Source: an uncultured virus (IMG/VR IMGVR_UViG_2788500181_000007) (taxonomy: Duplodnaviria > Heunggongvirae > Uroviricota > Caudoviricetes). From it: 64,000 nucleotides of DNA. Location: the IMG/VR virus record IMGVR_UViG_2788500181_000007. The stretch is one strand, 5' to 3'. Each line of letters opens with the position of its first letter. Positions within the stretch are counted from its first letter, which is position 1. Both the position numbers and the translations under genes were made by a program. Positions 1 through 64,000 of the stretch are shown one piece after another. The notes under the pieces were generated by a model. That model saw nothing but the letters and a program-made list of their open reading frames with translations, was not told the DNA's origin and made no database searches.

Positions 1-759
1 ATTCGCGAAAGTATCGGTGAAAAGCGAAGTTAAATAGTTTACACCGTTCACCGCTATGTTACCTCCTATGTTGTTTCCTGTCTCTATGGTTCGCATGTTC
101 CGTCCAACTGCAAATACCGTCACCCCGTCAGGCATTGCAATATCTTGGTTATTGATGACGTAGGGGGATGCTATACCGTTAGCAGGCTGTACCATGAAGT
201 CTCTAACTTGGCCATTCCCAAGATCTTCCGTCCAGAATGCGGGTAGTGACGCCCCGACCGTTGCTGGAAATTGCCAGGCGCCTTGAGAGTCGTGACGGAT
301 GATTCCTGCATACCCAGAATCCATTTTGGTCTGAGGAACGGTAGCAGCACCTTGTCCTGAATCAACATACCCTGTGGAAGATCTTTCCATATCCAGGTGG
401 AGAACAGGTTCAACCGACACGTTGTACTGGCTTGCCGTGTCAGGGTCACCGTTAGGGTATGCGAGATCGTTAACGCGATCTTGTACATATTGAACGGGCG
501 AAGGTATCCCTGCCGCAGATTCGCCACCTTTGACAGTGGATATCCGGTAGGCGTACCTTTTTCCACCCTCTACAGTAGTGTCGGTATATGATCCGTTTGC
601 TTGTGTGGGATCAAGACCCCCGGATGCGGAGTTGTCCAGCTCGACGGGTGCGGATGCATTTGCATGTCCGAAGGGAAAACCTTCGGAACGTTCGACCTTG
701 GTCGTTTCTGGATTAAGAGCGGTGGACTTGTTTGTCCAAGTTAGATTTGCTGTAGGCAT
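1..759 (-). CDS. Virion/tail-associated protein, N-terminal part (FN3-like domain); runs off the left edge
   Basis: Hand-translated open frame from ATG at 759 (MPTANLTWTNKS...YTDTTVEGGKRYAYRISTV...), no stop before base 1, so absent from the ORF track; YTD..V..G..Y.YRI is FN3-like. Confidence 0.7.
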   Translation of the reverse strand, partial: MPTANLTWTNKSTALNPETTKVERSEGFPFGHANASAPVELDNSASGGLDPTQANGSYTDTTVEGGKRYAYRISTVKGGESAAGIPSPVQYVQDRVNDLAYPNGDPDTASQYNVSVEPVLHLDMERSSTGYVDSGQGAATVPQTKMDSGYAGIIRHDSQGAWQFPATVGASLPAFWTEDLGNGQVRDFMVQPANGIASPYVINNQDIAMPDGVTVFAVGRNMRTIETGNNIGGNIAVNGVNYLTSLFTDTFAN

Positions 760-771
760 GATAAGTATTTG

Positions 772-1656
772 TTAGTATGAAACTGATATGGTGACCCCGA
801 CTGGGTCGTTTAGTAAGTCGCTTGATGATGGTGAGTAACTATGGGTGAGCCCGAAAGGTGCTGTTATTAAATCTTCGTACACAGGGGTGATGGTAAGGTC
901 GGTTGGCGGTATAGGTAGATCCTTCGCGGCTAGAGCCAACCAAAGCGTACCGTTCCATATGATCACACGCTCGGTATCGGTCTCGAATTTCATCTCTCCG
1001 ACCGAAGAGCCCGTCCCTCGTGTTTCGGAAGTGGTGACTTCCATCTGTCCGGCACCCTCGCCAGCTGGTCCCTGAGGCCCAAGAGGCCCTACTGGTCCTT
1101 GTGCTCCGTCAGCACCGTCTGGTCCTGTGGCTCCGGTTGCACCGGCGGCTCCTGCTGGCCCCTCAATACCCTGAGCCCCATCAGCACCTTGTGCTCCGGG
1201 GGCGCCCTGTGCGGCTATGAGTGCCCAATACGGGTCGCCTGTGTTTCCTAGAGGTGCCGAGCTGGTGTGAGCCTGAATGCAGAAATAGGAAGCTCCGTTA
1301 TAGCCCACGGTATCGTTAAGGCCGTACGTAGTAGAATTGTCCCAAGCACCTTGCCAAGTCAGTCCGGCGGGTGAAGGTGGTCCCGCATCACCTTTAGGAC
1401 CGGTAATACCTTGGATACCTTGCTGACCCTGAGCGCCCGCTGCACCGGTTTCGCCTTGCTGACCATCGGCACCGGCTGGGCCCTGGGGTCCTTGAACACC
1501 CTGAGCGCCGTCTGCACCGTCTGCACCGGTGGCACCAGCGGGACCTTGTGGCCCTTGTGGCCCTTGAGTACCACCCCCACCTTCGCCACGCCCGAAAGGA
1601 CGTACGCGGTCAGCGATATTTATAAAGTCTTCGGTCTTTGCGTTAGTGCTCATCAA
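772..1656 (-). CDS. Collagen-like tail fibre protein with carbohydrate-binding-module-like insert
   Basis: Two long Gly-X-Y tracts flanking WQGAWDNSTTYGLNDTVGYNGASYFCIQAHTS (CBM5/12-like). Confidence 0.8.
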   Translation of the reverse strand: MMSTNAKTEDFINIADRVRPFGRGEGGGGTQGPQGPQGPAGATGADGADGAQGVQGPQGPAGADGQQGETGAAGAQGQQGIQGITGPKGDAGPPSPAGLTWQGAWDNSTTYGLNDTVGYNGASYFCIQAHTSSAPLGNTGDPYWALIAAQGAPGAQGADGAQGIEGPAGAAGATGATGPDGADGAQGPVGPLGPQGPAGEGAGQMEVTTSETRGTGSSVGEMKFETDTERVIIWNGTLWLALAAKDLPIPPTDLTITPVYEDLITAPFGLTHSYSPSSSDLLNDPVGVTISVSY

Positions 1657-1946
1657 ATAGCTTTCTCTCTTCTTCTGGGTTTAAACATCTCGGGGTTTGC
1701 AATTTTTCTATTTTTCACCTCTATTTTGAGGACCGTCTCCGCGAGAGATAGCGGCGATAGGCCCTCAAGCGCGTTAACGACGGCCTTGAGAGCAAGAGTT
1801 TCTTCGGGCGACGTGGTCTTGTCAAGAAGTCTTGTGAGGTGCCGAGCTCTTTCCGTCTGAAAACGTTTCTCAAGATGGATAAAAGCTTCATCTACTGTGA
1901 GTCTCTTGATATCAGCAAGCTGATCAAATACGATTACGTCGGTCAT
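1653..1946 (-). CDS. Hypothetical protein (97 aa, MTDVIVFDQL...)
   Basis: ATGA start/stop coupling with both neighbours favours the ATG at 1946. Confidence 0.6.
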   Translation of the reverse strand: MTDVIVFDQLADIKRLTVDEAFIHLEKRFQTERARHLTRLLDKTTSPEETLALKAVVNALEGLSPLSLAETVLKIEVKNRKIANPEMFKPRRREKAI

Positions 1947-3406
1947 AATGCTGCGATGACGAAGGCCAAAAGTTCTTCGTAACGAAGGGTGTACATACTC
2001 TTTTGCTCGCCGGTCTCTTCGTCCTCCCACTCGTTATAACAAAACAAACCGTAGTCATGTGCATCGAGTTCCTCGGCTTCAAAGGCTGCTTTTACATCCT
2101 GAGCTATTACACCCACATGCGTCCTTGATCCGCCCTTCATCTTGAACTTTTTGACCAGCCCTTTGATGGCTGTGGCGACGCGTAGCTCGGCTTCCGAGAG
2201 GTCTTCTATGTCGGTCTTGTAATTCTCATCGGAGGTGGACTGTGTTCCATTGACAGAGAAAACGGTATTCCATCGATTAGCCGCCGTACCGCACGACATG
2301 CTGTTATCGTGGTTTACAGAAAGGTAGCCACCAGCCCCGTTAGAATTGACAGTGTCCGTGTTTTGTAACCAGAAACCGTTCGTATCGCCGTCGTTAAATC
2401 CGAACCACATACGATTATAATCCGACTGTAGGTCTGCATGAAACATCTTGCCAATCGAACCTACTTTATTCGTATGCCACCTAAAAATTGCTTGGTTTCC
2501 AGTCGGGTCGGTGTTTTCGAGAAATATGGCAGCGGCGCCGTTGGGGGCAGCGTATTCTATATTTGTATGACCCTTAACCTGAAGTTTTCCGTCTACATTT
2601 AATTTATAATTTCCGTCCGTACCACCAATTCCAACTACGCCCCCGCCTTGTGCGGTGGGTGAGATGTCAACCTTGAATAGCGTGCCCCCGACTTGGAGGT
2701 CGCCACCCACGACCGTGTGACCGTCAAGTTGGACTTCTGCCGTACCATCCCCGGTGTCACCACCAGGAGTGATGTGAATACCGGTCTCGTCTTGGTCGAT
2801 TGTTCCTGTCGGGTCAGTTACACCATCTGGATAGGTAAGTGAAATCGACTGCCCGCTTGTGTGTGGGCTGGAAGTTCCGGCAGTTCCGTTAGCGGCGGTC
2901 GTTATCCGTCCATCTTCGTCTACGGTAATATCTGCATTAGTATAGCTCCCTGCTGTAACAGCGGTGTTTTGTAGTTGCGAACCGGTAATCGAGCCAGTCA
3001 TGACCTTGTTACCATCCAAACTTATGATCTTACTACTCGGAATGGAGTTTGCGATCAGTTTGTCTTCCGTAATTGATGCGTTTGCAATCTTACTCCCGCT
3101 AAGCGAATTATTGACGATCTTGGAACCGTCTACGCTTATGATATTTTCGTTCGTGATCGTGTTGTTTGCAATATTGCTCCCAGTAATCGTACCAGAGGCA
3201 ATATTAACCCCCGCAATGGTACCTGATGCAATATTACCCCCGGTAACAGTACCTGACGCTAGTTTATCTCCCGTTACGGCGCCGGGTTGGATAGTGTCGG
3301 CAATCCCTCCCCCAGTGCCGTCCGCGAGATTGGCTAGAGTACTCCCATGCTCGGCACGAACTAAGGTAGCCCCTTTAAGTTTTTTCTTTTTTCCTGGAAT
3401 AGGCAT
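1943..3406 (-). CDS. Tail fibre/spike with C-terminal intramolecular chaperone (peptidase S74-like)
   Basis: IASGTITGSNI-type repeats; STSDENYKTDIEDL...HVGVIAQDV...LRYEELLAFVIAAL chaperone signature. Confidence 0.85.
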   Translation of the reverse strand: MPIPGKKKKLKGATLVRAEHGSTLANLADGTGGGIADTIQPGAVTGDKLASGTVTGGNIASGTIAGVNIASGTITGSNIANNTITNENIISVDGSKIVNNSLSGSKIANASITEDKLIANSIPSSKIISLDGNKVMTGSITGSQLQNTAVTAGSYTNADITVDEDGRITTAANGTAGTSSPHTSGQSISLTYPDGVTDPTGTIDQDETGIHITPGGDTGDGTAEVQLDGHTVVGGDLQVGGTLFKVDISPTAQGGGVVGIGGTDGNYKLNVDGKLQVKGHTNIEYAAPNGAAAIFLENTDPTGNQAIFRWHTNKVGSIGKMFHADLQSDYNRMWFGFNDGDTNGFWLQNTDTVNSNGAGGYLSVNHDNSMSCGTAANRWNTVFSVNGTQSTSDENYKTDIEDLSEAELRVATAIKGLVKKFKMKGGSRTHVGVIAQDVKAAFEAEELDAHDYGLFCYNEWEDEETGEQKSMYTLRYEELLAFVIAAL

Positions 3407-3409
3407 AGC

Positions 3410-4990
3410 TTAAATTTTGGGTATAATAACACCGCACCCGGAAGCGGTTCTGATTATTAGTCTACCGCCAGTTAAGGCGGTATTGCTGGTATCCGTGTGG
3501 TTCGTGATCGTGACTGTTCGGGTAGATCCGGACGAATAGGATGAAGTCCTTGCTGTAGGTACTGGGTTAACCGTGGTAGTCATACCAACCGTCGTATCGT
3601 AGAATGATATGATACCTTCTGTTGGTCCAGCGGCCATCCTAGATGTCGGACTTAGATTTTCGAAAAGCGGATGGTAACCGCTTGGCAGGTACTCGGTATT
3701 CGCCAGCATAGTGCTGATTTGGTACGCAGGGTCGCCTGCTGCATTATTAGCGTTTGTGTTTCTGTCCACGCCCGTACCGCTTGCACCACTCGTAAACTGG
3801 AAACCGAATTTAGCAACCATAGGATTCACGTTCATCTGATATTCTCCGTGGTCGTTCAACCCGATCCAACCGCCTCCCTGGTCCATGAAAGTGTGGATTG
3901 CTTCAATGAGGTGGCTTGAATAATACGGAAGTGTGGGGGAAGCCCCGAAATCAGCAGCAGATACCGTGATCAAGGTGTCGTATTGATTGAGGTAGCTTAG
4001 GTATGATTGTACAGTTTCACTTGCGTCATTCGCCATAAACCAGTTGTAGTGGCTCGCATTAGCTGTCTGACCTTTCCAGTATTCAAATGTTCTACCTGAG
4101 AGACCGGTAAGGGCTGATAAGGAATTGTCATAGTCACCTACGTCGTACTTCCCAGGAGTTGACGGCGTAGGATGCCCGGGATTGTCATTGAGATACAGAA
4201 CTTTATTCGTCTTGTTAAACTGCCTACTTGTGTAATTTATGGCATTTAACATGAACGGAAACTGCGCGGGTACGTTTGATGCGTACACATTGTTTGCGTA
4301 GGAGGCGTTCCACTCCTGGTCCCGGTATTTTTGCCAACCAGCGTCGAACACTGCTCGACCGCCCGTAGTTTGTGAGCTTGAGTCGAAACCCGTACCCTCT
4401 ACGACTGCTAAGAATATGTCTCCGAATTCATCGTTTGCCAAAGGTCGAATCAAGCCGCGTGTTTCAACATTATTCAAGGCCTCGGAAACAAATACGCCTT
4501 CGTTAGGAATGTTTGTTGTGACCTCTAAGGTGTAAGTCCCGTCTCCGTCGTCAGTGCGTGTCGCACTAAATTGCGTACAAGGGTCTGTAATTTGCCCTCC
4601 TAAAGTGGTCATCGACGCGAAATTGGAGTAGAGGGCTCCGTTCGGACCGGTTGCTTTTACTCGAACATAGTGAACAACTTGAGGGTCAAGGTTTCGGTAA
4701 AGCTTGTTTAACAACTGGTTTGTTGAGGTGAACGTTTGAACAATCGCTGCCTCGAAGGCGGCTTCGGAATCAGCGTTTGTAGATATAGAATATTCGTAGT
4801 TGTTGTAGGGTGTGAAATCACCGATGTAGCTGAAGCTAAACGATAACGAACTGTAGTCTACATAACCCGGGGACGAGGTTATCCTATTCCTCTCCCAAAT
4901 GAGGACGTTTTCATTGAAGAAGCGGTCAACCTGTTGACCGTCAAACTGTATATCCAGAGTATCCCCTAAATCTATGGATTGAGTCGGCAT
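3410..4990 (-). CDS. Putative virion protein with FN3-like and GATase1/DUF4350-like regions
   Basis: 526-aa ORF among fibre genes; HYVRVKATGPNG (FN3-like); YDTLI...IEAIHTFMDQGGGWIGLNDH...VNPMVAKFG. Confidence 0.55.
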   Translation of the reverse strand: MPTQSIDLGDTLDIQFDGQQVDRFFNENVLIWERNRITSSPGYVDYSSLSFSFSYIGDFTPYNNYEYSISTNADSEAAFEAAIVQTFTSTNQLLNKLYRNLDPQVVHYVRVKATGPNGALYSNFASMTTLGGQITDPCTQFSATRTDDGDGTYTLEVTTNIPNEGVFVSEALNNVETRGLIRPLANDEFGDIFLAVVEGTGFDSSSQTTGGRAVFDAGWQKYRDQEWNASYANNVYASNVPAQFPFMLNAINYTSRQFNKTNKVLYLNDNPGHPTPSTPGKYDVGDYDNSLSALTGLSGRTFEYWKGQTANASHYNWFMANDASETVQSYLSYLNQYDTLITVSAADFGASPTLPYYSSHLIEAIHTFMDQGGGWIGLNDHGEYQMNVNPMVAKFGFQFTSGASGTGVDRNTNANNAAGDPAYQISTMLANTEYLPSGYHPLFENLSPTSRMAAGPTEGIISFYDTTVGMTTTVNPVPTARTSSYSSGSTRTVTITNHTDTSNTALTGGRLIIRTASGCGVIIPKI

Positions 4991-5262
4991 CAGGTAGTTA
5001 TCGTTAAAACTTTGGTTGTGCTGTTGTATGTGAAGGTCGGAGTAGTACCGTCTGCTCCGTCTGCACCGTCTGCTCCGTCTGACCCGTTTGCTCCAGCTGC
5101 TCCAGCTGCTCCAGCTGGTCCTTGAGGTCCTTGAGGTCCTTGCGGTCCTTGTGCACCTGTGGGTAGACTGCCCCCGTCAAACAAGTCGGCCAAAGCACTT
5201 CCGTGCTCGGCACGAATAAGGGTGTGCCCTTTGCTTTTTTTCTTTTTTCCTGGTATTGGCAT
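4990..5262 (-). CDS. Short collagen-like fibre protein
   Basis: GPQ/GAA/GAD triplets; first ~30 aa nearly identical to the 1943-3406 fibre. Confidence 0.75.
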   Translation of the reverse strand: MPIPGKKKKSKGHTLIRAEHGSALADLFDGGSLPTGAQGPQGPQGPQGPAGAAGAAGANGSDGADGADGADGTTPTFTYNSTTKVLTITT

Positions 5263-5268
5263 GAGTAA

Positions 5269-5304
5269 ACTATGCGTCTGTTGCCCCGCGGGGACAACCG
5301 GTTG
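5269..5304 (-). promoter_or_regulatory. Putative late promoter: CAACCGGTTG-N20-CATAGT, 6 nt before ATG 5262
   Basis: Same motif and spacing found at four sites in the structural regions. Confidence 0.6.
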
Positions 5305-5307
5305 TTC

Positions 5308-5523
5308 CTATCTTACTATGGAAGAAGCGCGATTAGCTTTGGTTATGTCTACGCCATCGTAGTCCACGCCCAACGTAGCTCCAAAAGCGGGGAACTCGGC
5401 CGAAAAGGCCTTTTCGCGGGTGGAGAAAAACGCTGAGAGGCGTTTACGTGTGCGTAGAAGGGGCATTTTACGTAGAAAGGGCGTCTTCACCTGTCTCTGA
5501 CTACCTGAGTGTAAGTATTTCAT
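5308..5523 (-). CDS. Hypothetical basic protein (71 aa)
   Basis: Fills the gap directly after portal, same strand. Confidence 0.55.
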   Translation of the reverse strand: MKYLHSGSQRQVKTPFLRKMPLLRTRKRLSAFFSTREKAFSAEFPAFGATLGVDYDGVDITKANRASSIVR

Positions 5524-5526
5524 AAT

Positions 5527-7554
5527 CTATTGGACTTGTTGTTGATATTGGTTAGCTCCTTGCGGATTAGAGTTTCCCATACCCTGGGTAGCGGCGGTTA
5601 TACCGTCACCGGGTTGTGGGGCTTCGCCTTGAGCGGCGTTATCACCCATCATTTTCATGATTTCAGCTTCCGTCTTGGGATCAGGCGGAGCTTCGGGCGG
5701 TAAAAGTTCATCGGTGTTTTCATAGCCCATGGCATCGAGGATGCGTTTAAGCATAGGACGCATGAATGGACGCATTTCCGGAGGAGATTGGAAGAATCGT
5801 TCTTGGGTCTGCAAGGCGAGGTTAGCTTTTTCAATCGCCCTTTGACCTTGGTCCTGAGACAGAATGACCTTCGTGTTAATTGCAACCTTTTCGATCCACT
5901 CCTTAGTCATCGTGGCAAACTCTCGGACGTCCCCTTCCATATACTCGAACACTTCTTCCTGGTCCATCGTGGACATGGAGATTTGAACGAGCTTGGTAAG
6001 GTGTCCCTCGAATCCTTTTACGATTCTACGCATCCAGCGCCTGCCAATCTTCGAAGCCTCACGAAGGGTAGCTTCTACACCGGTAGCGGTGTTAGCAGGA
6101 GCAAGGGCTTGGTAATCCCCCTGTGCCATATTGGAAACCCCGAGCCAAAGCTGAACGATGCCGAACACGAAATCGATCAGCTCTTGGGTCTTTTGGTCGA
6201 CATTCGGAACAGCGACGAAAGACATGAAGTCTTCAGCGGTGTATTGATCCTTGACCTCGAATATCTTACCGGCATACAGCTCGATATCTTCAGGTTCGTC
6301 TTCCACGGCTTGGGAGTTGACACAAGTTATGGGGTTGGCAGCAAGTTCATTACGGTAGCTCTGGCAGTTAAACTGTTTGTCTACGTAATTTTGAAAAATT
6401 TCGATTCTTTCAGGAAGGCTGGATCCACACCATCTGTTCCGCTCGCGCCCTATCGAGACGACATTGTAAGGAAGACGGTTATCCGGAGTGAGCTTAGCCA
6501 TGTACTCATAGTAGATGATCTTCTCTGTTTCCGTGTCTACGAATACGCAAAACTCCTGAGGCTCGCCAGTTCCAAGAACATCTCTCTTGAGCCAGCACTC
6601 GATAATCGGGACGCTCGGGTTATGGTCGGAATCAAAAGTAAGGTCTTCAATTCGTTCGGTGTTTCGATCATTCTCGGATCGCGGGTTGGCGTCTTTCTTA
6701 ACATTGTTAAGATAGTCTCCGAAACTAAACCATTCGCGCTCAAGAAACATGTCGCGGGCCCAGCGTAAGTCCTTGTCGTAAATCTCTACGACAATATCGG
6801 CTTTCTCCACGGATTCCGCGGTGCTTGGGCATAGGAAACGATCACTGTCTATGACCTCCGACCTTGGACCTTTGTACCTGACCATTTGNGTAGGTACTCC
6901 TTCCGGGAACGGTTGGAATTGGTGAACACCCGGGATCAGTTGGAAGGAAGGATCGTCCACCAGACGAGTAGCAGGCTGTCCGGTCATCTGATCCATCTCC
7001 GTGAAGAATTGCGATTCTCCCTCGATGATTGGTCCTTGGCCTGGTAGCTGTTCGAAGTCCTGAAGCTCGTTATTGAAGAGTGCATTCCGTTCGTGGTCAT
7101 ACCACATCGAAACATCCTCCTCGTAGACCGCTTTCAGGACGGCAGCCTGTTGGATGAATACATGCAGGTAAGATTCTTCTAAACGCTCACGCGTCTCCGC
7201 ACGGTCTTCGATCTTCCAGTTGAAATATTTGTCAAACGCTTCCGCAGTATTTTCGTCTTGAGCACCTTGAGCTTCGAATTTGAAATACGGACTGGTACCC
7301 GTGATCTCGTCCTCGGCACGAGCCATGAAGTGATCGACCACGAGCGAAGTCAAAGGTATGCTCATATTCGATTTCTCAAATATGCTGTCAGGAGTTACTC
7401 TGTCGTCTCGGATATTCTTATAGGTATTCCAAGAACGGCGATCCGCTTCGATCCGCGCACGGTTGTCCTCTTTAAGTTGGTCGACACGCTCTTTCAGATA
7501 CGTCCACAACTTTTCTTCCTGAACTTGATTTAATTTTAGATTCGATGGCTTCAT
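5527..7554 (-). CDS. Portal protein
   Basis: 675 aa; podovirus/P22-like portal pattern (LPYNVVSIG...GVSNMAQG...TATGV...), Q/P-rich tail, packaging-gene context. Confidence 0.8.
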   Translation of the reverse strand: MKPSNLKLNQVQEEKLWTYLKERVDQLKEDNRARIEADRRSWNTYKNIRDDRVTPDSIFEKSNMSIPLTSLVVDHFMARAEDEITGTSPYFKFEAQGAQDENTAEAFDKYFNWKIEDRAETRERLEESYLHVFIQQAAVLKAVYEEDVSMWYDHERNALFNNELQDFEQLPGQGPIIEGESQFFTEMDQMTGQPATRLVDDPSFQLIPGVHQFQPFPEGVPXQMVRYKGPRSEVIDSDRFLCPSTAESVEKADIVVEIYDKDLRWARDMFLEREWFSFGDYLNNVKKDANPRSENDRNTERIEDLTFDSDHNPSVPIIECWLKRDVLGTGEPQEFCVFVDTETEKIIYYEYMAKLTPDNRLPYNVVSIGRERNRWCGSSLPERIEIFQNYVDKQFNCQSYRNELAANPITCVNSQAVEDEPEDIELYAGKIFEVKDQYTAEDFMSFVAVPNVDQKTQELIDFVFGIVQLWLGVSNMAQGDYQALAPANTATGVEATLREASKIGRRWMRRIVKGFEGHLTKLVQISMSTMDQEEVFEYMEGDVREFATMTKEWIEKVAINTKVILSQDQGQRAIEKANLALQTQERFFQSPPEMRPFMRPMLKRILDAMGYENTDELLPPEAPPDPKTEAEIMKMMGDNAAQGEAPQPGDGITAATQGMGNSNPQGANQYQQQVQ

Positions 7555-7557
7555 GCT

Positions 7558-10500
7558 TTAGAATTGATATCCAAGGGCTCGTGCTTTCTTGTTAACCCGA
7601 ACCATTAACTTTAACTCTTTTCGCTGTATCTCGTCTACCCGTTGTATCTTCTCCCATTGATCCATGCTCGGGTGAGATTCGATCCTTTTCTTGAGTCGAC
7701 TAAATTTGTTCTTCTGCTTGGAGACTTCCTTAATCATCTCTTCCATGCTCATGATCTCGCGGTAGGTCTTGATAGCTTCGCCCTTGGCGACAGGACCCGC
7801 GGCTTCAGCGTTTTTCATCGCTACCTTTGCAGTCTCCAAGGAATCCCGTACGGAGTGGAAGTCTCTACGTACACTACTTCCATGGGTGGAACTACGTATG
7901 AATCGACTGACTACGGGGATGTCCTCAAACTTCATCGGTTCCGGATCTCCGATACCCATTGCGTTGTACCCCAGGCCGACCAACTGATCGATCATCGTAC
8001 CCGGACCACCTAAGTAACTCGTCCACAGATGTTGGAATTGCGATCCGGACATGTCAAACCTCCAGGCCGCATCTTCAGCCGTCATTGCGGGGTTGCCTCC
8101 GAATATACCCGAGAGGCTGCCTTTTTCGGCATCATCCCCGCCAAACATATGATTAAGCCCCCTTGAAAGATCTGTCCAATGTCTCGCCGTGTAGGGCGGG
8201 TCGTACTTGTGGGCAGGTTTATCCGCTTCCCATTGCGATTTTTCATACCGTATGGGGTTGCCCATGAAGTTCTTGTTCGCATAAAGCTGAGCAAGTGGCT
8301 TGGTTACGGTGGGGAAAATCATTGTGAGGGGGTCATCTGCCCCTAGAGGATTGACGGCATTGCTTATGGAGGTCGTCAATCGAGACAGGTCGCGCGACAT
8401 GGAATTGTCTACCCGATCGCCTCCTTGCAAGCCGTACTTGAAAATGTTGTCCCCAATGATCTGACCGATTGACCAGAATGCGTTGTACCCGAGAGGGAGA
8501 GGAAGTCGGAAATATCCGGTGTCTCGAGTTCCCGGAGATTTGTCATTCCACGGAAATCCGTCAGGCATGGGTATGATCAAGTAGGTATCGCGGACAAACG
8601 GACTGATCGTATCGTAATCATATTTGTCTTCGTCGTCGTCAGGATCGTCCATGAGACGGTTCATGATCGAAGACAATATGGAGGCTGCAACGATACCGCC
8701 TACGAGCTGCCATCTTTGCTCGGGTGTGCGCTCGGCAAACGCGCGGAACATTCTCTCGGTAGAGTTGACCGCAGCTCCGAAGAACACATACACCGAGCCC
8801 AAGGCGTTGGTCCAATTTCCTTTTTGGTTAAAGTCGACGGTTACGTTCCGTGCAATGTGAGTAGCTTCTTCGATCGTTCTGCCCTGCTCAAGCGCAGACC
8901 AGTATGCACTCATGCGCATGGAGTTTTCAAAAGCCGTGTTGAAGGTATCCACTACGCGGACGAAAGCCTTGCCAGAGGCAACTAGCCCCTTCTTAACATC
9001 ACCCCGTTTTGCCTTATTCAACTCCTTGTTGATGGCGCGCATTTCTTGGTGAATGGTTTTGTGCCTGAAGTATCCGACTTTCGCGCCGGATTGCTTGAAG
9101 AACGAGAACATGGCAACAGCCGCTTCTTTTCGCTTAGCTGAATTCCCGCTCTTAAAATCTGCAAGCAGGGCTTTCGCTGTGTCCATACTAAGGTCCAAGT
9201 CTTTACCCTTTAACGGGTCTTTTCCCTGCTCAACCAAGCTCTCATTCGTACGAATACCAGCCCATAGGCCGGAGATGTTACTCGCGCTTAGAGCACCTTT
9301 GGCCAGGTCCTTTTTGTCATCCGTGGTCAGGTGAATGGCTGCGGTTGCAAAGTCCCGTATAAAGTTGGGGATGATGAAAGCGGGGTTGGCCGAGGTGTAT
9401 ACGCGAGCAAGGAATTTCGTTCCGCTGTTAACCACGTTAGCAATCTCGGGAAGCGCTTGGTAGGCTTGGTTGCCCATGGCCCGTGCGATCCACTCACCCT
9501 CGGAGCCCTTGGAGTGTTCCTTCATCTTGATAAAGACCGGAACTCCTTCCTTGCGGAATACGAAAACATAAGGGTTGTCCTTGTAGAGTTGATTCAAGGA
9601 TTTCTGGGTAAACTTCAGATTGTTGATCGCTTCTCCGTTCTCATCAACCGCCTGAACATCTTCGAAATCGTAGGAGCGAACATCCTTGGTCGATTCAAAT
9701 TCCACTTCGAATACGTTATCGAAGTCTTCCTTTACCGCAGCGACGACATCAGGGTTTTTCATAATGTCTTGATATGTCTTGACGGATTGTGCATCTTCCT
9801 CGCTAGCAAATAGTTCGCCGTAAGTCATATCGGATCCTTCCCCCATCTTTTTGCCTGCGTAAGCGATGGCGCGCATGAACTGGTAAAGCTTGCCAAAGGA
9901 TTGACTGACTTCGTTCTTGTAGGAGCGAATTACCGTAGTTTGCCATTGCTCAAAGGCGGTAGCCAATACTTGCTCGGGGTTCGGAGCGTAGGACTTTTCC
10001 GTACGCCCGGTAAGGGCAGGATCCATGACCTGTTGCATCTTGGGCTGATTAAACCCTTTACCCGCGGTAGCACCTTTCTTTCCAAGCACGCTGAATGCCT
10101 CGTCCCGGTCATACAAAGCTTGCGTTTCTCCCTCGAAACCCTGCATGGGTACGTAGGAGTACTTGTTGTCAGGTAGTTTAACTATGGACTGATACTCTCC
10201 CGTCTTACCCGAACGCCAATCGTGGTAAGAAGCTGCGGCAAACATCCGTTCCTTCTCGGCGATCTCGGGATCCGTACGGATCATACCCGAACGATCAAGG
10301 TTCTCGATCGAGTCCTTGTTCATCTCGTAGATCAAATGGAGGGGTTTGTGAGAGCTTTTCAAAAAGTCCTGGAAGTGTTTGAGCCCCGGATCCGTCTCCA
10401 TGCGCTTCACGATTGCAATAGCATCAGGTGTGCGAATCCCGGAGAACGGAATCTCGGTCGCTTCGAGTTCGGCTATTGTTTTTTGAATATCCTCCTCCTT

Positions 10501-13500
10501 CACATTCCGCTCCTTGAGCTGGGCTCTTACCTCCTTGATCTTGGCCTGGTGCAGGCGTTGGTAATGTACGTTCATACTCGGTGCGCGACGGGCATTGAGG
10601 TATTTACCAAACTCTGCCTGAGTGACTCCGTATTCCCGCATGGCGGCCATGATCGGATCGTAGAATTTGGTATTGAATTGTTCGATCACTTCGTAATGAC
10701 CCTTTCCGTAGTAGGAGTGCCATTTTCTCCACACTTGAAGCTGATCGTAGAGAGGATTGCTCCGATCCAAGCCAATGGTTTCGAGAAATTTGTCATGCAA
10801 ACGTTTTACGGGACGTGCTTGGTCGACAATATTAGTACCCAATTTACCAATAGCTCGTTTGCCGAACAGTTTCTTGATAAATTCGTTTTGACCCTCGTAT
10901 CCAACCTTGCCTGCGAGAACGTCGTCTAAGAATGCAGCTCCGTGGCTTTTCTTGCCGTCAGCAATACGCTTGAGTGCGGCAGACAGATCATTGCTGTCCG
11001 GATGCGGGCCGTGACTGAGCAAGCCTTGGAAATACGATTCGATCTCGGGCATGTCGTATTTACCTACGGGATTGAATCCCTTAACTTCGTCTTCCGTAGG
11101 CTCCGTGTCTACCTTTGAGATCGTTTGTGCTCCACGAACAAGCTTCATCAACATTCTTTGGAATCGATTCACCAAAGAAAGTTGTTGCTCCAGACTCGAC
11201 CCCAGTAGGCCAGTTTCAGCTGGCGGGTCGATAAACAGGTCAAGCAAGCCGTTAAGCAACTCCTTGACTATAGGGTGGTTCTGCTTTGCATCCCTGACGC
11301 GCTGAGCCCATTCTTTGGCGGCTTTGGAAACATCCTTAGCCTCCACTTTAGCGGACAGTTCCGTTGTTGTGAAATCAGCATCCACGAGTAGGTTTTTCCA
11401 NAAGGACGGGCCCATNTCCGGAAAATTGGGGCGTATATCGAGGTATGGTTCNGCGGGGTTTTCCGTGTCGGAATTAACGACTCGATAGAGTAGATCCCAG
11501 AAAGAGGGGTTTGTCGGTCCGGTCGGTCCGGCTCGGTAAACCCCAACGTTTTGGGGTAGGATATGGGCAAGGGTGATCAAATCGCCCTTTTTGGCGCCCC
11601 CGGCCAAACCGTCTCGCATTTTTTCGAGTTTGGGAATCAGACTATAGGAAAGGAAATACGCTTCGGACCAGATGTCTTTCGCGCGNGCGACCGTGTCTTG
11701 AATCATTTTCGCCCGCTTCTCAGCAGGAACGCTAAGCTCAAGCTCCTCATTACGCAGGGCGGCGAGCTCGTCGACGGTCTGCTTTATATTGGAAGTCAAC
11801 TCGTCCATCCGCTTACGGTGGACACGCAAGGCGTCATCCGCACGCTTGACTGGGTTTTTAGTGTGGAAGTGTTCAATCACGCGTTCGATAAGCGGGCTGT
11901 CTCGAAGATTCTTCCCCCCGACTTCCAAGCTAAGTAGCTTATTGGCGGCTTTGGACAGCTTGGCTCGTTGGGTCTTTTCGCGGTTACCCACTTCATTGCG
12001 ATCGCCAAACGTTCCGTGATCGGGGTCGGTCTGATCGACATCCTGACCCATTTCCTCGTCATTAAAATTTTGAGTGACGACTGTACCGTCGTCTGATTTT
12101 CCGTCGTCTTCAAACTGTACTTCCTTGTAAAGCTCGACCCGTCGGGCATCGACCACAGCCTGTAGAATAGGGGCAAGATCGCTAGCCATACCTTCGTTGG
12201 ACAGCTTCTGGGCCTTCATCGGGTTGTCAACGAGTTTACCGTCTACATACACCTGATCGGCAGAGAGGTTGAAATCAATAGCAAACTCGTCTTTAGGGAT
12301 TGTGTTCTTCCCTCTCAACTTGGACTTGTCTAGACCGAGATGATCGTACATTGCTTCTATGAACTCGNGCCAGACNGCAGGAAGCAANTCACCATGGGCG
12401 GGTCCGCCCGGGCGCATATATCTAAAGTCTCCCTTGACCTCCGAAGAAGGAATGTTTCCAAACTTCATGCCGTTTAAGCCCCGCTCGGTAAGCATGCCTG
12501 GGTAGAGCAATACGAACTCGGCCAGGTCGGTAGCGGAGATCATGTAGTCATTACGCGTGGTGTCCGCATGTTTTGACTCGAGTAAAACTTCCCAGGCTTC
12601 CAANGCACGGCTTTGATTCTCGGCAGAGACAGGGTCGCCATTAACGTCCGTCCATCCTTCACCNTCCTTATTCGAATAGATCAGATCCGCCTCGCCAGAC
12701 AAGGGCTCGATGATAGTGACCTGATCCCCGGCTTTGGGTTGGAACTCAGGCTTGAGCTTGCGCGTACCGTCCTTAGTGGTACCCTTCTCATAAAATTCAG
12801 TAATCTGACTGGACTCGGTCTTTGCGAAATCAGTCTTCCCGAAATCGGTTTCCGCATTGGGATCGCGTCTCATATCATCCGTAATGAACTTGCGAATGTC
12901 TACCCCCTGGTCGACCTTTCTACCCTGCCCCGGTTTTTCGTAGGTGTAATCGTCACGGGAAGGAATGTTCACGCCCATAGATTGGGCGGCGGCTCGATTT
13001 AAGGAGATCTTCTCGGATAAAATAGCCCGGCTCTCATTCAGTCGATCATTAATCTCTTGAGATAGCTCGGCATCCCGATCAAAGGTCTGGGCCAATCCAT
13101 CCCTGAGTCGCGCTATCTCGCGAGCCAAGTCCTTGTCTTCATCCATTCGGTATTCTGCCGGACCCTTCTGGACCCTTCTGGCCTTGGTCATGGAATGAGG
13201 ACCACCGGAAATAGTTTCTTCCCACCAATCCAGGATGTCACGCTTTACACGATCCCGTTCCTTGCCCTGGGCCCATGCGGAGAGTGTTTGGTCCCAATTC
13301 ATCCCGACTTTCATTTGTCCCGTCTGAACTTCTTGCTGGGTAGATTCACCGCCCTCACTCTCGTCTCCAAAATCCGTCTTGTTCCGCCCTATATTGGATG
13401 CATTGAGCTTGGCCACGACCTGGCGGATTTCCTTGAATATCGGGCTGGCTTTGGCTTCGTTATATGAGGGGGCGGCACCAGATTCTACGGCACGGGCACT

Positions 13501-16062
13501 TGGGCGTTTACCCAGTTTATCGAGTGCTTCCTTTAGTTTTTCAAAGCGTGCTTCAAGAATCAGGGCTTCCATCGTATCCCTGCGAAACTGCGGATCAGCG
13601 TTTCCGTACCGTTCGCCCGGGCCGTAGGCGTGGTAAGCAAGCAGGGCATGAGCACGATCCAGGGCGGGTTGATCGTCTGATTTTCCACGCCCAAGATTTG
13701 CTATGCGTTCTTCCCACTCATGATGAGGCTTACCCTCGGCATTGGAGCCTAGAATCTTTAGGGCTTCCCAGTTGACACCCAGGACCTCGGCGGCATAGGC
13801 ATTTGCCTCGTGCTCTTTTTGGATCTCGCTCGGATCCATCTTGTCCTTGAGCACTGCCAGATGTCTGTGTAGATGTTTGTGGCCAACCTCATGGTAGAAC
13901 ACGAATTTAACGTATTCCATCGGAGACCCGAGGGCTTTTTCGAACTTCTTCAGGTCGATATTTTTAAAGACTTCCTTCTTTTGTCGGGAGCCCTGCATCT
14001 CGGGATATCCGCCGGTTAGGTACTTGAANCCCTCCATATAATCCTTACGGAGGGCGTTGATGTTTAATCTTATCTTATCCGTCTTTTTATTATACCCGCC
14101 GAGTGATTTATCGCTTTTGAGATTCTCATAGTTATCGGGGTGGAAATGTAGTAGGGGTGTCGATTGCTCGCTCTTAGGTAGCAACTCGGAAACAGGTTTA
14201 GGGTGATGCCCGTGCGGAACCCATGCACCTAATTTTTCCGGGCGGGCGCCGGCGGGCCCGTAATATCTCTTCAAAGACTCCGCGGTGATCGGGATGAGAC
14301 GTGGCTCGAAATTCGTTTTAAGTTGGACTGCTTCGTCCTCTTTCGGGGCGTGCTTCTCGAGCCACTCGTCATAACTCTCCGCATACTCGTCCCATACAAT
14401 CGCCCTGATTTCATCCGCGTACATGCCCTCCACTTCCTCGATAGAGTATTCGTCTTGCTCTGCTAGGAAGTTTTCCATCAGAACCTCTTCGTAGTTTTCC
14501 ATCTCGTAGTCGGGTACAGGGACTTTGTTCCCAGTCCCTTTGAGAAGGTTGGTCTGGGGGTCGTCGACAATATATTTAGTACCGTCGATGTCCACTACAG
14601 CGACCATGTGGAAGATATTGATATGAGGGTAGACGGGGTTGGTGGCTGACAGAAACCGGGCTTCCATTTTGAGGCCTAGCTTTTCTCCTCTCTCTACCAT
14701 CGCACCAGCCGTGGCTAGGCAGATATCTATTAACGACGAGACCCCTCCGGACAGCTTCCCTTCGTCAGTTTCTTCATCCGTAAAGAAACGACCAAGCGCA
14801 TGGGGTTTGGTAAGCTGTCGTACCTTCGGGTTTTCTTCGAGAGATAAGTTAGACCCGAGTTCTTGCAAAGTGCCCTCGGCCTTCGGCGGTTTCGTAGAGT
14901 CGCTTTCCTGCATGCGGACCCATTTATCTTCACCTATTGTCCAGGTAAAACCACCCTTGAAAAAACCATTTTGTAGGTATCTCTGTACTTGCCCGGCCGT
15001 ATATGGGCCATATTGCGTTTTGTCATGATATACATATATCTGACCCTCGGTAGGGCCTTCACCGGAGGGTGTCTCAGGTGCAGGTGGTGTCTCAGGTGCA
15101 GGTGGTGTCTCAGGTGCAGGTGGTGTCGACCCTTGACCATCGTCTTTTGACCCATAACCTTCGTCCCGTAAAGTTTGTATACGTTCGACGACCAAAGCAG
15201 CATACGAAGCTCCTTGGTCAGCGGTTATGGATCCTCTCCGTTCACGCCCNGNAACCTCGACCTTTTTACCCTTAGTACCCTTAGNNTTTTGNCTGGCTAN
15301 NCGTCCCATCGGTTTCGTACCGACGGATTTCACGTCAGCAGTATGGGTCGACGCTCGTGCGGCCAGCAAGGCGGCCTTTACCTCCTCGACGGTAGGTTTC
15401 TTCCCCTTCCCACTGTGGTAATATCTCTCACTCGCTTGTGCGGGATCGAAGTAGTCGTAAAGCTCCCAAAGGGCTTGTTGGGGATCGCTTATTTCCTTGT
15501 CCTTGGTAATGAACCGACCCGATTTCGGAAGGCCGGTCTGGTACATGTATACAAAGTCTTTGTTCGGGCCCTGTACGACGCCGGACATGTTCTTGCCTTC
15601 CGCCATCATCCCCAAAGTTACGCGTCCTCGATATTCTCCAAAGTGTTTTTTCTCGGCGTCAGTAAGTGGGACAAAGCCCCCTTTGGCACCCCGTTTTCTC
15701 CTACGGATTTGCCATTCTATACCCATCGGGTGTACAAAATCCGCCCATTGAAAGCGCGCATCCTCGGGATGCTGAGCATCGAGCATTTCCTCAACAAATG
15801 CGATTTGTTTCTTTAGACCGGCTACCGCTTCTACTTTGGGTTTGCCCTTGTAGGATTCTTTACCCTTAAACTGAGGGTCTTCCGCTTCGAGGGCCTCAAC
15901 ATCTGTAAGCTCGGATCGAAGCTCGTCAAGTCGCGCATTTAATTTGTCGGACTCTTTATCATAGCTGTCAAGAGCCTTATTTATTGCGCTTGCAGCTTCA
16001 GNAGGACTCATACTGCCNGGCTCGGCATTGATATACAGCNTCNGCNNTNNCNTNTANCCCAC
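7558..16062 (-). CDS. Giant polyvalent/internal virion protein, C-terminal part (GYF_2-like, papain/transglutaminase-like, HExxH peptidase, LPD38-like C-terminus)
   Basis: 2834-aa frame beginning in an N-rich stretch; motifs YGPY..W...W, C..H..D, HEVGH..EHEANAYA, YLIIP..YFRLPLPLGYNAF. Confidence 0.75.
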   Translation of the reverse strand: MXXXXXXXLYINAEXGSMSPXEAASAINKALDSYDKESDKLNARLDELRSELTDVEALEAEDPQFKGKESYKGKPKVEAVAGLKKQIAFVEEMLDAQHPEDARFQWADFVHPMGIEWQIRRRKRGAKGGFVPLTDAEKKHFGEYRGRVTLGMMAEGKNMSGVVQGPNKDFVYMYQTGLPKSGRFITKDKEISDPQQALWELYDYFDPAQASERYYHSGKGKKPTVEEVKAALLAARASTHTADVKSVGTKPMGXXAXQXXKGTKGKKVEVXGRERRGSITADQGASYAALVVERIQTLRDEGYGSKDDGQGSTPPAPETPPAPETPPAPETPSGEGPTEGQIYVYHDKTQYGPYTAGQVQRYLQNGFFKGGFTWTIGEDKWVRMQESDSTKPPKAEGTLQELGSNLSLEENPKVRQLTKPHALGRFFTDEETDEGKLSGGVSSLIDICLATAGAMVERGEKLGLKMEARFLSATNPVYPHINIFHMVAVVDIDGTKYIVDDPQTNLLKGTGNKVPVPDYEMENYEEVLMENFLAEQDEYSIEEVEGMYADEIRAIVWDEYAESYDEWLEKHAPKEDEAVQLKTNFEPRLIPITAESLKRYYGPAGARPEKLGAWVPHGHHPKPVSELLPKSEQSTPLLHFHPDNYENLKSDKSLGGYNKKTDKIRLNINALRKDYMEXFKYLTGGYPEMQGSRQKKEVFKNIDLKKFEKALGSPMEYVKFVFYHEVGHKHLHRHLAVLKDKMDPSEIQKEHEANAYAAEVLGVNWEALKILGSNAEGKPHHEWEERIANLGRGKSDDQPALDRAHALLAYHAYGPGERYGNADPQFRRDTMEALILEARFEKLKEALDKLGKRPSARAVESGAAPSYNEAKASPIFKEIRQVVAKLNASNIGRNKTDFGDESEGGESTQQEVQTGQMKVGMNWDQTLSAWAQGKERDRVKRDILDWWEETISGGPHSMTKARRVQKGPAEYRMDEDKDLAREIARLRDGLAQTFDRDAELSQEINDRLNESRAILSEKISLNRAAAQSMGVNIPSRDDYTYEKPGQGRKVDQGVDIRKFITDDMRRDPNAETDFGKTDFAKTESSQITEFYEKGTTKDGTRKLKPEFQPKAGDQVTIIEPLSGEADLIYSNKXGEGWTDVNGDPVSAENQSRXLEAWEVLLESKHADTTRNDYMISATDLAEFVLLYPGMLTERGLNGMKFGNIPSSEVKGDFRYMRPGGPAHGXLLPXVWXEFIEAMYDHLGLDKSKLRGKNTIPKDEFAIDFNLSADQVYVDGKLVDNPMKAQKLSNEGMASDLAPILQAVVDARRVELYKEVQFEDDGKSDDGTVVTQNFNDEEMGQDVDQTDPDHGTFGDRNEVGNREKTQRAKLSKAANKLLSLEVGGKNLRDSPLIERVIEHFHTKNPVKRADDALRVHRKRMDELTSNIKQTVDELAALRNEELELSVPAEKRAKMIQDTVXRAKDIWSEAYFLSYSLIPKLEKMRDGLAGGAKKGDLITLAHILPQNVGVYRAGPTGPTNPSFWDLLYRVVNSDTENPXEPYLDIRPNFPXMGPSXWKNLLVDADFTTTELSAKVEAKDVSKAAKEWAQRVRDAKQNHPIVKELLNGLLDLFIDPPAETGLLGSSLEQQLSLVNRFQRMLMKLVRGAQTISKVDTEPTEDEVKGFNPVGKYDMPEIESYFQGLLSHGPHPDSNDLSAALKRIADGKKSHGAAFLDDVLAGKVGYEGQNEFIKKLFGKRAIGKLGTNIVDQARPVKRLHDKFLETIGLDRSNPLYDQLQVWRKWHSYYGKGHYEVIEQFNTKFYDPIMAAMREYGVTQAEFGKYLNARRAPSMNVHYQRLHQAKIKEVRAQLKERNVKEEDIQKTIAELEATEIPFSGIRTPDAIAIVKRMETDPGLKHFQDFLKSSHKPLHLIYEMNKDSIENLDRSGMIRTDPEIAEKERMFAAASYHDWRSGKTGEYQSIVKLPDNKYSYVPMQGFEGETQALYDRDEAFSVLGKKGATAGKGFNQPKMQQVMDPALTGRTEKSYAPNPEQVLATAFEQWQTTVIRSYKNEVSQSFGKLYQFMRAIAYAGKKMGEGSDMTYGELFASEEDAQSVKTYQDIMKNPDVVAAVKEDFDNVFEVEFESTKDVRSYDFEDVQAVDENGEAINNLKFTQKSLNQLYKDNPYVFVFRKEGVPVFIKMKEHSKGSEGEWIARAMGNQAYQALPEIANVVNSGTKFLARVYTSANPAFIIPNFIRDFATAAIHLTTDDKKDLAKGALSASNISGLWAGIRTNESLVEQGKDPLKGKDLDLSMDTAKALLADFKSGNSAKRKEAAVAMFSFFKQSGAKVGYFRHKTIHQEMRAINKELNKAKRGDVKKGLVASGKAFVRVVDTFNTAFENSMRMSAYWSALEQGRTIEEATHIARNVTVDFNQKGNWTNALGSVYVFFGAAVNSTERMFRAFAERTPEQRWQLVGGIVAASILSSIMNRLMDDPDDDEDKYDYDTISPFVRDTYLIIPMPDGFPWNDKSPGTRDTGYFRLPLPLGYNAFWSIGQIIGDNIFKYGLQGGDRVDNSMSRDLSRLTTSISNAVNPLGADDPLTMIFPTVTKPLAQLYANKNFMGNPIRYEKSQWEADKPAHKYDPPYTARHWTDLSRGLNHMFGGDDAEKGSLSGIFGGNPAMTAEDAAWRFDMSGSQFQHLWTSYLGGPGTMIDQLVGLGYNAMGIGDPEPMKFEDIPVVSRFIRSSTHGSSVRRDFHSVRDSLETAKVAMKNAEAAGPVAKGEAIKTYREIMSMEEMIKEVSKQKNKFSRLKKRIESHPSMDQWEKIQRVDEIQRKELKLMVRVNKKARALGYQF
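15065..15127. repeat. 18-bp tandem repeat (x3) encoding a PPAPET linker
   Basis: ggtgtctcaggtgcaggt repeated three times. Confidence 0.85.
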
Positions 16063-19000
16063 CCCTCGAAAGATTGATGAGCNTTTCGTAATCCATTATA
16101 ACGGCAGCCACGGCAATCGGATCAGGGTCAGTATTGCCCTCCTTCGCGAGCTGAGCCATTGCTTCGTCGTATGCCTTTTCAAAGCGGGCGGTATCGGTAA
16201 CCTTGGATTTTATATCCCGTATCCGCTTGGCTACGTCTTTGATGTCGTCAAACTCTTGAAGTGTTTTAGGGGAGGCTGCTCGCTCAGCACTAGAGGCTTC
16301 TCGCAATTTTGCACTCGCTCCTCCCTCCCCCCAACCGGGGCGACCCTCGCCTGCCCTCGGTTGAGCTTCTCCCGCTTGACCGAGATCGAAGTCCGTTTTT
16401 CGGCGGGCAACGGGTTGGCCGGCGGCCTCCGCTTCTTCTAATGCATCTTCGACTAACTTCTGCTTCTCTTTCTCGGTGTAGGATCCGATCGTGGGCTCCT
16501 CCTGGAAAGTGGTCTCGTCAATTTCGCCCTGTCTGAACTGCTCGGCTAGGCGTGCGCGTATGCCCTTCTCAAGCTCTTTGTTAAACCCAAACCATTCGTC
16601 AAAGAGCTGGGCTAAGCGTAAGGCGCGCTCTCCGGCCGCCTTGATGTTAGCCGGTATGGTAGGACGGAATGGGTTTTTAGGATCGAGTTGCTCCTCATCA
16701 TCGACCTTGGTCTTGGCTCCTGAAGCGGCTTCGGGCAGGACAAACTGTTCGCCCTCCCCTTTCTTGAGCCGTCCAGCTTCATCAAAGTCCGTAGCACCCT
16801 CTTCGTCAGTATAGGGGTCATAGGTGTCAAACTGGGAACTATCCCCCTCAGGGGCAGGAGATCCGGGAGCACCTGGAGGAGCTTGCGGAGTCGGGCCTCC
16901 CGCAGGAGCAGGAGCATCGGGGTCGGGATCGGGCCCCTCTATCCGTAGAGGTGGTGTTCGGTTCTCGAGTTGCAAAGTAGGTCCGGCAGGTCCGGCAGGT
17001 CCGGCGGCCTCTTCCTGGGCTTGTTGCATGATCGCGTCGATCATGACATTTAAACCCTCTTGCTCGCTCAATCCATCAAGGATAGAAACATTCGGTCCGG
17101 CACGTAGGCCGGGTTGACTAAAATCTACTTTTCTACCCCCGGAAACGCCTGTAAGCGGTACGCCTTGCGGNCTGTATCCCATCCATTGCAAAATTAGAAG
17201 AGGGATACGGCTATTCTTTTCGCCGCTGTCCATCTCGACACTGCTCGTCCATTTCTCAAGGTAGGGTTGAATGTGTGCCTTAAGGAAAGTCTTGAGCGAA
17301 TTGCTAACCATGGAGTCGGCACCGCGACCGGACAATACGCCCGCCCATTGGTAGGCAAACCATTCTTCAGCACGGATCTGAGGATTGGTCTGGTGGAAGG
17401 CTTCGGTAATTACCGCTTGCTCTTCGGTACTGAGATTATCAAAGGTTACGCCGGGCTTGGATTCACGAAGCTGGTACAGTGTAAAGGCCTCGAGCTTGGA
17501 GTCCATAGACACGTCGTTTTCGTACATGTTGTAGAAAGCCTTGGCGTCAGGGAACATCAATACGCGAGCAAGGTGGCCGGATTCGTGAGTGAACACCTCC
17601 ATGGCACTCTTCTGAGTGAACATCTCGCGGTTCANATACATTACCGGGTTACCTTCCGCATCGTATTCGAAAGAGCCGGCATGTTGAGTACCGCCACTTT
17701 GGGGAGTACGGCTCGAGACAACGATTCGTAAATTGCTCATCGCTTCAGGATTAGACGACCACAAACGGGCGATCATATCCTGAATCTGCATGGCTTGCGG
17801 AGTATCCATGCTTGATGTGCCGGCTTCTCCGAGATCAACGCCTGAGATATTCAGGACCTTACTCGTCATGGAGTCGGCATTATTAAAGGTAAAGTACCCT
17901 TCAGACCAGCCCCCACGGGAGATTGTACCACGAGTACCTTCTGGGGTACTCCTTACGTTAGAGTATTCAATAGGAGCGGCGGCAAAGGAGACTCGATCAG
18001 GGTGAGATGCGCGATACTCCATGATCGCACCAATAGCTCCAGTCGGAGGACCTGCGAGTCCTTCGGCGGCGACGTCGTGCCAGTTGTAGGCTTCACCAGG
18101 CTCCTTGGTAAGTGCTTGAGCGGAGATCTCACCCATCATTCCAAAACCGCCGTCAGATGCCAATTCGGCAGCGGGGGCTTTGACCCGTTGCCATTTACTG
18201 AATCGGGGGACGGAGTTTTGGGAGGCTGCCCAGGCTTCGGCGTCGAGTAGCTTATTACCACCACGAGCAAACTTGCCGACATGGTGGGTAGCGGCTAAGA
18301 CGCGTCCGGCCAATCCGGCGGAGACACCATCCCATAAACCAATCATGGCACCCTCGATACCTGACTTCTCGATAATTTGCGAACGGAGCTGTTCGTTCTG
18401 CCAAATAGCCGCGAACACTTTGGGATCCTTGTAGTTTACACTAACCTTCTTAAGCTCCTCGAAAAACTTACCCATAGAGGCCAAGGCCATGGATCCTACG
18501 GCCGCACCGGCAATCATGCCGAAACGTCCGCCCTTCATTCCACCGGGGCTACCCGCAAGTTTATATAGGCCTCCGGCAGGTAGGCCTGCTGCTAGGCCAG
18601 CGGGGAGGTAGGACACTAAGGAATTTACAATGATCTCGGACAACGCACCCTTATGGCCCCAAAGCATACGACCCGCGGCTTCGACAAGGTTGTCATCGGG
18701 GTATTTGGCTACCATTTCCGAATAGTCCTTCATCGCCTTACTTTGCGGAATAGCTTCGATCTGCTCCTGCAAATCCATCAATTCCGTAAACTGGTCCATG
18801 CCCAAGGTATCGGACAATACGTTTTTGGCGTACCAAGCCTGCTTTAGTTGAAGGATACCCTTCTCAGCGGCTCCGGAATAATCAACAAACTCCTTGGAGG
18901 ATTGGGCTTGCTCGAAAATCTCATGTTGCAAGCCACGACTGTTGGCAAGTCGGAGGGCTTGATGGTAGGAATGCTCGGCCTTCTTGAACTTTTCTTTAAG

Positions 19001-20269
19001 CGCGGAATCGCGAGCACCGGATGCAATGTATGCAATTTCAGCATCCATCTTAAGATTCTCACGCTCGTACACGGCGTTCATGACACGGGCCAAAACAAGC
19101 TCTTCACGACCACCAAGCTCGTCCATCATTTCCTGGATGGGCTTGCCTTTATATTCAGTCATGCCCGCTTTGACCATCTTGTCCAGGTCGAGCAGATCGC
19201 CGTGAGCGGATGATAGTTTATTAGGGGTATGCCCGTCGGAGGTGTTGTTTGGGAAACTAAAGTGAAATCCTGATTCGCGTATCTTACGGTACTTGTCGGT
19301 ATGGGCCCTTTTATTGAGCAACTTGTCGACCTCACCACGCATAGCGTGATCCATACGCTTGTTCTGCTTGGCTTGCGCTTGGTCTGTAATTGCTCCGCCT
19401 AATACGCCCTTGCCACGAGGGATCTTGGTTCGTGGATCGATCTTATCAGGATTGAGTAGAGAGCCGTTCCAATACTGAGGCTCTTCAAAATGCAAACTTT
19501 CGAGAAGCTCGTCGGTCGCTTTCTTGCTCTTAAGAGCAGGAGGTTTCTTTTTGCGATCCTTAACATCCTGATCCAATTCCCTGCGGAGTTCGGGATCAAG
19601 TTGGGTAAGTTGCATGAGCATGTCATGGCTGGTCAGATCAAGCTCGTCGGCCAATGACCTTCGACTGTCCTTTTCGGCCTTTAACTTCTCAAACTGCGAA
19701 CGAAGACCGTTATTGCCTGCATAGTCGGCAAACCCCAAAAGACGCTCGCTCGCAAGAGATGCGACTTCAGCGTCATCCGATTGAGACATCTTGGTCAGTC
19801 TCTTGTGCTCGTCGTCAAGTAGGCGGATGTAATCGTCGTCCGATACGCGATCCTCAAGAATGTCATGCGTACTGTAAAATGGATCGAGCTTGTCCTTTAC
19901 GAAAGAGTCATAGCGATCTTCCCATATGCGGGCATCAGCTCCACGGATTTGACTCTCGGAGTCAATATCCTTCTGCATGGTCGTGAACGAGTCATACTCA
20001 TCCAGAAAGTCCATGGGGGAAGGTTGACGATCCGCGGGCATAGGAGATTCCATAGCCTGCTCATACGGATCAGGTGCGGAGCCTCCGCCCATATCTCCAA
20101 ATAATGCAGAGCTAGGCGTGCTCGCTTGTGGAGCAGGCTGAGTCGGATCCGCAAGCGGATAGAATTGTCCCTGAGCAGGTTTTCTCAGGAACTTTTCGAC
20201 GCCGTCTTCTTGCTCATCTACGAGATAGTCGTCAGCGCCGAGGTCAACTTTATCGTCCCACCAAGGCAT
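15998..20269 (-). CDS. Giant polyvalent/internal virion protein, N-terminal part (HExxH metallopeptidase-like domain)
   Basis: 1423-aa frame ending in the same N-rich stretch; FTHESGH...RAEEWFA motif; probably continuous with 7558-16062. Confidence 0.7.
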   Translation of the reverse strand: MPWWDDKVDLGADDYLVDEQEDGVEKFLRKPAQGQFYPLADPTQPAPQASTPSSALFGDMGGGSAPDPYEQAMESPMPADRQPSPMDFLDEYDSFTTMQKDIDSESQIRGADARIWEDRYDSFVKDKLDPFYSTHDILEDRVSDDDYIRLLDDEHKRLTKMSQSDDAEVASLASERLLGFADYAGNNGLRSQFEKLKAEKDSRRSLADELDLTSHDMLMQLTQLDPELRRELDQDVKDRKKKPPALKSKKATDELLESLHFEEPQYWNGSLLNPDKIDPRTKIPRGKGVLGGAITDQAQAKQNKRMDHAMRGEVDKLLNKRAHTDKYRKIRESGFHFSFPNNTSDGHTPNKLSSAHGDLLDLDKMVKAGMTEYKGKPIQEMMDELGGREELVLARVMNAVYERENLKMDAEIAYIASGARDSALKEKFKKAEHSYHQALRLANSRGLQHEIFEQAQSSKEFVDYSGAAEKGILQLKQAWYAKNVLSDTLGMDQFTELMDLQEQIEAIPQSKAMKDYSEMVAKYPDDNLVEAAGRMLWGHKGALSEIIVNSLVSYLPAGLAAGLPAGGLYKLAGSPGGMKGGRFGMIAGAAVGSMALASMGKFFEELKKVSVNYKDPKVFAAIWQNEQLRSQIIEKSGIEGAMIGLWDGVSAGLAGRVLAATHHVGKFARGGNKLLDAEAWAASQNSVPRFSKWQRVKAPAAELASDGGFGMMGEISAQALTKEPGEAYNWHDVAAEGLAGPPTGAIGAIMEYRASHPDRVSFAAAPIEYSNVRSTPEGTRGTISRGGWSEGYFTFNNADSMTSKVLNISGVDLGEAGTSSMDTPQAMQIQDMIARLWSSNPEAMSNLRIVVSSRTPQSGGTQHAGSFEYDAEGNPVMYXNREMFTQKSAMEVFTHESGHLARVLMFPDAKAFYNMYENDVSMDSKLEAFTLYQLRESKPGVTFDNLSTEEQAVITEAFHQTNPQIRAEEWFAYQWAGVLSGRGADSMVSNSLKTFLKAHIQPYLEKWTSSVEMDSGEKNSRIPLLILQWMGYXPQGVPLTGVSGGRKVDFSQPGLRAGPNVSILDGLSEQEGLNVMIDAIMQQAQEEAAGPAGPAGPTLQLENRTPPLRIEGPDPDPDAPAPAGGPTPQAPPGAPGSPAPEGDSSQFDTYDPYTDEEGATDFDEAGRLKKGEGEQFVLPEAASGAKTKVDDEEQLDPKNPFRPTIPANIKAAGERALRLAQLFDEWFGFNKELEKGIRARLAEQFRQGEIDETTFQEEPTIGSYTEKEKQKLVEDALEEAEAAGQPVARRKTDFDLGQAGEAQPRAGEGRPGWGEGGASAKLREASSAERAASPKTLQEFDDIKDVAKRIRDIKSKVTDTARFEKAYDEAMAQLAKEGNTDPDPIAVAAVIMDYEXLINLSRGGXXXXXXAVYQCRAXQYESX

Positions 20270-20285
20270 ATCGGTCTATCTGTAG

Positions 20286-22184
20286 TTACCCCAAGTCATC
20301 TAACATCCGCCACATGTCGTCCGTAAACGGTCCTCCTGGAGGTGGTGGTGTGTATGGAAGTTGAGGGGTTGGGTTATGCGGAAGTCCAGGGGTTGGGTTG
20401 TGAGGAAGTCGTGGTGGTCCGCCGTGAGGAAGTTGGGGGAGTTGCGGAGTGTTACCCAAGCGCGGAGTTGCGGGGGTCACGTCAATAGTGGGTGGACGGT
20501 TAGGCAATCCACGATTCGGAGGCATGGGAGCCCGTGGAGGAACGACATGGAAGTCGGGACTGTCTATGTTAGGAGATCCTCCTGGGCGAGGTCGTCCGGC
20601 TCCGCCGCCAGGAGGCAAACGGTTAGGGAGTCCGAGCGGTTGAGCTCCTCCTTGTGCTCCACCCCTTCTGCCCATACGTAGCCAAGGAAACTTGCGGGCA
20701 AGAAGGGCGGATCCTAGCCCAATACCAGTTCCGGTGAGGAACTCGGTCCAACCAAACCCGTCGCCATCATCCTCCTCGGAGGTAGGTGCGGGCGTGGAGG
20801 GAACTTCGGGGGATTGATTCACTTGCTCTTTGCCAAATATAGTCTTGGCATAACGCATCTGATCACTCGGGTCATCGATGTCCAAATTAAGAGGGTTGCC
20901 ACGCGCGATGTATTCTTCCATTGCGGGGCGGTAGGCTTCGAGACGGCCTTTTCGACCATGCATCTTGCGCAGATGGTCGCGGTAAGCATTAATGTCCAGA
21001 GACTCTTGAAAGCCGGTATCCAGAACCTCAGGTCGGGCCCCTCTTCTAGGCCGAGCGCCTTTAGAGGTGCGGATCGGATGGGCCATTGCAGGGTGAATGC
21101 CCGAAAGATCGTCCGTGGGGAGTAGTCCGTAGTATCTCCCTCCAGAAGCATACATATTACCCAGACCTTTACGTGCGGTCATCCACTCGTTCATGCGCTG
21201 GTTAGCGATCGGATTATCCAAGTCTGTAGACCCAGGACCTACGACCTTTACATTCTCATTACCCGTGCCGTCTCCGGCCATAATCTTTGCAAGTTCTTGA
21301 GCGAGTGGATCGTTGGGATCAATTCCGGTACCAGCTTGGCCGGCAGGATTGTCAAGGTCGGGAGAGCCTGCGCCTGCTGCGCCGCTATACATATAGTAGG
21401 CAGGTTGGCTCGCGCCAAGGATACGCGCCGTCTTGCTTTGATTAGAACCAAGGCCGATACCACGGCGATAACCTTCCACTGCACCATGTAGACGGTCTCG
21501 GCCGGTCAGTTGGGCTGGACCAAAGGGGCCTTGCTGGCCTTGTCGAATGTGTTTCGGAACAGCTTGTCCACCGCCCCGAAACCAGTTGACTGGATTGACG
21601 CCCCCTCCGGGTGCGCTGACCGGTGGGGCAGCTTTCGCCATCTTAGCACCCTTTAAAGCTTTAAACCAGGGAAGGGAAGCTAAGGCGTCGAAAGTAAATT
21701 CGCCGGGCTTAAAATCGTGCTCAACACCATCCCAGCCGGCTTCGCCCGGGCCAATAATATCTTCGGCTTCGTCCCAGAGTTGTTGAACGACACCTGCGGG
21801 GGAATCGAGAAAAAAGTCTCCTGCGCCCCGCAAAGCTCCCGTAAACCAACCATCTTCGGCCCGGTTGGGCTGGGTCCAGCCCAGCAAAGTTTCACGAGCA
21901 GATTGGCCGGAGGTTTTTTCAGCTTCGGGAACCTCACCAGCGGCTAAATAAGCTGCGGCCGCTTCGGTAGTGGCAGGTGTAATCCCTCCACCCTCGCGAC
22001 GAGCAAGATTATTGGCTACAGCGGCTGCCGGGTTAAACATTGTAAGCATCGTGTCGAGAGCACCGTTCCTAACACCCAGCCTCTGCTCCATCTCGACCTT
22101 ACCCTCGGGGGGTAAATTTTCCAAACTTCTCCGCTGGTCGGGACTAAGCCCATAGAGCCATTTTAAAATTTCTTGCTGGTTCAT
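20286..22184 (-). CDS. Putative internal virion/ejection protein, Gly/Pro-rich
   Basis: 632 aa between TerL and the giant protein; Ala/Gly-rich segments, Pro-rich C-terminus. Confidence 0.55.
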   Translation of the reverse strand: MNQQEILKWLYGLSPDQRRSLENLPPEGKVEMEQRLGVRNGALDTMLTMFNPAAAVANNLARREGGGITPATTEAAAAYLAAGEVPEAEKTSGQSARETLLGWTQPNRAEDGWFTGALRGAGDFFLDSPAGVVQQLWDEAEDIIGPGEAGWDGVEHDFKPGEFTFDALASLPWFKALKGAKMAKAAPPVSAPGGGVNPVNWFRGGGQAVPKHIRQGQQGPFGPAQLTGRDRLHGAVEGYRRGIGLGSNQSKTARILGASQPAYYMYSGAAGAGSPDLDNPAGQAGTGIDPNDPLAQELAKIMAGDGTGNENVKVVGPGSTDLDNPIANQRMNEWMTARKGLGNMYASGGRYYGLLPTDDLSGIHPAMAHPIRTSKGARPRRGARPEVLDTGFQESLDINAYRDHLRKMHGRKGRLEAYRPAMEEYIARGNPLNLDIDDPSDQMRYAKTIFGKEQVNQSPEVPSTPAPTSEEDDGDGFGWTEFLTGTGIGLGSALLARKFPWLRMGRRGGAQGGAQPLGLPNRLPPGGGAGRPRPGGSPNIDSPDFHVVPPRAPMPPNRGLPNRPPTIDVTPATPRLGNTPQLPQLPHGGPPRLPHNPTPGLPHNPTPQLPYTPPPPGGPFTDDMWRMLDDLG

Positions 22185-22191
22185 AACGTTA

Positions 22192-22227
22192 AAGGTAATA
22201 CATTTGTTTTACGGAACCAACCGTTTG
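22192..22227 (-). promoter_or_regulatory. Putative late promoter: CAAACGGTTG-N20-TACCTT, 7 nt before ATG 22184
   Basis: One mismatch to the palindrome, same spacing to a -10-like hexamer. Confidence 0.5.
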
Positions 22228-23969
22228 TAACGCCTCTTAATCTCCGTTAAAGGCTTGCGCATGAAGCCGTCAGGACAAAATAAGCCGGGGTTTTTATGGA
22301 GCATACGGTTGGTCATCTTGGTTTTCTTGGGCAGGCGGTAAGTAGAGGCCAAATCCAAGTTATATAAAGCGATAGCGGCAGCGAGTACATGGTCGTCATG
22401 GTGGCCAGGGGCAGCTTCGGGCTTACCCTTGTCGTTGACTACGAACACTTTCATCTCCTGTAAGATGTCTTTGTCAGGAATATCGAAGTTGCCCTCCATC
22501 AATTCAGCAGCCATATGGTCGATAACGGTCTTTCGGGTGATCTTGTCCGTAGACCATCCGAAGCTCTTTTCGACCATACCATTGGAATCGTTGACCTTTC
22601 TCCGACGATATACGCTCAAGCCCATCTCAAGGAGGTATTTCAATAGCGCCAATCCGGAATTATTTACTTCGGGAACGACAAAAGCGCCACCGTACCACCG
22701 AGCGGCACCTTCAACTTCTTGTGCAAGCACGCCTATATCAAGACGAGAGTGGTGGACAGCAACTAAGCGAGGGACATGCCAGACGCCATGCCAGTCCTCA
22801 TAAGCATCTCTCCATACCTGAACGCTGTGAAAGTCGGGATCGGCAGCCAATCCTTGCTGTTGTTGGTCTTCCCCGGTGCAGGTATCAACGGAGATGAGGT
22901 ACTTCGAGTCGTGTTCGGGCTCGTTATAGACTCTCCAATTACCTTGGGGGTCTTTGCAAAAGGACCCTTTGTCCCCCTCTTGAACGGACATGATGCCAAC
23001 TTGGCAATATTGATTCTCAGCGTCCTTGGACATCTGGTTAAGGCAGTCCATATGGAACCGTGGACGAGAGGACATAAGGAAACATTCCTCAGGATCGGAT
23101 GGGTATTCCTGTCGAAATTTACTTACGTCACCGTTGCACTTGTCTTGTAAAACCCTTCTGCGCCAGTTCATGTTTTCCCAGGTGACGTCAAAACGTTCCA
23201 TCTCGGATTTTTCGTCGTCAGTAAGGGAATCCTTGAATTCCTTTAACTCCTCATCCGAACGGAAGGCGATTTGAGAATCGTCAAACTCGAACCATGCAGC
23301 GAATATCTTGGCCCATTCGTTGTCCTGTACCCAAGTGCGGTAAAACCAGCCGGCAGGGCCGTTGGGTGTAGAGTCGGCAACAACTAAAGAAACGTTGTCA
23401 CCGTCGTATAAAGACTGAAGATACCCCAAAGCGGGGTCACGCTCGCCAGCCATGGGCCAGAACGCGACTTCGGTCATGTTACCGACCTGGATAGTTCCGC
23501 TTCGACCCGCATTTTTGGATCCCGCGGTTTCTTTTCCATACACGCTTTTTGTTCGAAGTCGGATCTGATCCGCTAAGCTGCCTCCATCTTCCAGGTTTTG
23601 TCCAGTTTCGTCCCACGGAAAAATGTCGTTTTCTGCGTACCGACGGTATATCTCGAAAACCTTGTCCGATGTCCCCGCGATATCCCCCATCAGGCTTCCG
23701 CTCAGGTTCTCGTGTTTTCTCATGTGGTGATACGTCAGTGCTTGAGCACATGTCGACGCCCCCTTCTGACGGGGTTTCAGTATGATCATCTTGCATGGTA
23801 ATCCTTCAACTTGGCATTTTCGGTAGTGAGCGAACATTCGTTTCTGTAAAGTGTTTGGCATAGGCTTGATATCCTTGCCCCTCTTATCCTTAATGACCCC
23901 GAATGTGGAAAACCACACCTCGGGGTCGATTCTTATGAGGTCTTGAAGCTGTTGCTCTTGGTTGGTCAT
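22209..23969 (-). CDS. terL: Terminase large subunit
   Basis: Walker A LKPRQKGAST, GRSGT..TEVAFW, DSTPNG, FRQEYP, nuclease ISVDT...HHDDHVLA. Confidence 0.92.
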   Translation of the reverse strand: MTNQEQQLQDLIRIDPEVWFSTFGVIKDKRGKDIKPMPNTLQKRMFAHYRKCQVEGLPCKMIILKPRQKGASTCAQALTYHHMRKHENLSGSLMGDIAGTSDKVFEIYRRYAENDIFPWDETGQNLEDGGSLADQIRLRTKSVYGKETAGSKNAGRSGTIQVGNMTEVAFWPMAGERDPALGYLQSLYDGDNVSLVVADSTPNGPAGWFYRTWVQDNEWAKIFAAWFEFDDSQIAFRSDEELKEFKDSLTDDEKSEMERFDVTWENMNWRRRVLQDKCNGDVSKFRQEYPSDPEECFLMSSRPRFHMDCLNQMSKDAENQYCQVGIMSVQEGDKGSFCKDPQGNWRVYNEPEHDSKYLISVDTCTGEDQQQQGLAADPDFHSVQVWRDAYEDWHGVWHVPRLVAVHHSRLDIGVLAQEVEGAARWYGGAFVVPEVNNSGLALLKYLLEMGLSVYRRRKVNDSNGMVEKSFGWSTDKITRKTVIDHMAAELMEGNFDIPDKDILQEMKVFVVNDKGKPEAAPGHHDDHVLAAAIALYNLDLASTYRLPKKTKMTNRMLHKNPGLFCPDGFMRKPLTEIKRRYKRLVP

Positions 23970-24730
23970 AACCCCTGCTGGTATTTTATATGCCCGGTCC
24001 CAGGCACCACACCTTTCATTTTGGCCTCTGTTATTGGCCCCATGTGAAACAAGCCAGCCAAGCCACCCCCGATCCTCCCGGGCATCCTTCCTGTCATCAT
24101 TCCGGGTTTTGCCATTGGTTTTGTGGGCCCGTCAGGGAAGTGTGCCTTTGCTTTAATGGCATCTGTGTGTACCTGCCTTGCGGTCTGTCCTAAATTGCCG
24201 CCGCTATTGCTGTGAGAACTCGCCTCAAGCGGGGTCCCTGGGGGTATGTACCTAACCTTGTTCAGGTGGTTGGGGCCAAACATCGGTTTATTCGACTTTT
24301 CCATTAAGCTGTTTTGGTTTGGTACATAAAGGTCTTTTACGGGAAGATTTTTAGTTAGCACTTTGCCCCCGCCCCTTGCATAGTGATTCGCCCCATCCGG
24401 GTTATTGGAAACCCAATCTCCGGCAACTATTTTTGCTTTGTTCAGATACCCGGGGTTCAGCTGAGGCCCGTTAACCATGTTGGGGTTCTTTAATGCCTGA
24501 ATCCCTCTCCATGTAGGTATTGTTTTAGTACCTTTGGGAAGGTAGTCGGATGCGGGGTTCCACCCCTGGGGGACTGTGGGTCTGCTACCACCAAAGAGTT
24601 TTTGACCCAGGCTTCTCGGGTCTTTGCTTTGTGCGAAGAAAGGTACGTAGTCCGGGGTCGCCACGGGAGCGCCTGGGCTAATGACAGGCGCAGGCATCCA
24701 GGGTTCTAGTTTTTGGTCGTTCATCAGCAT
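23966..24730 (-). CDS. Hypothetical protein with possible ADP-ribosyltransferase-like core
   Basis: TWRG...GDWVS....ANHYA.GGKVL...PVKDLY spacing. Confidence 0.45.
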   Translation of the reverse strand: MLMNDQKLEPWMPAPVISPGAPVATPDYVPFFAQSKDPRSLGQKLFGGSRPTVPQGWNPASDYLPKGTKTIPTWRGIQALKNPNMVNGPQLNPGYLNKAKIVAGDWVSNNPDGANHYARGGGKVLTKNLPVKDLYVPNQNSLMEKSNKPMFGPNHLNKVRYIPPGTPLEASSHSNSGGNLGQTARQVHTDAIKAKAHFPDGPTKPMAKPGMMTGRMPGRIGGGLAGLFHMGPITEAKMKGVVPGTGHIKYQQGL

Positions 24731-24993
24731 TTCCAGCGTCTGCGCGCTGCTTTACCTCGTTCGCCCTTCCAACTCTTGGAGCGGGCACAAAATGATTTAC
24801 GCCTACCAGCGGCCTTACTTCCTTTTTTTACCTTGCCCGTGACCGCAGTCTTGAGCTTAGAGCCGGGGTTGGCTTTTCTGTAAGCCTTTACACCCTTTTT
24901 CGTCATACCGGCGCCCTTCTTGACAGAGCGGTAGTTGGCTCCTTTACCCTTAGTGGTCTTGGGTATGCGCTTACTTGGTTTTCTTTTTGGCAC
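24724..24993 (-). CDS. Small Lys/Arg-rich phage protein (RRKSFCAR family)
   Basis: GMTKKGVKAYRKANPGSKLK...RRKSFCARS...ARRRWKC; GTG start. Confidence 0.75.
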   Translation of the reverse strand: MPKRKPSKRIPKTTKGKGANYRSVKKGAGMTKKGVKAYRKANPGSKLKTAVTGKVKKGSKAAGRRKSFCARSKSWKGERGKAARRRWKC

Positions 24994-25042
24994 GTTTCTT
25001 CTTAGTTTTTTTCTTTGTGTAATTTCTTCCGAATCCTGGCAT
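24971..25042 (-). CDS. 23-aa basic peptide MPGFGRNYTKKKTKKKRAKKKTK
   Basis: Hand-translated; ATG preceded by AAGGAG. Confidence 0.5.
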   Translation of the reverse strand: MPGFGRNYTKKKTKKKRAKKKTK

Positions 25043-25045
25043 TAT

Positions 25046-25159
25046 TTATTTCTCCTTTTTTATTAGTTTTCTAACTCTGTTAAGTCGGCGAGCGCGTTTA
25101 ATCCGTTTAAGGATTTCCTCGTCGGTGTTGATTTTCTTAATTGTAGCTAAGTCCCACAT
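25046..25159 (-). CDS. 37-aa basic peptide MWDLATIKKIN...
   Basis: Hand-translated; tightly packed between neighbours. Confidence 0.45.
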   Translation of the reverse strand: MWDLATIKKINTDEEILKRIKRARRLNRVRKLIKKEK

Positions 25160-25160
25160 G

Positions 25161-25355
25161 TTATTCCTCGGGTTCGTCTTCAATCGCGTCTAGGTCGATC
25201 TCGCTGTCGAATTCAACGGTAACGTCGGTAAAGCGCTCAATTACTGCGATGGCGATATGGGCCATCTCCAACTCGTCAAGATCGGACTCCTCGTACCAGC
25301 GTTGGAAGCATGCAGAGAGCTCGGTCTCGAATTGTTTTTCGGCGGGAATTGTCAT
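25161..25355 (-). CDS. Hypothetical acidic protein (64 aa)
   Basis: ATGA overlap with the upstream gene. Confidence 0.6.
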   Translation of the reverse strand: MTIPAEKQFETELSACFQRWYEESDLDELEMAHIAIAVIERFTDVTVEFDSEIDLDAIEDEPEE

Positions 25356-26311
25356 GCGTAACCTTCGACCATTGGGTTTTGACCCGTGAACATACCTGGT
25401 TGGGGTTTGGGATCGACCTGGGCGGTGGACATTAGGAACTGCAACAGTTCGGGCTTGTTGTTTTTTATATACTCCAACCCCTTGGGATCTTTAATGAGAG
25501 ATCTGAGGCCACCATCCCGAAGATTTCGGTCGTTTATGACATCATCCAGGATCCTTTTGGAGTCGTCCATATTCCAGGAATCTTTACGTTGGTACTCGCC
25601 CATGCTCGGATCCCATTTCTTTTGGATATCCCCTTGCTTAATCTTCGTCAATTTGGCACCTAGCTCAGCATTAATCGCCCCGTAAGGCATGTTACCATCC
25701 GGCCGGCCAAACACTTCTCTCAGATCTTTTTTTTCAACACCCTTGTTGGGTTGTGCGGTGTGAATTATTTCCTCAGTAAAAGCATCTCTGGGTAGGAAAC
25801 CTCGCTCCTGATGCCTTTTAAGCGTATCCACCAGATCGACGTGCCTCGACTCGTCAGTAGAATACCGGTCCACGCCTTTAGGAAACATCTCAATAACCCC
25901 AAAAGTGCCGTTCTTGTCTTTCATTGCAGGGGCTCCCATCGCATGTCCTGCCCATCGCCCATTATATCTTTCAGGCTGTTTATTGCCTAGGTATACCGGA
26001 TTGTGTCGGTTCATCGTCCGGGCATCCTCGAGCATGGGGGATAAAGCCACGTCCGTTTTCTGGTCAAAACGTCTGCCAATTTCGTTCCGATGAGCAATAG
26101 CCTCTGAGCGAGCCCCCTCCCAACCACCTGGGTAGTTCTCATAGAAGGGTTTTACCGTATCCGAATAGGAAGCGGTGGTCACAGGCCTGTCAGTCCGGCC
26201 AATCCTGTCCTCCGGGAAATGCCTCTGAGCACTCGGATGGAACTCAAGAGAGTCCAGATCGGGTTTGAGATTTCTCTGGGGTAAGATGCGTTCTGTGAGC
26301 AAGTCGGCCAT
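25352..26311 (-). CDS. Hypothetical protein, possible degenerate zincin (EEIIH)
   Basis: 319-aa ORF coupled to both neighbours; FTEEIIHTAQ...AELGAKL. Confidence 0.55.
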   Translation of the reverse strand: MADLLTERILPQRNLKPDLDSLEFHPSAQRHFPEDRIGRTDRPVTTASYSDTVKPFYENYPGGWEGARSEAIAHRNEIGRRFDQKTDVALSPMLEDARTMNRHNPVYLGNKQPERYNGRWAGHAMGAPAMKDKNGTFGVIEMFPKGVDRYSTDESRHVDLVDTLKRHQERGFLPRDAFTEEIIHTAQPNKGVEKKDLREVFGRPDGNMPYGAINAELGAKLTKIKQGDIQKKWDPSMGEYQRKDSWNMDDSKRILDDVINDRNLRDGGLRSLIKDPKGLEYIKNNKPELLQFLMSTAQVDPKPQPGMFTGQNPMVEGYA

Positions 26312-28284
26312 CAGCTCCAGCCTTGAGGGGCCATGTCGTCCATAAACTGCTTGCGGATCGCCTCCTGCTCTTCAGGGGATAAGTTGTCGAAGTCCGGGAT
26401 CATTTGACGAATATTGTCATCTTGAGTGCTATTCAGGTCATCCATCTCAGGGGGCTGCTCTTCGACTTCGTACTGCTCTTCCTCAAGAGTTTCTTCAGCT
26501 GACGGCTGACTGAAAAAGTCGGATANGCTCATACCGGTTCCGGAATCCGTAGGAGCGGCTTCGGGAACCAGCTGAGGGCCGGNTTCGGNNNCGGGTTCGG
26601 GAGCGGGTCCGAAATCTTGCGCAAATTGATCNTGCTCCCTGATTAGGTCTTCAACTTCCGTCTGTAGATTTGAAATNCTGTCGGGTAGCTGNTCGGCCGG
26701 AATNGGGGCGGGTTCGGCTGGTGCTGGNGCAGCTACGGCGTCCTGACCGGCGGGCATCCACTGCTGACCATCTTCGCTTAACTCGAGGCCGCGCTCGGCT
26801 GCCATCNGTATGACCTCATCTCGGGATTTACCCGGGTGATGCCTGCCTGCGGGGTTTAGTGTTGGATTCGACATCACTTGATCCTCTATCTGCTGCATTG
26901 GATTAGCCAATACGGTCCCGGCTCCTTCAGGGGCTTGGTGCTCATTACCCCAAGGTTGTTTGATTTGCTCCGGTTTCATGGGCATTTCTTCGGGAGCGCG
27001 GGTTCTCTCGGGGACGGGNGTGTCCTCGGGAGGGGGTGCATGGTAGGTATGCTCGGGATTCAGCCGGGGAGTGGTTCGGGCATTTGGATTGCCGTAACTC
27101 GCCATGGGCTGACCGGGTAGGCTTTCTTGGACAGCGGGAGGTCTGTAGGAATACCCACCTGGAGGGGGCGGTCCGTCGTGACTGGCAAAGACGTCGGACA
27201 TTCCGGGTTGGAACCCTACGGTGTTGACCGCGTCCTCCAAAGTAGTAGGTAGGCCTTGGGGGTAGTAAGAGGTGGCGTTTATGTCTTCGATTCTTCCCGG
27301 TCCAAGATTTCCCCGGGACATGTCGTCTTTTCGGGCTAAATCGGCTTGGTAAATTGCCTCGGCGTCAGGGGGGCGGTTGCCGTTCTGGCGCATCTCCTTC
27401 ATTACATGGGCATCCATAAGAGCGCTTTGTCCGGGAACATGCGTACCGAGTTGGTCCGTTTCTTTTTCAACCTGAGATATTCTCTTATACCCCGTTATCT
27501 CCGCTCTACCCGTACGGGGATTAACGGAAACGACAGGTGAGAGACCGTGGGCGGCAGCTCGGTCGGTCATTTTGGACCGACTATAATTACTGCTGTCGTA
27601 AACTCCGGTTTGAACCATGGAATTAGAAACGGGGTCCCACGCAGATCCAGTCTGCCCTGCGGAATTCTTAAAATCCCGGGGGTTCATGGTAGCCGCATCG
27701 AAGCGGGGGTCTTTAAAAACCATTTTCCCGTCAACATTTGCATAATTAGCAGGGTTTTGAGCAGGTACGTTGCCCATAAACGGGGTTTGTGGGGGTGGTG
27801 GTGGTGCAGCGGGTGGTGCAGCGGGTGGTGCCGGTGCAGCTTTTGCGGGTTGCGCTGCTTCTTGCGCTGCTTCTTGCGCTGCTTCTTTCTTATTTTTCTC
27901 TACTTGCTTATTTGCGATGTCTGTACCTGGGATAAATTGCTGGATCCAATCCCAAAGCCCCCCTTGTTCTTGTGCTGCTGCTGGCTGCATAGGGGCTTGA
28001 GCTGCTGGCTGAGCAGGTTGGGGCTGTTGAGGCTGTTGAGGGGCGGGTTGAGGGGCGGGTTGAGCGGGAGCCGTTGCGTTATTTTCGGGTTGAGGACGGA
28101 AATCGGGAGCGTTTAGCCGGCGGTTTAGCCCAGCGTCATCGAAACCGTAGGTATTGAGATTTTCATGCCGTCTAGTCTGCGCTTGATTAAAATTATTCTG
28201 GGCAGTCGCGTCTCGCGCATACTTCTCCTCTTTGCTTTTGCGGGTATGATCCAGCATAGCTTGATATGGGTCGTAAGGTCTCAT
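26311..28284 (-). CDS. Pro/Gln/Ala-rich low-complexity protein, possible internal virion protein
   Basis: 657-aa ORF directly after the TerS candidate. Confidence 0.6.
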   Translation of the reverse strand: MRPYDPYQAMLDHTRKSKEEKYARDATAQNNFNQAQTRRHENLNTYGFDDAGLNRRLNAPDFRPQPENNATAPAQPAPQPAPQQPQQPQPAQPAAQAPMQPAAAQEQGGLWDWIQQFIPGTDIANKQVEKNKKEAAQEAAQEAAQPAKAAPAPPAAPPAAPPPPPQTPFMGNVPAQNPANYANVDGKMVFKDPRFDAATMNPRDFKNSAGQTGSAWDPVSNSMVQTGVYDSSNYSRSKMTDRAAAHGLSPVVSVNPRTGRAEITGYKRISQVEKETDQLGTHVPGQSALMDAHVMKEMRQNGNRPPDAEAIYQADLARKDDMSRGNLGPGRIEDINATSYYPQGLPTTLEDAVNTVGFQPGMSDVFASHDGPPPPGGYSYRPPAVQESLPGQPMASYGNPNARTTPRLNPEHTYHAPPPEDXPVPERTRAPEEMPMKPEQIKQPWGNEHQAPEGAGTVLANPMQQIEDQVMSNPTLNPAGRHHPGKSRDEVIXMAAERGLELSEDGQQWMPAGQDAVAXPAPAEPAXIPAXQLPDXISNLQTEVEDLIREXDQFAQDFGPAPEPXXEXGPQLVPEAAPTDSGTGMSXSDFFSQPSAEETLEEEQYEVEEQPPEMDDLNSTQDDNIRQMIPDFDNLSPEEQEAIRKQFMDDMAPQGWS

Positions 28285-28286
28285 TT

Positions 28287-28691
28287 TTAGGTATTTTCGA
28301 TGGTTAAGGGCTCTTTGGAAGCTTCTGCATCGTAGCTTTCAGAGTAAACTTCAATGATGTTGTTAAGAGAAGTGCCCGCAGAAGCGATTCGGGACATGAT
28401 TTCGGCCGGAGAGGCCGCTTTTTGCGTTTCATCGTTGACGGTAATGTCGTGACGGGTGGCGGGTTTGCCGAATCCGTACTCTAAAAGCATGCGAGCGCTG
28501 GCTAAACGGGTAGAATGATCGGCTTTTTCGACATATTGCACCCCACGCTGACCGTCTTCACGGCTTTTGCGCACCGTAGTGGTTGCATCTAAGCCTTCAC
28601 GTAAAGCGTCGACGGCTTTTGAGAAGTCTGAGTCGTCTATAAACTTATGAACGTCTTCTCGGAGGCGTTTTACAGATTTTTTTACCGGCAT
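28287..28691 (-). CDS. Putative terminase small subunit
   Basis: First gene of the late block; DHSTRLASARMLLEYGFGKP is typical of TerS-like proteins; start placed at MPVKK, downstream of the promoter motif. Confidence 0.55.
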   Translation of the reverse strand: MPVKKSVKRLREDVHKFIDDSDFSKAVDALREGLDATTTVRKSREDGQRGVQYVEKADHSTRLASARMLLEYGFGKPATRHDITVNDETQKAASPAEIMSRIASAGTSLNNIIEVYSESYDAEASKEPLTIENT

Positions 28692-28722
28692 TTTCTTGGA
28701 TATGGGTTCCCTATTACCCAAG

Positions 28723-28758
28723 AACATACTATTTAGGTACCCCCATACCAACCGGTTG
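28723..28758 (-). promoter_or_regulatory. Putative late promoter: CAACCGGTTG-N20-TATGTT
   Basis: Perfect palindrome at the head of the late block, same spacing. Confidence 0.6.
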
Positions 28759-29154
28759 TGACCGGAAGAGAAGAAGGGGCAAACGATCCTTTTTTATTTT
28801 GTTGATTGATAGGGCGATGCTCGTACCCGTGATAGTTGGTACCCCGTAGGGTGTGGGGGGTATCGCCCAATCGTTCGCTCTACTCCGTACAGATTCAGTA
28901 CACTTCCGCTGTCTACTTGCATAACCCGTTGACCTTCATCCCATTAACACGGTTGTGTAATGGATTCCCAATCCGCAACGAGACTATTCGTTACCTGCTT
29001 GGTAGGGAAGATGATAGTAACCTTGCATACCTGACCCTTACCCAAGGGGGTTTAATAAGACAATTTGTCTAGCAGTAACGGATTTGTCAAGTCGGATTGT
29101 GACACCCAAACCCACCAAACCATCCAACCGAACACGAGGCTGACTACTCTTCAC

Positions 29155-29191
29155 AAAAAAAACGGACGCACACCTTTCGATGCACGCCCGT
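29155..29191 (-). terminator. Rho-independent terminator
   Basis: ACGGGCGTGCATC-GAAA-GGTGTGCGTCCGT followed by a T-run. Confidence 0.85.
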
Positions 29192-29221
29192 GAAACTAAT
29201 TAAGGTTTTACCGCATTTCCG

Positions 29222-29665
29222 TCAGCCGTCAATTACCCATTCGGGTTTGAACTCCGCATCGTCTTTCGCCAACGGACGCCCGTCAGGTTTCGTAAGTTCG
29301 GTAATCGCAACGATGTCCGTCCCGCTAGTACCGTAGTCGGCCATGTGAAGCCGTTTCTCGTCTAGATTTTCGGGAATGCTCGGAGCAACGCCGTCAATTT
29401 CCTTTTTCACGAACCCTTTGGCAACGAACTTAAGAAACGGCTCGTTTTTCGGGGCATCCACCAAGACGAAGTGCCACGCTTTCGCGAGCCCTGTCTCGTG
29501 ATTGGGGGTAAGCTCGATGACAGAGACAAAACGACGCCCATGGGTGTCAAGATCGCTCTTGTTAATGAACCGACTGATGGAACGCCATAGCCTCGAGAGG
29601 ATGGCGATGCCTGCATTACCGCCAACGGAGACGGCAAATGTTACTGCTGTAATTAGATTTTTCAT
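29222..29665 (-). CDS. Hypothetical protein (147 aa, MKNLITAV...)
   Basis: Solo gene between two terminators. Confidence 0.6.
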   Translation of the reverse strand: MKNLITAVTFAVSVGGNAGIAILSRLWRSISRFINKSDLDTHGRRFVSVIELTPNHETGLAKAWHFVLVDAPKNEPFLKFVAKGFVKKEIDGVAPSIPENLDEKRLHMADYGTSGTDIVAITELTKPDGRPLAKDDAEFKPEWVIDG

Positions 29666-29910
29666 AACGCAAAAAGTCCTAAAGCCATCCTTGTTGATGA
29701 AGACGGCAAGCACAAGAGCGTGCAAGCGTCTGACTGCGATAGGACATTTAAGAAAATATGGAAAGACGATAGGACGAAGAATGCGTGTAGTAGGCAGGAC
29801 GGTTTCGGAGTAGAGCAATGAACGATTGAGGCGATGCCCTAAGGTTAAAACCACACCCAACCACACCCCATTCGCATGATAGTTCTCTAGCCATTGACTA
29901 CTCTTGCCAT

Positions 29911-29951
29911 AAAAAAACCCGCCGACAGAGCGTGCATACTCTGCCGACGGG
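29911..29951 (-). terminator. Rho-independent terminator ending the early operon
   Basis: CCCGTCGGCAGAG...CTCTGTCGGCGGG plus T7. Confidence 0.85.
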
Positions 29952-29972
29952 CGTGTGTGGTTTATCGCATCA

Positions 29973-30338
29973 CTAACTATACAGCTTTCTAGCCATGGGA
30001 AGTAATTCCCTAACCGCTGAGTTGAACCAGTGCCAATGGCTCTCTGTTGGTAGTTGGCTTACATAGTGATATACGGATTTGTTGTCTTTCGAGAAGGAGA
30101 CTTGGCAGTGTCCCCATCTTCTACCGTTTGGCCACTTGGGCACGAGCCTGAATATGATTTCATGCGCGTTTGCCATGATAGTGAGGCCGATGGGTAGGTT
30201 GCACATAAGCGTACCTGCTTTGAGTGTGTGTAGCTGTGCTGTTATCTCTTCGGATTTGATGTTTATGTTGAACCGTTTGTTACTTTTCCAGTGTACGGTT
30301 TGTTCTTCGTTATCGGGTGAGGTAATCGAGGAGGTCAT
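29973..30338 (-). CDS. Hypothetical protein
   Basis: 121-aa ORF in the operon. Confidence 0.55.
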   Translation of the reverse strand: MTSSITSPDNEEQTVHWKSNKRFNINIKSEEITAQLHTLKAGTLMCNLPIGLTIMANAHEIIFRLVPKWPNGRRWGHCQVSFSKDNKSVYHYVSQLPTESHWHWFNSAVRELLPMARKLYS

Positions 30339-32628
30339 TGTTATGTAGGTTGCTTTGTTTTGGGTATTCGTATGGGTGGTTGTAGCATTTGAGCATTGGA
30401 TGGGCTTTGACTACAATTTTTGCGAAGCATGGCGTGTTTTCGTTTAGCTTTACCGGTGATTCGTTTTGTAGTAGGTGGTTTACATATGCACATGCTCGTA
30501 CTCTTGCTGAACAAACTTCCGGTGTAGTTGCGTTATGCGTTATATCGTATGTTGGGTTGGTGTCGTAGTATTCATAGCGATCGAGTTCAAGCTTACGGAT
30601 TAGTTCTTCTTTGGCCGGGAATGCTTTGTGTGTTTTGCTTGCATGTTCAAGAGCTTTCCATTCGGGTTCGGATGTATCCCACCACGATGGTGCGTCTTTA
30701 GAGTGTGAAGCGTTGTTTTTCCGGTTCTTGAGTATTCTTTTGTGCTTGGTGTCTGATTGTATGAATCTTTTGAAGTGCTTTGCATACCACGCGTCTAGTG
30801 TTATCCATTCTGCATCGAGCTTTTTGATGAAGTGCTTTTTAACACCGTGTATGATTGGCGTGTCTGTTATATTCAGCAGATCACATAGATGTTTAACTCC
30901 ACGAATGATACATTGTAAGTTATCTTGTTCCAATACTACTTGTCTGTTGTGCCAACTGTACCGGTCGAGCGGGATATATATGATTTCCGTTTCACCAAAT
31001 CCGTTGAAGGGGTGAACTTCGCTGTCTTCTACGATTCGACCAGACGCAAGTGCTGACGCTTGAATACGGCAAGTGTCGAGGCGTTTGTATTCTTTAACAT
31101 TACCGTCTTTGTCTACGACTTTGCGATCAGCTTTCATCGGTGCTACATCCATGAGATCATGATCAATGGTTAGTTGATGATAGTGCGTGCCCCATGTTTC
31201 GTTTAGCTTGCGCTTTTTTAGGAACTTGTGAGGTAGTGCGTTAGTAGTAGCCCAAACATGTGCGTTAGTTAAGTTCGTGTCTTTGTCGGGATTGAGTTGG
31301 TTCGTGTAGGTTATTGGAATGACATAGTATCGCATTTCATTATCCCAACCATCTTGATCTTGAATCGTACGGACTCGACGGGTTGCGTTAGCTTGGGTGA
31401 TCTCATCGGCATTGTAGGTGAGTATCTTCATTTTGGAATTCAGTTTGATGACATGCTGTTCTTCCTTTGCATTGGTGTAGTCTCCGGCTCTCCATCTATG
31501 CTTTCGGAAGTGTGCGTTTATCTTCATTCCTGTGCTGAATTGTGTTCGTAGATCCATACCTTTGAACTTCAGTTTGGCGAAGATTAGGTTGTGCAGGTAG
31601 GATGGCAGTGGATCGAGTGCTTGCTTGGATAAACGAGCTGCGTCGAACATGGAGTCTGAGTCTGCGATTTGTTCTTGTACATTATTGACCATGTCTTGCT
31701 TGATCCTATTGCATTCGACACTGATGCCTTGGATAGTTTTGTCTGTGTATTCCAATGATTCCCGCGACGCAGCGATATCGAGTGCGCCGATTGGGAAATG
31801 CATTACTAGGTTTTTGGATACGATTAGATTGCGTGTCCATTCATCGAGGCTATTGGGTAGCAGACTGCTGTCGATTTGGTAAGGTATGTTACCCATGAGC
31901 GCGATTGCTTTACCTTCAGCTCGACGGTATTCGTGACCTGAATTCGGTGATATGTGTTCATTGAGTAACCAACGATCTCCGAACATTACCGCTTTTTGTT
32001 TTTTGAATTCCATATCAACATTGAGTACAACGGGTAGTGGCTTGAACCATTTGAAGAGCTTATGTGCTTCCGAAACGAACGACTCTATGTCTTTAGGGTT
32101 TACCGGTATGATGACTTCTGTGCCTTGAGGTTGGCGACGGTCGGTTATCTCATCTACCTTGTACAAAGAACCAATGTTGGCTTCGTCAATCGATGCGGTC
32201 CAGTGTGTGGTTTTGTTCTTTTGGTAGGTTACGATATCGAACATGTCGACCATACAGAACGCGGCCTTGCAACCAATACCTAAACCACCTGTTTGCTGGT
32301 TGGTTTCTCGTTTGGTTGATGATCCATACATAATGAATGTGTCAAGCATATCTTCATCAGGTATGGAGTCAGGTGCGTAGTCTCTTATGCGTAGGCGTGG
32401 GTCTTCGAGAGTAGGCATGGCGATTTGTATTGGCTTGTCCATACCTGCGTCGATGTGAGCATCCATTGCATTGATTGTATATTCCCGTAGCACGGCGAGG
32501 TGTTTATTGGTGTATAGTTTATTGCGCAGGATGTTTATGATGTGTGACATGTTTTCCGATTTGATGCCGAAGCTACCTGCGGAATTCATGGATGATGTGA
32601 TCTTTCGATCGGGTGTACTTAGTTTCAT
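30310..32628 (-). CDS. rIIA: RIIA-like protein (N-terminal GHKL ATPase)
   Basis: LRNKLY...AVLREYTINAMDAH, YGSSTK, GGLGIGCKA, GTEV, LDIAASRESL. Confidence 0.88.
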   Translation of the reverse strand: MKLSTPDRKITSSMNSAGSFGIKSENMSHIINILRNKLYTNKHLAVLREYTINAMDAHIDAGMDKPIQIAMPTLEDPRLRIRDYAPDSIPDEDMLDTFIMYGSSTKRETNQQTGGLGIGCKAAFCMVDMFDIVTYQKNKTTHWTASIDEANIGSLYKVDEITDRRQPQGTEVIIPVNPKDIESFVSEAHKLFKWFKPLPVVLNVDMEFKKQKAVMFGDRWLLNEHISPNSGHEYRRAEGKAIALMGNIPYQIDSSLLPNSLDEWTRNLIVSKNLVMHFPIGALDIAASRESLEYTDKTIQGISVECNRIKQDMVNNVQEQIADSDSMFDAARLSKQALDPLPSYLHNLIFAKLKFKGMDLRTQFSTGMKINAHFRKHRWRAGDYTNAKEEQHVIKLNSKMKILTYNADEITQANATRRVRTIQDQDGWDNEMRYYVIPITYTNQLNPDKDTNLTNAHVWATTNALPHKFLKKRKLNETWGTHYHQLTIDHDLMDVAPMKADRKVVDKDGNVKEYKRLDTCRIQASALASGRIVEDSEVHPFNGFGETEIIYIPLDRYSWHNRQVVLEQDNLQCIIRGVKHLCDLLNITDTPIIHGVKKHFIKKLDAEWITLDAWYAKHFKRFIQSDTKHKRILKNRKNNASHSKDAPSWWDTSEPEWKALEHASKTHKAFPAKEELIRKLELDRYEYYDTNPTYDITHNATTPEVCSARVRACAYVNHLLQNESPVKLNENTPCFAKIVVKAHPMLKCYNHPYEYPKQSNLHNNDLLDYLTR

Positions 32629-32662
32629 TGGTGTGTATTTGTATGTTAGTGATGGTGTGCGG

Positions 32663-32890
32663 TTATTCAGAGTTCCAGCCGACTATGCAGAGCTTGAGCT
32701 TGACCGTGTTTTTGACATAGTCTTTTCGCATGAATGTCTCGCATATTTCTTCGAAGTCTAAGTTGCTTTCGAAGTCTTCTACGCGTAGTTCGATCCATGC
32801 TCCGCCGTCGTGTGGGAACCAATCGTGATCTCTGAGTTGTTCGAGTTGGGTGTTTGTTAGCTCAAACTTTGCTGATGTTTTAGTAGTCAT
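32663..32890 (-). CDS. Hypothetical protein
   Basis: 75-aa ORF preceded by the repeated GCACTATCATC-ATG motif. Confidence 0.6.
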   Translation of the reverse strand: MTTKTSAKFELTNTQLEQLRDHDWFPHDGGAWIELRVEDFESNLDFEEICETFMRKDYVKNTVKLKLCIVGWNSE

Positions 32891-32948
32891 GATGATAGTG
32901 CTCGAGGCCTTTTAGAGAGACTGCCTAGCTCTTTGGTTGCGATTAGGG

Positions 32949-33965
32949 TTAGTTGACCCAGTTGATTGGGCCTGTTGTGAATGATTGGTTTGTGTCTTCG
33001 GGTTTCCAAGCGAAGACTACATATTCGTTGAGTTGGTCATCCCATTGGATGTCGCACTCATGGCCGGTTGAGCAGATGGCATGGTCGATATCTTCCGGGG
33101 TGTTTATGGTGGGTTGGTATCTTTCTATACACTCACTAAGCGTGACTGTGATTCCTTTACGGTATTTCTTTTGGAGCCATTTGACTAGTTTGCGACAGGT
33201 TTTGTTCCATTTTTTGGGCGCTTGGTTGTCGTGCCCATGCAGGCCGTCGGCTACTGGTTTGCGGTCATGTATTTCTTCTAGTACATGGTATCGGCAGACG
33301 CGTAGCTTTTGGTATTCGCTACAATGCGGTACGGATACTGCATCGCGCGGACTGAACTCAACCTTCATAAGTTTGCCATTTCGGCCCCAGCTGTCTGCGT
33401 AGTCATGGCTACCTATGTGAAACCCGGCGGAACAACCATGGTCTACGGAATCATCGACTTCCGTTCGTTTCATCTCTAAGATTTGACCGGGTGAGTTATC
33501 GAATGTACCAGAGTAGATGTCTTTGTAATCATCCCGCACACCTTTATATCCGATGATGTTACCTTGTTCGGTAATCGGCATGTTTTTGTGCTCGAGGAAT
33601 TTGTATAGTTGTTCTCGGCTGTTGTACGATGGGTTTTCCATTAGCTTGTCAAGGAAACGCATGCCCGGCTTTAGGTCTGTTGATCCGATCTCAAGTAGAT
33701 GGATGAGTTTCTTTGCGGCCGAGTTATGTACGGCTTGTCCTTTGTACAGAACGGTGTTTCCGGATATGGTAACATTTCCTTCGGATTGTTTTTCGAAACT
33801 TTTCTTGATGCATAAGGCTTCGGTTAGCTCGTCGCCGAATTTAGCTTTTAGTATTAGTTTCTTGACCGTTTTGAAGTTTGGACATTGGCTAGTTAGTGTG
33901 TGTTGTTTGCCTTCCCAGATTATGGTAAGTGCATTTTCTCCGACGATATTTGGTGGTGTATTCAT
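32949..33965 (-). CDS. rIIB: RIIB-like protein
   Basis: FLDKLMENPS...LYKFL...GYKGVR...GCSAGFHIGS...PRDAVSVP...KLRVCRY. Confidence 0.88.
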   Translation of the reverse strand: MNTPPNIVGENALTIIWEGKQHTLTSQCPNFKTVKKLILKAKFGDELTEALCIKKSFEKQSEGNVTISGNTVLYKGQAVHNSAAKKLIHLLEIGSTDLKPGMRFLDKLMENPSYNSREQLYKFLEHKNMPITEQGNIIGYKGVRDDYKDIYSGTFDNSPGQILEMKRTEVDDSVDHGCSAGFHIGSHDYADSWGRNGKLMKVEFSPRDAVSVPHCSEYQKLRVCRYHVLEEIHDRKPVADGLHGHDNQAPKKWNKTCRKLVKWLQKKYRKGITVTLSECIERYQPTINTPEDIDHAICSTGHECDIQWDDQLNEYVVFAWKPEDTNQSFTTGPINWVN

Positions 33966-34747
33966 AGTAGTGATGATGCCCAGTATAGGCTATTAGTTTG
34001 GTTTTGGATTTGGTCCCAGAATATGTTTCGACTGATCACAGCAGGGACACGGAATGCTTTGGCGTGATCTAGCCAGTAGTTTTCATAGTGGTAGTATTGC
34101 TCTTTCGATACGGTTGAGTTGACATCCGTGAACCCGAAAGCTTTTAACATGTGCCGATCGAGGCATAAGCATTCAGCTTCGTTTGGGTAGATCATTTCCA
34201 ATGCGAAACTAGTTTTGGCATATCCGATTCCGGGTAATGCGTTGACTAGTTTATCTCGATGCTTTTGCCAGTTATCTTGGGGTTTGTTGAACAAGTTTTG
34301 TTCGGTATTCCAAGTTAGTTGGAAGTGCGTGAGTGCATTGGCTTTGATCTCGAACATCCCACCTGATGTACATGATAGTGTACGGCGTAGGTTGGTGAGA
34401 TTGACGGATCCGTATTGGTTTTTGATTGCGGTGAACTGTTCACAACTGCGTTCCCATGGTGTGTGGATTGTGCAGTATGCGAATTTCCATCGGTTTCGTA
34501 TATCTTGGTTGGTTTGTGGCGTTAGCTTTGTCCAATCCTTGATGTATCTGGATATGTTAGACTTTGTTAGACTTGCGAAGAATGTTGTTATACGCTTCTT
34601 GCATGCCCGAGGTATTGGTCGAATATCCTGTCCATTTGTACTCTTTTTTGAGAGTACTGAGAGCTTTGCTTGCTTCGGATCCTGCTTGTTGGGTTCCGTG
34701 TATAAGCTGTGCGAAGCTTTCGTTTTGCGTGTATGCGAGTGAGTCAT
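33962..34747 (-). CDS. HhH-GPD DNA glycosylase/lyase-like protein (start uncertain)
   Basis: LPGIGYAKTSFAL...CLDRHML helix-hairpin-helix plus catalytic Asp. Confidence 0.75.
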   Translation of the reverse strand: MTHSHTRKTKASHSLYTEPNKQDPKQAKLSVLSKKSTNGQDIRPIPRACKKRITTFFASLTKSNISRYIKDWTKLTPQTNQDIRNRWKFAYCTIHTPWERSCEQFTAIKNQYGSVNLTNLRRTLSCTSGGMFEIKANALTHFQLTWNTEQNLFNKPQDNWQKHRDKLVNALPGIGYAKTSFALEMIYPNEAECLCLDRHMLKAFGFTDVNSTVSKEQYYHYENYWLDHAKAFRVPAVISRNIFWDQIQNQTNSLYWASSLL

Positions 34748-35360
34748 CGTGGTCTATTTGTAGGTTGTTGTTAAGTGCGTCTTCGGGCTTTAGTACTACT
34801 TTAGCAAACTTGAGATTATGGGTACCGATCAGATGATCGAATTTACCTCCGAATGATGCATTGAGCATAAAGTTATTCGGTATGGTGTCCATGTGCAGGA
34901 CCCATAGGTCTAATCGTTTGGTGTAGCTGTAGAACTGTGTGTCCGTGTAAGCGTTGGCTAAATCCATCCATGCTTGGAAGTAATCTTCTTTAAAGAAGTC
35001 ACCACCTACATGCGCCCGAACGATCGGGGTTTGCATGTGGTTGTATTCGTATTCCGTATGGATGCTGTCGAGCGAATTGTATAGCAGTTCGTATATGGCT
35101 TTTCTACCTTTCCGTCGGAGTAGGTTGAAGTTGTGCCATCGTTGATTGCGTATTCGTGTATGACGGGCTTCTTGCATGGCGGCATAGCACCGGTATTCTT
35201 GGTGCTTACCGTCTGTAATCTTCCCTGTTTCGGGGTCTGATTTCGCCAGACACATGTGTGCCGCAGGGCATGAAAACCCTGACGGCAACGACATGTGAAT
35301 GATTCGCTTTGGTAACTTAACATTACCTTGGTTCCACTTGATCGAGTGTTTCTGCGACAT
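34557..35360 (-). CDS. Gp88-like (radical-SAM-like, Cys-motif) protein
   Basis: GNVKL...SLPSGFSCPAA..C...CYA...RAHVGGDFF...FYSYTK. Confidence 0.75.
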   Translation of the reverse strand: MSQKHSIKWNQGNVKLPKRIIHMSLPSGFSCPAAHMCLAKSDPETGKITDGKHQEYRCYAAMQEARHTRIRNQRWHNFNLLRRKGRKAIYELLYNSLDSIHTEYEYNHMQTPIVRAHVGGDFFKEDYFQAWMDLANAYTDTQFYSYTKRLDLWVLHMDTIPNNFMLNASFGGKFDHLIGTHNLKFAKVVLKPEDALNNNLQIDHDDSLAYTQNESFAQLIHGTQQAGSEASKALSTLKKEYKWTGYSTNTSGMQEAYNNILRKSNKV

Positions 35361-35562
35361 AATTAGGTCGTGATGTCCAACAGGACCAGCATGTTTTACC
35401 TTTTCTTTTATCCTTAACGCTAATCAAGTTATGATCGCATTTGGGGCATAATACATAGGCAAGCTGAGTTCTGTATATACGGCATGCTTCTCGGAATTCA
35501 TCTTTATCCTTACTTAGTTTTGGATTGTAGATGAGTTGAAGAGCTCTGCCGTGGTTCATCAA
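35323..35562 (-). CDS. Small zinc-ribbon protein
   Basis: CPKC...CWSC. Confidence 0.55.
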   Translation of the reverse strand: MMNHGRALQLIYNPKLSKDKDEFREACRIYRTQLAYVLCPKCDHNLISVKDKRKGKTCWSCWTSRPNYVAETLDQVEPR

Positions 35563-36422
35563 TCGTTATTGTAGTCAGCAGGGTACACATCGCGGAGTTG
35601 TGCTCCGGTCAGTGGGTCGCGTTCGATGATTTCGGCGTCAACCACATTGTCTAGGACTAGTGGGGCCATTTCATTTTCCAACCGGTCGAGTTCTTCTTGG
35701 GCGAACTTGTCCATGATAGTGTGGAATCCGATTGTGCGTTCAGGTAGTTGTCGTGGGCTTGACTTCGCGACTTCAGTAAACGCATTGAAGAGCGACCATG
35801 CATTGCGGGGTTCGAACTCTTCGTGACTCGGGTTGAGGTATTCATCCCGTACCGCTGTGAACTTTGAACCGGGTAGGATGTTTTCCCACACGGTTTCGCC
35901 GATGACTTCGATTGCTTGCTCTTGGTCAACCGGAGTTGCCTCGTAGGCGGAGTAGCGCATTTCTTGGAACTTCCACTTGTCGTTCAGTTGGCTGACCATG
36001 TGGCGAACAAGGTTGGGCAGGTCACGCATGATGTGTGCGGTATGCTTCCGGTTCATTTTGATTTCACCTGAGAATGCGAGGTTGTCGCAAACGAACACTC
36101 TAGACCCGGCAACTAGGCCAGCACTAAAGTGTTTGATGTGCGAGTTACGCAAACCTACTACATTTTGAAACAGTGTGTTACCGGCTTCGTTGGTCTTTTC
36201 CACTTGGAAGAGGGCGAACAAGTCGTTTCCTTCGTGGTTGAGTCCGTAGTTGGTGTCTGTAATCGTGAGCCCGGATTCGACGAGAGCGTCGTTAACTTCG
36301 TCGACGAACACATTATGTTCGATCGGGACATGCGTTTGTGTTGATGCGGGGGTTTGTACGAGACAGACATCGTTGTGCGATGCGTGTATGCCTCCGCAGT
36401 GGAGATATGGTTTATTACTCAT
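35559..36422 (-). CDS. DUF932/DUF945-like protein
   Basis: LRNSH...AGSRVFVCDNLAF...RKHT...NAWSLFNAFTE; ATGA coupling at 36422. Confidence 0.8.
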   Translation of the reverse strand: MSNKPYLHCGGIHASHNDVCLVQTPASTQTHVPIEHNVFVDEVNDALVESGLTITDTNYGLNHEGNDLFALFQVEKTNEAGNTLFQNVVGLRNSHIKHFSAGLVAGSRVFVCDNLAFSGEIKMNRKHTAHIMRDLPNLVRHMVSQLNDKWKFQEMRYSAYEATPVDQEQAIEVIGETVWENILPGSKFTAVRDEYLNPSHEEFEPRNAWSLFNAFTEVAKSSPRQLPERTIGFHTIMDKFAQEELDRLENEMAPLVLDNVVDAEIIERDPLTGAQLRDVYPADYNND

Positions 36423-36655
36423 ATTATTGTAGTTAGTTGTGGTGTGTGTACTAGTTTTGTTGTCCAACCTTGGATTACATAGTGCGGTTGGGATTTTTTA
36501 TTGTATTTCGAGTTGGTGGGTACCTTGATGTCGACGGCGTCGGTTAGCAGGCATTCTCCTCGATAGTGAACTGTTAGTTTATCGTGATGCTTGTTGTAAT
36601 GGTACCAGAAGCGATACTTACGCAGACTTGACGGTGCTGTTTTTGACTTTTTCAT
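36419..36655 (-). CDS. Hypothetical protein
   Basis: RFWYHYNK...LTVHYRG.C motif; packed in the operon. Confidence 0.6.
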   Translation of the reverse strand: MKKSKTAPSSLRKYRFWYHYNKHHDKLTVHYRGECLLTDAVDIKVPTNSKYNKKSQPHYVIQGWTTKLVHTPQLTTII

Positions 36656-36989
36656 GGGTGTTTGTGGTATCTTCCCATGAGCTTATTGGGTCTGGTAGGA
36701 TATCGTATTTGGTTCCTTTGCAGGAAACCTCAAGTACGGTATCTAGATTCAAGGCTCTCCATCCTTTGCGCATATCCCATTCAATACCGGCCATGTGTGG
36801 TAGTATGTAAATAGGGATAAGGCTGTTGTCGTTCTTGTTTATTTTTTTGCCTGTTCTTTTAATTCCTTTTAGGACATGGCGTCTGGCGTTAGCATTTCGT
36901 ATGTTTCCATCTTTCGTTATCCATTTGACATGGAAGATTGATGATCCGAATGAACGGATAACATCGTGTAGTTTTGTGCGGTGTGTCAT
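36618..36989 (-). CDS. WYL_2/Sm-like SH3 beta-barrel protein
   Basis: IFHVKWITKDGNIR...KGWRALNLDTV. Confidence 0.6.
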   Translation of the reverse strand: MTHRTKLHDVIRSFGSSIFHVKWITKDGNIRNANARRHVLKGIKRTGKKINKNDNSLIPIYILPHMAGIEWDMRKGWRALNLDTVLEVSCKGTKYDILPDPISSWEDTTNTHEKVKNSTVKSA

Positions 36990-37579
36990 TATTTTACTTT
37001 TTGTGTGTTGTTTTGTGCGTTGGTTGCTGATTGCCAGATACGATTATCTAGATCTGCGGGGCATATGCCCATTTGACAGGATGTGCCTAAGAACAAAGCT
37101 TCCCATGTGATGTAATCATCTATGGTTTGCGGAGTTATTTTGGGCACGAGATGTGCGAGTTTGGGGTATGATGCCTTGAGCCACTTTAGTATGTGCGTGT
37201 CTAAGACCGCTACTTCGGCGAATGCTCTTGAGTGGGCAAGGAAGAAGCTCGCTGTCTTATTTCCTATTCCGGGTATGTTAGTTAGGGCTTTGCGTTTTAT
37301 AGTTCGCAGGTGGCCCGGGCTTATGTTTTTACGAATGTAATCCCAGCATTTGTATATGCGTTTGTATTGGCCTATTCCAACTTTGCGAAGTTCTGCTTGT
37401 ATGTGTCGTCCATGGGATCGCAGTAACTTTTTTGTTGTTGTGTTTGTAAACAGCTCGTTGAATTTTTTGGTTTGTACATCTGAGCGTTTACCGGCAACTA
37501 CCGTTGTCCATAACAGGAAGTGCATTAGTTCCGTTGGGGTGCGTTGGTAGTTAGTGATGTTGTTTTGGTCTATGGTCAT
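36989..37579 (-). CDS. HhH-GPD DNA glycosylase (Ogg-like)
   Basis: LTNIPGIGNKTASFFL...AVLDTHILKWL...ADLDNRIW. Confidence 0.82.
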   Translation of the reverse strand: MTIDQNNITNYQRTPTELMHFLLWTTVVAGKRSDVQTKKFNELFTNTTTKKLLRSHGRHIQAELRKVGIGQYKRIYKCWDYIRKNISPGHLRTIKRKALTNIPGIGNKTASFFLAHSRAFAEVAVLDTHILKWLKASYPKLAHLVPKITPQTIDDYITWEALFLGTSCQMGICPADLDNRIWQSATNAQNNTQKVK

Positions 37580-37759
37580 GATGATAGTGCGTATGAGACC
37601 AACATTAAGGTTACTAGGCATATCAGTATGAATGCCCAGTCGGTGTGATGTTTTTGCATGGTGTGTGTATTTGTATGGTTAGTGTTTGGAGAGTAACTCT
37701 CTCCACGAAAAATGCCCTGACCCGCTTTTGCCTGCGAGTCAGGGCGTGGTTGGATTGGT

Positions 37760-37999
37760 TTACCAAGTAGTGCAGTGGTCGTATGGGCGACGCTTCTTGT
37801 TGTTCATGAAGCGAAGCAATCGTTCTGCGTCTTGGAGTACTTCGGGGTCGGCGAAGGTAACTTCTCTTTCGGGAAGTCTGCCTTTACCCGGCAGTGTTAT
37901 GCGGATTGGGTATCGGTGTGCAAAGGTTACTAAGTCCTGAACCGGCGGGGGTAGGGTTAGTTTATCTTTGAACCATGCTGTTTTACTTTTGCTCATCAT
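37760..37999 (-). CDS. Hypothetical protein
   Basis: 79-aa ORF coupled to the upstream gene. Confidence 0.5.
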   Translation of the reverse strand: MMSKSKTAWFKDKLTLPPPVQDLVTFAHRYPIRITLPGKGRLPEREVTFADPEVLQDAERLLRFMNNKKRRPYDHCTTW

Positions 38000-38913
38000 T
38001 TAGCCCTCGGGAAGTTCTCCATGGAACCGTTGAATCTGTTAGGTGAACGATGCAGGGTTTGACCTTTGCGAACGGCGTTCCATACACGGATTAACCCGGC
38101 AAGTACGGTTGGCCATTTCCATTTGTGATCTTTGGGGCCGTGTGCTTGCTTGATTAACGCATTCCGTAATTGCAGGATTGGGTTATCGTGAGCAAGGTTG
38201 TACCCGTGTACTACATTGTCCATGAAGGCGTCGGCCATGATTGGGTCGATTTCCCTGAATATGTATAACGCTGTGGCAGTGTTGGCATTGGAGCTTACCG
38301 GATTGATTGAGCTGTTGTATGAGCAGGCGGTGTCAACGGCGTCTGGCAGTTCGGGGTACTTTGAGACAAGCAGGTCTTTCCATGTTTCGTTCGGGTAGCG
38401 TTCGTCTGAACTTCCCCAAGTCATGGTTCTTGTCTTGTACATATCAACAAGCTTGACTGTTCTTGCTAGTGCTGAGGTATTTATATAACCGGCGATTCCA
38501 AGGACATCGCTCAAAGAACGCTTTTTACCTTGGTCTATTGTGTCGAACACCTCGGGATCGAGTCCGTAGATGACATGTGTTCGTATGGTTTTTTCAGCTT
38601 TTACTACTGCTGTTAACCGGTGTTGGCCGTCTAGTAGGATTTCTTTACCGTCTTTTATCCCAATCTTTATGGTTTCGCCGTTGTTTACCCACCTGTTTTC
38701 CCGGATCGTGGTGGCAAGCTTGAGCGTATGGCGCTCGTTTATCTTGCGGTTATTCGGGTTGGTTGCAAGTAACTGCTTTGCTCGGGCAGGCGTGATAGTT
38801 TCCACGCGTGATGGAGTTTCTCCTGTTGGTTCACCAAGCATTTGAGCCATGGTTTGGTTTGCAGGTAATGCGTATGCTGGTATTCCGTTGTTGTGTGTAT
38901 TTGTAGTATTCAC
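37996..38913 (-). CDS. ParB-like (DGQHR) domain protein
   Basis: ITPARAKQLL..N.NNR...LLDGQHRL...FDTIDQGKKRS. Confidence 0.78.
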   Translation of the reverse strand: MNTTNTHNNGIPAYALPANQTMAQMLGEPTGETPSRVETITPARAKQLLATNPNNRKINERHTLKLATTIRENRWVNNGETIKIGIKDGKEILLDGQHRLTAVVKAEKTIRTHVIYGLDPEVFDTIDQGKKRSLSDVLGIAGYINTSALARTVKLVDMYKTRTMTWGSSDERYPNETWKDLLVSKYPELPDAVDTACSYNSSINPVSSNANTATALYIFREIDPIMADAFMDNVVHGYNLAHDNPILQLRNALIKQAHGPKDHKWKWPTVLAGLIRVWNAVRKGQTLHRSPNRFNGSMENFPRAK

Positions 38914-39161
38914 TTACTTTCCTTTCTGTTTATTATGGCTGTCGCGAAACAGCCGTGTTGGTTATTAACCATGAGGATTCCGCCTTCCGCCATTTCCTTG
39001 GCGAACAGGTGTTGGAACTCGTGGTTTAGTACGATTTCAGGATCGATCCCGATTTCGTTCATTCGATTCATTATAGCTACAGGCAAGCTTGCGTATGTTT
39101 CCGTGACGCATTGCTCGTCGAATAGCTCATAAATAGTTTGTGGATCTCCGAAATGGCTCAT
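38910..39161 (-). CDS. Hypothetical protein (MSHFGDPQ...)
   Basis: Start/stop overlaps at both ends. Confidence 0.55.
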   Translation of the reverse strand: MSHFGDPQTIYELFDEQCVTETYASLPVAIMNRMNEIGIDPEIVLNHEFQHLFAKEMAEGGILMVNNQHGCFATAIINRKESK

Positions 39162-39457
39162 GTTACCCAGTGGAATTTGGGGATTTCTCTTTCGTATCCG
39201 TCGCTGTCGTACATACCTGACCAGTTTTCGATGTGTTCTGCGTGCAACACATCGTTGAATGTGGCCATTAGTAGGTGTTGTTCGTTTGTCCATTTCTTGT
39301 TACTTGCGGGTAAGGTGTCGCGATACTTTTCTACGGCACGCTTAAATGCCCAGTAGTTGTCGCGTAGCTCAAGTTGATCTTCGTTGATTGCGTCGCAGAG
39401 TACTTGTCGTGCCCAGAACTTTAAGTTTGAGCTTAGTCGTGTTTCCATTGTGTCCAT
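39158..39457 (-). CDS. Hypothetical protein
   Basis: 99-aa ORF preceded by GAAAGGA. Confidence 0.6.
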   Translation of the reverse strand: MDTMETRLSSNLKFWARQVLCDAINEDQLELRDNYWAFKRAVEKYRDTLPASNKKWTNEQHLLMATFNDVLHAEHIENWSGMYDSDGYEREIPKFHWVT

Positions 39458-39485
39458 GTCTAGTTAATCCTTTCTGTTAGTTGGT

Positions 39486-39522
39486 AAAAAAAAACCCGCC
39501 AGCCCCAAACAGGGCTGACGAG
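39486..39522 (-). terminator. Rho-independent terminator downstream of the ncRNA locus
   Basis: CTCGTCAGCCC...GGGCTGGCGGG plus T9. Confidence 0.8.
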
Positions 39523-39531
39523 TAGGTGGCG

Positions 39532-39681
39532 TTACGGGTGAAACTCTAACGCTAAGTACCATTCGTACCTAGCAACCATATTTTCCATGAACCTAAGTCC
39601 ATCTTCNCCTAGGAACGGGGTTTTATAATGCATTTCAAGCGCGAGCTTGAAGTTTTCGTATGTTTCTTTGTTTATTAGCAT
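39532..39681 (-). CDS. Small hypothetical protein (49 aa, MLINKETY...)
   Basis: ATG 4 nt after the CCA of the tRNA-like RNA; ends before the terminator. Confidence 0.45.
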   Translation of the reverse strand: MLINKETYENFKLALEMHYKTPFLXEDGLRFMENMVARYEWYLALEFHP

Positions 39682-39685
39682 AAAG

Positions 39686-39800
39686 TGGCTTCGCGCGCAG
39701 GTATCGAACCTGCCCCAACCCAAAGCGTCGCAACGCTCGCAGATCTGTAACTCTGCGGGGTGGTATCGCCCGTGTCTTACAGGACACTCGAATCGCGAAG
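39686..39800 (-). ncRNA. tRNA-like RNA (115 nt): acceptor-like stem, T-arm and CCA with a non-canonical core
   Basis: CTTCGCG/CGCGAAG-CCA; GCAGG-TTCGATA-CCTGC; three internal hairpins; complementary loops CTGTAA/TTACAG. Confidence 0.7.
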
Positions 39801-39809
39801 ATAGTAAAG

Positions 39810-40347
39810 TGGTGCGGGGCAGGAGCTTGGTAGCCTGCCATCCGATGTTAGTAACTAATTTTATGCGACTTGCGGGAGGATTGAGCAGTCGCCTGCCGTA
39901 CCTCCAACGGAATACTGAACAATTAATTGTTTAGTTCTTAGTGTACCTAAGACCGTACCTCTCGACCCCGCTACGGGATGCTTCCGCCTTTCCTCTGCCA
40001 CATGGCTGTCGTACTCGGTGCTTAACATGCTTTGCGTTAGCTCGGCGTGAGAGTGCAATGTTAGTTATTAACTCGAAACCCGATCTGATGTACCCATGTT
40101 CCATTGGTAGCGTAACCTCGAGAACCCTTCCGCGAAGAAGGCAGATCAACTTGTGCTCGCATGCCATCAGCGTGGCATGTTTACGAGCGTCCGCGTACGA
40201 TCGACTAGAACGACCGTACAAAGTGAAGCAACTTTACTTCGTTGGTTTGGCTAACCAAATCCCAAGCGAGGAATTTCTGAGATCCAAAGGATCGAAGAAA
40301 AGGACGAAGGAGCTTCAAAGAAGAAACTGAGGAAATACGAGCCCCAC
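39810..40347 (-). ncRNA. Large structured ncRNA (~538 nt) ending in ACCA, family unknown; 5' end tentative
   Basis: 7-bp closing stem GTGGGGC/GCCCCGC plus A-CCA; more than ten hand-identified helices; no credible ORF. Confidence 0.6.
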
Positions 40348-40510
40348 CATAGTTTTCGGGCAACCTGACGGTTTTGGTTTTTTTGGATTTCTTCTCCGCA
40401 TCGCTAGGAATGTTCGCATGATAGTACCCTAGCCGATCGTACAGGAGACAAATAACGTTGACTGCGGGGCAAGCGGTTGTCGGAAGACGGTATCTTGAGT
40501 AAAGTTGGGG

Positions 40511-40756
40511 ATGCCAGCGAAGAAAAAGCGAAACTACAAAAAAGAGTACAAGAGCTACCACGCTAAGCCTAAGCAGAAGAAAAGGAGGGCTCAACGCAAC
40601 TCCGCTAGGTCGAAGATGGTAAAGGCGGGGAAAGTCCGCAAAGGCGACAAAAAAGACGTCGACCACAAGGATCGGAACACCGCTAACAACAAAAGATCGA
40701 ACCTGAGGGTCACATCCCGGGCCAAGAACCGAGGATACGCTCGGAAGAAACGGTAG
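40511..40756 (+). CDS. Small basic HNH endonuclease-like protein
   Basis: DVDHKD.N..NN..SNLRV....NR. Confidence 0.8.
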   Translation: MPAKKKRNYKKEYKSYHAKPKQKKRRAQRNSARSKMVKAGKVRKGDKKDVDHKDRNTANNKRSNLRVTSRAKNRGYARKKR

Positions 40757-41059
40757 TTTTACGTTTCTGTAACGTTTTAAAAAGGAAAAACGTAAAGGCT
40801 TACCCTGCTGTCACGCAGTAACTTAGGGCATAGCTTTACGTTTTTACGTTTTTTCCGGCGAAAAGATATTTTAAATCTTCTATTCCTTTATACACCTTCT
40901 CCTCTTACCCTTCTTTCTTTTATTATTATACTTATAATACTTTTATTAAGATAAAAACGTAAAAACGTAAAGGTAAGTTGTAAGTTCCTGCCTGCAAACA
41001 ACTTGACTATTTACGTTTCTCTCTACAAAAACGTAAAATCTTTACGTTTTAAACGTTAA
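40757..41059. repeat. Putative replication origin: TTTACGTTT/AAACGTAAA iterons around an AT-rich core
   Basis: Nine exact copies plus degenerate ones in both orientations; AT-rich centre ~40860-40950; directly upstream of the replication operon. Confidence 0.7.
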
Positions 41060-41090
41060 GCTTTCCGGCGTTGCTATACAAAATATATCA

Positions 41091-41120
41091 TTGACATCTT
41101 TTTGTTTTACATGGTATAAC
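41091..41120 (+). promoter_or_regulatory. Sigma-70 promoter TTGACA-N18-TATAAC with extended TG
   Basis: Near-consensus hexamers; predicted +1 falls on the ATG at 41127. Confidence 0.8.
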
Positions 41121-41126
41121 AACGGT

Positions 41127-41279
41127 ATGTCCTTAGAGAATCAAGTAAACATACGGGTAGACGACAATCTTCTAGCCGAAATACGCAAGTTAGCTAAAGC
41201 CCGCTACTCTACCCCCTCGCAGGTTGTGAGAGAGGCTATAGCCTACTACCTCAGACGGAAAAAGGGTGAGGATGAGTGA
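41127..41279 (+). CDS. Ribbon-helix-helix (CopG-like) regulator
   Basis: QVNIRVDDNLLAEIRKLAK....SQVVREAIAYYL. Confidence 0.8.
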   Translation: MSLENQVNIRVDDNLLAEIRKLAKARYSTPSQVVREAIAYYLRRKKGEDE

Positions 41280-41508
41280 CGTGGTAGTAGATCACGGGGA
41301 ATCCCCCGCCCTAGTAGCGCTTATGCTGGCCGACATCTTGATACCGGAGAAGAAACTCCACTCGGTTTTTAGCAGGACTTCACTTTGGAGGCTCCGACGA
41401 AGCGGCATGCCCGTATATAAAGTCCCATCCGTGGGCGTATGCGTAAAGCCCTCTGACCTCAAGGAGCACTTGGAATGCGTGGCCCACCTGACAGAGTCCT
41501 CGGAATAG
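41272..41508 (+). CDS. Xis/AlpA-like HTH protein
   Basis: SRTSLWRLRRSGMPVYKV...VKPSDLKEHL. Confidence 0.55.
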   Translation: MSDVVVDHGESPALVALMLADILIPEKKLHSVFSRTSLWRLRRSGMPVYKVPSVGVCVKPSDLKEHLECVAHLTESSE

Positions 41509-41948
41509 ATCCGGGGGCTTCAGGTGGGTATGCCCTGATTGAGGGCGACGAGGTCACCTTGCGACGCTACACGACGGAACAGGAATTCCTCGAGTTCCTC
41601 CGACCCTTGACCAACGACCAATCGTTAACGACCAACGTAGTGATTGAAGACGTCCCACCGTTCGTAGCAGCAGCCACGTCAGCAAGTTCGTCGTTCAAGT
41701 TAGGTTATAACTTTGGTTACCACGTTGGGGTATGTCGAATGGCTGGATTCCGAGTTGATTTGGTCAGGCCCCAGGTATGGCAGAAGGGAGTCAAAGGTCT
41801 CCGGCCGAAGCTTGGGTACACTGAACGGAAGCGTATATTAAAGGACAACGCTTGCCGGAAATACCCTGATTTAAAGGTTACACATGCCGTTGCGGACGCG
41901 CTCTTAATCGCGGATTGGGCGCTTGCGCAGCATCGTGAAACTTTTTGA
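41475..41948 (+). CDS. RuvC-like Holliday junction resolvase
   Basis: VLGIDPGASGG, VIEDV, PQVWQK, ADALLIA. Confidence 0.85.
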   Translation: MRGPPDRVLGIDPGASGGYALIEGDEVTLRRYTTEQEFLEFLRPLTNDQSLTTNVVIEDVPPFVAAATSASSSFKLGYNFGYHVGVCRMAGFRVDLVRPQVWQKGVKGLRPKLGYTERKRILKDNACRKYPDLKVTHAVADALLIADWALAQHRETF

Positions 41949-41958
41949 AACATTTTGT

Positions 41959-41987
41959 TTGACAACTGTAATACATGCTATTACATT
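41959..41987 (+). promoter_or_regulatory. Sigma-70 promoter TTGACA-N17-TACATT with overlapping inverted repeat
   Basis: TGTAATA-CATGC-TATTACA palindrome across the spacer and -10. Confidence 0.65.
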
Positions 41988-42019
41988 GCGGATTCATTCA
42001 CACACCAACCCAGTTAAAT

Positions 42020-42337
42020 ATGAGTACTAATACAGAAGAAAACACGAGCACCCCCGACTCCGACTCCGACTCCGANTCCGACTCCATGCCTATGGAGTTT
42101 CATGCGATTAACGACGATCTTTTCTACAAGGCTTTTGACGGGGCCGCCGAATCGATCGACAAACTTATTCCCAACCAAGACGAGCCGATGCCTTTGGCNA
42201 TCGCCGCCGGGTTCATGACGGGGACCATTGGTTTGGTCTTTGCGTCCTATGGGAAAGACATCGCCATGCGACTCCTCGAGAACACTCAGCAAAACGTTGA
42301 GGTTTTTGACCGCTTGGANGAAGGACGGAAGTCATGA
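42020..42337 (+). CDS. Hypothetical protein with DS hexamer repeat
   Basis: ATG 42020 after the promoter; ccgact repeated about five times. Confidence 0.6.
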   Translation: MSTNTEENTSTPDSDSDSXSDSMPMEFHAINDDLFYKAFDGAAESIDKLIPNQDEPMPLXIAAGFMTGTIGLVFASYGKDIAMRLLENTQQNVEVFDRLXEGRKS

Positions 42338-42504
42338 CCCTTGCTCTTAAGGTAATTATTTGCGTCGGTATTTCAGCCATGTCCAATGGTTGCGGGCATA
42401 CCGCCCTGCTCCACTGCACCGACAAAACCGTTAGCGCCGACCACGTATGTCCCGAACCCGGGCATGGACCGTGCGTCTTTTGCTTGGAGGGGCTTTCCCG
42501 ATGA
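42334..42504 (+). CDS. Small Cys/His-rich protein, possible lipoprotein (56 aa)
   Basis: Hand-translated MTLALKVIICVGISAMSNGC...; ATGA overlaps at both ends. Confidence 0.5.
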   Translation: MTLALKVIICVGISAMSNGCGHTALLHCTDKTVSADHVCPEPGHGPCVFCLEGLSR

Positions 42505-42689
42505 AGAGCTTTATCTTTAAACTATGGATCTGGTTTGGGATCAAGGTAGGCTTTTTGCCCACCCCCACTAAAGGGAAGAATCTAAAATTCTACATGACCG
42601 GAACCGAAGACGCAGGGTTGCTGACCACCCACTTTTCACGAGATGCGCTTAGCTTCCAACGAGGGTTGAGGCAACTGATAAGAGAATGA
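42501..42689 (+). CDS. Hypothetical protein
   Basis: ATGA coupling at both ends. Confidence 0.55.
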   Translation: MKSFIFKLWIWFGIKVGFLPTPTKGKNLKFYMTGTEDAGLLTTHFSRDALSFQRGLRQLIRE

Positions 42690-42934
42690 AATGCCCGCTA
42701 TGCAACTGCGCCACCCATACTATAGAAACCCGAGCCGCCCAACGTTATGTCAGACGACGTCATAAATGCCCTGCTTGCGAGCACCGCTTCACGACAAGAG
42801 AGTTCTACGAAGAAGACACCCAGCTCGCCAAGCGAATCCTCAAGTACTTCCGACAATGCTTCCCCGAGATCTCAGCCGAAAAGCTCCCCGAAACAACCCC
42901 CTTCGAGGAGGCACGACAGTCTAGCGAAACCTGA
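42686..42934 (+). CDS. NrdR-N-like zinc-ribbon protein
   Basis: MKCPLC...ETR...VRRRHKCPACEHRFTTRE. Confidence 0.75.
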   Translation: MKCPLCNCATHTIETRAAQRYVRRRHKCPACEHRFTTREFYEEDTQLAKRILKYFRQCFPEISAEKLPETTPFEEARQSSET

Positions 42935-42977
42935 GTACGCTGACGATGCTGACTTATCCGGCGACCAAAAGCTTTCG

Positions 42978-43262
42978 ATGTTTGTAAACGGTCACATACC
43001 TATGATCGAGGAGGANGGTACCGAGCATTGGTACGATNCCACCGCCGGNCGCCCTTACACNTTGCAGGAGATTGCATCCGTAATGGGAGTTACCCGTGAG
43101 CGTGTCCGTCAGATCGAGGAGCAGGGCAAGCGCAAGTTATTCGCCCAGCTATGCAAGATCGCTCGGAAGGAAGGCGAAAACCCCATCGACTGGGCCAAGC
43201 AACTNCTTGGTGCTATCGAAAACAGCAGAGGACCCGATGAGTACGGTACTAGTAAGAGATAG
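42978..43262 (+). CDS. Sigma-70 region 4-like HTH protein (start uncertain)
   Basis: YxLQEIASVMGVTRERVRQIEEQGKRKL. Confidence 0.75.
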   Translation: MFVNGHIPMIEEXGTEHWYDXTAXRPYXLQEIASVMGVTRERVRQIEEQGKRKLFAQLCKIARKEGENPIDWAKQXLGAIENSRGPDEYGTSKR

Positions 43263-44568
43263 CGCAGTCGAGCTGTACGACTACCAAAAGGTACACGCCA
43301 ACAATCTTTGTCGGGCCCTTGACCTTTACAATTCGGCCTTGGACGGTTCGGATACGGGTACGGGCAAAACCGTCGTAGCCTTGGAGGCTTGTCGACGGAT
43401 GGACATGGTACCTTTTGTAATCTGCCCTAAAGCCGTGGTCCCTGTCTGGAAAGACTGGATGGATCGCTTTGGCTTTCGGGTTGGGTTTGCAAACACTTAT
43501 GAGAAGTTGCGCGGCGGACGGACGGAATTCGTTAAGCGTAGGGGTAAGGCTTTCGAATGGAAAGTTTTGTCCGACCGCGCACTTCTCATCTTCGACGAGG
43601 TGCATCGTTGCAAGGGTGACAAGAGCATCAACTCAAAACTTCTTGCTTCGACCAAGGACCAAGGACTGAAGACCTTGATGTTGAGTGCAACAGCCATCTC
43701 TCGTCCCCAAGATTTGAAGGCCATCGGATACCACCTTGGTATGCACGGTCACAAGGATTGGTGGAGATGGTGCTTACATCACGGATGCCGGCGCGGGCGA
43801 TTTGGTGGATTGGATTTTAACAACGACCCCAAAGTGCTGAAAGGATTCCACGANCATATTTACGAGGAGGGATTCGGGTCGCGAATTCGCATAGCCGATC
43901 TTCCCGAGGGTTCATTCCCCGAGACGGTCATATCTGCCAATGGCTATGAGGTTCAAGACCCGGACCTCCTCGACCATGCTTATGCGGATATGGCCCGTCG
44001 ACTTGACGCTCTNGAGGAGAAGCGGGCTGACGACGAGGAGAATCCGTTGACCATTCAGATTCGTGCTCGCCAAGAGGCCGAGCTATGNAAGGTACCTACC
44101 TTGGTCGAGTTGACTACTGACTATATTGATTCCGGCAATGCCGTCGCGATCTTCGTGAATTTCAAGGAAACCTTGGATGCGTTGTACGAGTGGCTGTATT
44201 CCAAGGGTGTCACAATTTCCATGATCAGGGGTGATCAGGTTGAGGGTGAACGATCCGAGCATATTCGCTCGTTTCAAGACAATGAAAGTTCCGTCTGTCT
44301 GGTCATGAGCCAGGCAGGCGGGACCGGATTNTCTCTTCACGACGAAACCGGCGATCGCCCTCGAGTCTCTCTCATTTCGCCCAGCTTTTCAGCGATCGAG
44401 CTCCGTCAGGTTCTCGGCCGTGTGCATCGGGCATCGGGCAAGTCGCCCTCTATTCAGAACATAGTCTTTGCCAACGGAACCGTCGAGATGAAGGTATGCC
44501 GTGCGGTTCGGGCTAAGCTCAATAACCTAGATCTCGTCAACGATGACGATCTCAATCCAATACTATGA
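43237..44568 (+). CDS. Superfamily 2 (SNF2-like) helicase
   Basis: DTGTGKT, DEVH, SAT, QVLGRVHR. Confidence 0.9.
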   Translation: MSTVLVRDSAVELYDYQKVHANNLCRALDLYNSALDGSDTGTGKTVVALEACRRMDMVPFVICPKAVVPVWKDWMDRFGFRVGFANTYEKLRGGRTEFVKRRGKAFEWKVLSDRALLIFDEVHRCKGDKSINSKLLASTKDQGLKTLMLSATAISRPQDLKAIGYHLGMHGHKDWWRWCLHHGCRRGRFGGLDFNNDPKVLKGFHXHIYEEGFGSRIRIADLPEGSFPETVISANGYEVQDPDLLDHAYADMARRLDAXEEKRADDEENPLTIQIRARQEAELXKVPTLVELTTDYIDSGNAVAIFVNFKETLDALYEWLYSKGVTISMIRGDQVEGERSEHIRSFQDNESSVCLVMSQAGGTGXSLHDETGDRPRVSLISPSFSAIELRQVLGRVHRASGKSPSIQNIVFANGTVEMKVCRAVRAKLNNLDLVNDDDLNPIL

Positions 44569-44756
44569 TGACAACATTGACTAATGGACAACTCGCTAAG
44601 CTTTGGACCTTTTGGTTCGCCCTTACTTTTGGGTACGGCTTTTACCACGGATACACGAACGCCGCGATGACGGGNTGGACTGCATGGACTATTCAATCCG
44701 TCTCAGTCATCCTGACCCTTTGGGTAGTCGGCCGGCTTTGGAGGATTGGCCCCTAA
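44565..44756 (+). CDS. Small membrane protein
   Basis: Two hydrophobic segments; coupled to the helicase stop. Confidence 0.55.
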   Translation: MMTTLTNGQLAKLWTFWFALTFGYGFYHGYTNAAMTXWTAWTIQSVSVILTLWVVGRLWRIGP

Positions 44757-44824
44757 CTTTAAGGGGCGTCCCCGTGTTTGGCTGGAAAACTAACATTAAT
44801 AATAGGGGCGCCCCGCAATTTAAC

Positions 44825-45043
44825 ATGAACGAAAGACCTACTAATGAAGAGATGGAACTTATGGCAAAGATTACAACGATGGATGAAAGGAATTATATCC
44901 CGNTCTACCTCGAGCGCCCCCGCGCCTCGAAAAAGAGATCCGGAAAGGCTTTCTTCACCGCCGAGACTCTGATCGCTTGCTTTGCCGGTGTCCTAGCCGG
45001 ATGCGGAGTAGGCTTTCTACTAGCACTTCAATGGATGCAGTAA
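44825..45043 (+). CDS. Small protein with C-terminal transmembrane helix
   Basis: MNERPTNEE...LIACFAGVLAGCGVGFLLAL. Confidence 0.5.
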   Translation: MNERPTNEEMELMAKITTMDERNYIPXYLERPRASKKRSGKAFFTAETLIACFAGVLAGCGVGFLLALQWMQ

Positions 45044-45091
45044 GCATCCGACTGAAACAAACACAAACAAAACACCCAAAAACCACACACC

Positions 45092-45340
45092 ATGCCAAAA
45101 CCACCAGTAGCAATAATAAGAGTTATGGTAACGAACGTCGACGATTCCGTAGGCGGTCGCGTCCAGCTCTTTTTTACTAGCGCCACCGAAGCCAACAAGG
45201 TATTTCGGCGGATCAACAAAGGGAACGACGAACGTTTCGAGCCGGAAGCGGAGGCTTTCGAGCCCGACATTCTCGATTGCGTAACCACCAAAGCCGGTGT
45301 CGTCGAGTTCCTAAACAAGCACTGCACGGAGGAAGGGTAA
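45092..45340 (+). CDS. Hypothetical protein
   Basis: 82-aa ORF after an A/C-rich leader. Confidence 0.6.
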   Translation: MPKPPVAIIRVMVTNVDDSVGGRVQLFFTSATEANKVFRRINKGNDERFEPEAEAFEPDILDCVTTKAGVVEFLNKHCTEEG

Positions 45341-45672
45341 TGACTGAAGTAGACGAAAAGTTCGTAAAGATCAAAACCTACGACGACATGCCTGAGCTCT
45401 ACCAAAACGAGCACAAGAAAAGCTACGACGCCGCGGTCAACATGATTGAGCAAAGCGGNCTCAAGGCCCTACGACCNGGAGGAGAGAACTTGTTCGACAA
45501 CATGACGTCGGAGGAGGGAATCGCCCGAGCGGTCGAGTACGCTGCCTTCATCGGCCTTCAAGTAGCGACCGTACAGGAGGAGATACGCCTCATGTACAAT
45601 GCTCTTGAACACATGGCGAAGGCTATCGACAAACTGAATGAAACCATCGGGGTAGAGGGTATCGAAGACTGA
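45340..45672 (+). CDS. Hypothetical protein
   Basis: TAATG and TGATG coupling to neighbours. Confidence 0.6.
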   Translation: MTEVDEKFVKIKTYDDMPELYQNEHKKSYDAAVNMIEQSXLKALRXGGENLFDNMTSEEGIARAVEYAAFIGLQVATVQEEIRLMYNALEHMAKAIDKLNETIGVEGIED

Positions 45673-46790
45673 TGGCCTCCCCCTCTCAACACCACGAGCT
45701 CGGACCGTCCACGTTAAAATACGTGGAGATATGCCCGGGCTATCGGTCAAGCAACGAGACCAACGTTTTTGCGGAGGAGGGCACCATGCTCCANACCGCT
45801 GCGGAGACGGGTGACTTGAGCGGGCTTAACGAGGAGCAGACGGAAGCGGTAGTGCTTTGCTTGAAGTACCTCGAACCCTACGAAAGTATTGCCGACAAAA
45901 TCCTGAAGGAGTTAAAGGTGCCCATCAGGTATGCCGGCAAGAAAGGGATATTCGGTTCCGTCGATCGCACTATTATCAAGGGTACGCACGTTGAAGTTGC
46001 GGACTTTAAATTCGGTAGGAGTGAGATTGACGGAGCCGACATAAACATCCAAGGGCAAGCATACCTATTGGGTGTCATGGACAAATACCCGCAGTTGCAA
46101 ACTGCTACAGTGCATTTCATCATCCCTAGGAGAGACGAGATTCACACTCATGATTACACCCGTGCAGACATGGATACCATCCGACTGCGGATACAGGTGA
46201 TAGTAGAGAAGGCACAGTCTGAGACCCCCGACCTTCGACCCAACACCGAAGGCTGTCGATTTTGCAAGCATCGTCTCTCATGCACGGCTCTTAGTGACAA
46301 GCTCTTNCCTGTAGCCAAGAAATACGCACCGACTGTTGAGGATTTCGAGCTCGAGCTTATGGACAACTACGATCCCGCCTTGATCGAGGACAACGCCGTC
46401 CTAGCCAAGATGCTTAACGTCGGCAACGTTATCGACGCATGGTCGAAAGCCGCTAGGGCCGAGGCCATCAGGCGAGCTGAAGAGGAGGGTGAAGAAATTC
46501 CGGGTTATGATTTGCGTTGGCGCAATCCCACTGCTAAGTTTGACAGCGCTCAAGATGTTTTCGACAGTCTGTCCGACCTCTTCGACCCTGAAGAATTCAT
46601 GCGAGCCTGTAACATTTCACTTTCCAAACTAGCCAAACTCTATGCCGAGAAATTACCTCGGGGTGCGAAGAAAGGCGCAAGAGGCCAGCTCGAATTACTA
46701 CTGGAGGAGGCCAAGCTATTACCCCCCGAGGAAGCTCGTGACAGAACCGCCTACCTTAAGAAATTACCAAAAAACCAAGACCCTTTTTAA
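45672..46790 (+). CDS. Cas4-like PD-(D/E)xK exonuclease (DUF2800-like)
   Basis: GPS...CPG...EEGTML, GSVD...ADFKFG...Q..AY, CRFC...C. Confidence 0.85.
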   Translation: MASPSQHHELGPSTLKYVEICPGYRSSNETNVFAEEGTMLXTAAETGDLSGLNEEQTEAVVLCLKYLEPYESIADKILKELKVPIRYAGKKGIFGSVDRTIIKGTHVEVADFKFGRSEIDGADINIQGQAYLLGVMDKYPQLQTATVHFIIPRRDEIHTHDYTRADMDTIRLRIQVIVEKAQSETPDLRPNTEGCRFCKHRLSCTALSDKLXPVAKKYAPTVEDFELELMDNYDPALIEDNAVLAKMLNVGNVIDAWSKAARAEAIRRAEEEGEEIPGYDLRWRNPTAKFDSAQDVFDSLSDLFDPEEFMRACNISLSKLAKLYAEKLPRGAKKGARGQLELLLEEAKLLPPEEARDRTAYLKKLPKNQDPF

Positions 46791-46841
46791 TCCATATGTA
46801 TAACAAATGTTATGCAAATAACCACAAAGACCAAACATAGT

Positions 46842-47564
46842 ATGAGCAAAACAAAATCATTACGTGAAGAAGCCAACGCCGCAACTGAAGTTGCAGAAGC
46901 CTCCGGAGAAATCATCGACGGAAGCCCAGTCACTGCCCTAGCCCAAACGGCTCCGGGNGCTAACCTCATTCAAGACCTCGACGAGAGCGATTTCGACTTC
47001 CCGAGGCTTACCATCTTGCAAGGCATCAGCCGACTTGCCCAGGAGGAAGACTTTTCCGCNGGGGACATCGTGCTTGACCAGCAATACAAGTTGGACAAGC
47101 CNATTGAGTTCACCGTTCTGCGGATGGGTAAGCTGTTCGAAGAGAACGTGGATTGGGACTCGGGTGAGATACCCCGCGTTTTGTCCAAGGCTGCCGCCGT
47201 CGAAGCCGGAGGATCTTTCGAGTGGGGCCACGACGGTTCCAAGCCTGACTGGATGCCGGTTGCAGATGCGTTCATTGCAATCCGAGGAGAGGATCCTGAG
47301 ATCTTTCCTTTCGAGTTCGGGGACGGAATGAACGTCGCATTCGCCCTTTGGCGGATCAAGGGGGTCGCATACAAGCGCGCCGCCGTCAAGATGTTCACCG
47401 CATTCCGGACCTACTACAGGGACGGTTTCAGTTCCGGAACCTTCTCGTTGACCACTTCGACTGACAAGTTCAACGGCAAAACCGTCGTCGTCCCTCAGCT
47501 TAAGAAGGGTACGGCCAACGACGAGGAATTCCGGGAGTGGCTCGCAACTCTCATCACTGCGTAA
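46842..47564 (+). CDS. Putative single-stranded DNA-binding/annealing protein
   Basis: Lies between exonuclease and polymerase; DFDFPRLTILQG motif. Confidence 0.5.
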   Translation: MSKTKSLREEANAATEVAEASGEIIDGSPVTALAQTAPXANLIQDLDESDFDFPRLTILQGISRLAQEEDFSXGDIVLDQQYKLDKXIEFTVLRMGKLFEENVDWDSGEIPRVLSKAAAVEAGGSFEWGHDGSKPDWMPVADAFIAIRGEDPEIFPFEFGDGMNVAFALWRIKGVAYKRAAVKMFTAFRTYYRDGFSSGTFSLTTSTDKFNGKTVVVPQLKKGTANDEEFREWLATLITA

Positions 47565-47605
47565 TTTAGGGTTACCACAACCCTTATTCACAATTGGTGT
47601 GTGAA

Positions 47606-47646
47606 GGGGGGCCCGGGGTTTTTCCTTCTGTTTTCCTCGGCCCCCC
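47606..47646 (+). other. GC-rich hairpin between the SSB and polymerase genes
   Basis: GGGGGGC..CGGGG / CCTCG.GCCCCCC; no trailing U-run. Confidence 0.5.
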
Positions 47647-47673
47647 AACTCGCACTGTCTACCATTACGCAAC

Positions 47674-49575
47674 ATGCCTAACGATGAAAAATTCTGCGCC
47701 ATCGACTTTGAGACCTATTACGACTCCAAGTATTCGATCGCGCGACTGTCTACCTACCAATACGTAAACCACGAAGAGTTTAACGCTTACATGGTCGCGG
47801 TTTACAACGACGACTTTGAATACGTCGGAACCGTGGAAGGTATGGACTGGACCCGCCTCAAGGATTACACCTTGATCGCGCACAACGCCTCTTTTGATCA
47901 GCGCGTTTTTGAACGCCTCCAAGAGATCGGCGAGATTCCCAACAATGTCGGAAAGAAGTGGATCTGCACTGCCGACATGTGTTGTTACTTTCAGTATCAA
48001 CGAAACCTTAAGGGTGCCGCCAAGGAGATCTTGGGGGTGGAGATGGACAAAGGTATTCGCGACAACCTAAAGGGTCTGGACTGGGAAGACCTCTCCGCCC
48101 AAGACATGGTGAAGGATACCTACGATTACGCCCTGAATGACGCTCGCTATTGCTTCCAAATTTGGGATAAGCTGTACCCCGATTGGCCCCTTGTCGAACG
48201 TCGAGCTAGTGAGATCAATCGGGATATGGGTTGGGAAGGACTCCCGTGCAACCCCTACGACATGGAGATCGAGAGCGACAANATGTCACACAAGTCCTTC
48301 AATGCCCGGAAACGTCTTCCGTGGTATGAGCAGATTGACCCCGACACCAAGAAACCGTACGCCATATACAGCAAGAAGGCGCTGGCCCTCGAATGCCGTC
48401 GACGCGGGATACCCGTACCAAAATCTCTAGACAAGAAGAACAAGGATTTCCTAGCTTGGAACGAGGAGTACGGCGAGATCTTTACTTGTGCTACCGACAT
48501 GCAGGAAGTTCAGCGGATCAACAAGCACTCCAAGACTTTGGATGCTATGATTGAACGGATTTTTGAGGATCGCATTAAGTATCAGACCAAGTATTTCGGG
48601 GCTTCCATTACGGGACGCTTCAGCGGAACTGACGGATTGAACGTGCAGAACTTGCCAGTGGGCTCCAAGCACGGGCTTAATCTGCGGGGTTGTATCCGAG
48701 CTCACGGGGGGAAGTCCTTTGTGAGTGTCGACTACTCCAATATTGAAGCTCGGGTCACTCCTTGGGTAGCCGGCGACACGGACACCCTTGATCTTATCCG
48801 AGAGGGTTTAAATCCATACGAGGTACACGCGCGCCTAACCATGGGTTGGGAGGGGGGCTCCCTCAAGAAAGAGGATCCCGAGCTGTACACCCTCGCGAAG
48901 GTTCGTGTGTTGCAGTTGGGCTACGGTTCCGGATGGGCCAAGTTCGCCGATACCGTCAAGCTCTTCGAGCAACAGCATGTTTTGGATAGGGAGTTTTCCT
49001 TGGAAGACGAAGCTCGATTCAAGAAGTTTGCGGGTACATATCAGCCGGGCAAGGCCAGCCTATACCCTACCCTTTCGACCTACGACCGTCGACAATGGAT
49101 CAACGCATATCTACAGGTGGATGACTTCCGTCAGAAGAATCCCAATATCGTTTGCCATTGGAAAACGCACGACAAGCTTTTCAAGCAAGCCGCCAACCAT
49201 GGAAGGGATTACCAGATTCCGATGTTTAGTGGTCGCCTCTTGAAATACTTCCGTTGCCGTCACGAATCCGACGGGACCACTGCGGCCGAGCAGATGGGTA
49301 GCCCTCGCAGGCATTACTTCTACGGCGCCAACCTATTCCAGAACGTAGTTCAAGCGACTGCTCGGGATCTTTTCGTGGACGCTATGGTTCGCTTACATGA
49401 GGCGGGCTTCAAGGTCGTCATGCACGTACACGATGAGGTTCTGGTCGAGGTCGACGAGGCCGATGCCCAGGAGTCCTTGGATAAAGTCATTGAAATTATG
49501 AGCACACCCCCGTCTTGGGCCGAGGAACTTCCTTTGGCTGCTGAGGGGCAAATAACCAAGGAGTACACAAAATGA
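47674..49575 (+). CDS. polA: Family A DNA polymerase with 3'-5' exonuclease
   Basis: IDFETY, AHNASFD, TGRFSG, NVQN, DYSNIEAR, K...L.LGYG, NVVQATARD, HVHDE. Confidence 0.93.
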   Translation: MPNDEKFCAIDFETYYDSKYSIARLSTYQYVNHEEFNAYMVAVYNDDFEYVGTVEGMDWTRLKDYTLIAHNASFDQRVFERLQEIGEIPNNVGKKWICTADMCCYFQYQRNLKGAAKEILGVEMDKGIRDNLKGLDWEDLSAQDMVKDTYDYALNDARYCFQIWDKLYPDWPLVERRASEINRDMGWEGLPCNPYDMEIESDXMSHKSFNARKRLPWYEQIDPDTKKPYAIYSKKALALECRRRGIPVPKSLDKKNKDFLAWNEEYGEIFTCATDMQEVQRINKHSKTLDAMIERIFEDRIKYQTKYFGASITGRFSGTDGLNVQNLPVGSKHGLNLRGCIRAHGGKSFVSVDYSNIEARVTPWVAGDTDTLDLIREGLNPYEVHARLTMGWEGGSLKKEDPELYTLAKVRVLQLGYGSGWAKFADTVKLFEQQHVLDREFSLEDEARFKKFAGTYQPGKASLYPTLSTYDRRQWINAYLQVDDFRQKNPNIVCHWKTHDKLFKQAANHGRDYQIPMFSGRLLKYFRCRHESDGTTAAEQMGSPRRHYFYGANLFQNVVQATARDLFVDAMVRLHEAGFKVVMHVHDEVLVEVDEADAQESLDKVIEIMSTPPSWAEELPLAAEGQITKEYTK

Positions 49576-50141
49576 ACAGAGTAATAGGATTAGCAGGCCC
49601 CAAGGGCTGTGGGAAATCGACCTTCGCAAGCAAGCTTTGCATTCACTATGGGTTTACCGCCGTCTCATTTTCATACCCGATCAAAGCCATGCTTCATACC
49701 ATGGGCGTCGACATGCAACTGCTCACCGATCCCGTCCGAAAGGAGGAGGTTATCGAGGAGTTGGGGTGTAGCCCACGATACTTGATGCAGACTCTTGGAA
49801 CGGAATGGGGGCGCACACTAGTTGACGATCAGCTGTGGCTGAAATTAGCGAAGAAGAGAATAGAGAGCGACTCATCTCGAGACTACGTCGTGGACGATGT
49901 CCGATTTGTAAATGAGTGTGAATTAGTTCACTCTTTAGGTGGGTGCATTATTCGATTCGACAAAGACAAACAGACGCAAGATTCGCACACTTCGGAAGCG
50001 GGGCTTCCCAACGACCTAGTGGAGTTCGATATCTCTGGGTTCAAGCACCAAGACCCTGACGAGTTCGTCCAAGACTTCATGGAAATTAAATACAATGGAA
50101 CTTTCAACAATACCAAACCTCAGGTCGAACTTAGTCACTAG
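49572..50141 (+). CDS. Deoxynucleoside monophosphate kinase
   Basis: IGLAGPKGCGKST, SPRYLMQTLGTEWGR, DDVRFVNE, HTSE. Confidence 0.9.
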   Translation: MNRVIGLAGPKGCGKSTFASKLCIHYGFTAVSFSYPIKAMLHTMGVDMQLLTDPVRKEEVIEELGCSPRYLMQTLGTEWGRTLVDDQLWLKLAKKRIESDSSRDYVVDDVRFVNECELVHSLGGCIIRFDKDKQTQDSHTSEAGLPNDLVEFDISGFKHQDPDEFVQDFMEIKYNGTFNNTKPQVELSH

Positions 50142-52173
50142 AAAGCATATTGACGAGATCGTCTCCCTCAAATTCGACCTACCCCGATTCCGCAGTCAAG
50201 CTGAATACAAGAGATGGGCTTCACAGCCTCAAACTAAATACCTAGCATACAACTGTGTTGAGGCGGCGGATCCGCATCAGCGCTTGAACAAGGACAACCC
50301 ACCCAAGTTTCTAAAGGGGTTCTGCGTCGACTGGGATGCGAAGCTTACCGATCTCGAGTACGACGAATGCGTCGGGCGGATGATGGACAGCGCTTACCCT
50401 GCGAATTGGATCTCGCGGAGCTACAGTGGAGGCTTGCATGCTGTTTACTTTTTCGAAGGTGAGATACTCTGCCACGGCAAAAGTGCGACGGAAAAGTTTC
50501 TGAGGCGAGCTGCCAAGGAGATGAACTTCGATGGGCTCGCTCGGAAATTTGACAAGGGTAACTTCCTAGACCCTTTCTCGTACGTCCTCTACGGTAGTGA
50601 TTGGAAGGAGATTGACGCCGAATCCCGGATCGACTTAAAGACCCTCCACTACTGGCAGTACGAAAGCTCGAGCGATCGTGACTTTGACGACGGAGTGATC
50701 ATTCCACTCGACGTAGTGAAGGCTGAGATCGATCAGCGATTCCCGGGGGCTTGGGACGGGCCCTTCCGGGAAGGTTCCCAAGGTGTTCGCTTCTGGGATC
50801 CGACCGCCGACAACCCTCGAGCCGCAGTTGTTCGCGAGCGTGGCTTCCAATGCTTCACGGGCGACCGAGGCTTTATGCGTTGGGTCGATGTATTCGGCAC
50901 GGACTTTGTTCGCGACTATGAAGTTAATCGAATCGGTGAAGCGATCGTCCATTACTGGTTCGACGGTAAAAACTATTTTGTCGAGGACGGCAATGGCGGT
51001 TTCGTTGTTTCCGGCAGGGATGACACCAAGTTAGACGTAATGGGACGGCATGGCCTGAGCGACCGCCCAAGGCGCGAAGACAACCTTTCCGAGGCTAGGC
51101 GAGCCATGTATCAAATCAACACCGGAAAACGCGTGGAGGCCGGCATACCTTTCGTATTCACCAAGTCTCGCATTGTAAAGCATGAGGGGCAACGCTACTT
51201 CAACACGTCTAGGATCAAGCCCTTGACCCCGGCTGACGGGGATCCTGAGTGGGGCGAAGGCTTTCCGACGATTGTGTCGTGGATGGAAACCATGTTCGGA
51301 GAAGAGCAGCTTAAGCACGAAATTGGCTGGCTTTCTTACGCCTATCGACACGCCTACGCAGGTGCTCCGAAAAGAGGTCACGCCCATTTTTTGGTCGGAC
51401 CGCCTAACACTGGTAAAACATTGTATAACAAATCTGTTTTAGGGGGTTTGTTCGGGGGCGGAATCAAGGCATCGGAATATCTATGCGGAAAGGACAGTTG
51501 GACTGATTATCTTTTCGAGTACGGGATGTGGCTAGTCGACGACGAGGCTCCGTCGGAGAGCGCTTCAATGCACACGGCCTTCACAGCTAAGCTGAAGGAG
51601 CACGTCGCCAATGACACCTTCCTCATCAACGGAAAATACATGAAGTCAGGCCGAGCTTTTTGGCGGGGTAGGATTAGCATCACGCTTAATGACGACCCCA
51701 TCTCGATGAGACTCCTGCCCGATCTCGACATGTCGATCAAGGATAAGGTCATGATCTTCAAGTGCAATTCCGGGTTCCGTTTTACTGCCGAAACCAAGAG
51801 CAAGGTGGATTCGGAGCTACCTCATTTTGCTCGGTGGCTACTCAACTACGAGATACCGTCGACCAAGGATTTTGAGAGGTTCGGAGTCCAAGCGTATATT
51901 AATCCCGCTTTGGAAAACATGGCGAAAGCCGATTCCCGATATAGCCACATAACGGAACTGATGAATATGTTCAGAGATACCCTTGCCGACGATGCTTGGG
52001 AGGGCACAACCTCCGAACTACTGGTTGTCCTAGGTGCGAACGAGAACAACCGAATACTTTTGAGGGATATGAACCCAAGAAAGCTAGGTTGGGGGTTGAA
52101 CCACATATTCTCAAAGGGGCATGATTGGCTGTCCAAGCCCCGCCATAGAATCTGGAGGGTTGATGGGAGCTAG
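50095..52173 (+). CDS. Primase-helicase (PrimPol-like N-terminus plus DUF5906-like P-loop)
   Basis: VDWD...SYSGGLH; GPPNTGKT; LVDDE; ITLN. Confidence 0.8.
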   Translation: MELSTIPNLRSNLVTRKHIDEIVSLKFDLPRFRSQAEYKRWASQPQTKYLAYNCVEAADPHQRLNKDNPPKFLKGFCVDWDAKLTDLEYDECVGRMMDSAYPANWISRSYSGGLHAVYFFEGEILCHGKSATEKFLRRAAKEMNFDGLARKFDKGNFLDPFSYVLYGSDWKEIDAESRIDLKTLHYWQYESSSDRDFDDGVIIPLDVVKAEIDQRFPGAWDGPFREGSQGVRFWDPTADNPRAAVVRERGFQCFTGDRGFMRWVDVFGTDFVRDYEVNRIGEAIVHYWFDGKNYFVEDGNGGFVVSGRDDTKLDVMGRHGLSDRPRREDNLSEARRAMYQINTGKRVEAGIPFVFTKSRIVKHEGQRYFNTSRIKPLTPADGDPEWGEGFPTIVSWMETMFGEEQLKHEIGWLSYAYRHAYAGAPKRGHAHFLVGPPNTGKTLYNKSVLGGLFGGGIKASEYLCGKDSWTDYLFEYGMWLVDDEAPSESASMHTAFTAKLKEHVANDTFLINGKYMKSGRAFWRGRISITLNDDPISMRLLPDLDMSIKDKVMIFKCNSGFRFTAETKSKVDSELPHFARWLLNYEIPSTKDFERFGVQAYINPALENMAKADSRYSHITELMNMFRDTLADDAWEGTTSELLVVLGANENNRILLRDMNPRKLGWGLNHIFSKGHDWLSKPRHRIWRVDGS

Positions 52174-52588
52174 TGTCAACAAGGCCAGCGGAACGGTGTT
52201 TGAGTATATCTTCGCAGTTGCAGCTATGCAAAGAGGGTTGCATCCTTTCATGCCTTTGGAAACGCATCTCCCTCAAGATTACGTAGTCATGAACGACGCC
52301 GGGAAATCTTTTCGAGTTCAGGTGAAAGGCACTCAGCACGTGACACAGACCTCCCCGACGGCACGGAAGCGCTACAAGATAATGTCTTCCACGGGTGCTA
52401 GCACCAAGAACCCAATAGATTGCGCCAAGGTGGACATCGTACCTAGTTACATTGCGACAGAAGATATCTGGTATATCATTCCGTGCCTCGAGCTACAGAA
52501 CAGTAAGACTTTTTGGTTATACAACCATCCGGAGTCGAAGGGGCGTTTGGAGAAATGGAAAGAACGATGGGATTTATTCAGACAATGA
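52163..52588 (+). CDS. PD-(D/E)xK endonuclease (group I intron-associated-like family)
   Basis: GTVFE...PQDYVV...RVQVKG...WYIIP...WKERWD. Confidence 0.8.
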   Translation: MGASVNKASGTVFEYIFAVAAMQRGLHPFMPLETHLPQDYVVMNDAGKSFRVQVKGTQHVTQTSPTARKRYKIMSSTGASTKNPIDCAKVDIVPSYIATEDIWYIIPCLELQNSKTFWLYNHPESKGRLEKWKERWDLFRQ

Positions 52589-52614
52589 TGGATTGGGTAT
52601 ATATGCTCATTTGG

Positions 52615-52926
52615 CTATTCTTGATCTTGTGCATCTTGGACCACCTTTTTTGACTTGAAGAAACCGGCCTTCCTTAGGCGGATCCGTACCGACTCTTCCG
52701 AACACGCCAATATTCTTCCGATGGTTCCGGGATGATACCCCTCCAAATACCTAGCCATAATAAACCCCTCGTAGATTTGAAGCCTCCTCTTCATCCGCAG
52801 TTGGTCATTTGCGTTAAGGTATTTTCTTTCGGACTCCCGGTTCCCGACTTGCTCCGCATCAGACAAGCCCAGGGCCGCCCGCACTTGCTCTCGAGTTAGG
52901 CCGATCCGCTTAAGCACATTACTCAA
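52615..52926 (-). CDS. Putative HTH DNA-binding protein
   Basis: GYHPGTIGRILACSEESVRIRLRKAG. Confidence 0.6.
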   Translation of the reverse strand: MSNVLKRIGLTREQVRAALGLSDAEQVGNRESERKYLNANDQLRMKRRLQIYEGFIMARYLEGYHPGTIGRILACSEESVRIRLRKAGFFKSKKVVQDAQDQE

Positions 52927-53171
52927 AGTTTAACGACAGAGGAAGCTGACTTCTTAGGAGGAAACTGCACAGAGCCTTCGGATTCTAGTTCCGTCGACTC
53001 ACCCTCAAATTTAAAATATATGGTAACCTCTACCGCCGACTCCATGTTGTTCTCGATGGCGGCCAGACGGATTTGCGGGAGCAGGTCATCTACAATCCCC
53101 TTCACTTGCGAACCCACTGCGGTCAGTACGCTTTTTTCAATTTCAGCTTGATGTTCCAACCAATCTTTCAT
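52923..53171 (-). CDS. Hypothetical protein
   Basis: 82-aa ORF with GAAGGGG upstream, divergent from the integrase. Confidence 0.6.
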   Translation of the reverse strand: MKDWLEHQAEIEKSVLTAVGSQVKGIVDDLLPQIRLAAIENNMESAVEVTIYFKFEGESTELESEGSVQFPPKKSASSVVKL

Positions 53172-53344
53172 TCAATTCCCCTTCAGTACAAAGTCACTAC
53201 ACACTCGCGAATTACAATATATAACAAAAAGAGACATTGATTGCAAGTCGTTTATTTCTAGCGACTTAGTAGCTTAAGCACTAGATAGGGGGTCTAACCC
53301 CTTTATTGCTGGCACTATGGTGTTTCTGAAACTAATAGAAACAG

Positions 53345-54520
53345 ATGAATACACACACCACTCAGTCCAGAATCAGTACAAAGACCAAGCAAGGAGCTAC
53401 AATTTCCAAACGCAGTAAGGCAGGAGCTTGGCGCTATGTCACTCGCGCCGGCGGAAAAGACTATTACTTCCCCTTAGGTTACTCCGAAAACGAGGCCAAA
53501 GAGTTGGCTGACAAGGTTCGGGCGACGATACTGTTGGAAGGTATCGATACCGCTCGGGAGAAGTTCTGCCAGAAGGCTCTGCTCCGGGATAAGCCACCCT
53601 CTCCGACCATTGACCAAGTACTGACGACCCTCGATCAAATACAGCATGTCATGGGCTGGGCAACAGTTACCAAAAACGGGTACAAAAATTCATTGGTCTC
53701 CATTGCAAGGACGGCATTAAATAAGTCGACGGAAGAGGTGAAGGCAATGGAGTGCAGTATTTTCAACCCCAGCCTAATTAGCAAATATAAGGACGCAAAA
53801 CTGTTTGGCGTGGACAACGAGGCCCGCAAGAAGTCTGTTATGCGCACAATTAATCGTAACATCCGTGAACTGAAAGCGGTTTTCGGTTCTAATACCGAGC
53901 AGTACTTTAGTAAGTACGACATGTCCTTCGTGGGGGCCCTAAAGACCGAGAAGTTCTATCGAGGTCTGCGGAAACTGTACCGCTTACCAAAAGGACAAAT
54001 GGTGTCCGACACTTTCGCATTAGCAGATAGTTTAAGCGGGGATCAAGGAACGGCATTAAATTTAGCATTATATTTTGGTCTTAGGCGGGGTGAGATTTAC
54101 CACGCTCGACGGGATTGGTTTGATTTGGAAGGAGATCTTTGCCGTATAGATATAGGGGCAGAGCGCGATTTCCGTCCCAAGGGTGGTCATGAAGGGATAA
54201 CTATGGGGTCTAAGGCTGCCGCCGTAGCCATTCTTAATAAAGCGTCGGGCGACGATTATTTATTGGGGCGCCGTGTCAAGGGGGGTCGTTCCTTATTTCA
54301 GGAGCTCGTGAAGGTATTGCGGGGCATTGGGTACACCATGGAAAACGGCAGGGAGAAACCTTTACATGAGATGCGCAAGCTGTTCGGTAGCTACGTAGCT
54401 ACCTCGCAGTCTATATACACGGCACAGAAGTACTTAAGACACGCTGATTCGAGTACGACCAATGAGAGCTATGCCGACATTATCGTCGACAAAAAGGTTT
54501 TAAAGCTGTGGGCGGCTTAG
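53345..54520 (+). CDS. int: Tyrosine recombinase / phage integrase
   Basis: Catalytic residues: GLRRGEI, PK, LHEMRK, LRH, Y(ADI). Confidence 0.9.
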   Translation: MNTHTTQSRISTKTKQGATISKRSKAGAWRYVTRAGGKDYYFPLGYSENEAKELADKVRATILLEGIDTAREKFCQKALLRDKPPSPTIDQVLTTLDQIQHVMGWATVTKNGYKNSLVSIARTALNKSTEEVKAMECSIFNPSLISKYKDAKLFGVDNEARKKSVMRTINRNIRELKAVFGSNTEQYFSKYDMSFVGALKTEKFYRGLRKLYRLPKGQMVSDTFALADSLSGDQGTALNLALYFGLRRGEIYHARRDWFDLEGDLCRIDIGAERDFRPKGGHEGITMGSKAAAVAILNKASGDDYLLGRRVKGGRSLFQELVKVLRGIGYTMENGREKPLHEMRKLFGSYVATSQSIYTAQKYLRHADSSTTNESYADIIVDKKVLKLWAA

Positions 54521-56262
54521 GTTGTGGTGCCGGCCAAGTGACCGATTACCATCTCGCGTAGATTCCAAGGGTGCCCTTCGCTAGCTACCACGAATAAGCG
54601 TACGCGAAAACGTACGCCTCGCACATTGGTAAACACCTTCATCTTTTGGGTAATGGTCCCCTTGTACTGTCCCGACACGTTTCCGTTGTCAGATTCGATG
54701 TATGCCCAGACACGACCGGTCGAGTTGGAGGAAAACGTAAGGTGAATGGAGTGAATCTGCTTCTCCGAGTGTTCGTCCCCTAAGGACATCCACGCCGTTT
54801 CCGCTATAGCTAGGCTGGCATCCTCAAAGTACATGGGGTTATTCAAAGCCCCCGTTCCGTCCTGCGTCTCCGCAAAAGGGGAGCTAAGGTATTTCCCTCT
54901 ATACAGGAAAGCTCCATCGGCATCGGCCGCTACATAGCGACCGCCCGGATTGACCGTTGTATCAGGCCACGGATCCGATACCGCAGGAAAGTCCTTGTCC
55001 CTGAAGTGATCTAGATTTGCTGAGAGAATTTTATTATCTTGATCCACGGCGATCACTTCGGACGAGTTATCTACACTGGTAATCGTGGTCAGTGCGTTGT
55101 TTACCATTGGACCCGATAAGGACTTAGCCAGCTCGGAGTATATGAAGCTTTTGTATTTCGGAGGAGTTGCCCAATCTGCGGGCGATCCGGCATTTACCCA
55201 ATTCGCATAGTCTGTGTTCTCTGCGAAAACCCAGTAAATCCCAAGTTCAGGGTTGTAGGTTGCAAAGCACTTACTTAGGTCGATCGGAAGTTCTTTATCC
55301 CAGCGACCTTTGGCCATCCAGCTTACCTGATCGGGATCGGCGTACGAATCTTTGTTGTCCGGCCCCCGAGTACCCGATTCGTCTTTGTAAATTTGACCAT
55401 CGAAGCCGAGCCAAAAAGGATATGTCCCATTTTCACCTGCAACAACGTTGTGGTTGACTGCTGCGGAAGCGGCGGACAAGGGGGCTTGTTCAACTCGGTA
55501 GCCTGTACTCGCTTGGCCAGGTGCAGGTGCTTTCAGTAAGTGCGCCCCACCGTCGGTATGAACGACCACATGATCTCGGCCTCCGGAAAGTGCGGTAATT
55601 GCATGGCCGTCGGTCATTAAGATCTTTACTTGACTAAGCTGTTCGTCCGTGTACATCGAATCCCGATGCGTTGCTTGCATATCCGCAGGCTCTGAGATGT
55701 AGACTGTGAGCGGTTCATCGGGATTACCCGCCGCATAAATCGTTTTGCGAGGACCAATTACGAAAAACCGGCACTTAGGGAAACGAGCGTACTCGAGGTG
55801 GTAAAGGATCTCATTGGGAGCAACTGTGCGAGGAGATATCCCCACAGTGATTGCTTCCGCGGATCCGTCACCCCAGCAAACTTCATTATTACCGATCGCA
55901 GACATACTAGCCGGTCGGTCGGGGTATAATTGACCACCCGCAACAGGTACCGAAACATCATAAGATGTACCAAACGGGCCGAGCTCCGTGTTTGCTTGCT
56001 TGAATAGACGAGCATCGTGAACCTCCCCATTTCTACTTGAGAAAATAAGGGTATTGTTCTCTGCGTCATCATTGCCCGTCAGGTGGTTGTCAGTGTCGGG
56101 AGATACGTTACCTACGATTCCGACTTCCGTAAATACGGGAGCAGACCGCAGACCGCCCGCACCTGCTGGTACGCAACCTTCGGCAATTCTTAAGCTACCT
56201 CGATCAGCATCGTCACGGTGTGCTTCGATTCCGGAGAATGAATATATTCTAAAGTGTCTCAT
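54517..56262 (-). CDS. Putative tail tubular B / nozzle (stabilization) protein
   Basis: 581 aa beta-rich; last gene after the capsid-adaptor block; SFSGI start, ETAWMSLG..EKQI C-terminal pattern. Confidence 0.55.
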   Translation of the reverse strand: MRHFRIYSFSGIEAHRDDADRGSLRIAEGCVPAGAGGLRSAPVFTEVGIVGNVSPDTDNHLTGNDDAENNTLIFSSRNGEVHDARLFKQANTELGPFGTSYDVSVPVAGGQLYPDRPASMSAIGNNEVCWGDGSAEAITVGISPRTVAPNEILYHLEYARFPKCRFFVIGPRKTIYAAGNPDEPLTVYISEPADMQATHRDSMYTDEQLSQVKILMTDGHAITALSGGRDHVVVHTDGGAHLLKAPAPGQASTGYRVEQAPLSAASAAVNHNVVAGENGTYPFWLGFDGQIYKDESGTRGPDNKDSYADPDQVSWMAKGRWDKELPIDLSKCFATYNPELGIYWVFAENTDYANWVNAGSPADWATPPKYKSFIYSELAKSLSGPMVNNALTTITSVDNSSEVIAVDQDNKILSANLDHFRDKDFPAVSDPWPDTTVNPGGRYVAADADGAFLYRGKYLSSPFAETQDGTGALNNPMYFEDASLAIAETAWMSLGDEHSEKQIHSIHLTFSSNSTGRVWAYIESDNGNVSGQYKGTITQKMKVFTNVRGVRFRVRLFVVASEGHPWNLREMVIGHLAGTTT

Positions 56263-56402
56263 TTCTGTGGTTTCGGTTCGTATGGGAACATTTTGTTAAG
56301 TCGTGCTTGTCGCTTTTTACATTTACCGCAGGGCTTGATCCCCACAGCTTTTGTTATCTTGGCAACAGTATCGCCTAGCCCTTTTGATTGTTCTTTGCTC
56401 AT
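56259..56402 (-). CDS. Small protein MSKEQSKGLGDTVAKITKAVGIKPCGKCKKRQARLN...
   Basis: Hand-translated 47 aa; GLGDTV...CxxC..R...LN; ATGA overlaps. Confidence 0.7.
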   Translation of the reverse strand: MSKEQSKGLGDTVAKITKAVGIKPCGKCKKRQARLNKMFPYEPKPQK

Positions 56403-57676
56403 GATGAGATAGCGGCCTCAGTAATTCCGTTAGGGTCGTCGCTGTCGTAGAAGGTGCTCCCGATCAAGAAACCGCATTCAATATCTTCGCTCCAAAGCCC
56501 TGCGCTCTGGCTCGGTGTGAGGCTGAGAATCCACGCACCAATCATTCCGTTAGCGTTTGGATCAAATGTTATAGTTACTGTACCGTCAGCCGATACATAT
56601 GTGCAGTTTGGATGCCCCTGCCAGTTAAGTTCGATTTGTGTATAGATCGGCATTCCATTTACGGGATCCATACCATCCGGCTCAATGAGATCGAGGTAGA
56701 TGGTTTGTACGCCCGGATCGCAATCGCATTGCTCGGGTGGTGGATTACCTCCGCCCCCTCCGCTACAGCCGATGCTTTGAGTGGTCCAGGTTTCGGTGTT
56801 GGTAGATGACCAACCGGATTCGGCCGAGACCGAGAGCAAACGGCCACACTCAAAAACATAAGTTCTGGTTTTTTGGTAGCTTGTTTGTGTGTAGGTTGTG
56901 GTGGTTACATCTAAGGTGAAGTCGTGCGAGTGAGAACCCCCGTTATTTCCGTAGTGCTCGTCGGTCGAACAGCTCAAGCTACTAGACACTCCTCCATCAT
57001 CATCAAGCTCGGTCTTAGTGTCGGTGACAATAGTCACGCTACCTGAGTGGAAAGACTTGTCTTCAAGGTCGATCGATCTCTCATATATGGAAACTGGAGA
57101 AATGCTGTCTATCTCCCCGCAAGCATTTAGCTCGACGGCTCGGGTTTTGTAGAAAACCTTAAGTGTTGATGGGCAGTCATAATCCATACCTAACGACACA
57201 TCAACCACTGGATGGAATCTTACACACCTAGCATCGCCGAGGCTTACTTGCTGAGTACTGTTGTAAAAGTCGTCATACCCAAGGGAGCAGGGTGCGCAAT
57301 CGAGATCCCAATACTTCTCTTCCTGTGGGCCAATCTTTTCAATCTCACCACAGCTGTTAATTGAGAATGCACGGAGTTTAGCGATCATTTCCAACGCACT
57401 GGATGGACGCCCGTCGTTTATTGAGACATTCTCAACCGACATTATGGATATACAGTTTGACTCGTTGTAGATGCTTGATCCCAGGCTTACAGGATCGCCA
57501 GCGGTCCACCCAGATATAGATACCGGTTGATATACTGAACAGTATGCACACCCTCCGCCCGATATGGAAACGTTGGGCATCGTAGTGGATGACCAGAAGT
57601 CAAAGGTTTTATCGACTGCTCGCTTGCCGCCCGTTGGTGCCGTATACTTTTCGGCTTTGTAGCTGGGGGTACTCAT
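56399..57676 (-). CDS. Cys-rich virion-associated protein with internal repeats
   Basis: 425 aa; three copies of (K)TR....CG.I..IS. Confidence 0.6.
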   Translation of the reverse strand: MSTPSYKAEKYTAPTGGKRAVDKTFDFWSSTTMPNVSISGGGCAYCSVYQPVSISGWTAGDPVSLGSSIYNESNCISIMSVENVSINDGRPSSALEMIAKLRAFSINSCGEIEKIGPQEEKYWDLDCAPCSLGYDDFYNSTQQVSLGDARCVRFHPVVDVSLGMDYDCPSTLKVFYKTRAVELNACGEIDSISPVSIYERSIDLEDKSFHSGSVTIVTDTKTELDDDGGVSSSLSCSTDEHYGNNGGSHSHDFTLDVTTTTYTQTSYQKTRTYVFECGRLLSVSAESGWSSTNTETWTTQSIGCSGGGGGNPPPEQCDCDPGVQTIYLDLIEPDGMDPVNGMPIYTQIELNWQGHPNCTYVSADGTVTITFDPNANGMIGAWILSLTPSQSAGLWSEDIECGFLIGSTFYDSDDPNGITEAAISS

Positions 57677-58047
57677 TTAGGAGCCTCCTGTTGTTCATTC
57701 TTAGCAGGGTTGTCCGCCAAACGGTTCGCGTGAATAACGACCTCAAGGCCGTTATCGTCTTTACCTATAATAATATCACCGTCTTCCAGTTCGGCAGTAT
57801 TCGGGTCGTTTATCCATGGCTGGAGACGAGCGACAAATGCGGAGATTGGATCTACACCCCACTCTAGTCCCGCGTACCAAGCGTCGGAATCTAGCCAATG
57901 AACATTAGGTCGACGATCGTTTTGGTTCTTCATAACGTCCAGGCCCGCATTGTTGACATCTTCGGGTGCGGATATGCTCGACCATGTAGGACCTCCCGTA
58001 GGTGTGGGCTTGGGGACGGGCGCGAATTGAGAGGGTTCGTAACTCAT
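57673..58047 (-). CDS. Hypothetical protein
   Basis: Coupled ORF in the tail block. Confidence 0.6.
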   Translation of the reverse strand: MSYEPSQFAPVPKPTPTGGPTWSSISAPEDVNNAGLDVMKNQNDRRPNVHWLDSDAWYAGLEWGVDPISAFVARLQPWINDPNTAELEDGDIIIGKDDNGLEVVIHANRLADNPAKNEQQEAPK

Positions 58048-61000
58048 TAAACGGACTGCGCTAGTTGCGTAAGGGTGTTTTTATATATCGTGCCGTTCTT
58101 ACACTCCAATATGGGTGCCGAGGTGAACCCAAGTACGGCACCGACTTGGGGCATTGAATTATTTCCGCTTGTACTGACCTGGGCGTAGTCAACAGCTTTA
58201 CCCTGGAACGAGGTCATCTGATTCGCGAAGCTAGCTCCCGAGTAGTACTCGTATATGGAATTTGGCCCTCCCCCCTCCTGATGAACAGGAGTTGCGTCGT
58301 CTACAAAACTTACATGCAGACTGACCTCGCAACTCGGGGGCGTGTAGGTAGAACTGCCCGCACTGTTGGTTGTTGAGTAGCTTATACCTATGTTCACAGC
58401 AACCTCGCGAGTGTACCCTCTTTTTACAGTAATACCGTTGTCCCCTACTCCATATACCGTAGGCACGCCAAAGCTAGTTGAGCCTTCAAGGTTGTATGAT
58501 AGTGGAGCTACCGCAGCTGTAACCGTGGTGTATCTTTGGATTCCGTATTGATCGATGGATTCATCTTCAGAAACAGTGAACCCAGGACCGTAGATGGGGG
58601 CGCCGAGGCTCTGCACCTTGGTTAATGTATATCCAGCTTTTTCCACCGTGGATCTGGCAATCTCTACAGAGTTGCCCGTGAAGTCGGGCTGGTAGGATAC
58701 TGTTGTTTTCTTGTATATCCCAGGGGCAAGGTGGTCGTACGAAGCGTACAGCCCCGCTCCAGGATCGGCGGTACCTTGGCCTTCTTCTACCGTTGTGGTG
58801 GTTATCTTCTTAACGTAGGCGGCACCCGGCATATAGGAGGCTTCTCCGAAAGTAGCGTCGGGTTCAACGTTGATCTCTTCGCCAATAAAATGGTCGGAGT
58901 CGATGTACCTTTTTGACCCTCCGATTTCCCCCGTTGACCAATCGTTGTTGTCCAACGAACTAGTGGTCTCGATAATTAAACCGCTACTAATTCTTTTGCT
59001 CTCATCCTCGGTGGTCGGGCTGTTTGGAACTTTTAACGAGTACGTAACCTTAGTGTATCCGCTCTCTTCCGAGGTAGATACGTCGACAGCGTTGGCTGGT
59101 GCGGAACCGCCCAACTGAACATAGGTTTGGGTCGTGAATAAAGCTGATTCTTTGGAGGCCACCAAAATCTGACCAGCACCCGATGCAAATACCTTAGTAA
59201 TTGCGGGGTAGATCTGATAACTGTGATTGCGCTCGGATATAAGGACCATCCCTGCCGGAGTATTGGCGGCGTCCCAAGTTGATCCTAGTTGGGTGCGGGT
59301 AAGTATCGTTAGTGCTCCGTTGTGCTTCTCATCTATTTTTTCGTCAACGACACCACTCAAGTGGGTGGTTACGGTTACAGAAACAATTTCGTAACCGTCC
59401 TTTTGGTCTACNTTTCTGGACAGTTCATTTGCCCCTAGTGCAGTGCCTAAAGTGGTCCCGTTTGGTTTTATGTGAACCTGCTCACTAACTTCGGTAAGGC
59501 CGACCTTTTTGGTAGATTCTCCGATCAGACCGGTACCCCGCACAATCGTGACCCTGAAAATATCAAACTCGCCTTTAGTGTCTTCGGCTTCTGCGATTAT
59601 TACGAAACTACCTAAGGCGGTATACGGGTCTCCTGAGGGGTAGACGAAATCTACAACNTTTTGTATAGAGGACGCCTGNCCGTATGACACGGATTGGATG
59701 AGTTCAAGTTTATGACTACCCTCATCACCATGCTTGTAGGACACTTGAGCATCGACCACTCCGGTAGCATTGGAAACATCAACCCCCCGAATGGTGTGTA
59801 GGTCATAACCATCCTTTTTATCCACGCCCGCAAAGGTCTGTCTCGTAAAGTTCGGAATCGCACTTGTAGGAACTGCGCCACCCTCCGCAGTTAAATACTG
59901 TATGGTTTTGACTTCGACCGTATTGGGAGGCTTGCCTTTGACTTCACTTTTATCGGAGATCAAACCATTCCCGCGAACGAGGGTGTTTTTGAAGACATCA
60001 AACTCACCTTTTGTGTCTTCTGACTCCGAAATTATGACAAAGTTACCAAGTGAGGTATNAGGATCTCCACTGGGGTATACAAAATCGATAACGTTTTGAA
60101 TAGTGGCCGCTTGCCCATACGAAATCGACTGGATAATTTCCAGTTTATGGCTACCTTCATGCCCGTGCTTGTAGGCGACTTGCGCATCTACTATGCCCGT
60201 AGCGTTAGAAACATCAACTCCTCGGATAGTGTGTAGTTCGTACCCGTCCTTCTCCTCGATACTTCTAAAGGTTTCGCGTGTGAAGTTGGGGATTGCGCTT
60301 GTGGGAACTGTTCCGTTTTCCCCAGTCAAGAATTGGACGGTTTTTACTTCGACGGTGTTAGGTGGCTTGCCTTTAACTTCGCTCTTCTCGGAAATTTTCC
60401 CGTATCCTTTGGCATACTTAACGGTGTATATCGTTTTGCCTATTTGCCCGTAGTCAGAATTACCGGGGCCTTCACTGCTCTCGATCTCAAACCAAGGCCC
60501 TGTGCCCGGACCTTCGCTACTGGGAGGGAGTGCAGGCTTAGCAACCCCGCGCAGAGTGCGAACCTCTAACTTGTGATTAGGGTTCTGTCCGTAGCGGTAG
60601 TCGACTTTTGCAGAGAGTACACCGTCTTCATAGTACACTTCGATAAATTCGGTATACACTTCGGTAGCTTTGGACTGCACCTGACCCAGGATACACTCCG
60701 CACCATTAGCCGTTCCGTCGTCAACTGTAATAGAATCTACGCCCACTCTACCACTTGCGTAATGGGCGACATAGGGGTTTTTTACGATAAAAGTCCTTTT
60801 GACACTTACCCGATCTTCCCCGCTTACGGCAATTACGTCCCCTCCAATTTGCACGGGGTCGCTACTTGCATCTAGCTCTTGGTATACCCGGGTGAGTTTA
60901 AACTCGTTAACCGTTTGCCCGGGTTCAACTTGTTGTGCGACTAGGTACGCACCGGTTGTTTGAGTTCCTAAATCCTTTAAATCCTGCTGCGTAGTAGCGT

Positions 61001-61160
61001 CGTATTCTACGTCAGGAGTACCGAAGGGTAAGAAGACTTCCGCTTCGATCGTGCTCTTATCGGATGCGTCCCCNTGGCCTACGTAAGTTCGAGTAATCTT
61101 CCGAAGCCCGTTCGGATCCCGCTCGATTTTGGGTCGACCCGTTATCCTTAACTTGCTCAT
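58047..61160 (-). CDS. Large beta-rich tail protein with a 145-aa tandem duplication
   Basis: 1037 aa; GKPPNTVEVKT...SHKLE...TKGEFD occurs twice, 435 bp apart. Confidence 0.65.
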   Translation of the reverse strand: MSKLRITGRPKIERDPNGLRKITRTYVGXGDASDKSTIEAEVFLPFGTPDVEYDATTQQDLKDLGTQTTGAYLVAQQVEPGQTVNEFKLTRVYQELDASSDPVQIGGDVIAVSGEDRVSVKRTFIVKNPYVAHYASGRVGVDSITVDDGTANGAECILGQVQSKATEVYTEFIEVYYEDGVLSAKVDYRYGQNPNHKLEVRTLRGVAKPALPPSSEGPGTGPWFEIESSEGPGNSDYGQIGKTIYTVKYAKGYGKISEKSEVKGKPPNTVEVKTVQFLTGENGTVPTSAIPNFTRETFRSIEEKDGYELHTIRGVDVSNATGIVDAQVAYKHGHEGSHKLEIIQSISYGQAATIQNVIDFVYPSGDPXTSLGNFVIISESEDTKGEFDVFKNTLVRGNGLISDKSEVKGKPPNTVEVKTIQYLTAEGGAVPTSAIPNFTRQTFAGVDKKDGYDLHTIRGVDVSNATGVVDAQVSYKHGDEGSHKLELIQSVSYXQASSIQXVVDFVYPSGDPYTALGSFVIIAEAEDTKGEFDIFRVTIVRGTGLIGESTKKVGLTEVSEQVHIKPNGTTLGTALGANELSRXVDQKDGYEIVSVTVTTHLSGVVDEKIDEKHNGALTILTRTQLGSTWDAANTPAGMVLISERNHSYQIYPAITKVFASGAGQILVASKESALFTTQTYVQLGGSAPANAVDVSTSEESGYTKVTYSLKVPNSPTTEDESKRISSGLIIETTSSLDNNDWSTGEIGGSKRYIDSDHFIGEEINVEPDATFGEASYMPGAAYVKKITTTTVEEGQGTADPGAGLYASYDHLAPGIYKKTTVSYQPDFTGNSVEIARSTVEKAGYTLTKVQSLGAPIYGPGFTVSEDESIDQYGIQRYTTVTAAVAPLSYNLEGSTSFGVPTVYGVGDNGITVKRGYTREVAVNIGISYSTTNSAGSSTYTPPSCEVSLHVSFVDDATPVHQEGGGPNSIYEYYSGASFANQMTSFQGKAVDYAQVSTSGNNSMPQVGAVLGFTSAPILECKNGTIYKNTLTQLAQSV

Positions 61161-61163
61161 AGA

Positions 61164-61913
61164 TTACCAGCCTCCTCGTTTGACCATCCTAAGAGAACCC
61201 CTTTGCTTTTGCGCGGAGGCAAGGGTAGATAACCTTCTCCTGGCAGACTCGGCAGCCCGAACCAGAAGTTCTTTGTTTTGGCCATTGTATCTCGGGTCGG
61301 ATAAAAGTTTCTCCTGCGCGATAGGGAAGAGGATGTCCCAGACAACTTCGCCCGGTAGTCGAGGCTCGTCCGTGTCCGCAGATAACTCCGACGGTATGAT
61401 GTTCGCGCGAATATTAACTGTATATTCCTTATCTGGAATGGGGTATACGAATAGCCTAGGATCGACAGCTGTATCGGTTCCGCTGTCTGAGGTATCTACA
61501 TAATACCACAAAGGAGTTCCATTTTCCTTGTCTTCCATATGGAAAGTTGGGAACCCTAAACCCTTATATCCAGGCGCTTTAAAATCTGCCGAGTGGTGGG
61601 CTCTCTGCCTTAACTCGTCTTCCGGACCAGCCATAGGGCTCAAAGGGCCCACTCCGACTAATTCCGGAATTTTGTCTACATCTATTACTTCGGGCCCCAG
61701 CGGTCTGGATTGGACTCCCTTTGCGAAGGTAAGTGTAAACTGTTTTGTCGCCCATTGCGGGCGTCTTCCGTCGATCGGAGTGTAGCATTCTCGATAGGCT
61801 TGGTTGACGTATATGCCTATGCGAGCTTGGTCTACAGGTGGAAGGTCTGCAACTCCGTCAGCTCCGAGCATTGTCGAGAGCTGATTCTTGATATCTAAGT
61901 AGTCAGCGGCCAT
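61164..61913 (-). CDS. Head-tail adaptor / tail tubular A-like protein
   Basis: IYVNQAYRE...GTPLWYY...LFVYPIPDKEYTV...DEPRLP. Confidence 0.7.
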   Translation of the reverse strand: MAADYLDIKNQLSTMLGADGVADLPPVDQARIGIYVNQAYRECYTPIDGRRPQWATKQFTLTFAKGVQSRPLGPEVIDVDKIPELVGVGPLSPMAGPEDELRQRAHHSADFKAPGYKGLGFPTFHMEDKENGTPLWYYVDTSDSGTDTAVDPRLFVYPIPDKEYTVNIRANIIPSELSADTDEPRLPGEVVWDILFPIAQEKLLSDPRYNGQNKELLVRAAESARRRLSTLASAQKQRGSLRMVKRGGW

Positions 61914-61919
61914 ACCCTT

Positions 61920-61955
61920 AAGCTAACCTAGTAAGGGCCAAAGGCCTACCGGTTG
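61920..61955 (-). promoter_or_regulatory. Putative late promoter: CAACCGGTAG-N20-TAGCTT, 6 nt before ATG 61913
   Basis: Same motif and spacing as the sites at 5.3, 22.2 and 28.7 kb. Confidence 0.6.
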
Positions 61956-61957
61956 CG

Positions 61958-62272
61958 TCAGACAACCTCAGCTACTTCTTTTTTACTCTTAGATGACCGC
62001 CTTTTTTTAGGGGCTGGCGCTTCTTCCTCCTCAGGAATATCGACCTCTTCAGCAGCGACCTCTTCTAACCATACGGAAAAGTAGAGGTGTTTGTACATCT
62101 TACCTTGAGTACGGAAGATGTCATCACATTCTTTTTGGGACTGCGGGAGGTAGGCGTAGTGCCTAATTTCCGGATCCCAAAGAAAGTTGTATGCCATACG
62201 GGATACGCCTTTTACACGAATATTTGGGGTGGTCCCCATTTGGTCTCTTTTTCCTAGTATGATTATTTTCAT
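61958..62272 (-). CDS. Hypothetical protein
   Basis: 104-aa ORF after the capsid gene. Confidence 0.65.
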   Translation of the reverse strand: MKIIILGKRDQMGTTPNIRVKGVSRMAYNFLWDPEIRHYAYLPQSQKECDDIFRTQGKMYKHLYFSVWLEEVAAEEVDIPEEEEAPAPKKRRSSKSKKEVAEVV

Positions 62273-62279
62273 GGTATTT

Positions 62280-62324
62280 AAAAAAGCTAAGACCCCTCCC
62301 CTGATGCCAAGGGAGGGGCCTAGC
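62280..62324 (-). terminator. Rho-independent terminator after the capsid gene
   Basis: GCTAGGCCCCTCCC...GGGAGGGGTCTTAGC plus T6. Confidence 0.8.
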
Positions 62325-62361
62325 GGATCAGTGCCGAAGCACTGGTGTGGTGGATGGGAAT

Positions 62362-63858
62362 TTAGTTAGCAAACGTAAATCCAGGTACTTGACGTACAAC
62401 TTCTACCATCTGAAGACCGGGGATGCGGCCACGAGTGTCGTTGCGAGTAGCCATTCCGTAAACGGATTGGATACCAACAGCGCTCAAGTGAGCTTCATTT
62501 CCGGAGTTGGCGAAATCGTCGTAGTGGAAGATTTGCTCGCCGAACACACTGCCCTTAGCGTAGTAGAGCGCATTGCGACCCATGGACAACGCGTATCCAA
62601 GAGGTGTACCGATCGCGTTGGCCTGTACGAATACAGAACCGGCTGCGAAGGTATCGTTGCTTTTTTGCGTACCTGCGGTGAAAGCACCGGAGAGGTCTAC
62701 GTGGGTTGGGCTTGTGATTTGGTGCATCGAGTTCGAGAAGGACGACTCTGTGTAGCTGTACAAGCGGAACTCGCCATTCGGATCGATTCCGAGGATGAAG
62801 AACGTGCCGGTTTCAGCAGCAGCGTCTACTCCTCCACCGCCGGGAACCCGGACAGTTGAACCGAGGAAGTTAGCCATGTAGTCACCGTCGTCAGTAGCGT
62901 CTCCGATGAAGGCGGCAGCGTCTATTGTGCTGAAGTTGGTGAATGTAGGCAACAACGGAGAACCTTGGCGTCCACGAGCGGAGTCGAGAATGACGTTGTG
63001 GTTAGCGATGATGTTGTTGTCCCACTTAGCGTAACTACCGGTGTAGAGCTTGTTGCTGTCGGAGCGAACGTCGGCTTGCGTGATGGCCTCGAGGTAATCG
63101 GGGTCGGAACGCAAAGGACGGAGACATGCGTCAGGAGCGAAGAACAAGTAACCAGGGATTTCCTGATTGAGATCTCCACCCGTGTTCATGGGCTCGCCGC
63201 CAAGAGCAATAAGAGCTTGCTTAGCTTCTTGAATGATGTCGGTTGACAGACCTTCGGAGTACTTGATAGCACCACCGGAACCGGTTCCGTATTCCTTGAT
63301 AAGGTTACGACCGTTAGCGGGGTTCAAGCAAGTTTGACGAAGAACGAACTGGAGGTGGTCCTGCTCGGTGCGGGCCATCCATTCGGTCATGACCTCAGCA
63401 GAAAGCTGGTCGATGGTCTTGCCAGTGAAGCGCATCAGCTTAAGGACTTGGGTCCAGGAGACAGCGTGACGAACGAGATCGATCTCTACCGCGAAGGTGT
63501 TGAAGTCGAGGTTGTCGGTGCTGTTCTTGAGGACTTCTTCCCCACGAACGCCTTGCCCACGGATAGGAGCAACGGTCGTGAAGATAACCCGATCGGAACC
63601 GCCGGCCTTGAGGTCGCGCTTCTCGGTTATGGGTTTGTCACTTCCTTCTCCGCCGATGAACTTTGCGAATACGTTTTTTTCCCGGGCGTCTCTCGTTACG
63701 AGTTCGGACCAGACTTTAGAACGCAATTCGCTCGATCCGTCTCCGTTAAGGAGGTCGGCGTACGAGGAGATGCGAGGACGAATTAGATCAACATTTTGAG
63801 CACCTGCGGTACTGGGATCTAAAGGACCAGGAGCAGATGGGAATTGTTTTTCAGCCAT
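62362..63858 (-). CDS. Major capsid protein (N4-gp56/DUF4043-like)
   Basis: KVWS...FAKFIG...ITEKRDLKAGGSDRVIF...GQGVRGEEVL...VEIDLVRHAV; followed by a terminator. Confidence 0.82.
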   Translation of the reverse strand: MAEKQFPSAPGPLDPSTAGAQNVDLIRPRISSYADLLNGDGSSELRSKVWSELVTRDAREKNVFAKFIGGEGSDKPITEKRDLKAGGSDRVIFTTVAPIRGQGVRGEEVLKNSTDNLDFNTFAVEIDLVRHAVSWTQVLKLMRFTGKTIDQLSAEVMTEWMARTEQDHLQFVLRQTCLNPANGRNLIKEYGTGSGGAIKYSEGLSTDIIQEAKQALIALGGEPMNTGGDLNQEIPGYLFFAPDACLRPLRSDPDYLEAITQADVRSDSNKLYTGSYAKWDNNIIANHNVILDSARGRQGSPLLPTFTNFSTIDAAAFIGDATDDGDYMANFLGSTVRVPGGGGVDAAAETGTFFILGIDPNGEFRLYSYTESSFSNSMHQITSPTHVDLSGAFTAGTQKSNDTFAAGSVFVQANAIGTPLGYALSMGRNALYYAKGSVFGEQIFHYDDFANSGNEAHLSAVGIQSVYGMATRNDTRGRIPGLQMVEVVRQVPGFTFAN

Positions 63859-63909
63859 TGTAAGTATGAGTTATATAGATATAGGATTGTTGAAATCCCC
63901 AATAACACA

Positions 63910-64000
63910 TTATCGATTTGGCGTGGCTCCTCCCGGAGCACCGAGTAATTTATACAAATCATCGGAGGAAAGCTGTGGAAGTGCCTGCGCCACACCGTCC
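63910..64000 (-). CDS. C-terminal end of the upstream gene (scaffold position)
   Basis: Open frame ...DGVAQALPQLSSDDLYKLLGAPGGATPNR* entering from the right edge. Confidence 0.5.
   Translation of the reverse strand, partial: DGVAQALPQLSSDDLYKLLGAPGGATPNR

What the first reader, a model, noticed from the sequence alone, without database searches (positions are those of the whole stretch)
39686..39800. 115-nt tRNA mimic whose D/anticodon half is replaced by a kissing-loop module
Seen: a canonical T-arm (GCAGG-TTCGATA-CCTGC) followed by 7 nt, G and CCA, with 5' CTTCGCG pairing to CGCGAAG. The core holds hairpins GTGTC-CTGTAA-GACAC, CGCAGA-GTTACAGA-TCTGCG and AGCGT-TGCG-ACGCT. Loops CTGTAA and TTACAG are perfectly complementary over 6 bp, and there is no 7-nt anticodon loop. 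Known: bacterial YrlA Y RNAs and viral tRNA-like structures mimic the tRNA top half; phi29 pRNA oligomerises through loop-loop pairing. Inference: a non-decoding tRNA mimic that folds or multimerises through the kiss.
Basis: partly seen in the sequence, partly recalled or inferred. Interest (0 to 1): 0.85.

Follow-up and report, generated by a model that had tools for sequence, protein, structure and literature searches.

The report
Phage tRNA-shaped RNA beside abundant RNA
An uncultured marine phage carries a 115-base RNA element with the top half of a tRNA but no anticodon arm, placed directly behind a roughly 500-base non-coding RNA found in several ocean RNA data sets, and it most likely marks where host tRNA-processing enzymes cut.

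Summary
On the minus strand, 39800->39686 has a canonical T arm, a 7-bp all-Watson-Crick acceptor stem, an encoded CCA, three perfect hairpins and a 6-bp complementarity between two loops. It is not a decoding tRNA. ARAGORN and Rfam find nothing at normal thresholds, and relaxed ARAGORN calls are artefacts, since interior shuffles are called too. No homologue was found, only two identical metagenome copies. Syntenic relatives carry other cargo at this site, so covariation of the kiss cannot be tested; its chance probability is about 0.003. New context: RNA contigs from three independent marine metatranscriptome studies cover only 39813-40313, which abuts the element. This RNA matches no Rfam family and shows no coding signal. 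The element has U(-1), A(-2) and a 3' GCCA, which bacterial RNase P prefers. Upstream lies a promoter-like motif conserved in relatives; 160 nt downstream lies a strong terminator. Best reading (0.42): a tRNA-shaped processing module, like mascRNA behind MALAT1, that sets the 3' end of the upstream RNA and is released as a compact by-product. The strand of the 0.5-kb RNA, expression of the element and the cleavage itself are not shown.

The parts
39686..39800 (-). 115-nt tRNA-shaped element. It has an acceptor stem, a D-like arm carrying hairpin H1, an outer helix carrying H2 and H3 as a three-way junction in place of anticodon and variable arms, a T arm and CCA.
   Evidence: Sequence; fold -47.5 kcal/mol, z -2.40; helix probabilities in isolation 0.56-1.0; identical copies in L081 and L082
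39794..39800 (-). Acceptor 5' strand CUUCGCG. The leader bases just upstream are U(-1) at 39801 and A(-2) at 39802.
   Evidence: RNase P preferences for U(-1) and A(-2) from passages of PMC4919922
39686..39695 (-). Acceptor 3' strand CGCGAAG followed by an encoded CCA; read as GCCA in the other register.
39697..39713 (-). T arm: 5-bp stem GCAGG/CCUGC with loop UUCGAUA.
   Evidence: pair probability 1.0 in isolation
39772..39787 (-). Hairpin H1 (GUGUC/GACAC) inside the D-like arm. Its loop CUGUAA lies at 39782-39777. A GGG run 3' of it sits where the D-loop GG of a tRNA would be.
   Evidence: probability 0.84-0.98 in all folding contexts
39738..39757 (-). Hairpin H2 (CGCAGA/UCUGCG) with the 8-nt loop GUUACAGA. 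Bases 39750-39745 are complementary to the H1 loop.
   Evidence: probability 0.94-0.97
39724..39737 (-). Hairpin H3 (AGCGU/ACGCU, loop UGCG).
   Evidence: probability 0.86-0.93
39813..40313 (-). Roughly 0.5-kb RNA seen as whole contigs in three metatranscriptome studies. The strand is inferred, not shown. Its last hairpin (39839-39818) is followed by an ACCA that ends at 39810.
   Evidence: read laying contigs at 39813-40310, 39847-40313 and 39849-40301; no Rfam match; no Pfam or PHROG hit for the ORFs here
39801..39812 (-). 12-nt spacer between the last base covered by an RNA contig and the element's first base. It holds the CCA at 39812-39810 and the A/U-rich leader.
39494..39523 (-). Intrinsic-terminator-like hairpin (13 pairs, 8 G-C) followed by a T run, about 160 nt downstream of the element on the same strand.
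40416..40438 (-). Promoter-like motif (GGCTAG..TACTATCATGC) upstream of the unit. It is conserved in related phage contigs in the same orientation.

Best explanation
The element is a genuine, non-decoding, tRNA-shaped RNA module. It is carried as lineage-specific cargo by an uncultured marine phage and lies in one leftward transcription unit with a ~0.5-kb non-coding RNA immediately upstream. Inferred mechanism: the unit is transcribed from the conserved promoter-like motif (40438-40416) towards the terminator (39523-39494). Host RNase P recognises the coaxial acceptor/T-arm helix, the T loop, the U(-1)/A(-2) leader and the 3' GCCA, and cuts at about 39801/39800. That cut creates the 3' end of the upstream RNA, which is then trimmed back to its terminal hairpin, and releases the 5' end of the tRNA-shaped RNA. 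The element's 3' end forms at the encoded CCA in an A/U-rich tract. The core is three perfect hairpins, possibly locked by a 6-bp loop-loop kiss. It replaces the anticodon arm, so the by-product is compact and stable but cannot decode. This is what the tRNA-like mascRNA does behind MALAT1. Shown here: the sequence anatomy, the failure of all tRNA and RNA-family tests, the adjacency to an RNA present in metatranscriptomes, and the absence of the module from syntenic relatives. Inferred: co-transcription, the strand of the 0.5-kb RNA, RNase P cleavage, stability of the by-product, and the kiss.
For: Anatomy and fold. RNA contigs of three studies cover only 39813-40313 out of the 2,501 bases laid. 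Their far ends agree within 12 nt (40301-40313) with no loose end, while a DNA contig reads through. One contig stops at 39813, 13 nt before the element. No U-tract follows the last hairpin of that RNA, so its 3' end is not an intrinsic terminator. The element has U(-1), A(-2) and a 3' GCCA, which passages of PMC4919922 describe as contacts preferred by bacterial RNase P. A strong same-strand terminator lies downstream and a promoter-like motif conserved in relatives lies upstream. No tRNA, tmRNA or other Rfam family matches. None of the 50 ORFs scanned against Pfam encodes an RNA-processing enzyme, so host enzymes would have to act. The six X16 transitions that fall in minus-strand MFE helices all keep their pair, but four are A>G opposite U and so trivial; on the plus strand 3 of 5 keep it.
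Against: No RNA contig covers the element, so its expression is not shown. The strand of the 0.5-kb RNA is unproven, and the plus strand folds at least as well (z -3.79 against -2.56). The near ends of the RNA contigs differ (39813, 39847, 39849), and one has an 18-letter loose end, so that boundary is only a weak hint. An RNase P handle needs only acceptor plus T arm, so the elaborate core is unexplained by processing alone. With flanks included, acceptor-stem probability falls from 0.95 to 0.01-0.32, because the upstream hairpin shares the T-arm stem sequence. There are no homologues, hence no covariation for any helix.
Confidence: 0.42

Rival explanations
1. Free-standing functional tRNA mimic. 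The RNA acts in its own right, for example as a decoy or sponge for host tRNA-binding factors, or it dimerises or docks onto the neighbouring large RNA through the loop-loop pairing. Processing would be only how it is made.
For: The core is far more elaborate than a processing handle needs: 37 predicted pairs and three all-Watson-Crick hairpins that stay robust in every folding context. Chance loop complementarity is 0.003. The CCA is encoded. Large phage RNAs that sit near tRNAs and assemble through kissing loops exist, namely GOLLD and ROOL (passages of the bioRxiv preprint 10.1101/2024.12.08.627333; PMC5737381).
Against: There are no homologues, so nothing shows that selection acts on the loops. 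Duplex energy between the element and the 0.5-kb RNA is no better than for shuffles (-79.1 against a mean of -80.4). No antisense target in the window exceeds chance length. No Ro/TROVE, ligase or synthetase gene was found among the 50 ORFs scanned. I did not see aminoacylation identity elements such as G3.U70 (read; identity rules recalled).
Confidence: 0.25
2. The structure is not an RNA of this strand at all. The 0.5-kb RNA is plus-strand and starts beside or inside the element, and the tRNA-like fold is a coincidence or a DNA-level feature.
For: The plus strand of 39810-40320 folds with the better z-score. The element is uncovered in all three RNA runs laid, though contigs cannot prove absence. 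With flanks, the acceptor stem is not the preferred fold.
Against: By my arithmetic the combined T arm, 7-bp acceptor and CCA are expected about 1e-4 times per window. No sigma-70-like promoter was scanned on the plus strand near 39780-39813. Plus-strand RNA contigs would be expected to run on towards the weak terminator-like site at 40356-40368, but they stop at 40301-40313 in all three studies. Neighbouring genes to the left are all minus-strand.
Confidence: 0.15
3. A decayed or aberrant tRNA gene: a pseudo-tRNA, or a tRNA with a short intron such as the tRNA-Gly(ACC) model that relaxed ARAGORN proposes.
For: ARAGORN with -i -ps80 draws a cloverleaf with U33, anticodon ACC and a 32-nt insert at the canonical 37/38 position.
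Against: The same settings of 200 sequences with a shuffled interior. That fold scores -14.6 to -25.8 kcal/mol, against -45.2 for the hairpin fold. Default ARAGORN with introns does not call it. I found no bulge-helix-bulge motif by eye. No splicing enzyme was found among the scanned ORFs. Perfect all-Watson-Crick hairpins are not what decay produces.
Confidence: 0.07
4. An attP-type fragment: the 3' part of a host tRNA gene carried by a temperate phage as its integration site, with the 5' pairing arising by chance.
For: The phage encodes a tyrosine-integrase-like protein at 53345-54520. That phage integration sites often copy tRNA 3' ends is recalled knowledge.
Against: The 25-base T-arm-plus-acceptor string has no exact match in one genome each of 185,579 species. 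The integrase gene is 13.5 kb away. A complete, perfectly paired 5' strand and a structured core are not expected in an attP core.
Confidence: 0.04

Closest known systems
mascRNA / menRNA behind MALAT1 and NEAT1_2 (mammals)
   Same: A tRNA-shaped module sits directly 3' of an abundant non-coding RNA. In that system RNase P cleavage at the module makes the long RNA's 3' end and releases a small non-decoding tRNA-like RNA (passages of PMC4919922).
   Different: That system is eukaryotic and nuclear. The long RNA's end is protected by a triple helix, and CCA is added after the cut. Here the host is bacterial, CCA is encoded, the core has three hairpins instead of a reduced cloverleaf, cleavage is untested, and cmscan finds no sequence or model match.
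C4 antisense RNA of phages P1/P7 and CI RNA of P4 (RNase P-processed phage RNAs)
   Same: Small phage RNAs cut out of a longer transcript by host RNase P by virtue of a tRNA-like acceptor end. PMC4919922 lists the Hartmann 1995 paper in its references; the details are recalled.
   Different: Those RNAs act through loops that pair with target sites in the same operon. Here the two loops pair with each other, no target above chance was found, and there is no Rfam match.
GOLLD and ROOL large phage RNAs near tRNA genes
   Same: A large structured phage or prophage RNA of unknown function lies next to tRNA(-like) genes. Kissing loops are used for tertiary and quaternary structure.
   Different: The neighbouring 0.5-kb RNA matches neither family, and the partner here is a non-decoding tRNA mimic, not a tRNA. 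No multimer evidence exists.
YrlA bacterial Y RNAs
   Same: They are about the same size, with a module that mimics the tRNA acceptor/T/D region without decoding (recalled).
   Different: In YrlA the 5' and 3' ends form the Ro-binding stem and the acceptor-like helix is closed by a loop (recalled). Here the ends form the acceptor and carry CCA. No Rfam match was found, and no TROVE/Ro gene among the ORFs scanned.
tmRNA tRNA-like domain and plant-virus tRNA-like structures
   Same: An acceptor plus T arm with CCA is joined to a non-tRNA body.
   Different: ARAGORN finds no tmRNA at default settings. Relaxed calls occur in 21-31 of 100 shuffles, the tag is atypical, and there is no G3.U70. The element is not the 3' end of a viral RNA genome.

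Membership tests
tRNA (ARAGORN; Rfam tRNA and tRNA-Sec models) | Scores as a cloverleaf with a 7-nt anticodon loop | tested here: not met
   ARAGORN reports 0 genes in the window and in the 300-nt segment at default settings. cmscan reports nothing over the element at gathering score or at E<=10.
tRNA (ARAGORN; Rfam tRNA and tRNA-Sec models) | Canonical T arm, 7-bp acceptor stem, 3' CCA | tested here: met
   Read from the sequence and from the fold.
Intron-containing tRNA | Called with an intron at default stringency, and the mature cloverleaf is energetically competitive | tested here: not met
   Not called with -i at default settings. The -ps80 call is matched by 195 of 200 interior shuffles. 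Its cloverleaf scores -14.6/-25.8 against -45.2 kcal/mol.
tmRNA | ARAGORN or Rfam tmRNA model; G3.U70; a tag reading frame ending in a typical degradation tag | tested here: not met
   None at default settings. Relaxed calls occur in 21 and 31 of 100 shuffles. The tag is reported as 'not identified'. There is no Rfam hit.
YrlA / bacterial Y RNA | Rfam model match and a neighbouring Ro (TROVE) gene | tested here: not met
   No Rfam hit. No TROVE domain in the 50 ORFs scanned. ORFs without any Pfam hit remain open.
C4 / CI antisense RNA | Rfam model match, and loops complementary to target sites in the same phage | tested here: not met
   No Rfam hit. The longest loop-complementary matches in the window are 8-10 nt, about what chance gives in 128 kb.
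mascRNA-type 3'-end processing module (a functional class, not a sequence family) | Lies directly 3' of an abundant non-coding RNA on the same strand | tested here: inconclusive
   RNA contigs end at 39813-39849, 13-49 nt from the element. Contigs do not show the strand of the RNA, and folding does not decide it.
mascRNA-type 3'-end processing module (a functional class, not a sequence family) | Cleaved by RNase P at its 5' end | not testable with these tools
   Only the recognition features can be read: U(-1), A(-2), GCCA, and the 12-13-layer acceptor/T stack.
GOLLD / ROOL (for the neighbouring 0.5-kb RNA) | Rfam covariance-model match | tested here: not met
   No match at gathering score. 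At E<=10, only two irrelevant weak hits over 39780-40420.

The most novel reading that the evidence does not exclude
The 0.5-kb RNA and the tRNA-shaped RNA form a two-part phage ribonucleic machine. The large RNA is matured by the tRNA mimic. The mimic's complementary loops then drive head-to-tail dimerisation, or docking to the large RNA, giving an RNA-only assembly of the kind recently seen for ROOL and GOLLD. This would be a bacterial-virus counterpart of MALAT1/mascRNA with a structural role for the small product.
Probability: 0.1. Interest if true: 0.85.

Novelty: new variant of a known kind. Interest (0 to 1): 0.6.

Why it matters
If the reading is right, a bacteriophage uses a tRNA look-alike as a built-in cutting mark to mature a highly expressed non-coding RNA. 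That strategy is so far best documented for mammalian long non-coding RNAs. The neighbouring 0.5-kb RNA turned up in RNA libraries of several independent ocean studies and belongs to no catalogued family. The pair therefore gives a concrete, clonable entry point to an unknown class of phage RNA in the sea. The tRNA mimic's core, with a hairpin in the D loop and a three-way junction in place of the anticodon arm, matches no Rfam family in the scans made here. It would be a compact test case for intramolecular against intermolecular kissing.

Tried and rejected
1. Homologue hunt, all negative.
- Exact 29-mer and 20-mer, and a gapped three-motif pattern, in viral contigs: 0 matches each.
- Exact 25-mer in genome contigs: 0 matches.
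- blastn-short of the element against 109 loci: only the two identical copies in L081 and L082.
- Model R1 over the window plus 29 loci, then 80 loci, then 12 loci, then 2 loci with filters off: nothing beyond self-matches and hits of 19 bits or less.
- R1 and DNA searches over 5 whole viral records: 0 of 5 for R1. For DNA, 1 of 5 matched, the significant match (E 0.0016) covering the promoter motif, plus one 15-nt chance-level piece.
- DNA search of two 401-genome samples, which listed the same genomes: 5 short hits of 22-33 nt at chance level, and none of those loci holds an Rfam family.
- Phage-collection blastn of 39000-40600: no match.

2. Relatives reached through the ParB-like neighbour gene.
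- Single-protein scans found nothing.
- Alignment scans gave 80 + 29 + 3 + 9 loci.
- The syntenic ones (L086, L087, L089, L113, L114) lack both RNAs.

3. RNA cover.
- No RNA contig covers 39686-39812 in X4, X6 or X16.
- Contigs of size-selected libraries cannot show that a 115-nt structured RNA is absent, so this counts neither way.
- Only 4 of the 24 listed runs were laid (cap).

4. Tests that settled nothing or were negative.
- Strand of the 0.5-kb RNA from folding or from 12 variant positions: not decisive.
- tmRNA, permuted tmRNA and intron-tRNA readings from relaxed ARAGORN: artefacts by shuffle controls.
- An RNase P RNA-like purine-rich motif at about 39980-40000: no Rfam RNase P hit, and the look-alike genome loci hold no Rfam family.
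- The element as a paralogue of the 3' end of the large RNA: local alignment is no better than shuffles, with 206 of 300 scoring at least as high.
- Earlier-findings look-ups by place and by sequence: empty.
- Literature searches for a described marine phage RNA of this kind found nothing specific. That is four full-text searches, so it is not proof of absence.

Full report
WHAT IS THERE. The element lies on the minus strand, 39800->39686. From 5' to 3' it reads as follows:
- a 7-nt strand CUUCGCG, then two unpaired bases;
- a 3-bp stem that carries a perfect 5-bp hairpin (H1, loop CUGUAA) and a GGG run;
- two unpaired bases;
- a 6-bp helix with one bulge, which carries two further perfect hairpins (H2, 6 bp, loop GUUACAGA; H3, 5 bp, loop UGCG);
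- one G;
- a T arm GCAGG-UUCGAUA-CCUGC;
- one G;
- CGCGAAG, which pairs with the 5' strand, and then CCA.

RNAfold returns exactly this fold at -47.5 kcal/mol, z = -2.40, with 4 of 200 shuffles as stable. The loops of H1 and H2 are complementary over six Watson-Crick pairs and no further.

The acceptor can be read in two registers. One is a perfect 7-bp stem with a G between it and the T stem and no free discriminator. The other is the canonical numbering, with an A7.G66 mismatch, U8, G73 paired to C(-1), and then CCA.

IS IT CHANCE? Random loops of the same sizes and composition reach a complementarity of 6 or more nt in 0.0032 of 200,000 trials. By my arithmetic, a strict T arm plus 7-bp Watson-Crick acceptor plus CCA is expected about 1e-4 times per window. 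The tRNA-like half is therefore not chance. The kiss is suggestive, but it rests on one sequence.

IS IT A tRNA OR A KNOWN RNA? It is neither.
- ARAGORN finds no tRNA or tmRNA in the window.
- Rfam 15 (4,227 models) has no match at gathering score in the whole window.
- At E<=10, Rfam has none over the element. The five weak hits in 39300-40200 all lie at 39457-39668, on the terminator region.
- Run locally, ARAGORN stays silent at default stringency with introns allowed.
- At 80% stringency it draws an intron-containing tRNA-Gly(ACC). The same setting of 200 copies whose interior I shuffled. Its cloverleaf evaluates at -14.6 kcal/mol (-25.8 with H2 added), against -45.2 for the hairpin fold. 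That call is an artefact of the good acceptor and T arm.
- tmRNA calls appear only at 80% stringency, with an unidentified tag, and also appear in 21 and 31 of 100 shuffled controls.

THE GENOME. The window is a phage. It encodes rIIA- and rIIB-like proteins, a family-A DNA polymerase, a helicase, a terminase, an SU10-type portal and adaptor, a capsid protein, sigma-region-4 proteins and an integrase-like protein. It is far from catalogued phages: every tblastn match of the ParB-like protein (89 records) and of the polymerase (887 records) is below 60% identity, and the best listed are 23-31%. None of the 50 ORFs scanned against Pfam is an RNA-processing, ligase, Ro or synthetase protein. The window's 72 Ns are polymorphic sites; for example, 39607 is T in one metagenome copy and C in another.

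COMPARATIVE SEARCH. Two metagenome contigs (L081, L082) carry the element unchanged. Nothing else does. All exact and gapped pattern scans, the covariance model R1 over 123 loci and 5 whole viral records, and DNA searches of genome samples were negative.

The nearest relatives reached have a ParB-like protein 41-42% identical. They keep the local gene order: a small HNH-type protein gene, a promoter-like motif, a variable stretch, and then the ParB-like operon. In that variable stretch they carry other things: repeated hairpin units, a microsatellite and small ORFs. The tRNA-like element and its neighbour are thus lineage-specific cargo at a variable site.

THE NEIGHBOUR. Twenty of the 24 listed public runs hold part of 39450-40500, and 14 of them are RNA libraries. 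I laid four runs on 38800-41300. The three RNA runs come from three studies.
- Each gives one contig confined to 39813-40310 (498 nt), 39847-40313 (485 nt) or 39849-40301 (454 nt, 13 differences).
- Almost nothing lies on the remaining 2 kb. In X6, one 181-nt contig over the ParB-like gene has word depth 22.4, against 922.9 for the RNA contig. The tool warns that depth is a poor measure.
- The DNA run reads through both boundaries.
- The far ends agree within 12 nt without loose ends. The near ends are 39813, 39847 (with an 18-letter loose end) and 39849.

DNA carry-over cannot explain cover limited to these 500 bases. The stretch matches no Rfam family. Its ORFs hit no Pfam or PHROG family. 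The 12 listed variant positions fall 5/4/3 over the three codon phases (my count), so it looks non-coding.

Its strand is not shown. Folding favours neither strand clearly (z -2.56 minus, -3.79 plus). The variant positions lean slightly to minus. The flanking signals favour minus: a 13-pair terminator with a T run at 39523-39494, and the conserved promoter-like motif at 40438-40416.

HOW IT MOST LIKELY WORKS. On the minus strand the 0.5-kb RNA ends in a hairpin followed by ACCA, with no U tract, so the end is not an intrinsic terminator. Nine bases later the tRNA-like element begins. The two leader bases are A(-2) and U(-1), and the element ends in GCCA. Passages of a review of RNase P (PMC4919922) state three things: bacterial RNase P prefers U(-1); it contacts A(-2); and it pairs its L15 loop with a 3' RCCA. 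The same review states that MALAT1 and MEN-beta are matured at tRNA-like structures that yield mascRNA and menRNA.

I therefore read the element as a processing module. Host RNase P cuts at its 5' side, which defines the 3' end of the large RNA and frees a compact tRNA-shaped by-product with an encoded CCA. This is inference, and I put it at 0.42.

Several things count against it:
- The element's own expression is unseen.
- The near boundary is only a weak hint.
- The core is more elaborate than a handle requires.
- In longer folding contexts the acceptor stem competes with a pairing between the T-arm 5' strand and the 3' strand of the upstream hairpin, which share the stem GGCAGG/CCUGC. Acceptor probability is 0.95 alone and 0.01-0.32 with flanks, while H1-H3 stay at 0.84 or above.

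RIVALS.
- A free-standing mimic that acts or multimerises through the kiss: 0.25.
- A plus-strand RNA with a coincidental fold: 0.15.
- A decayed or intron-bearing tRNA: 0.07.
- An attP-type tRNA fragment: 0.04. The 25-mer is absent from 185,579 species genomes.

The element's loops have no target in the window beyond 8-10-nt chance matches. Its duplex energy with the large RNA equals that of shuffles.

COMPARISON AND NOVELTY. Functionally the closest case is mascRNA behind MALAT1. Among phages the closest are the RNase P-processed C4 and CI RNAs. By context the closest are the GOLLD and ROOL RNAs, which lie near tRNA genes and use kissing loops. The element is a member of none of these families by any model tested. 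I rate it a new variant of a known kind, the tRNA mimics, with interest 0.6. The anatomy and the link to an RNA seen in several ocean studies are real and new. There is no covariation, no proof of strand and no evidence of cleavage. It is a lead I did not test.

Noticed in passing
window 39813-40313: A roughly 0.5-kb RNA is present as whole contigs in three independent marine metatranscriptome studies and absent from the flanks. It has no Rfam, Pfam or PHROG match. Over its 3' (minus-strand) 132 nt, the variant contig of run X16 shows no differences; over the other 320 nt it shows 12-13.
   Followed up: partly
window 39818-39839 and 39697-39713: The last hairpin of the 0.5-kb RNA and the T arm of the element share the stem GGCAGG/CCUGC. 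This gives an 8-nt complementarity between the upstream 3' strand and the T-arm 5' strand, which competes with the tRNA-like fold in longer folding contexts.
   Followed up: partly
window 40131-40137: A second copy of the acceptor 5' heptamer CUUCGCG sits in a hairpin loop of the 0.5-kb RNA. The heptamer occurs 10 times on both strands of the window, so a copy this close has a chance of about 3%.
   Followed up: partly
window 40416-40438; L086 ~2160-2180; L114 4797-4815; L125 1755-1800: A promoter-like motif GGCTAG(1-2 nt)TACTATCATGC is conserved in related phage contigs. It always points towards the ParB-like operon and occurs twice in tandem in L125.
   Followed up: partly
window 40760-41090; L113 ~1090-1390: Clusters of direct and inverted ACGTAAA(A) repeats lie in an AT-rich stretch between the divergent gene blocks and are conserved in a 69-kb relative. 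They look like iterons or operator sites.
   Followed up: no
L086 2300-2600; L114 5050-5350; window 39632-39653: Relatives carry 4-5 copies of a hairpin unit (GAACGT..ACGTTC followed by CACTGCA) in the slot where this phage has the two RNAs. The window has one similar hairpin just downstream of the element. They resemble hairpin-type early promoters of N4-like phages (recalled, not tested).
   Followed up: no
L114 4940-5030 (also L089): A microsatellite of GTGCTTAG/GTGCTTGG octamers lies in the variable stretch of a related phage.
   Followed up: no
window 40505-40756 (+): A small, very basic 83-aa protein has an HNH_3 match (E 1e-6) and is conserved at 69-73% over about 50 residues in relatives, whether or not the RNAs are present. 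It is therefore not tied to them.
   Followed up: partly
window 7558-16062 (-): A 2,834-aa ORF lies next to the SU10-type portal gene and is interrupted by many N positions. It was not scanned. It may be a giant virion protein.
   Followed up: no
window, 72 N positions (for example 39607, 42076, 42199): The Ns are polymorphic sites. The two identical-lineage metagenome contigs carry different plain bases there. None falls inside the element.
   Followed up: yes
run X6 contig, at window 39847: One RNA contig continues for 18 letters unlike the window after 39847. These letters look like a diverged version of the terminal hairpin region, so a variant 3' end exists in nature.
   Followed up: no
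L016 9834-9954 and 11527-11640: An unrelated viral contig has two 114-121-nt stretches with a good T arm and a 7-bp acceptor pairing that ARAGORN does not call, lying next to ordinary tRNA genes. Their folds are not better than shuffles (z -0.45 and -1.80).
   Followed up: partly

What the first reader, a model, noticed from the sequence alone, without database searches (positions are those of the whole stretch)
39810..40347. Large CCA-ending structured ncRNA of unknown family in the phage control region
Seen: about 540 nt with no credible ORF, dense with helices on the minus strand. GTGGGGC (40347) pairs with GCCCCGC followed by A-CCA, a 7-bp acceptor-like stem. Nested pairings include TGAAGC/GCTTCA around CTTCGT/ACGAAG around GATCC/GGATC and TTGGTT/AACCAA; GTACGGTCG/CGATCGTAC (G-U only on minus); GCTCG-CATGCCA/TGGCATG-CGAGC; GATCTG/CAGATC; TAACAT/ATGTTA; TCTTAG/CTAAGA; GCGACT/AGTCGC. 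Two adjacent loops are complementary (GGAGG/CCTCC), and TTTCCTC/GAGGAAA and GCTTGG/CCAAGC could pair at long range. Known: phages carry large ornate RNAs (GOLLD, ROOL) next to tRNAs, and tmRNAs. Inference: it lacks tmRNA and RNase P signatures, so it may be a new giant tRNA-mimic RNA, perhaps a decoy for host anticodon nucleases or a scaffold.
Basis: partly seen in the sequence, partly recalled or inferred. Interest (0 to 1): 0.9.

Follow-up and report, generated by a model that had tools for sequence, protein, structure and literature searches.

The report
Abundant new structured RNA in marine phage
An uncultured marine phage carries a roughly 500-base, highly folded non-coding RNA that matches no known RNA family, turns up in sea-water RNA libraries from several studies, and ends in a tRNA-like stem; its job is unknown.

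Summary
RNA-library contigs from 4 of 4 runs laid (4 studies) lie wholly inside 39813-40310. Two of them stop at 40310, not 40347.

A syntenic relative, IMG/VR contig G001, keeps a 385-415-nt core at 77% nucleotide identity. That is the best-conserved DNA segment between the two phages. The consensus fold has 104 pairs: 17 compensatory, 7 one-sided, 0 broken. Wobble asymmetry places the RNA on the minus strand.

Rfam gives nothing, and default ARAGORN finds no tRNA or tmRNA. A 96-codon frame is open but does not evolve like a gene: 1 synonymous against 22 non-synonymous changes, and 31 of 85 codons are phase-shifted.

The terminal stem is GCGG (40194-40191) with CCGC (39817-39814). It covaries with G001 and abuts a hairpin followed by ACCA. 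The proposed GTGGGGC partner at 40347 is unsupported.

The RNA is missing from 23 of 24 related phage records searched. I read it as a new family of large, stable phage RNA. The tRNA-like 3' end is an inference and the function is unknown.

The parts
39810..40310 (-). Whole RNA as far as the evidence reaches, about 500 nt. The 5' end is near 40310 and the 3' end at or near the ACCA at 39813-39810.
   Evidence: RNA-library contigs span 39813-40310 (X7, 498 nt), 39891-40310 (X5), 39849-40301 (X16) and 40053-40281 (X15). Each contig matches over its whole length. The minimum-free-energy fold is -162.6 kcal/mol, z -2.76.
40226..40310 (-). Lineage-specific 5' domain: CUUCGU/ACGAAG enclosing the GAUCC and UUGGU hairpins.
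   Evidence: Fold (z -2.99). It cannot be aligned with G001, which has a 95-codon lipoprotein-like ORF there. Variant X16 changes at 40238 and 40246 keep their pairs as G.U. The 40259/40260 swap breaks two pairs of one helix predicted from this sequence alone (mapped by hand).
40195..40219 (-). Hairpin H0, GUACGGUCG-loop-CGAUCGUAC, directly 5' of the closing stem.
   Evidence: 8 pairs in the alignment with G001, 3 changed on both sides and kept. X16 40201 A>G keeps the pair as U.G (by hand).
40191..40194 (-). 5' strand of closing stem P1 (GCGG).
   Evidence: Pairs with 39814-39817. C-G in the window becomes G-C in G001. The same G-C state is implied by the translation P0002.
40155..40188 (-). 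Hairpin H2, GCUCG-CAUGCCA / UGGCAUG-CGAGC.
   Evidence: 12 pairs: 3 compensatory, 1 one-sided, 0 broken.
40082..40147 (-). Domain closed by GAUCUG/CAGAUC. It holds hairpin H3 (40124-40142) and an invariant palindrome CUCGAG (40117-40122).
   Evidence: H3 has 7 pairs: 2 compensatory and 3 one-sided. The closing helix is replaced by CUGAG/CUUAG in G001 (by hand) and is present in the single-sequence fold. CUCGAG is unchanged between variable flanks.
40061..40077 (-). 5' strand of long-range helix P5.
   Evidence: Pairs with 39841-39858. 15 pairs, 7 compensatory, 0 broken.
39951..40057 (-). Most conserved core (88-94% identity), including a 31-nt block at 39951-39981 that is identical in G001.
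   Evidence: Identity per 50 columns. Helices CUCUC/GAGAG, CGCC/GGCG and AUCCCG/CGGGGU are invariant between the window and G001. A C-G to U-A change in CUCUC/GAGAG is implied by P0002 (indirect).
39875..39956 (-). 3' arm cluster: ACGG/CCGU enclosing UCUUAG/CUAAGA and ACUAAACAA/UUGUUCAGU, then GGAGG/CCUCC enclosing GGCAG/CUGCU.
   Evidence: 1, 1 and 2 compensatory changes respectively, 0 broken.
39859..39869 (-). Invariant single-stranded GUCGCAUAAAA between variable flanks.
   Evidence: Alignment. It could pair with AUGUGGC (about 39997-40003) over 7 bp, both invariant, so this is untested.
39841..39858 (-). 3' strand of long-range helix P5.
39818..39839 (-). Terminal hairpin GGCAG(GCU)-ACCA-(AGC)UC-CUGCC. 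It lies one base after P5 and directly abuts the P1 3' strand.
   Evidence: It is identical in G001, so the pairing is untested by covariation. It lacks the T-loop consensus.
39810..39817 (-). P1 3' strand CCGC (39814-39817), then A (39813) and CCA (39810-39812).
   Evidence: Covariation with 40191-40194. The longest RNA contig ends at 39813. CUUU follows in both phages.

Best explanation
This is the gene for a stable, abundant, highly structured non-coding RNA of about 500 nt, read from the minus strand (about 40310 to 39810). It sits at the head of the leftward gene block of an uncultured marine podovirus-like phage.

Shown:
- A 385-415-nt core (40219/40194 to 39810) is shared with one syntenic relative.
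- The core folds into a closed multi-domain structure: a 4-bp closing stem P1, a 15-bp long-range helix P5, and about 18 further helices.
- It belongs to no described RNA family and is not a protein gene.
- It is an accessory gene that most relatives lack.

Inferred:
- The 3' end imitates the acceptor/T-arm minihelix of a tRNA. P1 (4 bp) would stack on the adjoining 5+3-bp hairpin, about 12 bp in all, followed by A-CCA.
- Host tRNA 3'-end enzymes would then define and repair that end. These are an endonuclease cut in the CUUU just downstream, exonuclease trimming, and the CCA-adding enzyme.
- This would help the RNA resist decay and accumulate.

Guessed: the conserved body acts in trans early in infection, as a protein-binding or self-assembling scaffold or decoy.
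For: Expression:
- 14 RNA runs among the 20 rows that hold part of the stretch, from 10 studies.
- In 4 of 4 RNA runs laid (4 studies), whole contigs of 229-498 nt lie inside 39813-40310. Two stop at 40310. DNA contigs L007 and L008 run on through both ends.

Structure:
- RNAalifold on the window plus G001 gives 104 pairs: 17 compensatory, 7 one-sided, 0 broken.
- In a test that does not use G001 to draw the structure, the window's own minimum-free-energy pairs were checked in G001. 18 of 23 doubly changed pairs stay paired on the minus strand, against 9 of 15 on the plus strand.
- The single-sequence fold of 39810-40310 recovers P1, H0, H2, P5 and the terminal hairpin.

Strand: of the 12 listed differences in variant X16, 5 fall in supported helices. 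All 5 keep the pair, and 4 of them would become C.A on the plus strand (and by hand).

Conservation:
- At 76.8% over 401 nt, this is the highest identity among the 11 DNA segments alignable between the two phages.
- Neighbouring proteins are 35-59% identical.

Not coding:
- Of 85 codons, 31 are phase-shifted.
- In the other 54 there is 1 synonymous against 22 non-synonymous differences.
- Differences by codon position are 13/13/10.

No known family:
- Rfam gave 0 matches at gathering score in the window and in 5 related loci.
- At E up to 10 it gave only noise.
- ARAGORN gave 0.

tRNA-like end:
- P1 covaries: C-G becomes G-C.
- The hairpin and P1 share one continuous 3' strand.
- ACCA-CUUU is conserved.
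Against: - Only two DNA sequences and one 97%-identical variant could be compared, so no R-scape-type statistic is possible. RNAalifold also picks pairs that fit.
- Slid-partner controls keep 39-55% of changed pairs, against 67% observed.
- Two adjacent X16 changes (40259/40260) break a helix predicted in the 5' domain.
- The libraries' strandedness is unknown, and contigs cannot give true ends.
- The longest RNA contig stops 3 nt before the CCA.
- RNA contigs run uninterrupted across the P1 5' strand in all four runs. The RNA therefore keeps a 116-nt 5' extension that a tRNA-like substrate of RNase P would lose.
- The terminal hairpin has no T-loop motif and no sequence variation.
- In a third lineage known only from translations (P0002, residues PPTHF), the 3' tail appears to carry one extra base, so ACCA may not be universal.
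- A 93-96-codon frame is open in both phages.
- No function was tested.
Confidence: 0.8

Rival explanations
1. It is the cleaved-off, structured leader of the leftward early operon. In this reading it is a cis-acting element, for example for antitermination or processing control. It piles up as a stable by-product rather than acting in trans.
For: It lies first in the leftward block, upstream of small ORFs, in both phages. No sigma-70-like promoter or intrinsic terminator flanks it: the scans found none at 40310 or at 39810. In G001 it directly follows an ORF, so it is probably co-transcribed.
Against: The genes downstream differ between the two phages: a 49-codon ORF in the window and an unrelated ORF in G001. 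Relatives with the same operon lack the RNA. RNA contigs end near the CCA and do not run into the next gene (a weak hint only). The conservation exceeds that of every protein gene at the DNA level.
Confidence: 0.1
2. It encodes a small basic protein of 93-96 residues from the TTG at 40221, and the RNA structure is incidental.
For: The frame is open in the window (39931-40221) and in G001 (L010:8906-9187). Gene callers made proteins of it in two further metagenome contigs, P0001 and P0002, at 52-56% identity.
Against: - 31 of 85 codons are out of phase between the two phages.
- There is 1 synonymous against 22 non-synonymous differences and no third-position excess.
- X16 differences inside the frame fall 4/1/3 on codon positions 1/2/3 (by hand).
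- Under neutral substitution the frame stays open in 7% of simulations, and the opposite strand also has a 98-codon open stretch.
- The start is TTG with no conserved Shine-Dalgarno sequence.
- No PHROG family matches.
- P0001 and P0002 were found because they are open, so they are not independent support.
Confidence: 0.05
3. It is a very divergent phage tmRNA, one-piece or permuted, that rescues stalled ribosomes.
For: - The size and topology are similar: 5' strand, large body, hairpin, 3' strand, ACCA.
- Two-piece tmRNAs are frequent in marine phages (PMC9004378, passages read).
- ARAGORN at 80% of its threshold proposes tmRNAs with the tag VQYSVGGTAGDCSILPQVA*.
- GUCGCAUAA is invariant.
Against: - ARAGORN at default and all Rfam tmRNA models find nothing.
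- The stem is 4 bp with G-C at the third pair, not G.U.
- There is no T-loop.
- The proposed tag lies in covarying helices, and its frame is broken by a 2-nt indel in G001.
- ARAGORN's candidates use a 5' or 3' tRNA half that G001 lacks, or that lies outside the RNA contigs.
Confidence: 0.04
4. It is a mobile RNA-gene cassette or the remnant of a self-splicing or ribozyme element that moved between phages, with no role for the phage.
For: Its distribution is patchy: 1 of 24 related records. Its DNA identity is higher than that of the flanking genes. The shared core begins and ends with CACUUU. A 17-nt imperfect direct repeat lies at 39813-39829 and 40463-40479.
Against: No intron or ribozyme model matches. 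No gene is interrupted. The repeats are short and could be chance. High abundance and strong constraint on unpaired bases point to use.
Confidence: 0.03

Closest known systems
GOLLD and ROOL RNAs (large ornate RNAs often carried by phages)
   Same: It is a large (400-800 nt), many-helix, phage-borne non-coding RNA of unknown function. An invariant palindromic loop (CUCGAG) could allow self-association, as in the RNA-only assemblies reported for these RNAs. I saw only the abstract of that report in the search listing (10.1101/2024.12.08.627333).
   Different: The Rfam models give no match, even at E up to 10. No tRNA genes lie nearby. The host environment is marine. Ending in ACCA after a closing stem is not a described feature of those families (this last point is recalled, not tested).
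tmRNA (SsrA), including the two-piece forms of marine phages
   Same: The length and order of parts are similar: 5' strand of a terminal stem, a large body with a long-range helix, a hairpin directly before the 3' strand, and ACCA. It is phage-encoded and expressed.
   Different: It lacks a G.U third pair, a 7-bp acceptor, a T-loop and a conserved tag frame. ARAGORN (default) and Rfam do not detect it. About 115 nt with two hairpins sit where the D-loop analogue would be.
tRNA-like 3' ends of other RNAs (plant-virus TLS, mascRNA) and the stable RNAs C and D of the phage T4 tRNA cluster (recalled, not looked up)
   Same: A non-tRNA molecule carries an acceptor-like helix plus CCA that cellular tRNA enzymes can recognise. 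In T4 these are stable phage RNAs of unknown role made early.
   Different: This RNA is far larger. Only the acceptor/T half is imitated, with no anticodon or D arm conserved. No processing or charging was tested.
Bacterial RNase P RNA
   Same: It has a similar size, its ends are brought together by a terminal helix, and it contains a GAGGAAAG-like string at about 39989-39996.
   Different: There is no match to any RNase P model. The string pairs differently here: GGCG pairs with the upstream CGCC.

Membership tests
tmRNA | Detected by ARAGORN or by the Rfam tmRNA covariance models | tested here: not met
   ARAGORN default found 0 genes (G001). Rfam gave no tmRNA match at gathering score or at E up to 10. 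Weak calls appeared only at -ps80.
tmRNA | 7-bp acceptor stem with G3.U70 and a T-arm with the T-loop consensus | tested here: not met
   P1 is 4 bp, GCGG/CCGC (GGGG/CCCC in G001), and its third pair is G-C. The hairpin loop is ACCA or CUACCAAGCU, not UUCRANU.
tmRNA | Conserved tag reading frame after a resume codon | tested here: not met
   The proposed tag overlaps the covarying helices GGAGG/CCUCC and GGCAG/CUGCU. A 2-nt indel in G001 shifts the frame.
tRNA | Cloverleaf detected by ARAGORN or Rfam RF00005 | tested here: not met
   0 tRNAs. No RF00005 match at E up to 10 in 39300-40800.
tRNA-like 3' domain (functional mimic, not a family) | About 12 stacked base pairs ending in N-CCA at the mature 3' end | tested here: inconclusive
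   4 bp of P1 plus a 5+3-bp hairpin on one continuous strand, then ACCA. P1 covaries and the hairpin is invariant. The RNA contig ends at 39813, 3 nt short.
tRNA-like 3' domain (functional mimic, not a family) | Recognition by RNase P, CCA-adding enzyme or an aminoacyl-tRNA synthetase | not testable with these tools
   This needs enzymology. Contigs that bridge 40194/40195 in 4 of 4 runs suggest that RNase P does not remove the 5' part.
GOLLD / ROOL | Match to the Rfam models | tested here: not met
   No match at gathering score or at E up to 10.
RNase P RNA | Match to the Rfam RNase P models (the P4 pseudoknot and conserved regions CR-I to CR-V) | tested here: not met
   No match.
Group I / group II introns | Match to the Rfam intron models; interruption of a gene | tested here: not met
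   No match. The region is intergenic in the window and follows a complete ORF in G001.
Protein-coding gene | Conserved frame with an excess of synonymous change | tested here: not met
   31 of 85 codons are phase-shifted. There is 1 synonymous against 22 non-synonymous differences, and codon positions are 13/13/10.

The most novel reading that the evidence does not exclude
It is the first member of a new class of large phage RNAs whose 3' end is a working tRNA acceptor mimic, matured, CCA-repaired and perhaps charged by host enzymes. Its ornate, strongly conserved body would do something not yet known for phage RNAs. It might soak up a host tRNA-directed defence or a translation factor, or self-assemble through the invariant CUCGAG palindrome into an RNA-only particle. 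It would be made in such amounts that it shows up in ocean metatranscriptomes from many studies.
Probability: 0.15. Interest if true: 0.85.

Novelty: new variant of a known kind. Interest (0 to 1): 0.68.

Why it matters
Few RNAs of this size and complexity are known from bacteria and phages, and nearly all were found by comparative genomics without proof of expression. This one already has both kinds of evidence: RNA-library contigs from several independent marine studies, and compensatory base changes.

It is the best-conserved DNA segment between two otherwise diverged phages, yet most of their relatives lack it. That pattern fits an accessory weapon or tool rather than housekeeping.

If the tRNA-like end works as such, it would link phage non-coding RNAs to the host tRNA-processing machinery in a new way. 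If the RNA self-assembles, it would add a marine example to the RNA-only complexes seen for GOLLD and ROOL. Either way it supplies a defined sequence and a testable fold.

Tried and rejected
Parts without read cover:
- In the RNA runs laid, 39300-39812 and 40311-40800 had no cover, apart from one low-depth contig at 40508-40693 in X5 (depth 5.82, against 308.6 for the RNA contig).
- By the tool's own rules this is not evidence that the flanks are silent, nor a measure of relative level. I use it only as the suggested DNA-contamination control.

Searches for more homologues that gave nothing usable:
- blastn 'distant' against 50,697 phage records: no match.
- 34-nt hairpin pattern in viral contigs: 0 hits.
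- An 18-mer gave 3 chance hits inside an unrelated coding region.
- A 20-mer in metagenome contigs gave two copies of the same phage (99.9% identical) and one chance hit, L009.
- A 20-mer in genome contigs gave one chance hit, L105.
- A two-motif pattern gave L107 (coding) and L108 (a different repeat region), with no match to the model.

Model R1 searches:
- No match in 10 loci around the GP88-like gene of relatives.
- No match in the syntenic gaps of L013 and L015 with filters off; best scores were 3.7 and 5.0 bits.
- No match in 23 of 24 whole records.
- The model rests on two sequences, so distant relatives could be missed.

Other dead ends:
- The ParB-like neighbour found no relatives in viral contigs.
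- No whole genome is held for the window.
- Earlier findings of this scan: none.
- The promoter-like motifs I suspected (CCAACTTTACT, GCCCCGCA) are not enriched in the window.
- I found no conserved partner for the terminal hairpin loop. GCUUGG occurs in the window only.

Rejected readings:
- Relaxed ARAGORN tmRNA calls were rejected.
- P0003 is an unrelated repetitive protein.
- Back-translating P0002 in the poorly aligned H0 and H3 parts gave apparent breaks. I disregard them because indels there are unknown. Two rows used a mis-typed helix coordinate.

Literature:
- The supplement of PMC10690425 gave no occurrence of the G001 contig name in the 6 files searched. 3 files were not searched, so the RNA could still be among that paper's 10,006 candidates.
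- Four searches turned up no description of this RNA. That is no proof that none exists.

Full report
**Setting**

The window is almost a whole genome of an uncultured marine phage.
- It carries a SU10-type portal, a capsid protein, a family A DNA polymerase, rIIA, a 2834-residue polyvalent protein and a GP88-like protein.
- Complete relatives are 68-69 kb.
- It has no close cultured relative: the terminase is under 28% identical and rIIA is 27% identical to any isolate.
- IMG/VR holds at least 100 contigs with a terminase 71-100% identical.
- Genes run leftward (minus strand) below about 39700 and rightward from 40505, where a small HNH-like gene starts.
- The finding lies in the gap between the two blocks.

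**Is there an RNA?**

- The stretch 39500-40600 is held in part by 20 listed runs from 10 studies, and 14 of them are RNA libraries labelled marine metagenome.
- I laid four RNA runs from four studies on 39300-40800. Each gave a contig that matches over its whole length and lies inside the finding:
  - 39813-40310 (X7, 498 nt, no differences)
  - 39891-40310 (X5, 420 nt)
  - 39849-40301 (X16, 13 differences)
  - 40053-40281 (X15)
- Two studies stop at the same base, 40310. DNA contigs L007 and L008 continue through it. The tool rates this as a weak hint of a real end.
- These are assembled contigs, so they cannot give the strand, exact ends or level. The runs were also chosen because they hold this stretch.
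- All four contigs bridge 40194/40195.

**Homologues**

- DNA pattern scans found one true relative, IMG/VR contig G001 (54 kb), in viral contigs. Scans of metagenome contigs and genome contigs returned only two copies of the same phage and chance hits.
- G001 is syntenic with the window. Its proteins are 31-79% identical, and the RNA sits at the same divergent junction (L010:8931-9323).
- The RNA aligns at 76.8% over 401 nt. That is the highest identity among the 11 DNA segments that align at all between the two genomes. Portal and terminase reach 70% and capsid 73%.
- Columns 151-250 of the alignment are 88-94% identical and include a 31-nt identical block.
- Homology starts at CACUUUG (40226) and ends at ACCACUUU (39806).
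- The 85 nt upstream in the window are replaced in G001 by a 95-codon lipoprotein-like ORF.
- A third lineage is known only as predicted 'proteins' P0001 and P0002, which are translations of the same region from other metagenome contigs. Their DNA could not be fetched.

**Structure**

- RNAalifold on the two sequences gives 104 pairs in about 20 helices: 17 changed on both sides and kept, 7 changed on one side and kept, none broken.
- RNAalifold favours such pairs, so I also ran a test that does not use G001 to draw the structure. I took the minimum-free-energy structure of the window sequence alone and asked what G001 does to its pairs.
  - On the minus strand, 23 pairs changed on both sides and 18 stay paired; 16 changed on one side and 8 stay paired.
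  - On the plus strand the figures are 9 of 15 and 6 of 27.
  - Slid-partner controls keep 39-55%.
- The single-sequence fold of 39810-40310 (z -2.76) recovers the same main helices.
- Variant X16 has 12 listed differences (mapped and by hand):
  - 5 lie in supported helices, and all 5 are A-U/G.U exchanges that keep the pair on the minus strand.
  - 4 of those 5 would give C.A on the plus strand.
  - 5 lie in unpaired positions.
  - 2 adjacent ones (40259/40260) break a helix that only the single-sequence fold of the 5' domain predicts. That helix is doubtful.
- Partial base information implied by P0002 agrees with P1 (C-G to G-C) and P5 (A-U to G-C). It also adds a C-G to U-A change in the otherwise invariant CUCUC/GAGAG helix. 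This is indirect and only usable where the translation aligns well.

**Architecture**, in window coordinates on the minus strand

- 5' domain, 40310-40226.
- Hairpin H0, 40219-40195.
- Closing stem P1, 40194-40191 with 39817-39814.
- Hairpin H2.
- A domain closed by GAUCUG/CAGAUC that holds an invariant palindrome CUCGAG (40117-40122).
- Long-range helix P5, 40077-40061 with 39858-39841 (15 bp, 7 compensatory changes).
- Inside P5 lie the conserved core and three arm clusters.
- An invariant single strand GUCGCAUAAAA.
- One base after P5 comes the terminal hairpin, 39839-39818. It runs straight into the P1 3' strand, then A-CCA (39813-39810), followed by CUUU in both phages.

**What it is not**

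- Rfam 15 gave no match at gathering score in the window or in five related loci. At E up to 10 only unrelated low scores appeared, the best being 20.5 bits against a threshold of 50.
- ARAGORN found no tRNA or tmRNA in the window, in G001 or in eight related loci.
- At 80% of its threshold ARAGORN proposes tmRNAs. I reject these for three reasons:
  - they borrow tRNA halves that G001 lacks or that lie outside the RNA;
  - the 'tag' sits in covarying helices;
  - a 2-nt indel shifts the tag frame in G001.
- The terminal stem has no G.U pair and the hairpin has no T-loop. This matters because two-piece tmRNAs are common in marine phages (PMC9004378, passages read).
- It is not a protein gene. 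A 93-96-codon frame is open in both phages, yet:
  - 31 of 85 codons are out of phase between them;
  - the other 54 show 1 synonymous and 22 non-synonymous differences, with codon positions 13/13/10;
  - a neutral simulation leaves the frame open 7% of the time;
  - the opposite strand has a similar open stretch.

**Distribution**

- Model R1 finds the RNA in 1 of 24 related phage records, G001 itself, and in 0 of the 3 that are at least 90% complete.
- It is absent from the syntenic gaps of L013 and L015 with filters off.
- These relatives are closer to the window than G001 is, judged by the GP88-like protein (65-67% against 59%).
- The RNA is therefore an accessory gene, either kept under strong constraint or exchanged between phages.

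**How it probably works (inferred)**

- The one mechanistic feature the sequence suggests is the 3' end. A covarying 4-bp stem continues on the same strand into a 5+3-bp hairpin, about 12 stacked pairs, followed by A-CCA. That is the geometry of a tRNA acceptor/T minihelix.
- AC|UUU just after the CCA fits the RNase E preference as I recall it (not looked up).
- I therefore propose that host tRNA 3'-end enzymes set and repair this end, and that this contributes to the RNA's stability.

Three points count against a full tRNA-like life cycle:
- The 116-nt 5' extension stays attached, since contigs bridge the site in 4 of 4 runs.
- The longest contig ends 3 nt before the CCA.
- P0002 implies an extra base in the tail of a third lineage.

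What the conserved body does is unknown. The high conservation of unpaired bases and the invariant palindrome are compatible with a protein-binding scaffold or self-association. No anticodon-arm mimic is conserved, so the decoy idea has no specific support.

**Verdict**

This is a genuine, expressed, structured RNA of a new family. The function is open. Its novelty lies in being a new family within the known kind of large phage-borne RNAs, with an unusual tRNA-like terminus.

Noticed in passing
window 39686-39799 (minus strand): Directly after the RNA lies a tRNA-like fragment. It has a canonical T-arm (GCAGG-UUCGAUA-CCUGC, 39713-39697), a 7-nt acceptor 3' strand, then G and CCA (39696-39686). 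A matching 5' strand UUCGCG(A) sits at 39799-39793, and a GUGUC-CUGUAAG-GACAC hairpin looks like a GUA anticodon arm. There is no D-arm. Neither ARAGORN (default) nor Rfam calls it, and it is absent from G001. It could be a decayed tRNA or tmRNA piece, or an attachment-site-like remnant. CUUUAUG follows its CCA, and the ATG at 39681 starts the next small ORF.
   Followed up: partly
window 39532-39681 (minus strand), terminator 39494-39523: A 49-codon ORF from the ATG at 39681 (MLINKETYENF...) looks protein-like and is followed by a strong intrinsic terminator. The ORF contains the window's single N at about 39607.
   Followed up: no
window 40750-41060: There is a dense set of direct and inverted copies of TTTACGTTTTT / AAAAACGTAAA (families D1, D5, D13 and pairs I1, I3, I8, I12, I13), between the HNH-like gene and the RuvC-like gene. 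It looks like an iteron or operator array, and so a more likely 'control region' or origin than the RNA itself.
   Followed up: no
window 39813-39829 and 40463-40479: The last 17 nt of the RNA before CCA (CAAGCUCCUGCCCCGCA) recur 650 nt upstream as CAACCGCUUGCCCCGCA, 82% identical. The conserved core also begins and ends with CACUUU. These may be traces of how the RNA gene was inserted, or chance.
   Followed up: no
L108:1480-1580 (IMG/VR contig, unrelated phage): An intergenic stretch holds four copies of GAGGTACGGRCGTGAG. The 9-mer GAGGTACGG also occurs twice in the RNA (39896-39904 and 39953-39961), against 0.29 expected in the window. Model R1 does not match L108, so it may be a shared short motif or coincidence.
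   Followed up: partly
L013:1200-1907 and L015:715-2635: Relatives that lack this RNA still have 0.7-1.9 kb without convincing ORFs at the same junction, with no Rfam match. Other, unrelated RNAs might occupy the same slot.
   Followed up: no
L010:8608-8895 (G001): G001 has a 95-codon ORF with a lipoprotein-type signal (…LLLACG…) immediately upstream of its copy of the RNA, where the window has its own 5' RNA domain.
   Followed up: no
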